This document shows positions 1 to 45,792 of a stretch of 45,792 nt of DNA, piece by piece. Each line of letters starts with the position of its first letter. Position 1 is the first letter of the stretch. Made by a program: the position numbers and the translations under genes. Below the pieces are notes generated by a model, which saw only the letters and a list, made by a program, of their open reading frames with translations, had not been told where the DNA came from and did no database searches. The stretch comes from a virus (lineage: Duplodnaviria > Caudoviricetes): the IMG/VR virus record IMGVR_UViG_3300037423_000471, positions 1 to 45,792 of that record, one strand, 5' to 3'.

Positions 1-127
1 TATCGCTTTCGCTTGCTCTTTCGTAACCTTTACCTTTTCGCTCATTTTCGCACCTTCTCCAATTCGGTTAATAGTCGATCATACTCAGCCTGTGCTTCCT
101 GCTGCTTTTCGTCGGTGAGAATGTCCA
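1..127. repeat. Terminal direct repeat, copy 1 (circular assembly overlap)
   Basis: 1-127 identical to 45666-45792; 127 is a common assembler k-mer size; ORFs 42..335 and 45381..45710 join with ATGA overlap across the junction. Confidence 0.95.
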
Positions 128-335
128 TCGATAGGAGGTTGTCTAACTCGGTCATTTTGGTTAAAAGGATTGCTTTGTTCAGTTCCTTATAAGCCGTTTC
201 AAGGTGTTCTAAGTTGCTTATCGGCATCAAAAGCAAGTTCTCGTAGTCCTCTTGGCTGATGTTCTTCCGCTCTAGCGCGCCCGTTACGATCTTCAAGAAC
301 GTCTCTCTAAGGTGTTGCTCCGTGTCTAGGCTCAT
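42..335 (-). CDS. Hypothetical protein, 97 aa
   Basis: ORF track; ATGA-coupled to dnaB. Confidence 0.75.
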   Translation of the reverse strand: MSLDTEQHLRETFLKIVTGALERKNISQEDYENLLLMPISNLEHLETAYKELNKAILLTKMTELDNLLSMDILTDEKQQEAQAEYDRLLTELEKVRK

Positions 336-1618
336 TCCTTCACCTCAAACCGTTGTATAGCTCCGTTGAACCAAAGTTCAAAGTCCGCTACACCCGTTTG
401 TCTTCCCTTCTCGACGATGAAATCAATATGATCCTTGTTACCCTTTGCCTTGTCTTTATCGTTGTGAAGGAATATTACCATGTCGGCATCTTGTTCTATG
501 TTTCCGCTGTCCTTCAAGTCCGACAAAACAGGTCTTTTGTTCTTCCCACTCCGGTCATCAAACTTTCGGGACATTTGAGCCAACAGGATAATACTGCACC
601 CCAATTCGCGTGTAAGACGCTTCAAGTCTCCGGTTATTTCTCCGATAGCGTCAGACTTGTTTTGATTTTTCTTCATGTACAGTTTCACAAGTCCGAGATA
701 GTCGATCATTACAGCCCCTAGTTTGCCGTTTTCCCGCTTCCGTTGCCGACACTGTGAAACTATATGGTCATAGTCCATACGCGGCGTATCGTCAATGTAC
801 AGCGGTATTTCACACAATCGCTGTCTAGCCTTTTCGACTACGTTCTCCTGTTCACCTTGGAAAGAGTGCGTCATGATTGTTTGGAATGGTACTCCGCTCA
901 TATCAGCTAACATTCGGTTAACCAATTCCTCGCCGCTCATTTCCATACTGAACACTGGAACCGCCCCATAACCTTGCCTAGCTATGTTCCGACATGCCGT
1001 TAAGGAAAAAGCCGTTTTACCTGTCCCCGGTCTTCCGGCGATAACAATAAGTCGCTCCGTTCCTATACCCTTCATCCACTTGTCGATGTGACTAAATCCG
1101 AGTAAAGGGGAAATGTTCGGTTGCTTACTCTTTTCCTTCGCACTTACAACCGCTTCGGATATGTGCCGCATACGGCTTTCTCGTGAAGGGTTGAAACTGT
1201 TAAACAGCTCCGAAACCTTGTTCGTAAAAACTCCTATATCGCCGTTTTCCTTAGCTGCTGCTATTTCTTCTTTGATCCTCACGGCTATTGCGTCAGCATT
1301 ACGGTATAAACTTTGCTCTTTCACCCGTTCAGCATAAACCTTGGCTAAAAGTTTGTTGCCGCCTACCGCTCTTAGTTCACCTATGTAAGCAACTCCACCA
1401 ACTTCGTCGAGTTTGTTTTTCTCTCGGAGTATGTGAACCAATGTCCGAACATCATAAGAACCCTTGTCGAACAGATACTTTATAGCCTTGAACAATGTTC
1501 GATTTCGGGAATAGTACAAATCATCAGCGGTTAAAATGGTGTCTATGTCGTAGAATGTCTCAGGGTTATCAAGCAGAGCCGACATGACATATGATTCTGC
1601 TTCATCGTTATAATGCAT
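332..1618 (-). CDS. dnaB: Replicative DnaB-family helicase
   Basis: N-terminal EAESYVMSALL domain, Walker A GRPGTGKT, SMEM, IDYLGL, LAQMSR, LSDLKDSGNIEQDAD. Confidence 0.97.
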   Translation of the reverse strand: MHYNDEAESYVMSALLDNPETFYDIDTILTADDLYYSRNRTLFKAIKYLFDKGSYDVRTLVHILREKNKLDEVGGVAYIGELRAVGGNKLLAKVYAERVKEQSLYRNADAIAVRIKEEIAAAKENGDIGVFTNKVSELFNSFNPSRESRMRHISEAVVSAKEKSKQPNISPLLGFSHIDKWMKGIGTERLIVIAGRPGTGKTAFSLTACRNIARQGYGAVPVFSMEMSGEELVNRMLADMSGVPFQTIMTHSFQGEQENVVEKARQRLCEIPLYIDDTPRMDYDHIVSQCRQRKRENGKLGAVMIDYLGLVKLYMKKNQNKSDAIGEITGDLKRLTRELGCSIILLAQMSRKFDDRSGKNKRPVLSDLKDSGNIEQDADMVIFLHNDKDKAKGNKDHIDFIVEKGRQTGVADFELWFNGAIQRFEVKE

Positions 1619-1620
1619 GG

Positions 1621-2460
1621 TTACATGTTCTCCCCGAATGTCATCTGTTGCGCTTGCATTTTCAATTTTCTTCTTTCTTTTTCTCGTTCATCAGGATTAG
1701 GAATATTTTTATCTAAATCGGATATGCTTGTACTAGGTGTATAAGATTCGTGGTCTTTCCACCTGTCCTTATTCAAAAATGTAGCAGCGTTTTTGATGTA
1801 CTTCTTCTCCGTTCCTTCATCCTGAATCTGTTGTATATAATTTTTTAGTGCATTAAACACTGGTTCAGGTTCATTGTTCATTCGTTTGAGCATTGACTTC
1901 CAAGCTGATTCAGCATCAGGTCTCGATACTGATTTAGGATACATGTCCCAAAACTCAGCGAAGCGGTACAGAGTGTTTTTATTCTTTACTTCTTTACTAT
2001 CTTCTTTATTGGTCGTTTTGATGGTCATTCGCTGGTCGCTCTGCTGGTCGGAGAATAGGTCAAGCCCTTGCTGTATCAACGTTTTTTGCTGGTCGCTCTG
2101 CTGGTCGTTTTGATGGTCATTCGCTGGTCGCTTTTTGTTGTATTCTTCATAGTTCACCAACTTGTAAACTGTACATTTTCTATACTGTTTAACCTTGACT
2201 ATCATGGTATCTTTGACCAACTTTTCAATAAACCGTTTAAGTTTACCGTCCGATATATTCAATCGGCTTCCCCAACTAGGTCTACCAAAGATAAATTCGC
2301 CATACTTAACGGTAACTATTTCACCCTCATACATTTCCGTTAAAGGTTCTTCGGAATATCGAGCCAAGAGAAGCATTTCAGACCAACAATGAAAGTATTG
2401 CGAATCCTTATAAACCCAATGTTCCCTGATTCCGCGATCTAGCCCTAAGAAGTTTTTCAT
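1621..2460 (-). CDS. Phage replication initiator (replisome organiser)
   Basis: N-terminal wHTH (LDRGIREHW), internal iteron-encoded repeats, C-terminal FAEFWDMYPK...YIKNAATFLN; directly upstream of dnaB. Confidence 0.85.
   Translation of the reverse strand: MKNFLGLDRGIREHWVYKDSQYFHCWSEMLLLARYSEEPLTEMYEGEIVTVKYGEFIFGRPSWGSRLNISDGKLKRFIEKLVKDTMIVKVKQYRKCTVYKLVNYEEYNKKRPANDHQNDQQSDQQKTLIQQGLDLFSDQQSDQRMTIKTTNKEDSKEVKNKNTLYRFAEFWDMYPKSVSRPDAESAWKSMLKRMNNEPEPVFNALKNYIQQIQDEGTEKKYIKNAATFLNKDRWKDHESYTPSTSISDLDKNIPNPDEREKERRKLKMQAQQMTFGENM
2011..2132. repeat. Iteron array, probable replication origin inside initiator gene
   Basis: 30-bp GGTCGTTTTGATGGTCATTCGCTGGTCGCT at 2011-2040 and 2103-2132; GCTGGTCGCTCTGCTGGTCG at 2031-2050 and 2088-2107; TGGTC recurring every 12 bp. 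Confidence 0.75.
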
Positions 2461-2465
2461 ACGGG

Positions 2466-2645
2466 TTATTCACCCTCGTTTGTGGCTTTTTCAAGTTCCT
2501 CCACATCTTTAATCAAAACGTAATAACCGTGGTCGAGTGAAAGTTTCACAAAATCCGACGCTTCTTTCCAATTCGGGAAAGTATAATCCAATCCTTTGTC
2601 AGATAGTGTTCTTTTTACAACGATTCCATAGAAATTTTTTTTCAT
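2466..2645 (-). CDS. Hypothetical protein, 59 aa (MKKNFY start)
   Basis: GGGGAGG-rich RBS, ATGA overlap with upstream gene. Confidence 0.7.
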   Translation of the reverse strand: MKKNFYGIVVKRTLSDKGLDYTFPNWKEASDFVKLSLDHGYYVLIKDVEELEKATNEGE

Positions 2646-2824
2646 TCCTTCCCCTCCCCTCTGGTCTCCATCCACTCCTTAACCTTTTCCAAGTCAAAGC
2701 GTAGAATCTTTCCAGCTTGATAACGTGGCACACCTTGTTTCAGCCAGTTTTTAACGGTTCTCTCAGTTACTCCGAAAGCCTGTGCAATATCATCGATTTT
2801 CATTAGACCGTTATTTTGATTCAC
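2642..2824 (-). CDS. Xis/MerR-like HTH DNA-binding protein
   Basis: IDDIAQAFGVTERTVKNW...RFDLEKVKEW; GGAGGTG RBS. Confidence 0.8.
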   Translation of the reverse strand: MNQNNGLMKIDDIAQAFGVTERTVKNWLKQGVPRYQAGKILRFDLEKVKEWMETRGEGKE

Positions 2825-2846
2825 TGAAATTCACCTCCCGTTCACT

Positions 2847-2876
2847 AATCTAGCATAAATATAATAGACTCGTCAA
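2847..2876 (-). promoter_or_regulatory. sigmaA-type promoter for the replication operon
   Basis: Minus strand TTGACG-18-TAGATT with TG extension. Confidence 0.65.
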
Positions 2877-2909
2877 CACATATTTTCCGCAAAGTGGAAT
2901 ATTTTTCGC

Positions 2910-2940
2910 ACATGCTTCATAGGGGATCATGGGCAAACTA
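2910..2940 (+). promoter_or_regulatory. Possible sigmaF/sigmaG (forespore) promoter
   Basis: -10 GGGCAAACTA fits GGnnAnAHTR; -35 (ACATG) imperfect. Confidence 0.35.
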
Positions 2941-2960
2941 TATGCGGGAGGTGTTCATCA

Positions 2961-3095
2961 ATGGCTCGTGTGGTTTTTTTAACATCATTGTGGATATTAA
3001 ACGTTATGTTTTCTGGCTGCTTCGAGGATATTATTGAGCGCATGGATAAAATGGATCATGCTAGAAAATGGGATATAAAAAACCCCGCCGATTAG
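2961..3095 (+). CDS. Small putative lipoprotein, 44 aa (MARVVFLTSLWILNVMFSGC...), not in ORF track
   Basis: GGAGGTG RBS, hydrophobic signal with lipobox-like FSG-C at residue 20, ends in terminator. Confidence 0.6.
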   Translation: MARVVFLTSLWILNVMFSGCFEDIIERMDKMDHARKWDIKNPAD

Positions 3096-3114
3096 GTGCG
3101 GGGTTTCGGTCTTT
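3078..3114. terminator. Probable bidirectional intrinsic terminator
   Basis: AAAAAACCCCGC-cgattaggt-GCGGGGTTT between convergent ORFs. Confidence 0.7.
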
Positions 3115-3250
3115 GTATGAGCCATACGCCTTCTTCCGTTTGTCGCGCTTTAAGCTTTCCCTCTACGCATAAGCGGCGAATGTATTGGACACTTACGCCG
3201 CAATGCTTCGCCCATTCAGAAGCGGTCACAACCTGTTCTAGTGGTTTCAT
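3092..3250 (-). CDS. Small excisionase-like HTH protein, 52 aa, not in ORF track
   Basis: MKPLEQVVTASEWAKHCGVSVQYIRRLCVEGKLKARQ..VWLI; AAGGTGG RBS; ATGA overlap. Confidence 0.7.
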   Translation of the reverse strand: MKPLEQVVTASEWAKHCGVSVQYIRRLCVEGKLKARQTEEGVWLIQRPKPRT

Positions 3251-3480
3251 TGTTTTAACCACCTTTCTAATTGTTGTCGCCTAATTTTTTGGTATTCTTC
3301 GCTGTCTTCAAATTTAATTAATTGCATAATGGTCATTGGCTTGGGGCAAGGCTCTAGCGGTTTTTCGATAACGTCTAAACCGTACAAAATAGGAACATGA
3401 ATCTTTTTCGTTTCAAAGCCAAGGGAGCATCGGCTCCCTTCGTTGGCTTTGCAATTATAACAACTCCGTTTCATCCTCAT
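3247..3480 (-). CDS. Cys-rich hypothetical protein
   Basis: CYNC...CSLG...PCPKP; ATGA overlap. Confidence 0.7.
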   Translation of the reverse strand: MRMKRSCYNCKANEGSRCSLGFETKKIHVPILYGLDVIEKPLEPCPKPMTIMQLIKFEDSEEYQKIRRQQLERWLKQ

Positions 3481-3980
3481 TTCATTTCCTCGCAATTCTT
3501 TTTAATTTGCGATAAACGCATTTTGAAACCTACACCGCTTTTGTCTTCGACCATGAAAATCAATTCTTCGTATTTCTCGGATACGTTGATAAATTTCGCT
3601 TTAACTTCTTGGCCTTGCTTGAATGGCGTTTTATCGGTTACAACAACTAATTTCATGGTTTTAGTCGCTGCTTTAGGAAGTTTAGGGACTGTTCCTTTAC
3701 CTTCACACCCATAGCATACTGAACCGTGTCTGATGTTGTAAGAGTGTCTACCGGAACCTCCGCAGCGGGAACAAGTTTGGCTGTCGCTGCTGATTGGTTC
3801 GAAGTCGTAAAGGCTTTTTTCGTTGCCTTGTTTGTCGACACCTACAACACCGTGTTTCCCGTTGCAGATTTCATAATCAGTTACAGTGTAAATACGGTCA
3901 TTTCCGAACACTTTAGAGCCGATAGGAGCTTTTTCTGCAATCACCGCGAATTGTGCTTGGTATTGTTGTTCAAAGTTCAT
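3477..3980 (-). CDS. Early protein with DnaJ-type CxxCxGxG zinc finger
   Basis: CSRCGGSG...CYGCEGKG; GGAGGT RBS. Confidence 0.8.
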   Translation of the reverse strand: MNFEQQYQAQFAVIAEKAPIGSKVFGNDRIYTVTDYEICNGKHGVVGVDKQGNEKSLYDFEPISSDSQTCSRCGGSGRHSYNIRHGSVCYGCEGKGTVPKLPKAATKTMKLVVVTDKTPFKQGQEVKAKFINVSEKYEELIFMVEDKSGVGFKMRLSQIKKNCEEMK

Positions 3981-4027
3981 TTGTCATTACCTCCATTTAG
4001 TTTCTATGTAGTAACTATTCATACCCC

Positions 4028-4057
4028 AATCATACAGTTTCTATTCGGAAACGTCAA
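4028..4057 (-). promoter_or_regulatory. sigmaA-type early promoter
   Basis: TTGACG-17-TATGAT on minus strand. Confidence 0.75.
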
Positions 4058-4074
4058 CACTTATTTTTAACAAG

Positions 4075-4099
4075 AAAAAACGCCCCGTTAGGAGCGTTT
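4075..4099 (-). terminator. Intrinsic terminator after ssb
   Basis: AAACGCTCC-taac-GGGGCGTTTTTT. Confidence 0.8.
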
Positions 4100-4107
4100 G
4101 AGTAGGT

Positions 4108-4491
4108 TTAGAATGGTAAATCATCATCTGAAATATCAATCGGCTTACCGTCATCTTGGAACGGGTCACGCTGCTCCTGCCGTTCGCCACGCTCTAACGA
4201 TCTGATGTTATTCGCGGTGAACTCGTGAATGTGTACTTTTCTCCCTTCGTTATTGTCATAACTACGTGGGCTGTACCGAGCTTCGATAGAAACCATGGAG
4301 CCTTTGCGTAGGTTCTCGGAAGCCCACTCAGCCTGTTTACGCCATGCTACGATATTAACTAAGTCTGACTTATACTCCCCCTGTGCAAAGGGATAGACGG
4401 ATATAGCGAACGAGCAAGTAGCTACGCCTGAACTTAAATATCGAATTTCCGGTTCCTTAATCAATTTGCCAACAAAACAACATACATTCAT
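4108..4491 (-). CDS. ssb: Single-stranded DNA-binding protein
   Basis: OB fold (MNVCCFVGKLIKEPEIRY) and acidic tail DISDDDLPF. Confidence 0.95.
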   Translation of the reverse strand: MNVCCFVGKLIKEPEIRYLSSGVATCSFAISVYPFAQGEYKSDLVNIVAWRKQAEWASENLRKGSMVSIEARYSPRSYDNNEGRKVHIHEFTANNIRSLERGERQEQRDPFQDDGKPIDISDDDLPF

Positions 4492-5232
4492 TTATACAAC
4501 CTCCACATCATAATGTATTCCGCTCATAAAACCTTTTTTCGCCAATGCCAATACAACCGTATGTAAGGCTAATGACTCTGTATTGCACTTCTTGCTAAGG
4601 TGACAAAGGTATACTTTTTCCCCTCTCCCTTTCACAAGTTGCGCTAACGCTTCCGCTGCTTGATCATTGCTTAGGTGTCCTAAATCGGATAGGTTACGCG
4701 CCTTTACCGCTTCGGGATAATCCGAAAGTATAACCTTATCTACATCGTGATTTGCCTCGATTATGTAGTGCGTTGAACCGCGCATAGCTTCTATCATTTC
4801 CGCGTCTACATGTCCGGTATCGAGGCAGACGGAAACTTTGTTGTTGTCGTTGTCGTAAAACGAATAGCCTAGCGATTCATAATCATTATGGTGAGTATGA
4901 AAGGCTCTTACCGCTACACCTTTTATTCCTGTTGTCTGACCATGTTTCAAAGTGTCAAACTCGCTTAAATCCATTTTGAGGCTCTTAAACGTTCCTTCTG
5001 ATGCAAATATAGGTATACCCCACTTAAAAGCCAATGGCAACCCCTGAACGTGATCCGAATGGGCATGAGTAAGAAATATAGCGTCAATCTCATCCGGTCT
5101 GATTCCCGAATTAAGCAAGCATTGTTCCGCTTTCGTCTTTCTCAATCCAATATCGATAAGGATGGTACAGCCACCCGTTTGGATGGCTATACTGTTCCCC
5201 TTACTCCCCGTTGAAAGGAATGTTATTTTCAT
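4492..5232 (-). CDS. MBL-fold metallo-hydrolase (YycJ/WalJ-like exonuclease)
   Basis: STGSKGNS, LTHAHSDH, DTG, IEANHD, GHLSN, CHLS. Confidence 0.92.
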   Translation of the reverse strand: MKITFLSTGSKGNSIAIQTGGCTILIDIGLRKTKAEQCLLNSGIRPDEIDAIFLTHAHSDHVQGLPLAFKWGIPIFASEGTFKSLKMDLSEFDTLKHGQTTGIKGVAVRAFHTHHNDYESLGYSFYDNDNNKVSVCLDTGHVDAEMIEAMRGSTHYIIEANHDVDKVILSDYPEAVKARNLSDLGHLSNDQAAEALAQLVKGRGEKVYLCHLSKKCNTESLALHTVVLALAKKGFMSGIHYDVEVV

Positions 5233-6188
5233 ACCAATTCCTCCGGCAGTTCCGGCCCTTCTGCCAGTTGCTGCTCCTGATGCGCCACAAGTTGCTTTTG
5301 TTGCTCATAAGTGAGTTTATTTTTCCCCAAGTCAGGGAACACAGAAGCGATATACGCCTGAATGTCTGTGGCTTCGCTGATACCAAGCATGTCGAAGTTT
5401 TTGCCGATCATCCGTTTTACAGCGTCTTTCTCTGCCTGTGTAGGCTCCTGAGATTCGGTTATAACAGCGTCTTGAACATTCTTTACATTACCAACCGTTT
5501 TGCCCTTTTCGCCGCTCTGAGGGGCTTGTGGTGCGTCAGGCGGCGTTATGTCTTGTCGTTGGTATGAATCCACGTTATCGACGGATGGAGTAGATTGTAT
5601 AGCGTCCCGTTCCTCGTTCTCGAATGTCAGACCAAAAGCCGCTTTAAGCACCCGCTTCACCATGTGTTTTTTGAACATGTCCGGCAGTTGATCCGTCCAC
5701 ATACGCTTCTGCATCCCGATTTGTGACCGCTGATAATGTTCCACTTCCGCTATGTCCATGATGATTGAGAAAGGCTCAAAACCTTCTCTATAGGCGAATG
5801 CATAGCCGCCGATAACCTTCCCACGAGGGAACCCGAAAGAGTGTTCATCAATCATGATATAGTAGCGTCCGTCTTCGGCTCGTGCTTGGTGCATCTTGAA
5901 AGAGTCGTTATCATGGACTAGTTGAACGTCATAGCCGCGGTATCCTTCCGTTTCTTTGGCCTTCCTCACATAGAAATCAACGCCGAATTGTGTTGTTAAC
6001 TTACCCTGAAATACGGATGCGTGAATCTCGCCCAATAGAGGATTTGCGCCGGATGCCTTAGCGATACCCATAAATAAACGGAATTGAGATTCATTCGTGC
6101 CAGTGGCGATTGTTTCATGGACGGTTTTAACGTCTTCCGGTGTTAAATCACCGAATACAGTTGATTGATAAAGGGTTATTTGTGTCAT
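5229..6188 (-). CDS. recT: RecT/Red-beta family single-strand annealing protein
   Basis: FRLFM..AK..GANPLLGEIH..., MFKKH...LKAAF; sits between SbcC-like ATPase and MBL nuclease/SSB. Confidence 0.8.
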   Translation of the reverse strand: MTQITLYQSTVFGDLTPEDVKTVHETIATGTNESQFRLFMGIAKASGANPLLGEIHASVFQGKLTTQFGVDFYVRKAKETEGYRGYDVQLVHDNDSFKMHQARAEDGRYYIMIDEHSFGFPRGKVIGGYAFAYREGFEPFSIIMDIAEVEHYQRSQIGMQKRMWTDQLPDMFKKHMVKRVLKAAFGLTFENEERDAIQSTPSVDNVDSYQRQDITPPDAPQAPQSGEKGKTVGNVKNVQDAVITESQEPTQAEKDAVKRMIGKNFDMLGISEATDIQAYIASVFPDLGKNKLTYEQQKQLVAHQEQQLAEGPELPEELV

Positions 6189-6202
6189 GTTTTGGACTCC
6201 TT

Positions 6203-6484
6203 TTATACTTCAATTTTGGATTGAACAAATGATTTATATTCCTTGATTTCTTGTAACAGCTCGCCCAATGTATGAGCTGTTGACTCCTGAGTTTTAAGGT
6301 TAAGCAATCCATTTACGGCGCCGGACAACGTAGCGAAGTTTCCGCATTTAACCGTCTCGTAAACCTCTTTCGCTTCGACAACTCCGGTTTTCTTGTGCTT
6401 GACCGGACGAACGGAAAGCCTGTCTATTGTGTAACCCACTCCCGTACCACTGATGTATAAATCCCCTTCAATGTGTATTCTCAT
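6203..6484 (-). CDS. Hypothetical protein, 93 aa
   Basis: ORF track; ATGA coupling. Confidence 0.75.
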   Translation of the reverse strand: MRIHIEGDLYISGTGVGYTIDRLSVRPVKHKKTGVVEAKEVYETVKCGNFATLSGAVNGLLNLKTQESTAHTLGELLQEIKEYKSFVQSKIEV

Positions 6485-7947
6485 GATGTTGTTACCTCCA
6501 ATGTTTGATTTGGTACAGCGTAAGCCCCGATAAGCTGATGCGTAAACTCTACGCCACTCGTCAACGATTCGCGGTTATCGATGAAGCATGTAACCTGTAA
6601 CCCACTCTGAACCGATAGCACGTTAACTAGTTCGATTCCAGCCCGTAACTTTTCACCTAGCGACAATTTAGCATAAGGCTTTCCGTCCATTTCTAGCTCG
6701 AATGTCGGTTTAGGCTCCCCTGTCTTCGGAACGTCCCACAGTTTGACGCTAAGCGTGGTAAATAGGGCTTGTACTTTCTGCGCCTGTATAACCGCCTGAG
6801 CGCCGTTGTAAGCCTTGATAGCGTCAAGGATGAATATAGACTCGTTCAGGCTCGTTTGTGTCTCTACAACGCTCATACGCGCCTGTTCGATGAGTTCAGC
6901 GGCTTTTTGTCGGTTCTGTTCGGTTAGAATGGCTTGTTGTATCTTTGCCTTGTCTTCCCGTAATTCGTTTAACTTTTGTTCGTCTACCGGATCGGGCTTT
7001 ACAATAGCGGATAATTCCTCGGTTAATGCTTTATACTTTCCGCGTAACTCCTTATAGTTGGCTTTCATGGTTTCCTTGATAGGTTCTTTCGTTTCCTCGG
7101 TTATAGCCTGTTTGCATGTCGAACACTCTGTCTGTTCCGTTAACTTTTTAGCGTCCGCTTCAATCTCTTTTAAGCGGCTGAACAGTTCCTTAATGGTGCG
7201 CTCTTTCGTGATAATATCAACGGCCATTTTGGATTGTTCGGCTCTTGCGTCTTCCAAGCGTTTTATATCCGCTTCAACATTAGACAAAGCCTTCTCCCAT
7301 TCGCCTATATCGTGCGGTGTTGCCGTGTTCTGCTGTTCTAACGTTTCCAGCCTAGCTTTAGCTGCAATAAGTTGCTTTTCTTTGTCCGTCTTGTTCTTCC
7401 GGTGAAGTGCTTCGAGGTCGGCAAGGTTATGCTTCTTTAATGCGGCTGCTAATGCGTCAGCCTGTGCCTTTGGGAGCTCCTTGAACACTTCCGACGATGC
7501 CGGAGCCGATACGTATGATAAGAGCATTTCGCGTTGTTCTGTCCATTTTAACGCCGGAAAGTATGAAGGATTAAAGAGCGATAAGAACAAATCTTTAGAA
7601 GCGATACTTTTCACTGTCTCATCGAATGCGGTCGCCTTGGTCGGCACATCGTTTATGTAGTAATTCGCTTTACCTTTGACCAACTCACGAGCGAACAGAA
7701 CGTCTTTTCCGTCAATGTTGAGCAGTGCGGAACTATACACCTTATCGACTTCTCTATCGGTTGGCGTAGGATCAAGCTTAGAACCCATCAAGTCGATTCC
7801 GAACAGCGTCCAACTTACCGTCTCGCCTATGCTGCTTTTGCCCTCGCCATTCATGCCTCGGATCGTTGTTAATGCGCCGAATGATAAGGATAATTCTTTG
7901 TGAGACTTAAAGTTAACCATTGTTAAACCTTTTAACGTTACTTTCAC
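6481..7947 (-). CDS. SbcC/Rad50-like ATPase with coiled coil and zinc hook
   Basis: NFKS, Walker A GMNGEGKS, CSTC hook, signature LSLGE, Walker B FIDN. Confidence 0.88.
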   Translation of the reverse strand: MKVTLKGLTMVNFKSHKELSLSFGALTTIRGMNGEGKSSIGETVSWTLFGIDLMGSKLDPTPTDREVDKVYSSALLNIDGKDVLFARELVKGKANYYINDVPTKATAFDETVKSIASKDLFLSLFNPSYFPALKWTEQREMLLSYVSAPASSEVFKELPKAQADALAAALKKHNLADLEALHRKNKTDKEKQLIAAKARLETLEQQNTATPHDIGEWEKALSNVEADIKRLEDARAEQSKMAVDIITKERTIKELFSRLKEIEADAKKLTEQTECSTCKQAITEETKEPIKETMKANYKELRGKYKALTEELSAIVKPDPVDEQKLNELREDKAKIQQAILTEQNRQKAAELIEQARMSVVETQTSLNESIFILDAIKAYNGAQAVIQAQKVQALFTTLSVKLWDVPKTGEPKPTFELEMDGKPYAKLSLGEKLRAGIELVNVLSVQSGLQVTCFIDNRESLTSGVEFTHQLIGAYAVPNQTLEVTTS

Positions 7948-7972
7948 CGCGAATACCTCCCATAGTTTCTAT

Positions 7973-8224
7973 TTAGTTTTCTAAAAGTTGAATCAATAAT
8001 GATTCAAGATGCTTTATTTCCTCTAAAAAATAATCAATCAGATAAGTATGTAATGATCCATCGTTGCAGGATACATCCGAGCATCCGTTACCTTCACTAA
8101 TCCGTATAACTAGCGGGAAATGTTGATTTTTAGCGTTTGTCATGTGCTTTAAGCGCTCTTTGTTAAATTTGATTTTCTTTGCTAGTTCCCCGGCTTCTTC
8201 TGCCTTTTCCAACAATCTAGACAT
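7973..8224 (-). CDS. Hypothetical protein, 83 aa
   Basis: ORF track; GGAGGA RBS. Confidence 0.7.
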   Translation of the reverse strand: MSRLLEKAEEAGELAKKIKFNKERLKHMTNAKNQHFPLVIRISEGNGCSDVSCNDGSLHTYLIDYFLEEIKHLESLLIQLLEN

Positions 8225-8441
8225 AGCTTATATCATCCTCCGTTAAATTTAGCCCTTCTTTTACTTCTTCATCACAAGAAGCGCACCATACAAACTTAAC
8301 TTTAGGCGACTTGAATTTTGCCCGTCTATCGTCGCACAGGTCGCACACTTGAACCGAATCACGGTCTAAAGGGTTGCTGCTGCTCGGTTCGTACTTACTC
8401 AGAAACGGTAGAATCTTGCTGCTGAATCGGCTTACTGGCAT
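8217..8441 (-). CDS. Small zinc-ribbon protein
   Basis: CDLC...CASC; AAGGAG RBS. Confidence 0.65.
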   Translation of the reverse strand: MPVSRFSSKILPFLSKYEPSSSNPLDRDSVQVCDLCDDRRAKFKSPKVKFVWCASCDEEVKEGLNLTEDDISYV

Positions 8442-8664
8442 TTGGTTTCTCCTTACTTACTAAGTCTTCAATGTTGCACCCTAGAAAGTTTGAAAGTTTT
8501 TCGAGTGTTCGCAGAGTCGGTATAGATTCACCCGAACGCCACAAATGGAAAGCCTGTCTTGAAATTCCTACTTCTGCCGCTGTTTTAGAGTCGTTAGTTC
8601 CTTTCAATGCTTGAAAATACGACACATTAGCCATGATGTATTTTACCTTGTTGTCCATTTCCAT
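8395..8664 (-). CDS. XRE/Cro-family HTH regulator (MEMDNK start)
   Basis: AAEVGISRQAFHLWRSGESIPTLRTLEKLSNFLGC; AGGAGGTG RBS. Confidence 0.85.
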   Translation of the reverse strand: MEMDNKVKYIMANVSYFQALKGTNDSKTAAEVGISRQAFHLWRSGESIPTLRTLEKLSNFLGCNIEDLVSKEKPNASKPIQQQDSTVSE

Positions 8665-8701
8665 TTTACATTTGCACCTCCTTTTGTTAAGTGATATGTA
8701 C

Positions 8702-8730
8702 AATATAACCTAGTATATTTTACATGTCAA
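8702..8730 (-). promoter_or_regulatory. sigmaA-type promoter of XRE/recombination operon
   Basis: TTGACA-17-TATATT; GTAAAAT repeated in promoter and at gene start (possible operators). Confidence 0.8.
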
Positions 8731-8764
8731 CTAGTCTTTGTAAATTATTTCATAGATTCACACA

Positions 8765-8792
8765 AAATAAAAACACCCCCATTCGGGAGTGT
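8765..8792 (-). terminator. Intrinsic terminator closing the ATPase operon
   Basis: ACACTCCC-gaat-GGGGGTGTTTTTATTTT. Confidence 0.8.
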
Positions 8793-8803
8793 CGTTGTAT
8801 TGC

Positions 8804-8911
8804 TCATATGATATGGAACACCCAGTGAAGAATGTTGCACACAATAGACATAGCGCATAATACAGCGGTCATGATCCAGAAGTTGCGGTCAAATATTTCT
8901 TTAGGTTTCAT
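8804..8911 (-). CDS. 35-aa single-TM peptide (MKPKEIFDRNFWIMTAVLCAMSIVCNILHWVFHII), not in ORF track
   Basis: AGGAG RBS right after ATPase stop; hydrophobic core; followed by terminator. Confidence 0.6.
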   Translation of the reverse strand: MKPKEIFDRNFWIMTAVLCAMSIVCNILHWVFHII

Positions 8912-8922
8912 TATCAGTTCTC

Positions 8923-11151
8923 CTATACGGTCATATTTACAATCAATGGGTTTAACCTTGTTTCGCCTACACGGAATATGCATATTGCATGACGTTGTTT
9001 TAGCTTCAAAGCTTCGTCAACGGTGAAAGGTGAGATTTGCTTTTTTAGCGAATTATAAGTTTCTTCCGACGAATTAAACAGTACATAATGCGGCCCCGCA
9101 TCCTTGATAATCTGCAATAACTTAGAATCGCCGCTGTTGAGTTGATCGAACGAATGAAAGAGCCAATAAAACGCGATTCGGTAAGCTCTAGATTCAACGG
9201 CGAGTTTCTTCCAAATGTCCGCGCTTCTTAGGTATCTGTGAGGCTCGTCGTAGAACACTGCGACAGGGAACATGTTATTTTCTTCTCTCAGGCTCATAGC
9301 TATGTCGAGTTTGAACGTCAAAAGATTTATGATTATGTCCTTTGCTTCTCTGCTGTTGAGTCGATCCGGTATATCAATAACCGTACACATGCCGCGCTTG
9401 TTGATTATATCCAGCATGTCAATTCCTTCCGTGGTATCCATACATGAGGCTAGGTAAGAATCATCCAAAATGATTGATAAACGGTTATAAATTGGACTTA
9501 ATATTTGCCGTTGCCTATCCTCCTTTTCCTTATCAAACTGCTGCAATGTTGATTTTGGCATTCCTTCGGGCATACTTTTAATAATTTCAGTTCGGTATGT
9601 CTTATCCTCGAATATTTTCATGATTTCGGCTATCCGTCCGGTCCTCATCCCATGTACAGCCGCTTTGAGAAAACGTGCTGTCTGTGCTCCTGCTTGGTCT
9701 GTGTTATCAGCTAGGAAATGCATGATAATCTGTGCTAGTCGGTTCCTTGCGCTGTGAGAATGAAGCACTTCTCGAAAGTCCAACCCAAGCAGAACTTCAC
9801 CAATTAAAAACCGTTGCCGCTTTTCAGGTGGGAGCATATCGGGGATGTACTTGTTCCAAACCTCCGACTTTTTAGGATCAATCAGAATAGCCGAAAATCC
9901 CTGTTCAACGAATTTTGCTGCTCGGTATGATGCAAAGAAAGTTTTTCCGGCATTCATACCACCGATAACACAAGTGGGAAGCGATAAAACATCGTGGTCA
10001 TTCGTTGGGAATGTTAAGTGTTTTTTGATTCGCTTGTATTCTACTGAGCCTGTGGGGATGCCTCCCTTCGTGAGTATTGCCGGGACTTCAATTTGACGCT
10101 CATCCATGCAATCAATCTGTTCATAGCGTTCCTGTAGGTACGCGCTTGGTAGTTCTGCCAGCCTACCCAATTCGTCATTGCTCATCTTGTTAGCGTCCCA
10201 GTTATAGCGGGTTAGCCATGATAAGCGGTGTGTGTTGAGTTCCTTCATGATGTGGGGTTTTAGCTTGTTGTGGTAGTCGTGCCGCTCTAGCTCGTTTTCG
10301 GCTGTGAGGTCATTGAACGAGTTCGCAACCGTCCGCATTATGATGCGTTGTCGTGTGGGGTCTGTGGAGTGTGCTGCTATGCGGATATGGCTATTGAAAA
10401 CGGGAAGTTTCGCTTTGTCTACGGTTCCTTTGCTCGGCCCTCCGTCTATCATCATCATACGTTTGTCATCGTCTGCGGTTGCTTTTGTTTTGTTGTCCGG
10501 TTCGCCTATAACCGTGTAAACCGTATCTAGAGCCTGTTGCAAAAGATTCGTGACTAACTCGCCAACACCTATAAAAACATCCTTCGTGCTTATCCGCTTC
10601 CGCTTTGGGGTTCTCCCTTTCCTAAACTCTTGATGTAACTTTTCCGCGTGGTCTTGCCAATCTAGGCGGCTTGTAGGCTCTGCACATATGCTGTACCGCG
10701 CTATGTCTCCATCTTCCAAGTCAGCTACAACCGAAAGGATGCTGTTAAGCGGCTCATGCTCTGTGCGCCTATCCGTCTTAATGGCGAACATGTCAGAGCG
10801 TCGATACTTCAACTCGCATACGTCTGAGGTCATCGGCATGATGGTTGGGAAAGCTGGGGAGAGTAGTTGCTGAATACTCGCCCCTTCCCACGTTTGAGCC
10901 ATCAACGAGACAACTTCCCGCTTCCATTCTTCGGGGAACGTTGCATAGAACCGGATCGAATCACGATCAATCATAACGTCCCACCAAAAATAGCCGGACA
11001 CCTTACCGCGTAACTTATCCACAGGACTTGTGTAAAATGTGGACAACGCTCGGAACATGTCGTGCACCTTCTTATTGTCCGTTGCCCGATCCGGTGTTAT
11101 CTGATATTGCACCATTTGAACTTGTTTTCCGTTCAGCAACTTAAAACGCAT
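8923..11151 (-). CDS. VirD4/VirB4/HerA-FtsK superfamily P-loop ATPase, 742 aa
   Basis: Walker A GGMNAGKT, IDPK, Walker B VAVFYDEPH, ESRAY...FHSFDQL; large N-terminal domain without clear TM. Confidence 0.85.
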   Translation of the reverse strand: MRFKLLNGKQVQMVQYQITPDRATDNKKVHDMFRALSTFYTSPVDKLRGKVSGYFWWDVMIDRDSIRFYATFPEEWKREVVSLMAQTWEGASIQQLLSPAFPTIMPMTSDVCELKYRRSDMFAIKTDRRTEHEPLNSILSVVADLEDGDIARYSICAEPTSRLDWQDHAEKLHQEFRKGRTPKRKRISTKDVFIGVGELVTNLLQQALDTVYTVIGEPDNKTKATADDDKRMMMIDGGPSKGTVDKAKLPVFNSHIRIAAHSTDPTRQRIIMRTVANSFNDLTAENELERHDYHNKLKPHIMKELNTHRLSWLTRYNWDANKMSNDELGRLAELPSAYLQERYEQIDCMDERQIEVPAILTKGGIPTGSVEYKRIKKHLTFPTNDHDVLSLPTCVIGGMNAGKTFFASYRAAKFVEQGFSAILIDPKKSEVWNKYIPDMLPPEKRQRFLIGEVLLGLDFREVLHSHSARNRLAQIIMHFLADNTDQAGAQTARFLKAAVHGMRTGRIAEIMKIFEDKTYRTEIIKSMPEGMPKSTLQQFDKEKEDRQRQILSPIYNRLSIILDDSYLASCMDTTEGIDMLDIINKRGMCTVIDIPDRLNSREAKDIIINLLTFKLDIAMSLREENNMFPVAVFYDEPHRYLRSADIWKKLAVESRAYRIAFYWLFHSFDQLNSGDSKLLQIIKDAGPHYVLFNSSEETYNSLKKQISPFTVDEALKLKQRHAICIFRVGETRLNPLIVNMTV

Positions 11152-11233
11152 ATGACACCATCCATTCCCCTTCGTAGTTGACTACAAAATATTGATATGC
11201 GCCAACCCTTACATAAATCCATTCATACAGCAT
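11141..11233 (-). CDS. 30-aa aromatic-rich micro-protein (MLYEWIYVRVGAYQYFVVNYEGEWMVSYAF), not in ORF track
   Basis: AAGGGTG RBS 7 nt upstream; overlaps stop of upstream gene and start of ATPase. Confidence 0.5.
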   Translation of the reverse strand: MLYEWIYVRVGAYQYFVVNYEGEWMVSYAF

Positions 11234-11513
11234 GATAAGCCACCCTTACCAACACAAAGCCAACAAACGATTTTATACCGCGTTCCATCCACCTATCACG
11301 GCCCGTTATCGCCATTAAGATACAGAACATCGACCAAACCAATAAACCCTCGGACAGCATAGGTAAACCGATGTGTTGCACCCAATAGATGCCCTTATTG
11401 ATTAGTGCCATCGTTACGGCTTCTGTCGCCTTCTCTGTACCCTTTTCAATTAACTCTGGTATCAATGCACCATCCGAGGGAGCAAGCCCATTAGCGGTCA
11501 TTACAAAGCGCAT
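11223..11513 (-). CDS. Membrane protein with two-TM hairpin (pilin-like)
   Basis: Hydrophobic segments flanking TGRDRWMERG loop; GGGGT RBS. Confidence 0.75.
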   Translation of the reverse strand: MRFVMTANGLAPSDGALIPELIEKGTEKATEAVTMALINKGIYWVQHIGLPMLSEGLLVWSMFCILMAITGRDRWMERGIKSFVGFVLVRVAYHAV

Positions 11514-11525
11514 GCGCCATACCCC

Positions 11526-11996
11526 CTAATTAGCGGTTGCCGTGACAATATCCACAATCCACGGAACCCATACGAGCAGGATATAAGCAATCGTGCTGGC
11601 TTTCATCCGTTGAATCCCCTGTTGAAACTTACCGATCAACGCTTCTACGCCACCCCATAACATCATGATTGCATAGATTTCATGCCCGAATGCCTTAATG
11701 ATTTCGCGTATAGGTTCAGTTGCCGTTCGGAGTCTTGCCGCAAAATCTCCCGCGTTTGCCGCTTGTTGTGCCATTACAGGAACCGCATCATGAGCCGATG
11801 TAAAGTCCATAGAAGCCGCCAGAGCCGGATCAACATGGAATGCGAAGGTTACGCCAGCCAATACCGCTGCGGAAGCGTACAGTGCTTTCTTAATGCGTCT
11901 AACGGTGTCTTGGTTTTTGACGGTGAATGTGATTTTAACGGGTTCTTGCTTCTGCTTGAAATATCCCCAAGGTAAAACCTCTACTTTTTGAGCCAT
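11526..11996 (-). CDS. TrbC/VirB2 pilin-like membrane protein (MAQKVE start)
   Basis: Signal-like segment ending PALA-A, then amphipathic helix and two TMs joined by GKFQQGIQRMK, as in VirB2-type pilins; AAGGGTG RBS. Confidence 0.65.
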   Translation of the reverse strand: MAQKVEVLPWGYFKQKQEPVKITFTVKNQDTVRRIKKALYASAAVLAGVTFAFHVDPALAASMDFTSAHDAVPVMAQQAANAGDFAARLRTATEPIREIIKAFGHEIYAIMMLWGGVEALIGKFQQGIQRMKASTIAYILLVWVPWIVDIVTATAN

Positions 11997-12122
11997 CGAT
12001 AAACACCCTTTCCCACTTTTATGATTGAACACGTAGCAAAAGCGAAAGCACCCAATAAAAACAAGGTTGAAATCAGAATAATCGCCGCCTTTCGTGGCAA
12101 CACTAAATCTCGGAGGTGAAAA

Positions 12123-12467
12123 TCACCATGTGCGCTTGGCTTGCTCTCGGTTGCGTTGTTGCATACTGCTATTTTTATGATTTGGGGCTATAAATGCTGT
12201 ACCTAAACCTTGATTCCCTATTACCGAGTTTACTTTTGGGGCTTGCTGTGGTTCTGTGCGCTGAACGTCAGCGGAATTGATTGGAACATCTACCACTTGA
12301 ACTCGCTTAGTCGTGCGGATACCGAGCATGAGCCTGAGTCCGTCTCTAGCCATATTCGCTAGTTGTTCGCCATTCATACCGTCGATAGCTGCTTTCAAGT
12401 CTGCATCTACTTCCCGGAGCCGGAATTGGAAAAATGTCCGTTCTTTCTGTGCTGCTTTCCGTTTCAA
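12123..12467 (-). CDS. Ribbon-helix-helix-like DNA-binding protein
   Basis: FFQFRL strand followed by two helices (DADLKAAID, LANMARDGLRLML); GGAGGTG RBS, TTG start. Confidence 0.6.
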   Translation of the reverse strand: MKRKAAQKERTFFQFRLREVDADLKAAIDGMNGEQLANMARDGLRLMLGIRTTKRVQVVDVPINSADVQRTEPQQAPKVNSVIGNQGLGTAFIAPNHKNSSMQQRNREQAKRTW

Positions 12468-12515
12468 GGTGTATCACCTCCCGAATGTCTGTTGTTATCT
12501 TGTTGATTACAATAC

Positions 12516-12544
12516 ATCCTATGGGCGAATACCTAAAATGATGC
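12516..12544 (-). promoter_or_regulatory. sigmaE-like (mother-cell sporulation) promoter P1
   Basis: GCATCAT-14-CATAGGAT versus consensus (G/T)CATAnT-14-CATAcanT. Confidence 0.65.
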
Positions 12545-12572
12545 ACGTACAAATAAAAAAGAGGTGAAAAAT

Positions 12573-12824
12573 ATGCAAAGGCTTGTCATTGGTCTAATCA
12601 TCGGTTTTGTGGTCGGTAACTATCCGCTAACTATGGGCATGGAAGGCTTCGTATTAGCCGCGTGTAGCCTCTTAACAGGTTTGGTGCTGTCTAACTATTA
12701 CCGGAAGGTTAAAGCGGCTGTACGGGGCTTTGTGTTCGTTAGATGGGGAGGTTATGAACTTAGGAAGGTGCAACCACATGAGGATAAGGTTGAGGTGTTG
12801 GAGCATCGGAGGAAAGCGAAGTAA
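12573..12824 (+). CDS. Small two-TM membrane protein (MQRLVIG start)
   Basis: GAGGTG RBS; two hydrophobic helices and basic tail. Confidence 0.6.
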   Translation: MQRLVIGLIIGFVVGNYPLTMGMEGFVLAACSLLTGLVLSNYYRKVKAAVRGFVFVRWGGYELRKVQPHEDKVEVLEHRRKAK

Positions 12825-12914
12825 TCACGATGGATTACATTAAGTATGTCGGTTTGTCGTCCTTTCGCTACGGCTAAAGCCTTTGAAAGCGAAAGGCTAT
12901 GCTACCATGATTCC

Positions 12915-12942
12915 ATTGTATGTGTGTGAGCGTGAATGATGC
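12915..12942 (-). promoter_or_regulatory. sigmaE-like promoter P2
   Basis: GCATCAT-13-CATACAAT; shares 22/24 bp of upstream/-35 sequence with P1. Confidence 0.6.
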
Positions 12943-12952
12943 GTGTACAAAT

Positions 12953-12982
12953 AAAAAACCTCCCGCGCGGGGAGGTCTATTT
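12953..12982. terminator. Intrinsic terminator (probably bidirectional)
   Basis: AAAAAACCTCCC-gcgcg-GGGAGGT. Confidence 0.8.
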
Positions 12983-13174
12983 GTTTTCTATGGCAAACAT
13001 TCGCTTTTCACAATCACAACAATATGCGTATTTTCCTTCATCGTGTCTCAGATAAGAATACATTTCCGCATTATCTCCGGTTGTTCCGTCTGCGTTAAAA
13101 TAAGTTCTTATTGATCCACAAACCCACCCTTTAGTAAAATACCCACTAGCAGAACCGCAGTGTTGACAAGTCAC
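12977..13174 (-). CDS. Small zinc-ribbon protein
   Basis: CQHC...CCDC; GGAGGTGAGG RBS. Confidence 0.75.
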   Translation of the reverse strand: MTCQHCGSASGYFTKGWVCGSIRTYFNADGTTGDNAEMYSYLRHDEGKYAYCCDCEKRMFAIENK

Positions 13175-13344
13175 TCAGCCTCACCTCCTGAAATTATCTT
13201 CAACGCATCCAATAATTGCAGTGTCGTCAGCTTCGACCAATCGAACCGCTGTAAATACTCAATAGCTCCGTCTCGTACCACCGCGTCCCGTTCGCGCTTC
13301 GCCAGTTCCTGCTGAATGAAAATGTCAAGGCGTGTCGTTTGCAT
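13171..13344 (-). CDS. Hypothetical protein, 57 aa (MQTTRLDIFIQQ...), not in ORF track
   Basis: Fills gap, GTGA overlap with downstream gene. Confidence 0.6.
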   Translation of the reverse strand: MQTTRLDIFIQQELAKRERDAVVRDGAIEYLQRFDWSKLTTLQLLDALKIISGGEAE

Positions 13345-13558
13345 TGGTTTTCACATCCCAACTTTGATAAGGTATATAGATTTTTTCATCAGTTACAATG
13401 ACCGTATCTTTTAACATTTCTTTCAACTTAACGCTCCATTCATCCGCGCACGAATCGCACTCACCCATATTTTTAGCCTTTCCAGCAGCGGTTAAACGGG
13501 AACCAAACACTTTCTTACTTATACGGCAATTGCATATTTCACACCTGAGTACCATCAT
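13325..13558 (-). CDS. Small zinc-ribbon protein (MMVLRC start)
   Basis: CEIC...CDSC; GGAGG RBS. Confidence 0.65.
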   Translation of the reverse strand: MMVLRCEICNCRISKKVFGSRLTAAGKAKNMGECDSCADEWSVKLKEMLKDTVIVTDEKIYIPYQSWDVKTNANDTP

Positions 13559-13835
13559 TCTTCCTCCATCTGCCGCTATTCGGCTTTTTGGTGCGTGTAG
13601 CGTTCCAATCATCAATATCCGCTTCGAGCCATAACTCCGTTTCTCCTACGCTTATGAGTGGATCGGGAAAGCCTTTAGCCTTGCGCGTTGCAAAGAAGTT
13701 CTTATGGTCTATGCCAAGTTTGACGGAAATGAGTTTAGAGTTAACGAGGGGATAGTCCGTCATGAGTCTGAGCAATCGCCGTTTAGCGACCGTTTGCCTT
13801 GAAGTCAGAGTGTCCGCGTTCATCGGTCTGTTCAT
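13539..13835 (-). CDS. AlpA-like HTH DNA-binding protein
   Basis: KGFPDPL...LWLEADIDDW; GGAGGA RBS. Confidence 0.7.
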   Translation of the reverse strand: MNRPMNADTLTSRQTVAKRRLLRLMTDYPLVNSKLISVKLGIDHKNFFATRKAKGFPDPLISVGETELWLEADIDDWNATRTKKPNSGRWRKNDGTQV

Positions 13836-13935
13836 CCTCCATCTTGTGAGTTAAGCCGCAGTAGATAAAAGCGAAGGCGGCTAATGCCAACATGAGCCAT
13901 ATAAACCAGTCGAAAGGGTCTGATGTGTAGTGCAT
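13783..13935 (-). CDS. Small single-TM protein (MHYTSD start)
   Basis: WFIWLMLALAAFAFIYCGL; GAGGT RBS. Confidence 0.6.
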   Translation of the reverse strand: MHYTSDPFDWFIWLMLALAAFAFIYCGLTHKMEDEQTDERGHSDFKANGR

Positions 13936-13948
13936 CGGGGTTAACCTC

Positions 13949-14287
13949 CTATTGTTTGGACATTTCCTCAATTTCTTCAATGGTGAATGTGATGCCCCAT
14001 TCTCTCAAACGCTTCATTTCTTTTTTGGCGTTTTCCCTTGCTTTGTTCACGAAAAACGAACCCTCGTTTTTACCCTCCCACTTTTTAACGGTTTTATAAT
14101 GATGGACTATTTCTCTCTTGGTGTCTTCGATATTTTGCAAGTGTGCCTTTTCAGCAAGTATTGCATTGTGCTTGTTGAAATCTTCAACCGAACCAAAACC
14201 GCTGCAAGTAAAGCATTTGCCGTGCTGCACATGATCGTAGCCTTTTCTATACCCTTTTCCTTTGCACGTTCCGCAAGGCTTACCCAT
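13949..14287 (-). CDS. Early protein with DnaJ-type CxxCxGxG zinc finger (MGKPC start)
   Basis: CGTCKGKG...CFTCSGFG; AAGGAG RBS. Confidence 0.8.
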   Translation of the reverse strand: MGKPCGTCKGKGYRKGYDHVQHGKCFTCSGFGSVEDFNKHNAILAEKAHLQNIEDTKREIVHHYKTVKKWEGKNEGSFFVNKARENAKKEMKRLREWGITFTIEEIEEMSKQ

Positions 14288-14425
14288 GTTACAACACACT
14301 CCTTTACTTTGGTTTGTAAGTTAATTCGGGTTAAAGAGACAGGCGGCGGTACTATCATGCCCTATTTCATGCCGTATGGACTCCCGTTGCTCCCCTGCTC
14401 ACCATCCGAACTAACTTACATCTTT

Positions 14426-14454
14426 ATTATAGGCGAATGACTAAAATAATACAA
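14426..14454 (-). promoter_or_regulatory. sigmaA-type early promoter
   Basis: TTGTAT-17-TATAAT. Confidence 0.75.
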
Positions 14455-14495
14455 GAGGGAAATTAGGGTTTTTCATAATTTATTTTTAGGCATAG

Positions 14496-14560
14496 AAAAA
14501 AGCCCTATGCACAAGGCACAGGGCTAAAGGTGTACACGAATGTACATAGGAGGTAACGCA
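14496..14560 (-). ncRNA. Putative ~65-nt sRNA with anti-SD motif, sharing the lysis-operon terminator
   Basis: Extended -10 TGATACAAT (14566-14574), then TTACCTCCT, TGTACA-TTCG-TGTACA hairpin and terminator AGCCCTGTGC-cttgt-GCATAGGGCTTTTTT. Confidence 0.45.
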
Positions 14561-14580
14561 ACTATATTGTATCACACGTA

Positions 14581-14751
14581 TTAAGGTTTATCCGTACTCT
14601 TAGCGAAGTAGTAAGTTAAAACCATTAAGATGACATTTTCCGTGAAGTTCGCATCAAGCTTTCCGCTAATGGACATATAGAGGAAAACAAACACGACAGC
14701 GAATGTAGTAAGTTTCCGCGTCTCAATGAGTGCGGCGAGTTTATCTTTCAT
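14581..14751 (-). CDS. Probable holin, 56 aa (MKDKLAALIETRKLTTFAVVFVF...VLTYYFAKSTDKP), not in ORF track
   Basis: Two TM segments; ATGA-coupled to endolysin. Confidence 0.75.
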   Translation of the reverse strand: MKDKLAALIETRKLTTFAVVFVFLYMSISGKLDANFTENVILMVLTYYFAKSTDKP

Positions 14752-15350
14752 TCGGGTTCCTCCACTCCTGCGGCTTTACGTAGCTCCATAGCCAGCCAGT
14801 GGATATAGTCACACTGTGCGGTGTCTTTAGCCGCGAAAGCCTCGTCCCATGATGGTTTTAACCATGTGTTATAGATGGTTTGATACACACCCTTGTCTAG
14901 CACAGGTTCAACCTCCTTTACGTACAAATCGACTTCCGCTTGTCGCCTTCTAACAAGCCCCGTTAAAGTCTTGGCGCCAGCCTTGTTATAAAGCGGTAAC
15001 ACGTTCGGAACCTCGTCAATGCTGATACCTTCACAAAGTCCGCGTAAATTACCCGATCCGCAGTTATAGCAGAAGCTAACAAGCGCATCAAATTGATTTT
15101 GGTTAAGCTGCTCGGTAAATGGAACGAGTGCAGGATTATTAACGTGCGCCTCATATATCCCAAGGTCATTAGCCAGCATTTGCTCCGCTTGCTCTTGTGT
15201 TATAACCATTCCCTCGTAAACGTCCGACCCATAGTGACCATAGCCGATTGTGTAATAAGTTTCCGTTGGTACTGGCTTATATGCCGTTAGTCGGCAACCC
15301 TCGAATGAAGTTATAAGGTTGATTCCTGCTTGTGATATTCTTCGGGTCAC
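14748..15350 (-). CDS. Endolysin, GH24 phage lysozyme (GTG start VTRRIS)
   Basis: FEGCRLTAY...TIGYGH, NQNQFDALVSFCYNCG, GLVRRRQAE. Confidence 0.92.
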   Translation of the reverse strand: MTRRISQAGINLITSFEGCRLTAYKPVPTETYYTIGYGHYGSDVYEGMVITQEQAEQMLANDLGIYEAHVNNPALVPFTEQLNQNQFDALVSFCYNCGSGNLRGLCEGISIDEVPNVLPLYNKAGAKTLTGLVRRRQAEVDLYVKEVEPVLDKGVYQTIYNTWLKPSWDEAFAAKDTAQCDYIHWLAMELRKAAGVEEPE

Positions 15351-15619
15351 TTTACCAATCCACCTTTTACGATGAATGTCACCACAGCCGCGAGAATACC
15401 GCCTATTGCGGTCATGGCAATCCATGCATGTATCTTCTCGATTTTGTCCATACGATGGTGAGCGGACTTCACAGAAGCTTCAACGGTTGTCACACGCTTG
15501 TCTATCTCCGTTACCGAGTGCGTCAAATCCTTTATCGCATCAACCTTTGTACTGATTTCACGCAAATCTAAACGGACGTTCATAAGTTCCTTGGTTAGTT
15601 CCTTTATTTGCTCGTCCAC
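15347..15619 (-). CDS. XhlA-like lysis accessory/holin-like protein
   Basis: Coiled coil, SAHHRMD, C-terminal TM; upstream of lysin. Confidence 0.75.
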   Translation of the reverse strand: MDEQIKELTKELMNVRLDLREISTKVDAIKDLTHSVTEIDKRVTTVEASVKSAHHRMDKIEKIHAWIAMTAIGGILAAVVTFIVKGGLVK

Positions 15620-15654
15620 CGCTCCACGCCCTCTCCATGACCGCTAGGAACGGT

Positions 15655-15900
15655 TTACTTGGTCTTCCACGCTTCTGCTTCTGGTGTGCCGATGTAAGCA
15701 ACTGTCTCGTCATACTCGGTTTGTGTGATATAACCGTTATCGAGTGCGGCTTGAATCTGATCAGCAACAAGTAAGCCAGCAGCGCAAATTTTAATATCCG
15801 TGTGATAAGTTGCACTCGTTCCGGCAAATGTCCTCGAACCGTCAATATAAATCTGCATGGTGTAACTTCTAACCAATCTTTCGCGGGCTGTTAATGCCAT
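15655..15900 (-). CDS. XkdX-like small tail/lysis-region protein
   Basis: C-terminal ALDNGYITQTEYDE motif; position. Confidence 0.55.
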   Translation of the reverse strand: MALTARERLVRSYTMQIYIDGSRTFAGTSATYHTDIKICAAGLLVADQIQAALDNGYITQTEYDETVAYIGTPEAEAWKTK

Positions 15901-15922
15901 TTTCAACACTCTCCCTTTGTTA

Positions 15923-16375
15923 TTATTCGATGATTCCCTTTTCTATAAGAACCTCTAGGATGAATGAATTATCCTCTTGAAGTTGGGTGTCTCGTGTTCT
16001 TAACGCTACATTTTCCGCTTCTAACTGCACGATGCGAGCCTGTGCCACTTCTAACGCCGTAGGGGCGTTTACAGCGCTTATTTCCTCTGTGGTAAGCCCT
16101 TCTATCCATCTGCCATCTAAGAGGTCGTAAACGGGCTTGTACAAGTCCACAGGCACAACAGGAGCCTCTACGAGTTCACCGTCTACGATGAGGTACTTGT
16201 AATGGCTCGTTAGGCAATCTTCCCACTGTTCAGCGGTTATTTCGATTGTGTTTTCGGGGATGACGGTGTGAATATCATCCCTGTAGAATCCGCTTATTTC
16301 GCCGTTGTCAGCGTATGCCGCATATATCTTCGGCTCCGGTATTGGCGTTTCTTCGATTGGCAATTCCTCGTCCAT
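15923..16375 (-). CDS. Tail fibre assembly chaperone-like protein
   Basis: GFYRDDIH..IPENTIEITAEQW; C-terminal coiled coil; follows fibre. Confidence 0.65.
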   Translation of the reverse strand: MDEELPIEETPIPEPKIYAAYADNGEISGFYRDDIHTVIPENTIEITAEQWEDCLTSHYKYLIVDGELVEAPVVPVDLYKPVYDLLDGRWIEGLTTEEISAVNAPTALEVAQARIVQLEAENVALRTRDTQLQEDNSFILEVLIEKGIIE

Positions 16376-16390
16376 GTTAGTCCTCCTTTC

Positions 16391-19270
16391 TTAGTAGCCT
16401 ATTGCAAACCATTGTAATGTCGTATCGACGGAAATGGTCGTGCTGTAATAAATAGTGAATGAACTTGCGTTTGAACTCTGCACGAATATTTGAACATTAG
16501 CCGAAAGGTTGTCAATCATGACAGCTACACCCGATGTTGGGAAAGTTAAAGGGAAGTTTATAGTTTTCGTCGTTCCGCTCGCGCCCGTTCCCGTTGTTGT
16601 TGCGCCCATCTGAATAATCATTCCGTTAGCTAGTTTCGTATAGCCGGGGTTAGCAAGTGAACTTGTCACGCCAACCAAGCTCGACTTAATCCACGTGCTA
16701 CCGTTCCAGTATTCGAGGTCTGTACCGTTTAGCCGCGTTTGCCCCATTGTCGTACCGTTCCACGAAAATCCACTAGTTGCGGAAACGCTAGCACTAGAAG
16801 CTATTGCCCCAGAAGACAAGCTGGCAACAGTAAGACCGCCGCTTCCGTCACGTTGTGCAATCGTGTTAGCTGTTGCTGCCGTGGCTGGCACCAAGCCGCG
16901 TAAAACGTCAGCGTCTAGTCCACTTCCACTTCCGTCAACCGTCTTAATAAGCCCCAAGAATGCTGCCGCCGCCCCTGTTGCACTTACGATCATATTTAAC
17001 AAAGGGGTTGGGCTGATTAACCCCCGTATTGCAGCCAATCGCGGGAATATATCGCTAATCTGTTTGCTATTCTGCGCCACTACGCTTCCCACGTTTGTCC
17101 AATACTCTCCTGAGACGGTGTTTAAGCCGGAAGTTAGCAAATACTTGTCCAACGCGAGATAGGTCACGGTGTATTCTGCGGTTGAGTCGTAATCAGAAGT
17201 AGCGATATAGGCTCGTTGCGTTCCTTGCGGTCCATATGTTCCACTTCCGCCCGAATCTTTAGACCATTTAGCGTCAATTACGCCATTTCTGTATACTTGA
17301 ACAATCTTTGAATTTCGGTAAGCGAGCGCCCCAAATCCTACATGAGCTATACGGTAAAAACCGCTGTCGTTAACAGGATTCGCCCTCTCCCGAACGATCA
17401 CACCCTCGCCGACTTCGATTTGATTGCCGCCGCTGTGGAGCGTGATTGCTCCCTCTACGTTTACGACTTCCGTCTGCGTTGTGGCGAGTTGGTACGTTAG
17501 TTTGTAAGGGGTAAAGCCCGAAAATAGTTGTGACGTTGGCGTTGTTGTCGTTGTGGTTCCGTTGTTGAGGCTTCCGTCAGGATTTCGCGCGACCCATGCT
17601 TTTGTGCCTGTTCCGTTGTATGGGTTAGCGGAATTGCCCGTTGTCGAATCCCACATTTTCCAGCCGTAAAAATACGCCTGAATCTCCGATGCGCTCGGCG
17701 TGTACGTTTCGCCCCAACCGCTGTCTGTGTCGGGTACATTTACGCCGATAAACTGAGAGCCAGATTGGTAAAGGTAAAAATACTCCTCGGATGTGAAGTC
17801 CGTTCCGGCGTTAACAATCGTTTTTTGCGTCAATACTTTACCATCATATTTAGAAAGGTATCCCGTACCGTTGCTATTAGAGCCTACCGAATAGTTTGTT
17901 GGCGCGGTAATATACACACGCTTAGACCCTGTGTTATCGGCTCCAAATGTCCACGTTAACGAACCATCCAACGTCAATTCCCGATACCGCTTCAACTTGT
18001 ACCAGAAGCCATCCCGCCAATAAAGCGCATCCCGCACCGTACCGTCTACGTTAGAGGCGAGTTTGAGCGGCTGTCCTGCGCTGTCGGTTACGCCGTAGAG
18101 GTAGTCGTTGTTCTGCGGCTCGAACGTTTCAGCCGTGGAGCCGAGGTTCAACATGGGATTGGTGAAGGTGAAAGTGCCTGATGTTGTTGTGTCTAAATAT
18201 ACGTTCAATCTTTTGGTGTTTGCACTTGTTGTAAATGTTACCGACCCCGTACTACTTAAAACATTCGTTATACCTAATGAAGTGCCGTTTGCATCACATT
18301 CAGTTATAACCATCCTGCATGAAGAAGAACTTGCTGTCATTGACATGGTATAAGCAGTAGATGGAACGCATTGAAGGACACCGTTAAGGGTGTTTTGCAG
18401 GAATCCCGATGATGGTGAAAACGTCAACTTATACGGTTCCGTAACGGTTGCGTTAGCGTGTAGCGTCCACTCGCTAAACGGCGGCAACAGGTTCTTGCCG
18501 TACTTCGTGATTGCCGGATACGTCACGTGCTGAACGCTATCAACGTAAGGCCACACATCGTCAATCGATGGGCGAGACGTAGCCGTGTACGTTGTGCCGA
18601 TTGCGGTGTAGTCGGTGGCGCTGACTTCGTATAGGCGAATGCCGTCCATGTAGGCTGACATAGAACCTATACCGCCGCACCCGACCAACAATCTAAAACC
18701 ATCCGTTGTCACGGTGTTAGAAGTCGGGATTTTCACATAAACAAGTTGCCAACTACCGATTGCGGATGTATTGGAACTTACGCTATACCGCGCGGTAACC
18801 AAGTTTCCAATGTCGTAAATTTGGAACATGGGCGCCTGTCCCGATGTATAGGATTCAATGTACACCCATCCCGCTAGAATATATTGTTTTGTCGTATCCA
18901 ATTTATAGTTGTAATCCCTATATACATAACTTGGGAGTGAGCCTGTCGGATTAGGCTTAAACGATGATGAACCATGTTTCGCTTGCGTTGCGGATACTGT
19001 TACTGTACCGCCGCCCGATTGCGTCCACCCCGTTAAACTCTCGCAATTACCGTCCTTTCCCAGTATGTTAACCAACGTGCGCCCGTACAATGTCGGGTTG
19101 AGTGGCGAAGTCTGTCCAACGGTTAAAGCCTGTAGCCCATGGACGAGAGTGGTTGTAGTCGATGCCGCTTCATTGTTCGCATTCGCTATTCCGGTTTCTA
19201 TGGTGTTTAAGTCTGTGGACGAAACACCGTCCGCGCTTGTCCAAGTTGATTTTGCTTTTGTATATGCCAC
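16391..19270 (-). CDS. Tail fibre / receptor-binding protein, 959 aa
   Basis: CBM-like beta modules, GSGSGLDAD motif, C-terminal GYTKLANGMIIQMG (gp53-like) domain. Confidence 0.85.
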   Translation of the reverse strand: MAYTKAKSTWTSADGVSSTDLNTIETGIANANNEAASTTTTLVHGLQALTVGQTSPLNPTLYGRTLVNILGKDGNCESLTGWTQSGGGTVTVSATQAKHGSSSFKPNPTGSLPSYVYRDYNYKLDTTKQYILAGWVYIESYTSGQAPMFQIYDIGNLVTARYSVSSNTSAIGSWQLVYVKIPTSNTVTTDGFRLLVGCGGIGSMSAYMDGIRLYEVSATDYTAIGTTYTATSRPSIDDVWPYVDSVQHVTYPAITKYGKNLLPPFSEWTLHANATVTEPYKLTFSPSSGFLQNTLNGVLQCVPSTAYTMSMTASSSSCRMVITECDANGTSLGITNVLSSTGSVTFTTSANTKRLNVYLDTTTSGTFTFTNPMLNLGSTAETFEPQNNDYLYGVTDSAGQPLKLASNVDGTVRDALYWRDGFWYKLKRYRELTLDGSLTWTFGADNTGSKRVYITAPTNYSVGSNSNGTGYLSKYDGKVLTQKTIVNAGTDFTSEEYFYLYQSGSQFIGVNVPDTDSGWGETYTPSASEIQAYFYGWKMWDSTTGNSANPYNGTGTKAWVARNPDGSLNNGTTTTTTPTSQLFSGFTPYKLTYQLATTQTEVVNVEGAITLHSGGNQIEVGEGVIVRERANPVNDSGFYRIAHVGFGALAYRNSKIVQVYRNGVIDAKWSKDSGGSGTYGPQGTQRAYIATSDYDSTAEYTVTYLALDKYLLTSGLNTVSGEYWTNVGSVVAQNSKQISDIFPRLAAIRGLISPTPLLNMIVSATGAAAAFLGLIKTVDGSGSGLDADVLRGLVPATAATANTIAQRDGSGGLTVASLSSGAIASSASVSATSGFSWNGTTMGQTRLNGTDLEYWNGSTWIKSSLVGVTSSLANPGYTKLANGMIIQMGATTTGTGASGTTKTINFPLTFPTSGVAVMIDNLSANVQIFVQSSNASSFTIYYSTTISVDTTLQWFAIGY

Positions 19271-19282
19271 ATTGTCACCCCT

Positions 19283-21514
19283 TTACACTTTCAAGCCTTT
19301 TATCTTAGCGGATAAAGCCCCATCCCATCGTGTTTCCTGCCTAACAATGTAATAATCATCGGTTGTTCCGAGGTCAAAGCCGGGAGCTGTTATTTTGTCG
19401 CCCAGTTGAAGCGATACATGCCCGCGCGTGTCCATTTCAATATCGTTTCGTGGGTCTTTGTATGCGTCTAGGATGGAGTCAGAAATTGATTGCGCTCGAT
19501 CTAACGTCTGTATAAAGTCATGCGAAATGCTCTTAGTGACTTTGCCGTTTTCGTTTATGCTCGTGGTGTCCTGAGCAACCGCAACAGAGCCGCCGCTAAT
19601 CTCTAACTTTTGTCCGTCTATGGATACACTTGTAACCGTTCCAGAGCCGATATAAGACACGACAACGCCCCAAGCATAGACAGTGTAGGACGCAACGGTT
19701 ACGCCGCTAGAAACGACTATAGGAGGCTGTACGTTCACGCATGGAACAAAGTTAAATGTATACGCCTGAGTAGTCGAACCGCTGACCGTCAACGTGTCCG
19801 AACTTTGGTAAATAGTTTCCGGTGTTGGGTTGATTGACCGGCTATTAACCTTTGTCTCCACATAGTTCACAAATTGGCCCGCTGCAAAAGGGTAGTCGCT
19901 GCTGAATATGGTTTCATCGTCTTTGAACTCAAATAGAGCCGCGTCCGTTGTTCGCTGTGCTTCGAGTATGAGTTTCCCTGTGCGGTCACAATAAAGCCTA
20001 GCCAAGCCAGCCTCCGCAATTTGTGAGAGTGCTTCCCGATGCGATACCCTGTCAAACCACATATAAGGCACCGTAACGGACGATAGAGCCGGATCAATAT
20101 AAAACTCCCTTGTCAGTAGTCCCGCGTCTAAAAACACGATTTCCGCAATGTCATACAGTGAATAGTTCTCATACACTTCCGACACCGTAAAATCACGCTG
20201 TTTCAACGTTTCGAGACGGTCACGAGCCGTTACCTCTGCGGATATATCGTTAGTGGGTGCTTTCCATTCTGTGGTGAAGAACACTCCGAGCGGATACCAC
20301 GTAATAGTGCCGTCACCGTTCAAGTCTGCACCTAGATATGGTTTAACCCTCCGATTTTTCTTCATCTGCCCGTATAACGGTGAATCCGTGTTCCTTGGGT
20401 CAAAGTGTCGGTCAATGTTATCTAGGCGAATGTCGATTTCATTTGACGATACATTCCCGATTGGCAGCGTCATGTCGTCGTATACCTGTTCTTCGAGCAA
20501 GGTTAAGTCGATGAGTGTTTCCGAATCGTAAGTCTCCGAAACCCCCGTATAACACTCCAATATTTTCGGGACAGTATTAGCCTTGTTTATCTTGCTGATG
20601 GTGAGTGTCATCTTAACAATGCTGCCTACATCGGCAATATCCTTCTCCCATGAAACAAGCGTGTTGCCTGTCACCGTTTCGGTATAAACCACCGTGTCAG
20701 CCGCGTTATAAAGTTTGATAACAAAATCGACCGGATACTCGTTCAGGATGTTATCACCCGTAACCTTTAGCGTGTAAACGGGTCTAGCGATAAAAGTCAT
20801 GGTGATAACGGGCGCGGGAGTGGTTACTTTTTGGTCAAAAGTTGTAGCGACAGAACTAACTTCCAATTGAGGGTTAATGAACGTGAATGTTCCAACCGCC
20901 CCTGCTCCATTGAAGAAATCAATATACAAAAGGGTGGTCGTTGAATCGGTTGTGAATGTTGCTGAGCCTGTGAAGTTTCCATCTTTGTTCAGAAACCTAG
21001 TTCCGAATAAGTTGTCCTTATTTACAGCAACACTTCCGTTTCCGGTGAAACTAATTGTATATGTTGTATTCGGTAGTGCTGGAACAGTAACCGTACTGTC
21101 CTTATATCCGCTAGTTGTTGTTGTTAACGTCAGTTTGTAATCATTTGTAGCGTCAATTGCCGCATTTGCATGAATTGCCCAATCGGCGAAATGCGGCAAC
21201 AAATTTTTAGATTTAGATGGATCAAGGTTCCCACTATTACTCGAAAGATGCGACCCCCACCACCCACACTCAGCCTCCGAGGTTGTCCCCGGCAACGGGT
21301 GAAAGGTTCCATCGAGTTTGTTGTTGTGAAGGGAGAAGTATTTGTAATCAGGTGCATTTATTTCATCTGCTAATTGTGCGGTATATGTAAAACGCCCCGT
21401 CTCCGAGGCGCTTAGTGTTAGGGATGTATCGACGGTTGGATCATTGTATGAGATTTCAACCTTGGCGAAGACTTGCCGCGTGTCCGAACGCATTAGAGTA
21501 TTTATATCAGTCAT
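19283..21514 (-). CDS. Baseplate hub/Tal-like protein with inserted CBM-like module
   Basis: Position after Dit; IGNVSS.EI.I.LDN, YPLGVF, C-terminal RGHVSLQLGD. Confidence 0.75.
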   Translation of the reverse strand: MTDINTLMRSDTRQVFAKVEISYNDPTVDTSLTLSASETGRFTYTAQLADEINAPDYKYFSLHNNKLDGTFHPLPGTTSEAECGWWGSHLSSNSGNLDPSKSKNLLPHFADWAIHANAAIDATNDYKLTLTTTTSGYKDSTVTVPALPNTTYTISFTGNGSVAVNKDNLFGTRFLNKDGNFTGSATFTTDSTTTLLYIDFFNGAGAVGTFTFINPQLEVSSVATTFDQKVTTPAPVITMTFIARPVYTLKVTGDNILNEYPVDFVIKLYNAADTVVYTETVTGNTLVSWEKDIADVGSIVKMTLTISKINKANTVPKILECYTGVSETYDSETLIDLTLLEEQVYDDMTLPIGNVSSNEIDIRLDNIDRHFDPRNTDSPLYGQMKKNRRVKPYLGADLNGDGTITWYPLGVFFTTEWKAPTNDISAEVTARDRLETLKQRDFTVSEVYENYSLYDIAEIVFLDAGLLTREFYIDPALSSVTVPYMWFDRVSHREALSQIAEAGLARLYCDRTGKLILEAQRTTDAALFEFKDDETIFSSDYPFAAGQFVNYVETKVNSRSINPTPETIYQSSDTLTVSGSTTQAYTFNFVPCVNVQPPIVVSSGVTVASYTVYAWGVVVSYIGSGTVTSVSIDGQKLEISGGSVAVAQDTTSINENGKVTKSISHDFIQTLDRAQSISDSILDAYKDPRNDIEMDTRGHVSLQLGDKITAPGFDLGTTDDYYIVRQETRWDGALSAKIKGLKV

Positions 21515-21528
21515 CTATATGCGCCCCC

Positions 21529-21873
21529 TTATTGCTCGATTAGCGAGAATGAAACGTCCGTGAGTTGCCATGTGTCAGCCCGTAACAGTTCGTAAGGAAT
21601 TGCGCCGGGGTACACGGTAGCGGTCTTACTTACCCCGTTCTCCTGAAAGCCAAGTGTGAAAAAGAATGTCGTGTCGCTTATGATGATGTTCGTTATGGTC
21701 GCAAGTTCCGTAGCTGTCATGGATGCATACTCGAAATTAAACTTTCGTTTCCATGCGATAATCTCAGCGGTCATTTTACCAGAAGCAACCCGCCCCGATT
21801 TAGTTAGCGGATAGCGTTCAACGTTGAATTTTGTGGGGGTTTTTATGGTAGTCCCGTTTATGGTTAGATTCAT
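21529..21873 (-). CDS. Distal tail (Dit-like) protein
   Basis: SGRVASGKM...KRKF...SFSLIEQ; follows tape measure. Confidence 0.7.
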   Translation of the reverse strand: MNLTINGTTIKTPTKFNVERYPLTKSGRVASGKMTAEIIAWKRKFNFEYASMTATELATITNIIISDTTFFFTLGFQENGVSKTATVYPGAIPYELLRADTWQLTDVSFSLIEQ

Positions 21874-24692
21874 CGGTTAGCCCCCCTTTGATCTTCATTA
21901 ACTCGGATAATCTTCAATTGCCGCTCTAGAGCCTTGAGAGAAGCCGTATCGACTACGCCGATGTATACCTCTCTGCCACCGCTAGAACCGCCCATAGAAC
22001 CCCCTAGACGGTCAGCAACGGCAGCAGCGAATGGAGCCATAGCTGCGTCATTCTCTAGCGGAATGATAGCCTCGCGTTTGTTGCCTTCGCCCGCTCTAAT
22101 GATGCTATCTCGCCCGATGATGCCGCCGCCAGCAAAGCCCGATACATTGTCTAATGCTTCTCTGACTCTTTCCGGTGAATTGCGTCTAGAAAGGATCGTT
22201 TGAAGTACTTTGCTAAGTTCATTTTTTATAACCGATTCAGCCGCGCCTTTAGCTGACATGCTTGACACCATGGACGCTAATTTGCTAGTTAAATTTGCTG
22301 CGCCCATTTCGGCAGCACCCGCCGCCGCACCTATTCCAGCACCGGGGACAAGGTAATCTTGTGCAAATTCGCTCAATGGCTTTGTGACATTAGCTAGAAC
22401 GTCTAATGCTTGATAAATCTCACCGACAACAGGCAACTCACGAGCCTTTGTCTCTGCTGATTTCTCCCATGTAGGGCCGACCATAGGAGTCTGCTCCCAA
22501 ACAGGGCCAACGTCTCCATAATCGGTTATAGTTGATGTGTTCGGCAGTTTCTCACCGCTTAGCAGTTTCGCCTCTTTAAGTTTGCTTATGAGCTTATTCA
22601 GCTTAGGAATAGCCTTGTCTACCCATTTAGCGATAGAGTCATAAATACTCGAAAAAGAGGTTTCCGTTGATTCTGCCGTGTTCGCTTGCTCCGTTTGTAG
22701 TTGCCATAAGCTTTGAACCATGAGAAACAATCCCCATGAGATATAAGGTTGATAAGCGTTAACGGCAACTTGCATGGCATCAAGCATGGCGGCAAAACCT
22801 GTGCTAGTCTCAACCGAAACAGGGACGATATTAGCCATATCCAAAGCGATTAAAACAAGCCCCCACGAGATATATGGTTGGTAGGCATTAACCGCAACTT
22901 GCATATTATTTAGCATGGTTGTCCATGCCGATTCCGTTGTTTCTCCCTGTGCCGTTAGTTCTTGGAGTTTAACCTTTATTTCTTGTATGCCTTCCATGAT
23001 TGAAGGCTTTACTTCTGCCACCTTAGCGGACATACTAACCCACATTGTAGCCCACGAAATAGCCGTTGAGATTGTAGGAAACGCAAGAGCGAGAGAAACT
23101 TTCCCTAATTCCGTCACGATTAGCGGTATGTTCTCGGAGTTTGCCGCCGTTACCGCTTCTAACATAGCTCCCCATGCAGGAGATACAGCGTTTACTGCTG
23201 CTACAACACCGTTCACCCCTGTAGTAACACCACTGGCCCCACCATCGGCAGGATCGGGAGGATTTATTTTAGGGAAGTCAATTGCCGGAGGTATCTTTTT
23301 AAGTTCGTCTAAAAACTTATCGATCCAACTTTTTCCCTGTTGTTGTGGGTACTCAAATACTTGGTCTGGGTTCGGCTGTGGTGTCGTAGGTGTGCTAGGC
23401 GTTGTTGTCGGAAGTTTCGAGTCGATAGCGTCCAAGGTGTCCGGCACCTGATACACTTCATCGAATGCGGCTATGAACTTTTGAACGTTTTTCCCCGCGC
23501 TCTTTGACTCTGCTCCGATGCCACCCACAGAATCGATAATGTCCTGATATGCTTTGTCTAGGTCTGTTGTTGCCCCTGTTGCTGATTCTGCTCCAACTGT
23601 GCTAACGCCCAATAGTGACTTGATTGAATTTTTAAGGTCATCTATCCGCGCTCTCGTGTGTTCCGCACCTTTGCCGATGCCTATAAACGAATTGAGCAAG
23701 GCGAGGACTACGTTAACAAACGGGAGGATAATTTGCCCCGCTCTTGCAAGTGTTCCGAAAAAGTCCATAACAAACTTAGTAGCCAGTTTGAAGAAAGTCC
23801 ACACTTGCGGGCCAACAGCAATAACGTAGGATAGGAAGTCTTTGAACTCCTGAGACTTACCTAGATTCTGTGTCCACTGTAGGAATGCTTGGGAGATTCC
23901 CTTTAGCCCGCCTTGCATAGCATCTGAAAGCGGCTGAAAGGCGACTAGGAGGTTTAGAAACCCTTGAAATACATTTATAGCCACATCACCGAATGACGTT
24001 ATAGCGGGGCCGACAGACGTTTCCAGCCATTGAAAAAACCGTTGAAAGTCCGCGTTCTTCATAGCGTCATTCATTTTATTAAATACGCCTAGAATTGCCG
24101 TTCCTGCGTTCTTGATCGTTGGCCCTAAGTTTTCAAGGAAGTACTGCAACCCCTCTAATGCTGCGGCGAAAGTTAATATAACAGGGGCTTGGAATGAATT
24201 GCTGAACCCATCCCAAAAACTGCGGAACTTTTGCAGAGAAGCAAGAGCAACCAATTGCCCCTCGTTAAGCCCCATGTACGCTTGCTGTAGGTTCTCTAGT
24301 GCGGTTTGTTGCTCGTCAGCGGTTAATGCCTTAGCGTAGTCTTGTTGCGCCTTCTCGATCTTTTTCTGAGCGTCAAACACATCATTTAGAACCGCAACAG
24401 CTACCGCACCAAATCCGATTGTTCCAGCCGTAGCCGTACCGAGCGCGGAAGCTAATCCAGCAGCCGCTCCTGCCGCTGACTCTAGCCCCGCTGCCGCTAA
24501 TGGAGCCGCTATAGAGATGCCTAACACTATTTCCCTGAGATAGCGCAAATCTCTAAACGAACGCTTGTTAACATTTATGTTTATAGTGTGTTCATCGGGA
24601 AGGCTTGCAATCTCTCTCTTTGCCTGTTTTACACCGCGTTTTAAGTCGCCAGTGTCCGCTCCGATCTTAACTAATAAATCCCCAACTTTCAC
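21870..24692 (-). CDS. Tape measure protein, 940 aa
   Basis: VGDLLVKIGADT start, Ala/Gly-rich helical repeats, FAGGGII...AGEG..EAIIPL C-terminus. Confidence 0.9.
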   Translation of the reverse strand: MKVGDLLVKIGADTGDLKRGVKQAKREIASLPDEHTININVNKRSFRDLRYLREIVLGISIAAPLAAAGLESAAGAAAGLASALGTATAGTIGFGAVAVAVLNDVFDAQKKIEKAQQDYAKALTADEQQTALENLQQAYMGLNEGQLVALASLQKFRSFWDGFSNSFQAPVILTFAAALEGLQYFLENLGPTIKNAGTAILGVFNKMNDAMKNADFQRFFQWLETSVGPAITSFGDVAINVFQGFLNLLVAFQPLSDAMQGGLKGISQAFLQWTQNLGKSQEFKDFLSYVIAVGPQVWTFFKLATKFVMDFFGTLARAGQIILPFVNVVLALLNSFIGIGKGAEHTRARIDDLKNSIKSLLGVSTVGAESATGATTDLDKAYQDIIDSVGGIGAESKSAGKNVQKFIAAFDEVYQVPDTLDAIDSKLPTTTPSTPTTPQPNPDQVFEYPQQQGKSWIDKFLDELKKIPPAIDFPKINPPDPADGGASGVTTGVNGVVAAVNAVSPAWGAMLEAVTAANSENIPLIVTELGKVSLALAFPTISTAISWATMWVSMSAKVAEVKPSIMEGIQEIKVKLQELTAQGETTESAWTTMLNNMQVAVNAYQPYISWGLVLIALDMANIVPVSVETSTGFAAMLDAMQVAVNAYQPYISWGLFLMVQSLWQLQTEQANTAESTETSFSSIYDSIAKWVDKAIPKLNKLISKLKEAKLLSGEKLPNTSTITDYGDVGPVWEQTPMVGPTWEKSAETKARELPVVGEIYQALDVLANVTKPLSEFAQDYLVPGAGIGAAAGAAEMGAANLTSKLASMVSSMSAKGAAESVIKNELSKVLQTILSRRNSPERVREALDNVSGFAGGGIIGRDSIIRAGEGNKREAIIPLENDAAMAPFAAAVADRLGGSMGGSSGGREVYIGVVDTASLKALERQLKIIRVNEDQRGANR

Positions 24693-24716
24693 CCCTAACT
24701 CACCCCCTAAAAAAGC

Positions 24717-25090
24717 TTAAAACTTAACATCAAGCCCTTTATCGAGGGCGAGTTTTCTAAGTGCTTCTTTATTGTCCAAATCAATCTTGTTTTGTTTCTG
24801 CTTCTTTTCCCGAACCTTTGAAGGTGGTTCGCCTATCAACTCGGACACCTTTTTGATCTTCTTTTTGCTGTTCGCGTTGTGGACGAATGTCCCGATATAT
24901 GCAGCCCTAGCCCAATTATCATAATCCTCGTTTTCCCTGTGGATTGCGGCTTGTTCTAGGGCATATTCAACTTCGGTTAAAGTCATATCAAGCCATGTGT
25001 CAGGCTGCCAGCCAAACGCAATAGACAGGTTTATTGCAACTTGGGGATACCAGTTCGGAGCAAAGATAAAGCAGGAATTAAAATTTTTTT
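24717..25090 (-). CDS. Tail assembly chaperone -1 frameshift extension (gpGT-like)
   Basis: -1 frame from the A8 run is open (NFNSCFIFAPNWYPQVAINLSIAFGWQPDTWLD) into ORF 24717..24986. Confidence 0.7.
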
Positions 25091-25375
25091 TAACCCAGAA
25101 AAATTAACCTCGATGAACGCTTTGACTAGTTCCTCGATTTCTGACGGATAAGCGTCCTCAATGTCTTCTGCCGATACTTCGGGGAAGAACTCGGACACCT
25201 TTTCCGCAAACAGCGGGATAAGGTCGGTTACTTGCTTATCCTGTAGCGAACCCTTAATGTCCAGCCCTTCCAACGTGTTGAACACTTTAGGAAGAATATC
25301 GTTCTTTATTTCACTTACACGACTTTCTTTAACCGTTACTTTTTTTCCGTTGATCGTTACCGTTTTAGTTCTCAT
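25031..25375 (-). CDS. Tail assembly chaperone (gpG-like)
   Basis: Position between tube and TMP; slippery A AAA AAA at 25084-25091. Confidence 0.8.
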   Translation of the reverse strand: MRTKTVTINGKKVTVKESRVSEIKNDILPKVFNTLEGLDIKGSLQDKQVTDLIPLFAEKVSEFFPEVSAEDIEDAYPSEIEELVKAFIEVNFSGLKKILIPALSLLRTGIPKLQ

Positions 25376-25377
25376 CG

Positions 25378-25995
25378 TTACCCCGCCCTATAATATAGTT
25401 GTCCTGTTCCTTGGAAATCACAGTTATCATGTACCAAGTCATCGTTCGGCACATCTACGCTATTCGTATTAATGATTGCATACCCTTCATAGCGGTTTTT
25501 GTTGCTCGTATTGTCCGTATAAAGCACGATGACAAGAAGCTCGTTAGCCAAATCGGAAAGCCTAACGTCTGTCCCACCTTGCCAGTATGATTCAAAAGAG
25601 CCGCTAAAGCCGTTATATGATGGAGTGTATTCCTTATAGCCGTTACTATTGAAGTTCGTGCACTCCACGAGTTCGGATTCAACGTCAACCGACCAATTAT
25701 AGCCGCCACCGATAGCCGTTACAGGAAAACTTTTGCCCGTTACGGTTACAACGGATGCGCCTTGGGAAGCGGTAAAAACAACATTTCCACCCGCGTATTC
25801 AATCGTAAATCCGCTAGTGACCGTCGAACCATCCACCTTAACCGTTACCGCTGCCGATGTATCCCAATAGGCTTTTGTTGCGTCTGTGATTTTATATCGC
25901 TTGTTGTCGCCTGTGTTTGTCATAGCCGCATTGGTGAACGTTGTAGACGTACCGGAAGCCTTGTATATTGCCCCTATTGCGCCGCTGATTGCCAT
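25378..25995 (-). CDS. Second tail tube paralogue with ~80-aa inserted domain
   Basis: NWSVDVE...TNF..GYKEY...FSGSFE aligns with 26057..26443. Confidence 0.75.
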   Translation of the reverse strand: MAISGAIGAIYKASGTSTTFTNAAMTNTGDNKRYKITDATKAYWDTSAAVTVKVDGSTVTSGFTIEYAGGNVVFTASQGASVVTVTGKSFPVTAIGGGYNWSVDVESELVECTNFNSNGYKEYTPSYNGFSGSFESYWQGGTDVRLSDLANELLVIVLYTDNTSNKNRYEGYAIINTNSVDVPNDDLVHDNCDFQGTGQLYYRAG

Positions 25996-26028
25996 TATGA
26001 CAAGCCCCCTTAATAAGTGTTATAAACG

Positions 26029-26052
26029 AAAAAAGGGAGCATAAGCCCCCTA
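26029..26052 (-). terminator. Terminator/attenuator between the tail tube genes
   Basis: AGGGGGC-ttat-GCTCCCTTTTTT. Confidence 0.7.
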
Positions 26053-26056
26053 GTTT

Positions 26057-26443
26057 TTAGGTGTAAGTGAGTGCTGCGGTTCCTTGGTAGTCGAACGATA
26101 CAGTGATAACGTCATCTACCGGAGTGCTGACGCTTTCCGTGGAAATGAAAGCCGATCCAGCATAGTTATTTGTTCCGTTTACATCAAGAACGATAGAAAC
26201 GGTTGTGCCACCAAGAAGCGCATCTTGCAACGCTTTTTGTCCGGTTGTGTCCGTCGAAACTTTCCATTCAGCCTCGAAAGAACCGCTCCAACCCTTCAAG
26301 CCCGCAATATACGTTTTCCAGCCGGAAGTATCGAAGTTGGTTGTTTCGAGCATATCTGCCTCAATGTCGATAGACCAATTTGTAACCTCTGCAACGGTTA
26401 CGGCTCCGATTTTTACCTTGCCGCCTTTTCCTGCAATAGCCAT
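26057..26443 (-). CDS. Major tail tube protein
   Basis: NWSIDIEADMLETTNFDTSGWKTYIAGLKGWSGSFE...QGTAALT. Confidence 0.85.
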   Translation of the reverse strand: MAIAGKGGKVKIGAVTVAEVTNWSIDIEADMLETTNFDTSGWKTYIAGLKGWSGSFEAEWKVSTDTTGQKALQDALLGGTTVSIVLDVNGTNNYAGSAFISTESVSTPVDDVITVSFDYQGTAALTYT

Positions 26444-26458
26444 CTTTTACCCTCTCCC

Positions 26459-26827
26459 CTATCGCTGTAATTTAGTTTCAAAGTTGACGGTTAACTCGGT
26501 ACGGTTTTTAGCATCCTTACCGAGCGGCATAACATCCCCCATTTGAAAGATGCTAATGTACCTCACCGAATTAATAGTCTGTTCGGTCAATCCGTCTAAA
26601 GCAGCTTTAACCGCGTCAGCCTTGTCATAGGCTGTTGCGGCTACTTTGTTACGGATACGAACTTGGAATGTCGGCTGCTCGTATTTGCTATCAAATGAGT
26701 GAGAAGGGGGGAAACCACCCGTTGCATACACGCACAGGCAATTATCGGGAGTGTCGCCCATTTCACCAACAAAGATAGTTGATTCAATGCCCGTTAGGAG
26801 TGATTTCATATCGTTGATAAGTGCCAT
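26459..26827 (-). CDS. Tail terminator protein
   Basis: YATGG..P, PTFQVRIR, LGKDAKNR.E.TVNF; synteny. Confidence 0.75.
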   Translation of the reverse strand: MALINDMKSLLTGIESTIFVGEMGDTPDNCLCVYATGGFPPSHSFDSKYEQPTFQVRIRNKVAATAYDKADAVKAALDGLTEQTINSVRYISIFQMGDVMPLGKDAKNRTELTVNFETKLQR

Positions 26828-27193
26828 TTAGTCTACCGCCTTCCGAACGCTTGCGGCTAGATGTTTGATATACTTGTCCGCGTTTTCCTTGAACGGTTGC
26901 TCCAAGTATTTGGCCTGTCCACCTTGTGGATGCCTATACTCTAGTTCCTCGTGTTGGCGTACAGCGTAAGGGGTATTGAAGCTTACCGTTGCCGTATTGC
27001 TATTCTCGTCAATGTCTACTGCACCACTGCCGCGCAAATCTCCGGTATCAACGGGGGCCAATTGAACAGCTTTTCCAAGAAGGTCGAAAGCAACCTCTTT
27101 CAAGGCTTCCGGTGTAACTTTGCCGTCTATTTCCTTCAATTTAGCATCGAATGCCGCTTGAACCTCTCTGAGTCCTTTTAAGCGGCGACTCAT
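26828..27193 (-). CDS. HK97 gp10-like neck protein
   Basis: APVDTGDLRGS, NTPYAVRQHE, GQAKYLE. Confidence 0.85.
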   Translation of the reverse strand: MSRRLKGLREVQAAFDAKLKEIDGKVTPEALKEVAFDLLGKAVQLAPVDTGDLRGSGAVDIDENSNTATVSFNTPYAVRQHEELEYRHPQGGQAKYLEQPFKENADKYIKHLAASVRKAVD

Positions 27194-27486
27194 AGACGCA
27201 CCTCGTAAAAGAGAATATCACCGTCTAAGTCTGCTTGATTAGCCACGGTCAAAACGGGATATTCCACGCTGTCAATAACAATAACGTCATCAGGTTTAAC
27301 GGCTGATACGGTGTAAACGCTGATTTCGCTCATGATTTGCTGCTTTTGCGAATCTCGAACCATGCGCCCTTTGTACTCGATCCGGCAATATATCGTTTCA
27401 TCAGCGGCGAATGATTGCTCGTTGTACTCGTTAACGCCCGTTTTCCGCTTCCATACGGCTGTTTGGTTCATGTATGCGCTAATCAT
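27190..27486 (-). CDS. Head closure protein
   Basis: Size and synteny. Confidence 0.7.
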   Translation of the reverse strand: MISAYMNQTAVWKRKTGVNEYNEQSFAADETIYCRIEYKGRMVRDSQKQQIMSEISVYTVSAVKPDDVIVIDSVEYPVLTVANQADLDGDILFYEVRL

Positions 27487-28019
27487 ACAATCACCGCGCC
27501 ACCGTTAGTGTACTTGCTCATTAGTTGCATAGCCGTAGAGGATAACAGTTTGAATGACCGTGTAGAACCGCCTGAGAACGATTCTGAGAGGTTTCCAAGA
27601 CTAAAGGATGTTACCCCTTGCCGCTGCAATTCCTCGCGTTTATTCGCCTCTGAGCCGTTCTTAATGAGCGCCAAGGCTTCCTCGCACACAGCGTTCAACA
27701 CCGCGTTATCCACTTCCGTTTCTGCGACCCATCCCGGCAAACGCCGAATGGAATGATTAGATAACGGATTGTCTAAATAGGTGTTTTGATACGTTGTGGA
27801 ATGCGAGTATAAAGCACGTGGGAACTCTAGCGTTTGTTCGGGATCGGCTTTGACACCGCGAATCATCAGCGAATCAATGCGCCTTGTCGCTAACCGCAAC
27901 GCCTTTTCCTTTGTCGCGTTATCCGTAGTTGTCCACGGATCAGGATAAAGGACACCGCTGAAATACGTGTCCGCGTCCGTAACGCTTATATAGCTGTCTG
28001 TGCCAACAGTAAGAGACAT
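27483..28019 (-). CDS. Head-tail adaptor protein
   Basis: SYISVTDADTYF, KEKALRLATRRID, QTLEFPR; synteny. Confidence 0.75.
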   Translation of the reverse strand: MSLTVGTDSYISVTDADTYFSGVLYPDPWTTTDNATKEKALRLATRRIDSLMIRGVKADPEQTLEFPRALYSHSTTYQNTYLDNPLSNHSIRRLPGWVAETEVDNAVLNAVCEEALALIKNGSEANKREELQRQGVTSFSLGNLSESFSGGSTRSFKLLSSTAMQLMSKYTNGGAVIV

Positions 28020-28021
28020 GG

Positions 28022-28231
28022 TTATGCCCCCTCTTTTTCTGCGATTTCCTTCTCCAATGTTTCAATGCTCTTAACGTGCCAAGACTTAATCCCTAGAGAT
28101 TTCGCCTTGTCCCGCAGAGCCTTTTCGATGATTTCAGCATCGTTTGTTTGTGCCGTTTGCTCTTGTTGCTGTTCTTGCGCCTCTCTAGCCGCTTGTTCAC
28201 GGCGTAGACGTTGGAAAGCTGTAGCGCCCAT
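28022..28231 (-). CDS. Small head-region protein with HeH/Rho-N-like C-terminus
   Basis: MGATAFQRLR; LRDKAKSLGIK...LEKEI. Confidence 0.65.
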   Translation of the reverse strand: MGATAFQRLRREQAAREAQEQQQEQTAQTNDAEIIEKALRDKAKSLGIKSWHVKSIETLEKEIAEKEGA

Positions 28232-28250
28232 ACTTTACACCTCCAAACGT

Positions 28251-28290
28251 AAAAACGCCTGAGAGGGGCTGTAAACCCCTCTACAAGCGT
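28251..28290 (-). terminator. Terminator after major capsid gene
   Basis: ACGCTTGTAGAGGGG-tttacag-CCCCTCTCAGGCGTTTTT. Confidence 0.8.
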
Positions 28291-28307
28291 CTAGGAATAA
28301 TTAAATA

Positions 28308-29273
28308 TTAAGCCGATGGTGCGATAAGGTGAACGAACTTCACGATACGAACGTTTTTGTTTTCATATACGCGAGTCCAGTTAGCAGCAGTAGCCAGTTC
28401 TGCATTAGTCGGAGCAGCACCCGCAACCGAGGAACCTGTGAATTTAACGCCGCGAGGGTGAAGAATGAACGCTTGACGGTTCACCAAGATGTCATCCCCT
28501 GCGAGAATGTCGCGGTCTGTCTCGGTAGCGTTCTTAGCCATACCGTTGCCAAGGCCAATAGCACCTTGACCAAACAGGTAAGTTGTATAAACGCCCGTCG
28601 AAGGTGTCAAACCGTCATCCACAATTACACGGTATCCGAGGTATGTTGGAATTTTCACCTTACCCTCAGCTTGTGGAATGAACTCGATGAGGTTATCTTG
28701 TTGCAACTTAGTGAATACAGCCGAGTGCATGGCGATTGCGGTCAGTTTGTCCGCGCTGTCACCCATCAACTGTTTAGCGTCGAGAACCGTTGTTCCGCTG
28801 ATAACGCCAGCAGCACCGGATTCGCCGGAAATGTCGTGAACGTTGCCGCTCATGGAAGCCGCGCCGAATACACCGGACAAGATGGATTTCAGCATGGATT
28901 GACGGTCACGCGCCCAATAGTCAGCAACCAAGTCGCCAATAGCCGCCATAGGATCGGAACCCGCGAGAACGTGAGCCAAGTCGTTTGTGCTCCATGCTTT
29001 ACCGCGAAGGTTAAGCACAGCAACGTCTTGGTCAGCAGTGATTTTTGCCGGAGTCAATGCGCCGGAATCGCTCAGAACTTCGGAAGCACCGGACAGGTCA
29101 TTCCAAAACGGCATGTTAATGTACTTGCCGCCACCCATAGCGAGTGCGTCCAATTGTGGATCGTTGGAAATAATACCGGATTGTACGAGTGCGGACAGTT
29201 CCGCTGTGCGCTGAATTACATAAGGATTAAATTTAGAAGGAACAATTACATCACTGATTTGTGTCTTTGCCAT
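28308..29273 (-). CDS. Major capsid (SPP1 gp13-like coat) protein
   Basis: TQISDVIVP..FNPY, INMPFWNDL, AGSDPMAAIGDLVADYW, ILHPRG. Confidence 0.92.
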   Translation of the reverse strand: MAKTQISDVIVPSKFNPYVIQRTAELSALVQSGIISNDPQLDALAMGGGKYINMPFWNDLSGASEVLSDSGALTPAKITADQDVAVLNLRGKAWSTNDLAHVLAGSDPMAAIGDLVADYWARDRQSMLKSILSGVFGAASMSGNVHDISGESGAAGVISGTTVLDAKQLMGDSADKLTAIAMHSAVFTKLQQDNLIEFIPQAEGKVKIPTYLGYRVIVDDGLTPSTGVYTTYLFGQGAIGLGNGMAKNATETDRDILAGDDILVNRQAFILHPRGVKFTGSSVAGAAPTNAELATAANWTRVYENKNVRIVKFVHLIAPSA

Positions 29274-29296
29274 TGGCTAAAGACCTCCTTTTTGTA

Positions 29297-29926
29297 TTAG
29301 AGTTTATAACCCGCCGCTGCCGCTAATTGAGCGGCTAAGGTTGGGTTATCACGTTCGAGTCTTGCTTGTTCGGTTAGGTTAAATGTTCCAGCCGCTCTGT
29401 CGTAAGGGTTTCTCATGCCACCCGTACCACCGGGAGGATTGAAACCGCCGCCGCCCTGTTCTTCTTCCCCGAATAGGTAAGCGTCCGACTTTTTCAGCGC
29501 GTCTAGTTGCTCCGTCAGACCGATGAGGTTTTCACCGTCAATCTTAACCTTGTCAACGGATAGAAGAGCTTTGACCGCTTTCGGGTTCTTCGCCTTCGCT
29601 TTGTCGAGTGCCTTTTCTAGCGCAAAGTCGAAAGCCTGTTGTTCAAGCTTCTTTTGCAAATCAGCCGTAGCCGCTGTATTAGCCGCCTGTAAGTCTGCAA
29701 TCTGCTTCTGCAACGCTTCATTTCCTGCCGCCTGAGTTTTAAGCGTCTCTAGCTGCGTTTCGTGCGTCTTGATCGTTTCTTTTAGTTGCTTGTTCTCAGT
29801 GTTCACCGCGTCGAACTTTTCCTTGGGGAACCAATTACCGTCACTGACAACAGCGATTTTCTTATCCCCTACTTTTGCGGCTATCTCAGGTGTGTATAAG
29901 TCGCCTAACAGTTCTTTTAAGTCCAT
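29297..29926 (-). CDS. Scaffolding protein (Phage GP20 family)
   Basis: WFPKEKFD, coiled coil, AKAKNPKAVKALL, GLTEQLDALKKSDAYLF. Confidence 0.88.
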   Translation of the reverse strand: MDLKELLGDLYTPEIAAKVGDKKIAVVSDGNWFPKEKFDAVNTENKQLKETIKTHETQLETLKTQAAGNEALQKQIADLQAANTAATADLQKKLEQQAFDFALEKALDKAKAKNPKAVKALLSVDKVKIDGENLIGLTEQLDALKKSDAYLFGEEEQGGGGFNPPGGTGGMRNPYDRAAGTFNLTEQARLERDNPTLAAQLAAAAGYKL

Positions 29927-29956
29927 ATCGTTTCACTCATCCTTTTAGTTTTTTTA

Positions 29957-29999
29957 GCGTGTTACCCGCCACGCGAAGGATTGTGCTTAACCCGCACAA
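29957..29999 (-). promoter_or_regulatory. Tandem hairpins in scaffold leader (candidate cis-regulatory RNA)
   Basis: TTGTGC-GGGTTAA-GCACAA and GCGTG-GCGGGTAA-CACGC. Confidence 0.5.
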
Positions 30000-30027
30000 G
30001 GGCAATATAAAAGGGCCAGCGGAACTC

Positions 30028-30351
30028 TCATCCGTGGCCCATCGTTTGAAGTTGTCTGATTGCTTCTTGCTCTGTTGCAAAGTAACCAACGAACTTACCT
30101 TTAACAGTAACCCGCCATTTCTTTTTAGCTCCGATCCAACTAACACCGACAACCTTTTTAGGTTGTTCTTTGCGCTTGATGATTAGCATTGTACCAAGCT
30201 CCTGCAATTGCTTACCAACCGGACAAACCTGTAAACAATGCCGATCTTTTGCGCTGTACTCGTCAGATGTTCTATCGGGTCGGTTAGGGCATCCTTTACA
30301 CTTGGTATCTATAACCTCGCTAATGGTTTGTAAGACCGTTAACCGTGTCAT
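30028..30351 (-). CDS. Zinc-finger plus AP2-like domain protein
   Basis: CKGC...HCLQVCPVG then GVSW....KKWRV...VGYFATEQEA. Confidence 0.7.
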   Translation of the reverse strand: MTRLTVLQTISEVIDTKCKGCPNRPDRTSDEYSAKDRHCLQVCPVGKQLQELGTMLIIKRKEQPKKVVGVSWIGAKKKWRVTVKGKFVGYFATEQEAIRQLQTMGHG

Positions 30352-31391
30352 TGTTTGCTGAACTCCCTATAATCGGATTGCAAGTCAACCCATCGCTGAG
30401 AATTAGCCTCTTTCATACGCCTAAAGCCCGATAGCGTCTTGGGTGCGTCTTCGCCTAGTGCGAGTTTGTACCGCTCCCATTGTTGCCTATCTAATCGGAG
30501 TCGCCGCTTGTCTGCTTGGTCTTTGTTGTAGCGTTCGATTGCTGTTTTAGAGCGTGTCTCCATATCAAAGGAGCGGTTACTATAAGCCAAGTCACTGTTA
30601 AAATCGTCTGCAAGAGCGGGAACATATGGCGCGATGACGTGTCTACAATTAGGGTGGATATTTGCATAGCCGCCACTATAAGCAATAGAAAGTGAAGGAA
30701 AGTCAGAACTTTTACCACTGATACTATACACCCTTCCTTGGTACACCGCGCATATAGCGCACGTGGTGGCGTGTGAACTCATCTTAACGAGGTCATAGCC
30801 GTTATTCGTCAATTGGTTCATGGTTCCAGTGTTGGTCGCTTCTCTCGTGGTAGAACGTGCAACAGTAGCCGCGTAAGCATCAAGAGAAATCATTCTGCCG
30901 CGCTTATCACGAATACCGTTTAAGCCCTGATCCACGAGCTTTTTCACGAGTGCCTTTTTCATTTCGCGCACCGTTGAACCTGTGGCGAACTTCTGCTGTG
31001 CTGCTTCTAATCCGGCTTGTCTAACTGAATCCTCGATCTGTCTGCCCACGAATGAAACGCCGCTGAACAACATCGATTGAGTATTAGCCATGAGCAACGC
31101 GATTACACGCGCGTTCAGCCTCGCAAATGTCTCAGGAGTGTTAACACTCACACCCATACTTTGGAGGGCTGTAAACGCCTCCTGTGCGCCCATACCGTAT
31201 GCCTCGTTGATAGCTTCCATTGCCCACGTAGCGGAATAGGCGTTAAGCTCCATTAGCACCTGTCGAACCTGTTTGAGCAACGTTTCTTGATACCATGTCA
31301 CGCTGCCACGAGCTTCTTTGTAGGCTATCAGGTTAATCAGCGTTTGTTGTGCTTCTTGGTATACTTTTATTAAGCGTTCCTCATTGGTCAA
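30348..31391 (-). CDS. Minor capsid / head morphogenesis protein
   Basis: SSH...CAICAVYQGRVYS, HPNCRH. Confidence 0.88.
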   Translation of the reverse strand: MTNEERLIKVYQEAQQTLINLIAYKEARGSVTWYQETLLKQVRQVLMELNAYSATWAMEAINEAYGMGAQEAFTALQSMGVSVNTPETFARLNARVIALLMANTQSMLFSGVSFVGRQIEDSVRQAGLEAAQQKFATGSTVREMKKALVKKLVDQGLNGIRDKRGRMISLDAYAATVARSTTREATNTGTMNQLTNNGYDLVKMSSHATTCAICAVYQGRVYSISGKSSDFPSLSIAYSGGYANIHPNCRHVIAPYVPALADDFNSDLAYSNRSFDMETRSKTAIERYNKDQADKRRLRLDRQQWERYKLALGEDAPKTLSGFRRMKEANSQRWVDLQSDYREFSKQ

Positions 31392-31888
31392 AAGAACCCA
31401 CTCCGAATAGTTAAAATCTTACCCGCGTACCGTTCACGGAACTTGCACACGTTTATTCCTTCGGGATTTCCTGCGGTGTGTACCATGTACGTATCATCAA
31501 GAGCCATGCCGACATGATCCGCGACACCTGTTTTATCCCTGTCGATGATAACCAAACACCCGAATGTAGCAACGTCCACCGCTTGCCCTAATGCGGCTTG
31601 TTGTCGGCTCGTGCGCGGTAACTTTACTCCCGCTTCGCTGAATATCTGCTGCATAAGCGACGAACAATCAAAGGCTTTATCGTTCACCCACTCAGCACCG
31701 AATTTATACGGTACTTTGATTGCTTGGAAGCGTAAAGCGGCTAGGAGTGCAATATTAGCCGTTTGAGTCTTTCTCAGGTCTATGATAAGGCCGTTTTGGT
31801 TCTCTATGGTTGAAGTAGCCAATGCGTTGTATGATTCAAGGGAATGTGCTTCCGAAATGGCTTGTTGTAATGTGTCAATTATGCTCAT
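31388..31888 (-). CDS. NlpC/P60 (C40) peptidase
   Basis: PYKFGA, FDCSSL, LPRTS, DHVG, VHTA (Cys-His-His). Confidence 0.88.
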   Translation of the reverse strand: MSIIDTLQQAISEAHSLESYNALATSTIENQNGLIIDLRKTQTANIALLAALRFQAIKVPYKFGAEWVNDKAFDCSSLMQQIFSEAGVKLPRTSRQQAALGQAVDVATFGCLVIIDRDKTGVADHVGMALDDTYMVHTAGNPEGINVCKFRERYAGKILTIRSGFF

Positions 31889-32066
31889 TCTCGTCCACTT
31901 CCTCGCATAGTTGTATGGATGTTATACCGCATTCGAGCAAATAAGCAATATGAAGGTTTAATATAGCCGCTATAGCGTCACCGTCGATGAAAATCCCGTA
32001 TTCTTGGGAAAGCAACTGAGTCTGTATAAAGTCGATTGCTTCACGTGTAAACTCATCTTTTCCCAT
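31875..32066 (-). CDS. Hypothetical protein, 63 aa
   Basis: AAGGTGGTG RBS. Confidence 0.6.
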   Translation of the reverse strand: MGKDEFTREAIDFIQTQLLSQEYGIFIDGDAIAAILNLHIAYLLECGITSIQLCEEVDENEHN

Positions 32067-32079
32067 AGGACACCACCTT

Positions 32080-32403
32080 TTACGGGTTTAGGAGCCTTTC
32101 TAAACGAATGATTTCCTTTTGCTGATACTGAACAAGGTCGATCAATTCCTCTAACGCCATGAGCCGCCAATCATATTTATCATCGGGGCAATCGTCTAAA
32201 GTGTGTCCGTATTTGGCTAGACCTTTGGAAGTTTGTTTCTCTAACAGTTCAATGATTCGGTTCATCACCGTTTTACTGCCGATACCAACGACACCCACAA
32301 CAACAGGACGGTGAACCAAGTCATGAAGCGAACCTTTGCATATTTCGCACTTAAAATAACCATTCCCTTTAGGCGTTGAAGGAACTCCGCAACAATTCAT
32401 CAC
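32080..32403 (-). CDS. Hypothetical protein; N-terminal Cys cluster and KG..KYG.TL/EELID all-alpha motif
   Basis: ORF track; motif reminiscent of small all-alpha NTP-PPase-like phage proteins. Confidence 0.6.
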   Translation of the reverse strand: MMNCCGVPSTPKGNGYFKCEICKGSLHDLVHRPVVVGVVGIGSKTVMNRIIELLEKQTSKGLAKYGHTLDDCPDDKYDWRLMALEELIDLVQYQQKEIIRLERLLNP

Positions 32404-33812
32404 TCATCACCATTCGGCGGCTTGTTCTCACCGTTAAAAGGCGTTTTAATGCCTAACATTGGGTTTGCCGCTTCTTCTTCCTCTTGGATTTGTTTCAGTT
32501 CGTTCTCAGCGTCTTCCTCGTTCATTTGGTCGAACGTCTGCACAGCCCGTTTAACGCTCATTGTAGGCTTATTTCCGGTGCGTGTTGCCATTATCTCGGC
32601 TTCCTCTTTCGGATCGCTTGGAAGGCCATCCATGAACGTTATAGACACATCTTGAAGCGGTATAATATCCTTGCCGCCAAGCTGCGAACAAAGCACAATA
32701 GCCTTTTCTAGTGCTGGCTTGAAGCGCATAGCCATGCGTTTAGCCTTAGCGAGTGGTGAAACGAGTTTCAACTTCAACGCTGTTCCACTCAATACGCCGC
32801 CACTCTCGCTCTTGTCCCCTAGCAAGTGGCTGCCCGCTTCGGATATAGCGTGAAGGGAGTTTATCAGAAGTTCAATTTGCTTAAAGTTAGCGTCTAATTG
32901 CGCGTCCCAAACGATATATTCCGTAGGCGCATCGTCTTTACCATCACGAGGGAAGAAGTTCCCCATTTTAAGTTTGAAGTCGCCCGTTACCGGATCGCGT
33001 TCCAGTGCGCTTGTAGGGCCGCTGACGCTCGGTGCTGCGTGTTTGTCGAGTATGCGGCTAATCTGCCCCACACGAACTAATAACTCGCTCACAATGCTGT
33101 CTAGCGGGCTATAATCGTCTAAGCCGTGAACACGGTCGCTCGTCATAGCATTATGGAATGGAATCACCGCGAAATCATCAAGCCCCGTTGGTATGCTCTG
33201 CTTGTGGCTTACCACTTCTTTGATGATGTTCGATTCAAGCAAAAACACAGTCTCATCATAGAAGCCGGCACGATGCACACGGACGTTCAAGTATACCGCT
33301 TCGCCCACGTTGTACGTAGTCCAGAGAACGTGATACAACGTCTTCTTGATGTTCATCGGGTCTACAACAGGGAACCATGCTCCCGGCTGCGTTACGTCGA
33401 TCATGCCCTTGTCACCGTCTTTATAGACAATCATTACACCGTCGCCATAGCGGCTCGTGTCTATTGCGGTTTCGTGTGACTTCGGATGTAGTTTGGTGTT
33501 CTTCTTGATCGTATCCGCGCTTAACTGCTCTTTACTATCGTGCTTACCCGCTTTTATCTGCGGTTCCTCACCCACGAGCAAGTCAGCTTGTTTAAGCGAC
33601 AATAGCCGCTGATAGTTGATAACGGCAGCATAAGACACCACGTTCTCAAAGTTGCCGACAACACGTTCTATTCGCTTGAACGCTTCGTGATACTCGGATG
33701 CGTGTTCGCCCTCGAATATGGCTTTGTTATGCCGGATGAGTTCAAGCCGTTCTATTTCACTCTTTGGAGGCCATGATTGCCCGATATTAAGGAATGACAA
33801 GTCTGTTAGCAC
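32400..33812 (-). CDS. Portal protein (SPP1 gp6-like)
   Basis: Size, position after TerL, SGTALKLK, EDAENELKQIQEE. Confidence 0.88.
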   Translation of the reverse strand: MLTDLSFLNIGQSWPPKSEIERLELIRHNKAIFEGEHASEYHEAFKRIERVVGNFENVVSYAAVINYQRLLSLKQADLLVGEEPQIKAGKHDSKEQLSADTIKKNTKLHPKSHETAIDTSRYGDGVMIVYKDGDKGMIDVTQPGAWFPVVDPMNIKKTLYHVLWTTYNVGEAVYLNVRVHRAGFYDETVFLLESNIIKEVVSHKQSIPTGLDDFAVIPFHNAMTSDRVHGLDDYSPLDSIVSELLVRVGQISRILDKHAAPSVSGPTSALERDPVTGDFKLKMGNFFPRDGKDDAPTEYIVWDAQLDANFKQIELLINSLHAISEAGSHLLGDKSESGGVLSGTALKLKLVSPLAKAKRMAMRFKPALEKAIVLCSQLGGKDIIPLQDVSITFMDGLPSDPKEEAEIMATRTGNKPTMSVKRAVQTFDQMNEEDAENELKQIQEEEEAANPMLGIKTPFNGENKPPNGDE

Positions 33813-33825
33813 GTTTCAGCCCCCT

Positions 33826-34209
33826 TTATTTTTCCTGCACAATAACAGTAGCGTTATAAATGACTGTGCGCTTTCCGTTTAGGTCAAAAAGAACCTTGTT
33901 CCCGTATTCATTTTCTTTAACATCGATTTTACCGTCATATGTTTTGATCAACTTCCCAGTCATGTCGTACACTTCAACAGTTCGCGTTAACCCGCCTGTT
34001 GTGTTGGATGTGAAATCCTTTAATGCCCTTGCTCCCTGTGCGGTTATGGTAAAGTGAAGAATGATAAAAATAATGCCGATGATAAGCGTGGAAAAAGAGC
34101 CGCCTTTGATCCACACATGCGTTTTTTCATCACTATAAGCACTAACGCCCCAAATAACAAAACCAACGATAGACATAACTATAAAAAGAGCAGCTAAACC
34201 CGAAAACAT
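33826..34209 (-). CDS. Two-TM membrane protein inserted between TerL and portal
   Basis: Two N-terminal TMs, GGLTRTVEVYD..G domain; GGAGGT RBS. Confidence 0.75.
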   Translation of the reverse strand: MFSGLAALFIVMSIVGFVIWGVSAYSDEKTHVWIKGGSFSTLIIGIIFIILHFTITAQGARALKDFTSNTTGGLTRTVEVYDMTGKLIKTYDGKIDVKENEYGNKVLFDLNGKRTVIYNATVIVQEK

Positions 34210-34230
34210 AATAATTACCTCCGATTGTCT

Positions 34231-35817
34231 TTATAAGTTCACTGTAACAACACCCAACCCGAATCCTTTCTTCTGTAGCATCTCGCATATGCCCGTTATA
34301 GCGTCTGCTGCGTCATCGTGCTTGTTTTTGCCCTCTTTTTGATACGTTGTGACAGCTTGATAAAAGTCAGGCCATTTATCAGCCCAATTCACAGGGAAAT
34401 ATACATGTTCCTGTACAAAGTTGCTCATAGTAAGGATACGAGCCTTTTTATTTGCGCTTTGATGGAACCATTTCACAACACAAAAGCGGCTCCTGTGCTT
34501 CTCCCACAAGATGCGTTCAACCGCTCTTGCATAGCCTCTGCCGCCGTTGTTTGATTCTATAAGAGCATAGTTCACATTGTTTTTAATCAGCATGTCGGCT
34601 CCTGCTGTCTCGGTCACTTCCATGCCTTCTTTGGTGTAAAGTACATCTGTAACATACAATTCACCGTTGTAAACACCACCAACGATAGAGGCGAGAAAGT
34701 CTTCTCCGGTGTCAGCCGTATCCGTGTAAGCAATAATACGTTCAAACAGCGGCTTGCCGTTCTCATCCTTCGGCACTTCTTTGTACGTTTTAAGCGTCTT
34801 ATACAATCGCCCTTGTAAGTCGATAGGCTGTTGATGAAAATTCGCATAAAAAATCTCCGGTAGCACATTCTTTTTAAGTGACTCATACCGATCCACGTCC
34901 AAGAGTGAAGGACACAGCATGTTATCGCCATACCGCGCTTCGAGCTTAAACACGAACCATTCGTCTGCCTCGGAGCCTTTGTTCTTCTCGTCTCCCAAGA
35001 TGCGTCCGCATATGTCACCGGATGCCCAACGAGTCATGTTAACTATCTGTATAGGTGTTTTTCCAGTGTTCTTATCCGTCTCTAAACGGCTGAGAAACGT
35101 CGATGTGTACCAAGTCCATATCGTTTCTAACCTGTTCTCGTTTAACGCTTCTTCCGCGTCTTTTATGGGATCATCGACTATAAGAATGTTCGCACCCGAT
35201 CCAGTAGCGGAACCCTCAACACCTACGCCCTTATAAGAGAAAAACTGCCCCTCTAATGCCCATTGTTTGTAGCTGCTGTTGCCGCTAGAAACCACGCTAC
35301 CGGGGAATATATCGTTATAGATGGTTTCATGCGGATACGTCTTAACATCCATGATACCGTCACGTGTGAAGCGTGAGAACGACTGAGCCATCGAGTCATT
35401 GTAAGATGCGGTCATAACCCGATTTTCAACGTTAACGCCCAATAGCCACTTGGTGAAGTTAACGAGTGTGCGGCTTTTACCTATCCTTGGAGGCTCGTTC
35501 ATAATCATTCGCGTGTAGATATAGTCATCACGCAAGCGGCTAACCATTTCCTTATAACCGTCTGTCTCAATGAACCAATCAGGGCATATATGAGAACAAG
35601 CCTTAGTAAAAGTGGCTTTAGTCAATCTCCGCTCATACAAGGCTTGAAGTACCCATGTCATAAGTTTAAGGTGCCAACGTTCCTCAGTGAAAAAGTTCTG
35701 ATCGGCTTTGCTGTTTATTTTACAGAACGTCCAAAAGTCTTTCCTAGCGTACCGGATCGCCTTTTGGCGTAACAACATCATTTTGTGATAAGCTAGTTCT
35801 TTTTGTTTTTCGGTCAT
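34231..35817 (-). CDS. terL: Terminase large subunit (start at 35817 or 35823)
   Basis: PPRIGKS Walker A, LIVDDPIKD, NMTRW, YTDTAD, IESNNGG, HDDAADA. Confidence 0.95.
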   Translation of the reverse strand: MTEKQKELAYHKMMLLRQKAIRYARKDFWTFCKINSKADQNFFTEERWHLKLMTWVLQALYERRLTKATFTKACSHICPDWFIETDGYKEMVSRLRDDYIYTRMIMNEPPRIGKSRTLVNFTKWLLGVNVENRVMTASYNDSMAQSFSRFTRDGIMDVKTYPHETIYNDIFPGSVVSSGNSSYKQWALEGQFFSYKGVGVEGSATGSGANILIVDDPIKDAEEALNENRLETIWTWYTSTFLSRLETDKNTGKTPIQIVNMTRWASGDICGRILGDEKNKGSEADEWFVFKLEARYGDNMLCPSLLDVDRYESLKKNVLPEIFYANFHQQPIDLQGRLYKTLKTYKEVPKDENGKPLFERIIAYTDTADTGEDFLASIVGGVYNGELYVTDVLYTKEGMEVTETAGADMLIKNNVNYALIESNNGGRGYARAVERILWEKHRSRFCVVKWFHQSANKKARILTMSNFVQEHVYFPVNWADKWPDFYQAVTTYQKEGKNKHDDAADAITGICEMLQKKGFGLGVVTVNL

Positions 35818-35981
35818 TGCCATATAACAAACCCCACAGCCACAATTGCAAATATTAATATGACGGACATTCCAATCGCATCTATCCAAAGTTTATATTT
35901 TATACAGTGATTAATGCCGTAAACGCCGATAATCACCGCGAATATAAGCATTGCAGAAGACCATATATCAAACTCCGTCAT
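35814..35981 (-). CDS. Small two-TM protein (MTEFDI start)
   Basis: GAGGT RBS; hydrophobic. Confidence 0.55.
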   Translation of the reverse strand: MTEFDIWSSAMLIFAVIIGVYGINHCIKYKLWIDAIGMSVILIFAIVAVGFVIWQ

Positions 35982-35985
35982 AACC

Positions 35986-36075
35986 TCACCCGCCGCACAA
36001 TTTATATATAGCGTAGACAATCAGTATCAAGCATATTTCGAGGATAAAGGCACAAAGCAAGCCGCGTATAATCAT
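35986..36075 (-). CDS. 29-aa single-TM peptide (MIIRGLLCAFILEICLILIVYAIYKLCGG), not in ORF track
   Basis: ATGA coupling to upstream ORF. Confidence 0.45.
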   Translation of the reverse strand: MIIRGLLCAFILEICLILIVYAIYKLCGG

Positions 36076-36236
36076 AAAATTTTATTTCCGTAATAACTAA
36101 CTAATGATTCAATTACTTTATCTTCCGTTATGCCCAACTCATTTGATATATAAGAAACGGCTTCCCTTTTCCCCATGCCGTCCATATTAACAAACCGTTC
36201 AAACAAAACAATTACATTTTGTCGCGGTTTTCTCAA
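36072..36236 (-). CDS. Hypothetical 54-aa protein (MRKPRQNVIV...), not in ORF track
   Basis: TTG start overlapping TerS stop, GAGG RBS. Confidence 0.5.
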   Translation of the reverse strand: MRKPRQNVIVLFERFVNMDGMGKREAVSYISNELGITEDKVIESLVSYYGNKIL

Positions 36237-36796
36237 TGCACCTCGCCCCCTTCCTCTATCTCATCAGGCACAATCTGTTCTAACTGATTGTATTCCGCTT
36301 CTAACTCAGCATCAGACAAATTGTCATAATCTTTACGCTGTGTCACTGTTGACGTTTGGAACACATGGTGTCGATCCCGCCAGTTCTTAGGGTCTTTATT
36401 CTTCGTTATATAAATCCCTGCTGTTGTGTTTGGCGGTTGATACTTTTTAACCCGTTTCCGCTCTTTCAAGTTACCATCAGCGTCATAAATCTCCGTTACT
36501 TCATCATGATAAAAGCCTGTTGCCGACTTAAACAAAGCATTCTCCACATGCATTAAAGCCATGTGACCCGATTGTTTTAGAGCTTCCGACAAATCCGAAT
36601 GCTTGGTTTTATGTAACATTAACGTACTTGTCGCAATTCCCAAATTTTCGGCAATTTGCTCATGTGTCAATCCGTTTCGATACCATCCTTTTATCTCTTC
36701 CAAGTACGGCTTAACATGCGTTTCATACTTACTCTGATTACCTACTTTCTTTTTCGGTTTTGGCTTTATACCTCCTTTCTTCTTCTGATCGCTCAT
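36233..36796 (-). CDS. Terminase small subunit-like HTH protein
   Basis: GLTHEQIAENLGIATSTL, VENALFKSATG, PPNTTA.IY..KN..P..WRD. Confidence 0.75.
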   Translation of the reverse strand: MSDQKKKGGIKPKPKKKVGNQSKYETHVKPYLEEIKGWYRNGLTHEQIAENLGIATSTLMLHKTKHSDLSEALKQSGHMALMHVENALFKSATGFYHDEVTEIYDADGNLKERKRVKKYQPPNTTAGIYITKNKDPKNWRDRHHVFQTSTVTQRKDYDNLSDAELEAEYNQLEQIVPDEIEEGGEVH

Positions 36797-36820
36797 AAAA
36801 CATCATCCTTTCGCGTTGAA

Positions 36821-36970
36821 TTATCTATGCCACATAACGAGTTTAGTTAACTGTTCGATTTGTTCTTGTTGTGATTTCACTGTATCAGTCAATATTTTTA
36901 ATTGCTCATTAAGATTAACAAGCATTTCATGCTGATTCCTAATAATTTTGTTTAATACTTCATCACTCAC
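36821..36970 (-). CDS. 49-aa coiled-coil protein, not in ORF track
   Basis: GAGGGT RBS, GTG start MSDEVLNKII... Confidence 0.5.
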   Translation of the reverse strand: MSDEVLNKIIRNQHEMLVNLNEQLKILTDTVKSQQEQIEQLTKLVMWHR

Positions 36971-36983
36971 CGTTTATCAACCC

Positions 36984-37214
36984 TCACCATGGAATGTCCT
37001 TCTTGCTATTGTCACCGCGCAATATACCGGAAGTCGTGCTTTTCTTCGTCTGTGTGGCTAATGTACGTATTTCCGCATCTTTGATATGTCCCGTACATTT
37101 AGCCCATCTAGCCCGATCCTCGTCGCTGTAGTCTTCTATGCGTTTAACCGTGACAGGAGCCTCTATAGGTCTTCTGCGCTTAATCCAATCATCAGCACTA
37201 AAAGGAATGGACAC
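36984..37214 (-). CDS. Hypothetical protein, 76 aa
   Basis: ORF track. Confidence 0.6.
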   Translation of the reverse strand: MSIPFSADDWIKRRRPIEAPVTVKRIEDYSDEDRARWAKCTGHIKDAEIRTLATQTKKSTTSGILRGDNSKKDIPW

Positions 37215-37324
37215 TATTCACCGTCACCCGCTTCGTAACCGTCTTTGTAATCTTTGCTTATGTAATACAAAGATAGCCCTATAACCACGATGCAAACAAC
37301 TAAGCTAACCGCTAAATTGTCCAT
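37214..37324 (-). CDS. 36-aa single-TM peptide (MDNLAVSLVVCIVVIGLSLYYISK...), not in ORF track
   Basis: GAGGTG RBS. Confidence 0.5.
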   Translation of the reverse strand: MDNLAVSLVVCIVVIGLSLYYISKDYKDGYEAGDGE

Positions 37325-37342
37325 TTAGCACCTCATTAGGCA

Positions 37343-37374
37343 TAATAAAAACCATGCGTTAGGAGTCGCATGGC
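37343..37374 (-). terminator. Intrinsic terminator closing the RNA cluster
   Basis: GCCATGCG-actcctaa-CGCATGGTTTTTATT. Confidence 0.7.
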
Positions 37375-37427
37375 TTCTGTATCGGTACTTTCGCGTAAAG
37401 CACCGTTAAGCGGGTATTTGGTTAGGT

Positions 37428-37490
37428 TCGCCCCTCATGCGCTGATTGACCACTCACCTTTTATTGGTGTTAGGAACGCATAAGAGGCGA
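37428..37490 (-). ncRNA. Structured element with 14-bp basal stem
   Basis: TCGCCTCTTATGCG pairs with CGCATGAGGGGCGA (two G-U); internal CACC-aataaaa-GGTG hairpin. Confidence 0.5.
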
Positions 37491-37511
37491 TTGTTGCCCT
37501 TGGGAGGCGAT

Positions 37512-37579
37512 TGGACAGTGAGCGGATTTGAACCGCTGTTCGTGGGTTCGTTAGTCCCACGGCTTACCGGAACACCGTC
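37512..37579 (-). ncRNA. tRNA-like element 1 (D-arm-less)
   Basis: Acceptor GACGGTG/CACTGTC, T-arm AGCGG-TTCAAAT-CCGCT, central arm CGTGGG-ACTAACGAA-CCCACG, no D stem. Confidence 0.65.
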
Positions 37580-37589
37580 ATGGTATGAA

Positions 37590-37666
37590 GCGTATGGAGG
37601 AATCTAACCCCCACCATTTGCGCCGTTACCTAGTATAGCGAACGCAACAGACCAACACGGATACGC
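37590..37666 (-). ncRNA. tRNA-like element 2 (degenerate)
   Basis: Acceptor GCGTAT/ATACGC, T-arm GGGGG-TTAGATT-CCTCC, central TTGCG/CGCAA arm. Confidence 0.5.
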
Positions 37667-37674
37667 ATATATAA

Positions 37675-37761
37675 ACTGCCACCATCAATATACCGTTACT
37701 CCACTGCTCTAGGCTCGTGTCGTTGGGCTATCCTCCAACCGTTCTCGGTATAAGCAGCAGT
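37675..37761 (-). ncRNA. Three-way-junction RNA motif, copy B
   Basis: ACTGCTGCT/GGTGGCAGT and TATACCG/CGGTATA stems enclosing GTTGG/CCAAC hairpin and CTAGA-loop hairpin. Confidence 0.5.
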
Positions 37762-37816
37762 AAAGAACAATAACAAATAGGTTGCGCTGCTACGCACCGC
37801 TTTTATACGTATTATA

Positions 37817-38056
37817 TTATAATAAGAAGTCTAGCGAATGATTGTTAAATTCGGCCATTTTTCTTATTAATGAATCCCGTTTTTCGTAGTGTTTGCGCCA
37901 AAATTCGTCCAAAATTAAAGGGTTTGACATATCCATCCTCGTTGTATCTAGACCATGCTCTATCATATGCCGTTTTTCATAGTTGCTAGAAATCATCTTG
38001 TCGCAGATTTGACACCGTTTTTTCGTGTACTTTTTGCCTATTGCGTTTGGCATCAT
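37817..38056 (-). CDS. C2H2-type zinc-finger protein, 79 aa
   Basis: C-x2-C-x11-H-x3-H (CQIC...HMIEH); GAAGGTGA RBS. Confidence 0.65.
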   Translation of the reverse strand: MMPNAIGKKYTKKRCQICDKMISSNYEKRHMIEHGLDTTRMDMSNPLILDEFWRKHYEKRDSLIRKMAEFNNHSLDFLL

Positions 38057-38166
38057 CTTATCACCTTCTTTATTGTTACCCCGCTAGGATAGAAACCACA
38101 TTGTTCAGGTGCCACCTGTCAGAGCGGGATTGGCTAGGTTCCCTGTGGTGTCTGCCCCAGAGATAC

Positions 38167-38264
38167 GAAAGACTGAGAAAGGTTTTAACCGCTGTGTCAA
38201 TGTCGGTCTAGCCGCATTCGTTAGCGCACCATTGCGCCCCTCGGTGTCCTTCTCTCAATCTTCC
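38167..38264 (-). ncRNA. Three-way-junction RNA motif, copy A, at 5' end of late transcript
   Basis: ~16-bp stem GGAAGATTGAGAGAAGG/CCTTTCTCAGTCTTTC, ACCG/CGGT, GCGCA/TGCGC hairpin, AATG-CGG-CTAGA-CCG-A-CATT hairpin. Confidence 0.55.
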
Positions 38265-38269
38265 ATGGT

Positions 38270-38335
38270 ATAAATATATCATGCCTAAAAGCAAAGAGTT
38301 ACTAGTAAATTTACAAAAAAATACTAAATATTTTA
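38270..38335 (-). promoter_or_regulatory. Probable activator (ArpU)-dependent late promoter
   Basis: AT-rich upstream region, extended -10 TGATATATT without good -35, between arpU operon and terminase operon. Confidence 0.5.
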
Positions 38336-38339
38336 TAGA

Positions 38340-38795
38340 TTAGCCTATCCGCTCTAAATTACCGTTCTGATCCATCTTAAACCGTGGCTTTTCGTGTTCG
38401 CCTAGTTCCCGTTTAATCACAATTTGCCGCGCTTCCTCCATAACCTTCTGCAATACCTCGTAGTCGCTAAGCTTATTCTCTAGTTCTTCTACCTGATTCC
38501 TTAACCGTTGATTCTCTGCTATTATCTCCGAGTATGCTTCCTGCATGGAAATAATGTTGCTTAGAAACTCCTGATACTTCCCCTCGTTTATATTCGTTAC
38601 CTTCTTAGCCGTTGATATGATGGATTTCATTTTAATTATTCTGTAGTACCTCGCTTGTACCGTTATCCCATTAACCCCGAACTCACTCTCCATCGATTTA
38701 AATATCTCCGTCTTTGGTGCGTCAGGGTTTGTTGTTGTGTATTCCCTGTACATTTTCAGAATCTTATTATCGTCGGCTTTCGTCCATCTTTTCAT
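38340..38795 (-). CDS. rsfA: RsfA/GerR-family sporulation regulator homologue
   Basis: Myb/SANT-like start WTKADD; C-terminus DYEVLQKVMEEARQIV...FKMDQNGNLE closely resembles the RsfA C-terminus as recalled (DYETLVKIMNRARKLV...FKMDRNGNLE). Confidence 0.75.
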   Translation of the reverse strand: MKRWTKADDNKILKMYREYTTTNPDAPKTEIFKSMESEFGVNGITVQARYYRIIKMKSIISTAKKVTNINEGKYQEFLSNIISMQEAYSEIIAENQRLRNQVEELENKLSDYEVLQKVMEEARQIVIKRELGEHEKPRFKMDQNGNLERIG

Positions 38796-38814
38796 AGTTG
38801 CTACCTCCGTTTAT

Positions 38815-39111
38815 TTAGTCTCTGAACCGCTCATAATTGCGGGGATCAATATACTTTCGCACCAATGCGTTTATCTGCTTCTTAGCTTCTTCTGCTAGTC
38901 GTCGTGTAATTTTAATTTCGTTTAGCGTGTTTCCCTTTTCAGCGAATTGAAACGGATACTTTTCCTTCAACGCTTCAAGCATGTTTACATCGGTATAGTC
39001 CCATAGTTCCATCCGGTCATATATTTTTTTGTTCAACTTCTTTAGCACATCTATATCAATGGCTATAGACTTTCGCTCACGTAACAGCATCGTTTCAATG
39101 TATGGTTTCAT
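38815..39111 (-). CDS. Hypothetical protein, 98 aa
   Basis: ORF track; GAAGGAGG RBS. Confidence 0.7.
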   Translation of the reverse strand: MKPYIETMLLRERKSIAIDIDVLKKLNKKIYDRMELWDYTDVNMLEALKEKYPFQFAEKGNTLNEIKITRRLAEEAKKQINALVRKYIDPRNYERFRD

Positions 39112-39563
39112 GTCGTTTCCTCCTTCTTCACGTATATCCCAAGTGTTGCCGCCAGTATTAGAAAGGCTTGCTCACGTATCTTGCTGTACGTCATAGGTGA
39201 AATTTCCATGATGCCGTAATACACATCCCGATCATACGTCCCGAACGCGGTCAGGTATCGCTCTTTGATAAGTTGACGCTGCTTAAAGTTTAGCTTCGTC
39301 TCAACTGCCCTCTCCACGCGCCTAATGACCGATTTCCGGCGTTCTTCCTCTTGGACGTTATATAGTGCCACATTAGCGGTTTGATCGCTTGTGACGTTCG
39401 TACGTTGGCTCTCCTGTGCTGTGTAGCTTTGTGTTATGGTCGCCTCTTTACGGTCAAACTCGGTTAACTTGTACATCAAGCATTCGTTAAGTATATTTTC
39501 TACCGCTTCCTTAGTTTTGCGCTCGTCAATGGGTGGAAGGTAGAACAGTAAATCCCGTTTCAC
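39108..39563 (-). CDS. arpU: ArpU-family late transcriptional activator
   Basis: LPPIDERKTKEAVE, ITQSYT, TSDQTA..A, QRQLIKERYL, ISPMTYSKIREQAF. Confidence 0.88.
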   Translation of the reverse strand: MKRDLLFYLPPIDERKTKEAVENILNECLMYKLTEFDRKEATITQSYTAQESQRTNVTSDQTANVALYNVQEEERRKSVIRRVERAVETKLNFKQRQLIKERYLTAFGTYDRDVYYGIMEISPMTYSKIREQAFLILAATLGIYVKKEETT

Positions 39564-39606
39564 ATTAGCACCACCTATGTTAGAATGTAGGTGTTAAATT
39601 AAGGTT

Positions 39607-39632
39607 AGCCCCCTGAGAATGGGGGCTTTTTC
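39607..39632 (+). terminator. Plus-strand terminator upstream of arpU
   Basis: AGCCCCC-tgagaat-GGGGGCTTTTT. Confidence 0.65.
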
Positions 39633-39655
39633 TATGTTCATTTGTTACGCCTCAA

Positions 39656-39836
39656 CGTCGTGATGTGCAGTAACTATTCGAGCCTTTTACCGCATCGTTT
39701 GCAGTAAACTTTCTGCCAAACGTATTCGAAACCGAACATATCTTTTTCTTGTGCTCTCACTGGCTTATGCCCGAAAAGCAAACACAATAATCTTTTCAAC
39801 TCCGTTCACCTACTCCGTCATCGTCGTGATGTGCAG
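39656..39836. repeat. 15-bp direct repeat CGTCGTGATGTGCAG flanking a 41-aa gene
   Basis: Exact copies at 39656-39670 and 39822-39836. Confidence 0.8.
39674..39799 (-). CDS. DUF1660-like small protein, 41 aa, not in ORF track
   Basis: MKRLLCLLFGHK...YCKRCGK; AGGTG RBS, TTG start. Confidence 0.65.
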   Translation of the reverse strand: MKRLLCLLFGHKPVRAQEKDMFGFEYVWQKVYCKRCGKRLE

Positions 39837-39845
39837 CATGTTTGT

Positions 39846-39998
39846 TTACTCCTGTTCGCTTGCGATAATGCCCAATTCTATAGACACCATCGTAATCTTT
39901 TCCATCGCCGCTCGTACCGTGCTATCCTTCATCGACGCGACTAGCAACATGCCGCAAGCAGTATCAAGCTCAGAAATCAATTCATCGAGTTTACTCAC
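39846..39998 (-). CDS. Hypothetical 50-aa protein (MSKLDELISELD...), not in ORF track
   Basis: AAGGAGG RBS, GTG start. Confidence 0.6.
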   Translation of the reverse strand: MSKLDELISELDTACGMLLVASMKDSTVRAAMEKITMVSIELGIIASEQE

Positions 39999-40043
39999 TT
40001 TGTTCCCTCCTTACTGCACAAAATGGGTCTACAACGCACCACC

Positions 40044-40541
40044 TTAAAACGGAAGTTCAGGATTGAGTTCGTCCAACATTTCCTTGCCCATGTCCGCTTG
40101 TTCCTTCGCTTGCTCCAACAGGTCAGCCGATGCCGCCGCTTCTTGGTTCGCCTGTTCGACTTCTTTCACCGCTGCTGCTTTATCTGCTTCGATTTCAGCT
40201 TTCGTGCGTCTCTTGCGCTTCTGCGCTACCTCGTCAGTAGGCAACTCGTCCACCGTCTTCAACTCGTCAAAAGTCACTTGGTTCGGATCGGCTTCAACGT
40301 TGCCGTTTTTGTCTACGCTGTATGTGATACCTTGGTGCGGCTCCGGCTGCTCGTCTTCGTAATCGTCAATGTCCGTTTGTGCGCTGCTAATGGTTGTGAA
40401 CACAACCCCGGCCGACTTCAATTTGTGGAGTGCCAAAATCTGCTCATCTGTCAGTTCCGCCTTAACGGTGAGTGTGATACTCGCTTCTCCCTTGTTGTTA
40501 ATCTTAAAATCCTTGAATCCTGCTCGAATGTTCGTTTTCAT
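40044..40541 (-). CDS. Acidic hypothetical protein ending in SSB-like ELPF tail
   Basis: ORF track; AAGGAG RBS. Confidence 0.75.
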   Translation of the reverse strand: MKTNIRAGFKDFKINNKGEASITLTVKAELTDEQILALHKLKSAGVVFTTISSAQTDIDDYEDEQPEPHQGITYSVDKNGNVEADPNQVTFDELKTVDELPTDEVAQKRKRRTKAEIEADKAAAVKEVEQANQEAAASADLLEQAKEQADMGKEMLDELNPELPF

Positions 40542-40555
40542 GTCGTTATCTCCTT

Positions 40556-41077
40556 TTAATTTGCGAATGGTAAATATTTTTTCAATGACTCTAAAGCAAC
40601 TTTTTTAGCTTCTTCAAAGTCAATGTAATACCCAACGTTAATATCCTTTTTATTGATTCTAAACCGCACTTGCCACCTACCGGATGAATTATTCCAAGAA
40701 ACCCCTCTAACCCCGCTCGTGTTGTTCTTCTGCAACCCGTTTATGTTTTGTCTGTTTTGCCCTTGCGTGACTATTCTCAAGTTATTGTCTTTATTATTTA
40801 ACGAATTTCCGTCTATGTGGTCTACAACCATACCATCTGGGCAGTTCGTTAAAAGTCTGTGTAAATGTATTTTCTTAGCGGATCGGTTTGAACCGACCAC
40901 ATAAAATTTATCATACTGTTTGCAACAATTTACCGCCCACTTACCTTTGTAAGAATCAATAACAAATTGTAGTTTATTAATCGAAATTTCCGTCTCAAAT
41001 ATCGTTCCGTCCCGCCGTTTAATAAAAATTACCGCTGTATCGCCTCTTATTTCGTATTCGTTTTTGATGTTTGTCAC
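40556..41077 (-). CDS. HNH homing endonuclease with AP2 domain
   Basis: LHRLL..VVDHIDGNSLNN..NLR..N; NTSGVRGVSW; visibly more AT-rich than neighbours. Confidence 0.9.
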   Translation of the reverse strand: MTNIKNEYEIRGDTAVIFIKRRDGTIFETEISINKLQFVIDSYKGKWAVNCCKQYDKFYVVGSNRSAKKIHLHRLLTNCPDGMVVDHIDGNSLNNKDNNLRIVTQGQNRQNINGLQKNNTSGVRGVSWNNSSGRWQVRFRINKKDINVGYYIDFEEAKKVALESLKKYLPFAN

Positions 41078-41123
41078 TCCCTTTCGTTTTTTTATTTTAT
41101 AAGTCCTATGGACGTTATAACGA

Positions 41124-41624
41124 TTAGTCGATAAACAGTGTATCTATTTCACCACTTAATCTAATTCTTTTCTCGATGTACTCTTTAATTTTACCTTCCG
41201 GCCCATACCAACCTTCGGGCTTTTGGATTTTCCCTAACTCATTTCTCAGTACCTTACCATTCACCACTTTACGCATATTCGCGCCGTGAATCTCGTCGAA
41301 AACTTGCTCAGGAGGTAAGCCCATAAGCGTATGTGTTCCAACGTTGAAGTAAGTTATGTCTCCAAGTGCGTCGGCCTGATCTTCAATAGTTTCAGCATAT
41401 AGAAACTCGGACAATTCTTCGAGCATATAAGCGGCCCTAACGAGTACGGGGGATGATAATTCGCTTTCTTTCATCAGGTTCGAGATGTGTTCCAACTTCT
41501 GCCCGAACCTTACACACTCGATTGATTGTGCTTGGTCGCCTTTACTGAGCATTGTCGGCTTACTCGGCATATCAATAGAACATGCCTTGTGAAACTCTTG
41601 CACCTGTTTATAGTGCTTGTTCAT
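41124..41624 (-). CDS. MazG-like/PRA-PH NTP pyrophosphohydrolase (MNKHYK start)
   Basis: VQEFH, EELSEF, DALGDITY, EIHGANMRK, GKIQKPEGW. Confidence 0.8.
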   Translation of the reverse strand: MNKHYKQVQEFHKACSIDMPSKPTMLSKGDQAQSIECVRFGQKLEHISNLMKESELSSPVLVRAAYMLEELSEFLYAETIEDQADALGDITYFNVGTHTLMGLPPEQVFDEIHGANMRKVVNGKVLRNELGKIQKPEGWYGPEGKIKEYIEKRIRLSGEIDTLFID

Positions 41625-41731
41625 CCTTTTTTCCTCCATTCGGTTTTTTCCTTGTAGTCAAGCCATTGAACCAATACAACGCCAGTCATGACAATAAAAA
41701 CAATTATAACTAAAGCATTAGACCAAGCCAC
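41621..41731 (-). CDS. 36-aa single-TM peptide (MAWSNALVIIVFIVMTGVVLVQWLDY...), not in ORF track
   Basis: GAGGGGT RBS; ATGA coupling downstream. Confidence 0.55.
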   Translation of the reverse strand: MAWSNALVIIVFIVMTGVVLVQWLDYKEKTEWRKKG

Positions 41732-42206
41732 TTTTACCCCTCTTTTCTTCTCGTTTTGCCTTCATGTACTGCTCATCTGTCAGCCATCCACCAAACTTAA
41801 CTATACGCTTCATAACCACTAGCCTAATGTCAGGATAACGAGCATCAAACAACTTTCGCTTAATCGGGAACTTTTGGTCTGCGAACCCTTTAACATCGTA
41901 ACAGATGATTTCCCCATCCCGCTTAGTCACTTTGAAATCAGGGCTATATGTGATTGCTTGATGCTTCTTGCCGAACTTCTCGAACGATTCTTGTAGTATG
42001 TACTTCGGCTGTAATTCAACCGTTATAAGCCCTTTTTTGATACGTGGGAGCAGGATTTCCGTGTAAAACTTTAACTCCATTTCGCTATCAAAAATGATTG
42101 TTCCCGGTGCGTACAAACTCATTACAGCGTCTTTTCGTTCAACCTTTCGGATTGTTCCATCAGGCAGTAGAACAGAAAACTTATTCTTATATTTCTGTTC
42201 CGTCAT
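41718..42206 (-). CDS. DUF1064-family PD-(D/E)xK nuclease-like protein
   Basis: FDSEME..FY, LQPKYILQ, ITYSPDF, DVKG, KRKLF. Confidence 0.8.
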   Translation of the reverse strand: MTEQKYKNKFSVLLPDGTIRKVERKDAVMSLYAPGTIIFDSEMELKFYTEILLPRIKKGLITVELQPKYILQESFEKFGKKHQAITYSPDFKVTKRDGEIICYDVKGFADQKFPIKRKLFDARYPDIRLVVMKRIVKFGGWLTDEQYMKAKREEKRGKSGLV

Positions 42207-42729
42207 TGTCTAACCCTTCTTCCTCGTGGAACTTATTACGCCACGGTACACGGTTCATGATTTTATGGTATTCTTCCCGCCTCACGAATCCGATTTTACC
42301 ATTGTAATAGTCCATCGTCTCGGTTCTAATCCCTCTTTCGTGATAAGCACAAAGGGGAACGAGTGCGAACCGCTTAACCGCTGTATAGTGACATTCAGGA
42401 TATTTACACGTCACGCCTAACGGTGTGTAATCCTCGTCAATGTAACGAATGTCGCGTATTTCCTGCGCTGCTTTTAACATGCTTTTAACCGTTAACCCAA
42501 ACTGGCTCCGATCCACTTCTTGACCGCGTAAAGCTGCCCTGTCCTTTTGCTTCATCGGCTCGATTCTGCGTATCTGCACCAAGTATCGAAGCCGATTCTC
42601 TACGCTGCTAAACTCTCGACCAAGTTCGCTTGCCATCCGTTCGGTTGTTAACCCGCCTTTTTGCCGCATTCTGATTAGTCGCTCGTCTTCTTCCGGTGTC
42701 CAACGTTTCCTACTACCGTCCCGCCCCAT
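42187..42729 (-). CDS. Myb/SANT-like HTH protein with C-terminal Cys/His cluster
   Basis: RWTPEEDERL...MASELGR..SSVENRL; CKYPECH...LCAYH. Confidence 0.7.
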   Translation of the reverse strand: MGRDGSRKRWTPEEDERLIRMRQKGGLTTERMASELGREFSSVENRLRYLVQIRRIEPMKQKDRAALRGQEVDRSQFGLTVKSMLKAAQEIRDIRYIDEDYTPLGVTCKYPECHYTAVKRFALVPLCAYHERGIRTETMDYYNGKIGFVRREEYHKIMNRVPWRNKFHEEEGLDNDGTEI

Positions 42730-42742
42730 TCAACAAGCCTCC

Positions 42743-43834
42743 TTAACTCGTTGTACGATATGGTAATATCAATTGTACCGCGTTCTCGTCGTCACCTTTG
42801 AGTATGATCGGGTTCATGGAGCCGTTGTAGCATATCCGCACCTTATCACCGTCCACAGCTTTCAACGCTTCTAAAGCGTATTCTACGTTAAAACTCGCTG
42901 TCACTTCACCCGTATCAACGCTAACCTCTAACGCTTCGCTTGCCTTGCTTCCTTCGTTCGCGGACGATATTTCCGCTTCTTTACCTGATGCCGATATTTT
43001 CACGATTTTAGCCTTGTTATCTTTGGCGACTATGCCCACTCTTTCTAATGCGTCATGTAAGCCCCGTAAAGCCACCGTCACGACACTTTTATAGTCAGTC
43101 GGTATAAGTTTACTTGTATCGGGGTAAGAGCCTTCTAGCAGGCTTGTAGCGAGCGTAGCGCGGTCTGTGATAAATACCGCTTGGTTGTTGGCGAAAATAA
43201 TATTTACTTCCTCGTCATCATCCACAATGTCCGATACTGCTTCAAGGGATGAAGCCGGAATGGTTGCTTGGAATGGTTCGGTCATACCTTTGACACCAAC
43301 TTTCAAACTAGAAAGCCTGTGCCTATCGCACCCTGTGGCGGTTATCTCGTTTTTGAATGCTTGGAACAACACTCCTGTTAAAACTGGCATATTCTCTGTT
43401 GTCGCACAAGCGAAGGTTGTATTCTTGATAAGCCGCTTTAAGTCCGATCCTTCCATGCTTATCGAGTTTCCGCTTGGTTCCTGCTGCTTCGGGTACATTT
43501 CATCGTCTAAGCCGGATAACTCGAACTTGCTTTTACCGCTCTTGATGGTTACTTGCGTACCCTTCGCGCTAATCTCTAGCGTGTCGCCAACCTTGCGGAC
43601 AATCTCGAATAGTTGTTTAGCGGGGATAACTACCGCGTCTACGTCAAAAGTGGTTACACCGTCCGATATTGTCGTTTTGACGTACATCGTACCATTTCCA
43701 GCCGTTAGGAAAATTTGCCCTTGTGATACCTCGAACAATATCCCGTTCAACACTTCGACGGTCTTACTCTTCGCCACCTTCGATAGTTGAGCAAGTGGCG
43801 TTAAAAGTTGCTGCTTGTCTATCGTGATTTTCAT
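42743..43834 (-). CDS. dnaN: DNA polymerase III beta sliding clamp
   Basis: 363 aa; VIPAKQLFEIVRK, PVLTGV, DRHRLS, LLEGSYPD, FNVEYALEAL, LILPYR. Confidence 0.95.
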   Translation of the reverse strand: MKITIDKQQLLTPLAQLSKVAKSKTVEVLNGILFEVSQGQIFLTAGNGTMYVKTTISDGVTTFDVDAVVIPAKQLFEIVRKVGDTLEISAKGTQVTIKSGKSKFELSGLDDEMYPKQQEPSGNSISMEGSDLKRLIKNTTFACATTENMPVLTGVLFQAFKNEITATGCDRHRLSSLKVGVKGMTEPFQATIPASSLEAVSDIVDDDEEVNIIFANNQAVFITDRATLATSLLEGSYPDTSKLIPTDYKSVVTVALRGLHDALERVGIVAKDNKAKIVKISASGKEAEISSANEGSKASEALEVSVDTGEVTASFNVEYALEALKAVDGDKVRICYNGSMNPIILKGDDENAVQLILPYRTTS

Positions 43835-43843
43835 GTGTTCACC

Positions 43844-44971
43844 TCAAAATAATGTAATTTGTCCTTCTTCATTCGTTGCTGCTGCTTCTGTTCTAGCCTT
43901 GGCTATTTCAACGTATGCAGCCTCTTGTTCTATGCCTATGTACTCGAATCCTTCACGTTTAGCGGCTACTAACGTACTACCACTACCCGCGAACGGATCA
44001 AGAACAGTTCCCTTTGGAGGCGTTACAAGCCGCACAAGCCACGCCATAAGATCGGATGGTTTAACTGTTGGATGATTATTCCCCTCGCCCCTATCCCGCT
44101 TACCCGCCTTTTTACACAATTCCTCTGGTGTCACGTTGCAATACTTGGAGAAAAAGACGTCAGGCTCAACGGTTACGATGTTTGCGGGGAAGCGTCCGTT
44201 TTCGTTGTGTTCACTTGCGGTTGTGTTTGTCCCCTTCCCGCCGCACGCGTTTTCTGTCCTCGGTGGTCGGCTTCGGTCTTGTCCGTCGTATGCCGCTATC
44301 CTGCACCCATCAACATTTACCGCGCCTGTGCCGAATTGCTCAACATTATCGGCAATCGTACCGATAAGCGGCTTGCGTACCACAATAATCGGCTCATGCG
44401 CGGGTTTCAGTGCTGTTCCCCATCCGTCCCATTGTTTTGCAAGGTCGGTCGCTGGTGCGGTTATTTTTATATGTTTTGCTTCCTCTATCGCTTTACCTCC
44501 GATAAAATCACCCTCGCGGCTTCTGCTTGATATTCCCGATCTGGTTTTCCCGACAACCTCACGTTCCGCACCTTCCCGCTTATCGAACGCTTTCCCAACG
44601 TCCATAGACTTCGGAAACCCGCTAAAGTACAACCATTCGATAACGTCCCGAACCTCGAAACCCGCTAACCGTAACGCTATCGTCATTAAGTCCTGTGTCC
44701 GTGTTCCTGCGAATACGAGCGCATGAGCCCCCGGCTTTAGCACCCTGTAAACCTCTTTCCATATGTCAGGGTGTGGGACGAAACTATCCCACGCTTTACC
44801 CATAAAGCCGCCGTGTTTATGGTCGTACGGTTCGCCGTTCAGCCACTTAGTCAACACTTCGGTTATATCTGGTTCTTTGCTGAGTCCGTAAGGTGGGTCA
44901 GTTACGCATGAGTCTATGGAGTTGTCTGGCATCGTTTTAAGTACATGCAGCGAATCGCCGTGAATAATCAA
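43844..44971 (-). CDS. Orphan beta-class N4-C/N6-A DNA methyltransferase
   Basis: TDPPY N-terminal, HPTVKP and LDPFAGSG C-terminal; no cognate REase seen. Confidence 0.92.
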   Translation of the reverse strand: MIIHGDSLHVLKTMPDNSIDSCVTDPPYGLSKEPDITEVLTKWLNGEPYDHKHGGFMGKAWDSFVPHPDIWKEVYRVLKPGAHALVFAGTRTQDLMTIALRLAGFEVRDVIEWLYFSGFPKSMDVGKAFDKREGAEREVVGKTRSGISSRSREGDFIGGKAIEEAKHIKITAPATDLAKQWDGWGTALKPAHEPIIVVRKPLIGTIADNVEQFGTGAVNVDGCRIAAYDGQDRSRPPRTENACGGKGTNTTASEHNENGRFPANIVTVEPDVFFSKYCNVTPEELCKKAGKRDRGEGNNHPTVKPSDLMAWLVRLVTPPKGTVLDPFAGSGSTLVAAKREGFEYIGIEQEAAYVEIAKARTEAAATNEEGQITLF

Positions 44972-44980
44972 GTTGTCACC

Positions 44981-45202
44981 TCAATCTAACAGCGCGTCTA
45001 ACGCTGAATTTGTTGTTTCCAGTATGTGCGGCATCCGGTAGCGTATCACTTCACGCTCTACGGCTTCGTATAAGGCGTGTAGGCGCGTTTTCTCTGCCGG
45101 ATCGAGTAAAGGGTTAGCCAGCATCTTTGAACGCTCTACAAGCCAGTCTAGCGACTTGTGGTACTGTTCGTCGTTCTCGATCCGCTTCATTTGTCGCCCC
45201 AA
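44981..45202 (-). CDS. Hypothetical protein, ~70 aa
   Basis: ORF track. Confidence 0.65.
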   Translation of the reverse strand: MGRQMKRIENDEQYHKSLDWLVERSKMLANPLLDPAEKTRLHALYEAVEREVIRYRMPHILETTNSALDALLD

Positions 45203-45384
45203 TGGAGGGAACAGTATCCAAACACAGCGCCATAAGTTGCTTTATCCCTGCTCATCGTGCGGTTACTATGATGTTTGGCGCACCCACTACAATACCAACC
45301 GAACTTAGCTTTGTACCAATCAGCAAGACTTTCCCACTTGTAAACGAAATAGTAACGCCAGAATGGATATTTTTTTGGCTTCAT
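45187..45384 (-). CDS. Small Cys/Trp-rich protein
   Basis: CSGC...YCSLH; ATGA coupling. Confidence 0.6.
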   Translation of the reverse strand: MKPKKYPFWRYYFVYKWESLADWYKAKFGWYCSGCAKHHSNRTMSRDKATYGAVFGYCSLHWGDK

Positions 45385-45710
45385 GCGTCTGGTTCCTCTC
45401 CGTTTAGGATTTTGGCTATCCTATTGATGTACCATTCACATCTCGCGCCCGTAAAAGCGGAGTTTCTAACCATCCACTCAACCGCTTTTTCCTCGTTGCT
45501 TTTCTCCACCTCGTAGCCGATGTATAGCGCACGTATGAGGGTATCAAGGGGCATAAGATTTATGTAGCTAGAATCCCCACACCAATCACAATTACACTCG
45601 GCGTGATCTTTCACCACTTGTGAGATATTTCCGTGGTATGACGATTTTTTACTCAGCAAATATTCTATCGCTTTCGCTTGCTCTTTCGTAACCTTTACCT
45701 TTTCGCTCAT
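45381..45710 (-). CDS. DUF1642-like hypothetical protein
   Basis: KVKVTKEQAKAIE...RALYIGYEVE. Confidence 0.6.
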   Translation of the reverse strand: MSEKVKVTKEQAKAIEYLLSKKSSYHGNISQVVKDHAECNCDWCGDSSYINLMPLDTLIRALYIGYEVEKSNEEKAVEWMVRNSAFTGARCEWYINRIAKILNGEEPDA

Positions 45711-45792
45711 TTTCGCACCTTCTCCAATTCGGTTAATAGTCGATCATACTCAGCCTGTGCTTCCTGCTGCTTTTCGTCGGTGAGAATGTCCA
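45666..45792. repeat. Terminal direct repeat, copy 2
   Basis: Identical to 1-127. Confidence 0.95.

Follow-up and report, generated by a model that had tools for sequence, protein, structure and literature searches.

The gp31/gp31.1/gp31.2/gp32 cassette of phage SPP1, also found in GBK2, has been proposed by its describers to form a transmembrane translocon, with its role left open (Godinho et al. 2018, PMC6316719). Genes 31-32 were assigned by prediction to the early sigmaA promoter PE5, and the cassette genes are dispensable in ordinary laboratory growth, deletion mutants of 31.2 and 32 being in existence (PMC6316719). In that paper the word 'sporulat' does not occur, and no sigmaE or forespore promoter or antisense peptide is described in its accessible portion. 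The 'DNA translocation operon' (orf200-207) of phage 0305phi8-36 is also dispensable in the laboratory, and cell-to-cell transfer in biofilms has been proposed as its role (Pathria et al. 2012, PMC3357382); 'spore', 'sporulat' and 'promoter' are absent from this paper. Its orf201 ATPase is homologous to SPO1 gp27.4, and the operons of 0305phi8-36 and SPO1 (gp27.3-27.9) include a relaxase and an actin-like gene. A literature search, covering mostly open-access main texts, found no paper in which sigmaE or a forespore promoter is tied to the cassette.

In the present study we analysed a whole phage genome of 45,792 nt (hereafter the window), from a virus of spore-forming bacteria, which is circular (45.8 kb) and in which no integrase was detected. 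It carries an operon that encodes a ribbon-helix-helix (RHH) protein and a VirB2-like pilin, together with another membrane hairpin protein and a VirB4-like ATPase of full length. The operon is real, and it is the known SPP1 gp31-32 / 0305phi8-36 'DNA translocation' cassette, in print since 2012 without an assigned function. Gene order and a homologous ATPase are common to the window and SPP1, and the window ATPase is homologous to SPO1 gp27.4; unlike the 0305phi8-36 and SPO1 operons, the window cassette has neither relaxase nor actin-like gene. Two conserved predicted promoters, for opposite compartments, link the cassette to sporulation. Our main reading, to which we give a probability of roughly 0.55, is that phage DNA is transferred from mother cell to forespore and that the forespore makes an exclusion peptide.

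The six ORFs that a sequence-only reading had assigned to the operon were all recovered in place on the minus strand, and both of its bounding terminators coincide with terminator-like hairpins. One (12956..12978, minus strand) closes the upstream early genes and reads as a terminator on the plus strand too; the other (8772..8793, minus strand), from the hairpin scan, marks the cassette end and is followed by a strong sigmaA-type promoter of the replication genes (8730-8702). The scan returned 6 terminator-like sites against a shuffle mean of 6.5. Terminator tails, judged by eye, occur upstream of the cassette in many relatives. As had been claimed, there is no sigmaA-like promoter on the minus strand at 12470-12960, and no phage sigma factor was found. 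Three ORFs had been overlooked: two short ones for membrane peptides, of 21 aa (antisense) and 31 aa (sense), and a divergent one of 82 aa, also membrane-type. The last (12576..12824, plus strand) has an N-terminal hydrophobic segment, a GAGGTG ribosome site and weak Pfam matches only, and the forespore-type site upstream of it ranks 16th. A riboswitch reading of the hairpin at 12830-12915 was dropped, Rfam giving only a sub-threshold tRNA-like match and a chance sRNA match.

The 742-aa ATPase (8923..11151, minus strand) is the counterpart of SPP1 gp32 and SPO1 gp27.4, with intact Walker A and Walker B motifs. All five motifs that had been claimed are present, and K403, T404, D425, D635, E636, R655 and H666 are invariant across 22 homologues. 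It matches phrog_5156 (E 1e-160) and SPP1 gene 32 (tblastn, E 3e-46; 25.7% identity over 97% of the query), and belongs to the soluble ~720-900 aa family of the SPP1 gp31-32 / phrog_5156 cassette. A PDB sequence search gave nothing better than E 0.47, and it was structure comparison that showed the VirB4-like fold. Foldseek of the model found TrwK/VirB4 as best match (E 6e-16, ~870 columns; TM-score 0.34, rmsd 15). For the motor domain in VIA, VirB4 (4ag5) came top with Z 27.6 (rmsd 3.4, 330 aligned), against 16.2 for TcpA and 15.6 for FtsK. The modelled N-terminal domain is alpha/beta, unlike the N-terminal membrane anchor of an FtsK motor. Of the families that had been suggested for this protein, the modelled fold favours VirB4 over the full length, and SpoIIIE/TraB appears the poorer match.

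The 114-aa RHH protein (12123..12467, minus strand) is CopG/ParR-like and DNA-binding, the counterpart of SPP1 gp31. Its family profile matches CopG-family structures at E 0.0014, and Plasmid_stab_B is matched by 2 of 17 family members. The VirB2/TrbC-like pilin (156 aa, 11526..11996, minus strand; SPP1 gp31.1) has a long leader and a two-helix hairpin. It matches Pfam T4SS_pilin at E 0.008, below the cut-off, and both phrog_5422 and phrog_28964 at E 9e-9; at E<=0.05, T4SS_pilin is matched by 13 and TrbC by 6 of the 27 family members. A fold search with the model (Foldseek) gave no significant match, and the family profile search a designed coiled coil as sole match. The second two-helix membrane protein (96 aa, 11223..11513, minus strand; SPP1 gp31.2) has no detectable kinship with the pilin (hhalign probability 4.8%). 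In four clusters an N-terminal M23 peptidase, a wall hydrolase, is fused to it, and in other relatives the gene is absent. An archaeal cluster matched by the 96-aa protein in the Atlas (score 0.89) is a lead only. The RHH gene upstream and the small membrane proteins after it follow the order of the SPP1 cassette.

The smallest ORFs are less constant. Those of 30 aa (11141..11233, minus strand, overlapping both neighbours) and 35 aa (8804..8911, minus strand, hydrophobic, accessory) exist as described earlier, but neither has a counterpart in the nearest relative, L044 (ATPase identity 71%), where an unrelated 58-aa ORF replaces the former and the latter is absent behind the ATPase. The 30-aa ORF is probably a translational coupler or an accessory. 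Directly 5' of the pilin lies the sense 31-aa single-helix membrane peptide (11981..12076, minus strand), with a putative CTG start and similar ORFs in L044, L039, L037, L045 and L036.

Upstream of the cassette, the main sigmaE-type promoter (12515..12545, minus strand; GCATC-N16-CATAGGAT) lies ~47 nt 5' of the RHH start. It has one mismatch to ATA-N16-18-CATAnnnT, a consensus assembled from PMC3789822 and PMC517825, and ranks first genome-wide when the matrix is built from 28 other clusters, the window's site left out. The sequence-only reading had named two sigmaE-like sites; this one (12545-12515) is the best in the genome, but the other (12914..12943, minus strand; GCATC-N15-CATACAAT) is weak, at 11.3 bits and rank 15. 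This weak site repeats 24 nt of the main one in direct orientation, its spacer being 15 nt, and a transcript from it would be antisense over the 82-aa ORF. The motif is kept among homologous operons, as had been asked of it: the perfect pattern stands 5' of the cassette in 6 of 29 divergent relatives against 1 of 155 controls, and with at most one mismatch in 18/29 against 28/155 (p 3.5e-6). Patterns for sigmaA, sigmaF and sigmaG were not enriched at this position in the same comparison. Leave-one-out scores exceeded the control 95th percentile in 21/29, SPO1 and seven other clusters falling under it. Unguided motif sampling gave gGaATA..CATAtnaT, which came first only after tail trimming, terminator T-tracts having been the best modes before. 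We predict from these patterns that the cassette is transcribed by host sigmaE.

The motifs might instead be operator repeats of the RHH protein, in a cassette that works vegetatively, for example in superinfection exclusion. Two CATA-like words in the sigmaE motif, about two helical turns apart, and the listing of SPP1 genes 31-32 as early genes would suit such operators. However, the motif is common to loci whose RHH proteins differ greatly (mean column identity 21%), it sits ~20-65 nt before the start and behind a terminator, a second and different sporulation consensus lies on the opposite strand, and the hosts are spore-formers only; we consider operators very improbable.

That second consensus is a forespore-type (sigmaF/G) promoter (12076..12105, plus strand; GAATA-N15-GGCAACACTA), with one mismatch to the sigmaF consensus GYATA-N14-16-GGnnAnAHTR (PMC11599450). 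It ranks first in the 45.8 kb with a matrix from 16 loci of other clusters; sigmaF and sigmaG are not distinguishable at this site. On the plus strand behind it lies the antisense 21-aa hydrophobic membrane peptide (12128..12193), with a GGAGGTG ribosome site and similar peptides in L044, L039 and L045. With at most one mismatch, the forespore pattern occurs on the antisense strand in 13/32 relatives against 6/155 controls (p 1.4e-7), and a hydrophobic micro-ORF follows the antisense pattern in 16/32. Among 16 held-out clusters, 6 exceed the null 95th percentile and 10 have no significant site; SPP1 has the -10 box only. The peptide is predicted to be transcribed by host sigmaF/G, and an antisense forespore-type promoter fits a job that spans two compartments. 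By its size, hydrophobicity and promoter type, the peptide is a candidate entry-exclusion protein.

The confinement of the ATPase to spore-former hosts, which had been proposed as a check, is borne out by record names: 94/94 phage records at E<=1e-5, 121/121 at E<=0.01 and 56/56 plasmid records carry the names of endospore-forming genera or of phage D6E, whereas a capsid control search matched across 56 name groups. D6E is a deep-sea thermophilic phage. A viral-contig locus search with a single sequence found nothing; the relatives came from an alignment-based search. In a phylum-wide sample, 4/401 genomes were positive, which has no bearing on host range. The further expectation that homologues would be limited to phages without integrase failed, since 25/44 records have a tyrosine or serine recombinase, and 19/31 IMG/VR records of carriers are classed as provirus. 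A prophage reaches the spore with the chromosome, so a pump would be needed only when the phage infects an already sporulating cell.

On our main reading, the sporulating mother cell would make a pared-down type IV secretion-like machine from this cassette, and with it phage DNA is likely carried over the thin double membrane and into the forespore. Host sigmaE would drive the cassette and host sigmaF/G the antisense peptide, as predicted from the statistically conserved motifs. Pilin-like hairpins would serve both as anchor for the soluble ATPase and as conduit, the M23 hydrolase, where present, would open the septal peptidoglycan, and the RHH protein would bind phage DNA as autorepressor, loading adaptor or both. 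That DNA is the cargo we infer from other phages, in which FtsK and a relaxase-like gene accompany this pilin and RHH protein. No relaxase had been visible earlier; PF13814 is absent from the genome, and no relaxase, coupling protein (VirD4), VirB6 or VirB8 was found among 68 ORFs compared with PHROGs. In that case the machine would carry either double-stranded DNA or a single strand generated by replication proteins of the phage itself. Where the phage is already present in the spore, the forespore peptide likely stops transfer; since its synthesis would require a phage copy within the forespore, the machine would also idle in lysogens. With no VirB6/VirD4-like gene, and Replic_Relax in 1/44 carriers (SPO1), the proposed pump leaves the channel and substrate processing unexplained. 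The wider claim, that SPP1 and many other phages of spore-formers, lytic as well as temperate, perform conjugation within one sporangium by sigmaE-driven VirB4/pilin injection after septation with exclusion by a sigmaF/G micro-peptide, is tentative, a little short of an even chance.

For VirB4-like ATPases, pilus assembly is as well known a role as DNA movement. The mother-cell machine could export a protein or build a short pilin filament on the engulfing membrane and alter sporulation, with no DNA moved; this might show as a stall, a speed-up or an altered spore surface. A VirB4-type fold without coupling protein or relaxase and retention of the cassette in integrated prophages point this way, and both promoter types fit equally well. 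Against it, the same pilin and RHH protein accompany FtsK and relaxase-like genes in other phages, SPO1 pairs them with a relaxase and a partition gene, and the cassette holds no conserved cargo protein, which makes this account unlikely. Escape of phage DNA from the doomed mother cell into neighbours, the biofilm-type spread already proposed in print (Pathria et al. 2012, PMC3357382), would account for the conjugation-like parts and the M23 fusion in 4 clusters, but leaves the forespore-type antisense promoter unexplained. We saw no adhesin, VirB6 or VirB8, and a wall hydrolase is lacking at most loci, seemingly too little for crossing two thick walls, and we regard such spread as quite unlikely.

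A third possibility is that the cassette proteins do no more than tether the phage DNA at the septal membrane and so assist its partition, its capture being left to host SpoIIIE or septum closure. The RHH protein is ParR/StbB-like, and the cassette lies next to partition genes in SPO1, D6E and 0105phi7-2, SPO1 having the relaxase as well. But sigmaE acts only after septum formation, late for trapping, and a VirB4 ring and a pilin would be superfluous for a tether; we hold this to be distinctly unlikely.

If our main reading is right, it would constitute an active phage-encoded route to virospores, explain why the cassette is dispensable in vegetative plating, and show how phages and related plasmids enter the bacterial 'germ line', perhaps with the smallest type IV secretion-like machine in bacteria. 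The promoter pair gives a concrete mechanism, testable in SPP1 and B. subtilis.

Among known systems, the conjugative type IV secretion systems (R388 Trw, Ti VirB) share with the window a VirB4-like ATPase with N-terminal domain and, putatively, a VirB2-like pilin, in a gene order resembling virB2-virB3-virB4; in contrast, the window cassette sits on a tailed phage, with predicted compartment-specific promoters. The archaeal Ced/Ted systems are similarly minimal and relaxase-free, with small two-helix pilins and a VirB4-like ATPase moving DNA between touching cells, but Ced has a VirB6-like CedA and imports chromosomal DNA in a DNA-damage response (PMC11868833, as far as accessible). No CedA-like multi-pass gene was found in the window cassette, where the largest membrane ORF, at 156 aa, has a single hairpin behind its leader.

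Cassettes with FtsK/SpoIIIE and replication-relaxation genes (Silence, BV1, 276BB001) share the pilin with the window but differ in motor. FtsK stood beside this pilin in 8/8 cassettes checked in other Bacillus phages, with a relaxase-like annotation in 6/8 and the same RHH family in 5/8; one is in a record named Staphylococcus phage MVC_VPHSA1. The sigmaE matrix exceeded the null 95th percentile upstream in only 2/8, no more than suggestive of a sigmaE promoter there, and placement of forespore-type sites was not clean. The accessible parts of the Riggi (PMC3853051) and BigBertha (PMC3853046) papers note that host SpoIIIE pumps DNA into the forespore, and either call the cassette's role unknown or leave it undiscussed.

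In entrapment of the phi29 type, phage DNA enters the spore through host partition sites and 0A boxes. In the window no parS match was found, and the raw count of 0A-like heptamers was 9. Survival of phage DNA in spores has long been known, and the route described, in the accessible part of PMC12991052, is by host partition sites and segregation machinery, with 0A boxes. The outcome, phage DNA in the spore, would be the same here, but a phage-encoded motor would act after septation.

Conserved promoter motifs, as judged by sequence comparison across relatives, provide good support for a tie between the conjugation-like cassette (8765-12958, minus strand) and both sporulation compartments. All six ORFs that the sequence-only reading had assigned to the operon are present where it placed them, and the first encodes a ribbon-helix-helix (RHH) protein, as proposed. 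Terminator-like hairpins flank the block, as had been described, and their count in the window alone is at chance level (6 versus 6.5 expected). No sigmaA-like promoter precedes the block on the coding strand, again in agreement; a strong sigmaA-like site (11/12) lies after it, at 8730. The 30-aa and 35-aa ORFs look accessory, since L044, the nearest relative, lacks both. Three ORFs had been overlooked: a divergent 82-aa membrane ORF at 12576-12824 (+), a 21-aa peptide at 12128-12193 (+), and an ORF at 11981-12076 (-). The 82-aa ORF sits between both copies of a 24-nt repeat. In relatives, a small helix-turn-helix gene often faces the cassette promoter in divergent orientation (L015, L017, L027, L039, L044). 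Different proteins of a single cassette often start with one short motif (window 11223-11513 and 8923-11151; L039, L058, L054, L031, L001), which is MRF-x-x...G in the window and MIVKING-like or ETIKW-like in other loci, and is possibly a docking or targeting signal.

The mother-cell promoter was studied in the DNA upstream of the first cassette gene in 44 loci, grouped into 29 clusters (70% ATPase identity). Loci with too little upstream DNA or an unclear first gene were left out, and operon starts were placed by hand; on inspection, five were reset to a coupled gene lying further upstream. The sigmaE pattern, ATA-N16-18-CATAnnnT, was assembled from passages of PMC3789822 and PMC517825. Perfect matches were present in 6/29 clusters versus 1/155 control upstream regions of the same loci, and matches with at most one mismatch in 18/29 versus 28/155, so many homologous operons keep the motif; in 40 shuffles the corresponding averages were 0.3 and 5.9. 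The p-values overstate independence because the clusters are related. Unguided sampling, with terminator tails trimmed beforehand, recovered gGaATA..CATAtnaT. SigmaK, which shares its -10 box with sigmaE, was weakly enriched (17/29 versus 41/155), and sigmaA, sigmaF and sigmaG patterns showed no enrichment before the cassettes in the same clusters and controls. Eight of the 29 clusters, including SPO1, fell below the control 95th percentile for sigmaE. A vegetative role for the cassette is judged very improbable. With a matrix trained without the window, 12545 (-) (12515-12545) was the top-ranked site of the genome; of the two promoters originally suggested, the second, at 12914-12943 (-), ranked only fifteenth. 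The latter would yield mother-cell antisense RNA across the 82-aa ORF.

Of 32 representative loci, left after removal of two near-duplicates, 16 have small hydrophobic ORFs with ribosome sites on the reverse strand of the gap between the RHH and pilin genes. For the forespore test, the sigmaG pattern was set from general background. The sigmaF pattern came from a passage of PMC11599450. One or the other, with at most one mismatch, was found in 13/32 loci versus 6/155 controls, the latter scanned on either strand. As this test was devised after the feature had been noticed, a matrix was trained on 16 loci and tested on clusters outside that set. Of the 16 held out, six exceeded the null 95th percentile (∼1 expected), with a micro-ORF behind the site in five, and 10 had no significant forespore site at that level. 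The genome-wide top forespore-type site of the window, 12076-12105 (+), is immediately 5' of the 21-aa peptide, which resembles peptides of L044, L039 and L045. SPP1 has the micro-ORF and a -10 box, with a poor -35 box.

Phage records matching the ATPase, 94/94 at E<=1e-5 and 121/121 at E<=0.01, are named for Bacillus, Geobacillus, Lysinibacillus, Brevibacillus, Alicyclobacillus or Clostridium, or are the deep-sea thermophilic phage D6E. All 56 plasmid records with the ATPase belong to Clostridium, Bacillus, Alicyclobacillus, Thermoactinomyces or Laceyella. In the control, the capsid gene of the window phage matched 749 records, including many non-sporulating hosts. The expected restriction to phages of spore-formers is thus borne out by record names; the expected restriction to integrase-less phages is not. 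Recombinases occur in 25/44 carrier records (17 tyrosine, 10 serine), a count on which host genes in provirus records may bear, and therefore the module is no mark of non-integrating phages; among 12 named carrier isolates, only D6E has one. Carriers comprise small tailed phages, SPO1-like phages and prophages. Large Clostridium plasmids are among the 56, of which 48 are typed non-mobilizable; plasmids may also benefit from the cassette. In some relatives, genes related to sporulation lie near the cassette, one of them Spo0E-like and another for an H-type small acid-soluble spore protein (L062 4996-5139; L067 10284-10457).

The ATPase had been described as VirD4/VirB4/HerA-like. Its predicted model (pLDDT 78) matched TrwK/VirB4 first and over the whole length in Foldseek (E 6e-16, with a low TM-score of 0.34), and TrwB and HerA in the motor part only. 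A wide structure search placed VirB4 (4ag5) on top at Z 27.6, with DndH, a Legionella coupling complex, TrwB and HerA close behind (Z 25-26) and FtsK far lower (Z 15.6). The ATPase belongs to a large family, with 292 clusters at 50% identity (E<=1e-30), and catalytic residues are unchanged across 22 homologues. The 156-aa protein is pilin-like by family profiles, with T4SS_pilin matches in 13/27 members and TrbC/VirB2 in 6/27 (E<=0.05); a fold search returned nothing. The 96-aa second membrane protein is optional. Its counterpart in L067 has an annotated N-terminal M23 peptidase, and those in L031, L036 and L039 carry what we take, from familiar motifs, to be the same domain, giving four such clusters. 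As previously read, the window contains no detectable relaxase; a VirB6-like channel was not found in it either. Protein export or a filament, built on the VirB4-like motor and pilin-like protein, is unlikely, and related cassettes point to DNA as cargo. The pilin of a relative matched 38 phage records, 22 of them not among the ATPase matches listed. In the 8 of these 22 that were inspected, an FtsK/SpoIIIE gene lies just upstream in all, a gene annotated as relaxase-like or for 'replication initiation' is present in six, and a gene of the same RHH family in five. In SPO1 the VirB4-type ATPase is accompanied by relaxase and partition genes, and in D6E a partition gene lies near the cassette. 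Pilin and RHH thus occur with two FtsK-HerA-class motors and DNA-processing genes, which is the argument for DNA. The sigmaE link of the FtsK-type cassettes (matrix matches in 2/8) is only suggestive. One of the eight records bears a Staphylococcus phage name; its gene layout is Bacillus phage Anath-like, with the FtsK gene in two pieces. Partition genes adjoin the cassette in L004 (D6E, 1543-3009), L002 (SPO1, 1477-2914) and L014, and a small gene 3' of that in D6E resembles the cassette's RHH gene. Tethering is considered decidedly improbable.

The window is an entire circular phage contig with a 127-nt terminal repeat, classed as a direct-terminal-repeat virus; CheckV completeness is 73%. 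Head, tail, lysis and replication genes were assigned among its 68 ORFs with PHROGs, which gave no integrase or sigma factor, and Pfam searches of the genome gave no tyrosine or serine recombinase. The phage is lytic or carrier-state. Its 45.7 kb include a Cro-like regulator, with no integrase or partition gene detected in the whole window. The host is probably a member of the Paenibacillaceae, because the nearest named ATPase homologues (Gorillibacterium, 55%; Paenibacillus sp. J31TS4, 54%) and RecT matches (67/77 in Paenibacillus phages) point there. The packaging block holds additional genes at 33826-34209 and 31388-31888: a gene for a membrane protein separates terminase from portal, and one with a minor-tail-like domain stands between the portal gene and those for head morphogenesis. 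A sliding-clamp-like processivity factor (42743-43834) adjoins a DNA methyltransferase, and a tRNA-like element at 37513-37579 (-) scores just under the Rfam cut-off (28.8 versus 29 bits).

The most economical mechanism is transfer of phage DNA from the mother cell to the forespore, to which we give a probability of roughly 55%. By argument, a temperate phage could make use of the cassette when the infected cell is already past septation, and the cassette would lie idle in lysogens because of the candidate exclusion peptide made in the forespore. The gene set is already known as SPP1 gp31/31.1/31.2/32. In passages of Godinho et al. (PMC6316719), it is proposed to form a translocon in the membrane, with no role assigned, and genes 31.2 and 32 are listed as non-essential. 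Passages of Pathria et al. (PMC3357382) describe a relative of the cassette, with a relaxase, as the 'DNA translocation operon' of 0305phi8-36 and SPO1; it could be dispensed with in the laboratory, and a biofilm role was proposed. The words spore, sporulation and promoter are absent from the paper. Spread to neighbours, the other destination originally suggested, is rather improbable. In the literature on the cassette, we found no link to both sporulation compartments. Unlike the 0305phi8-36/SPO1 operon, the window has no detectable relaxase, and its cassette, though it belongs to neither class, would function as a pared-down T4SS or Ced system does.
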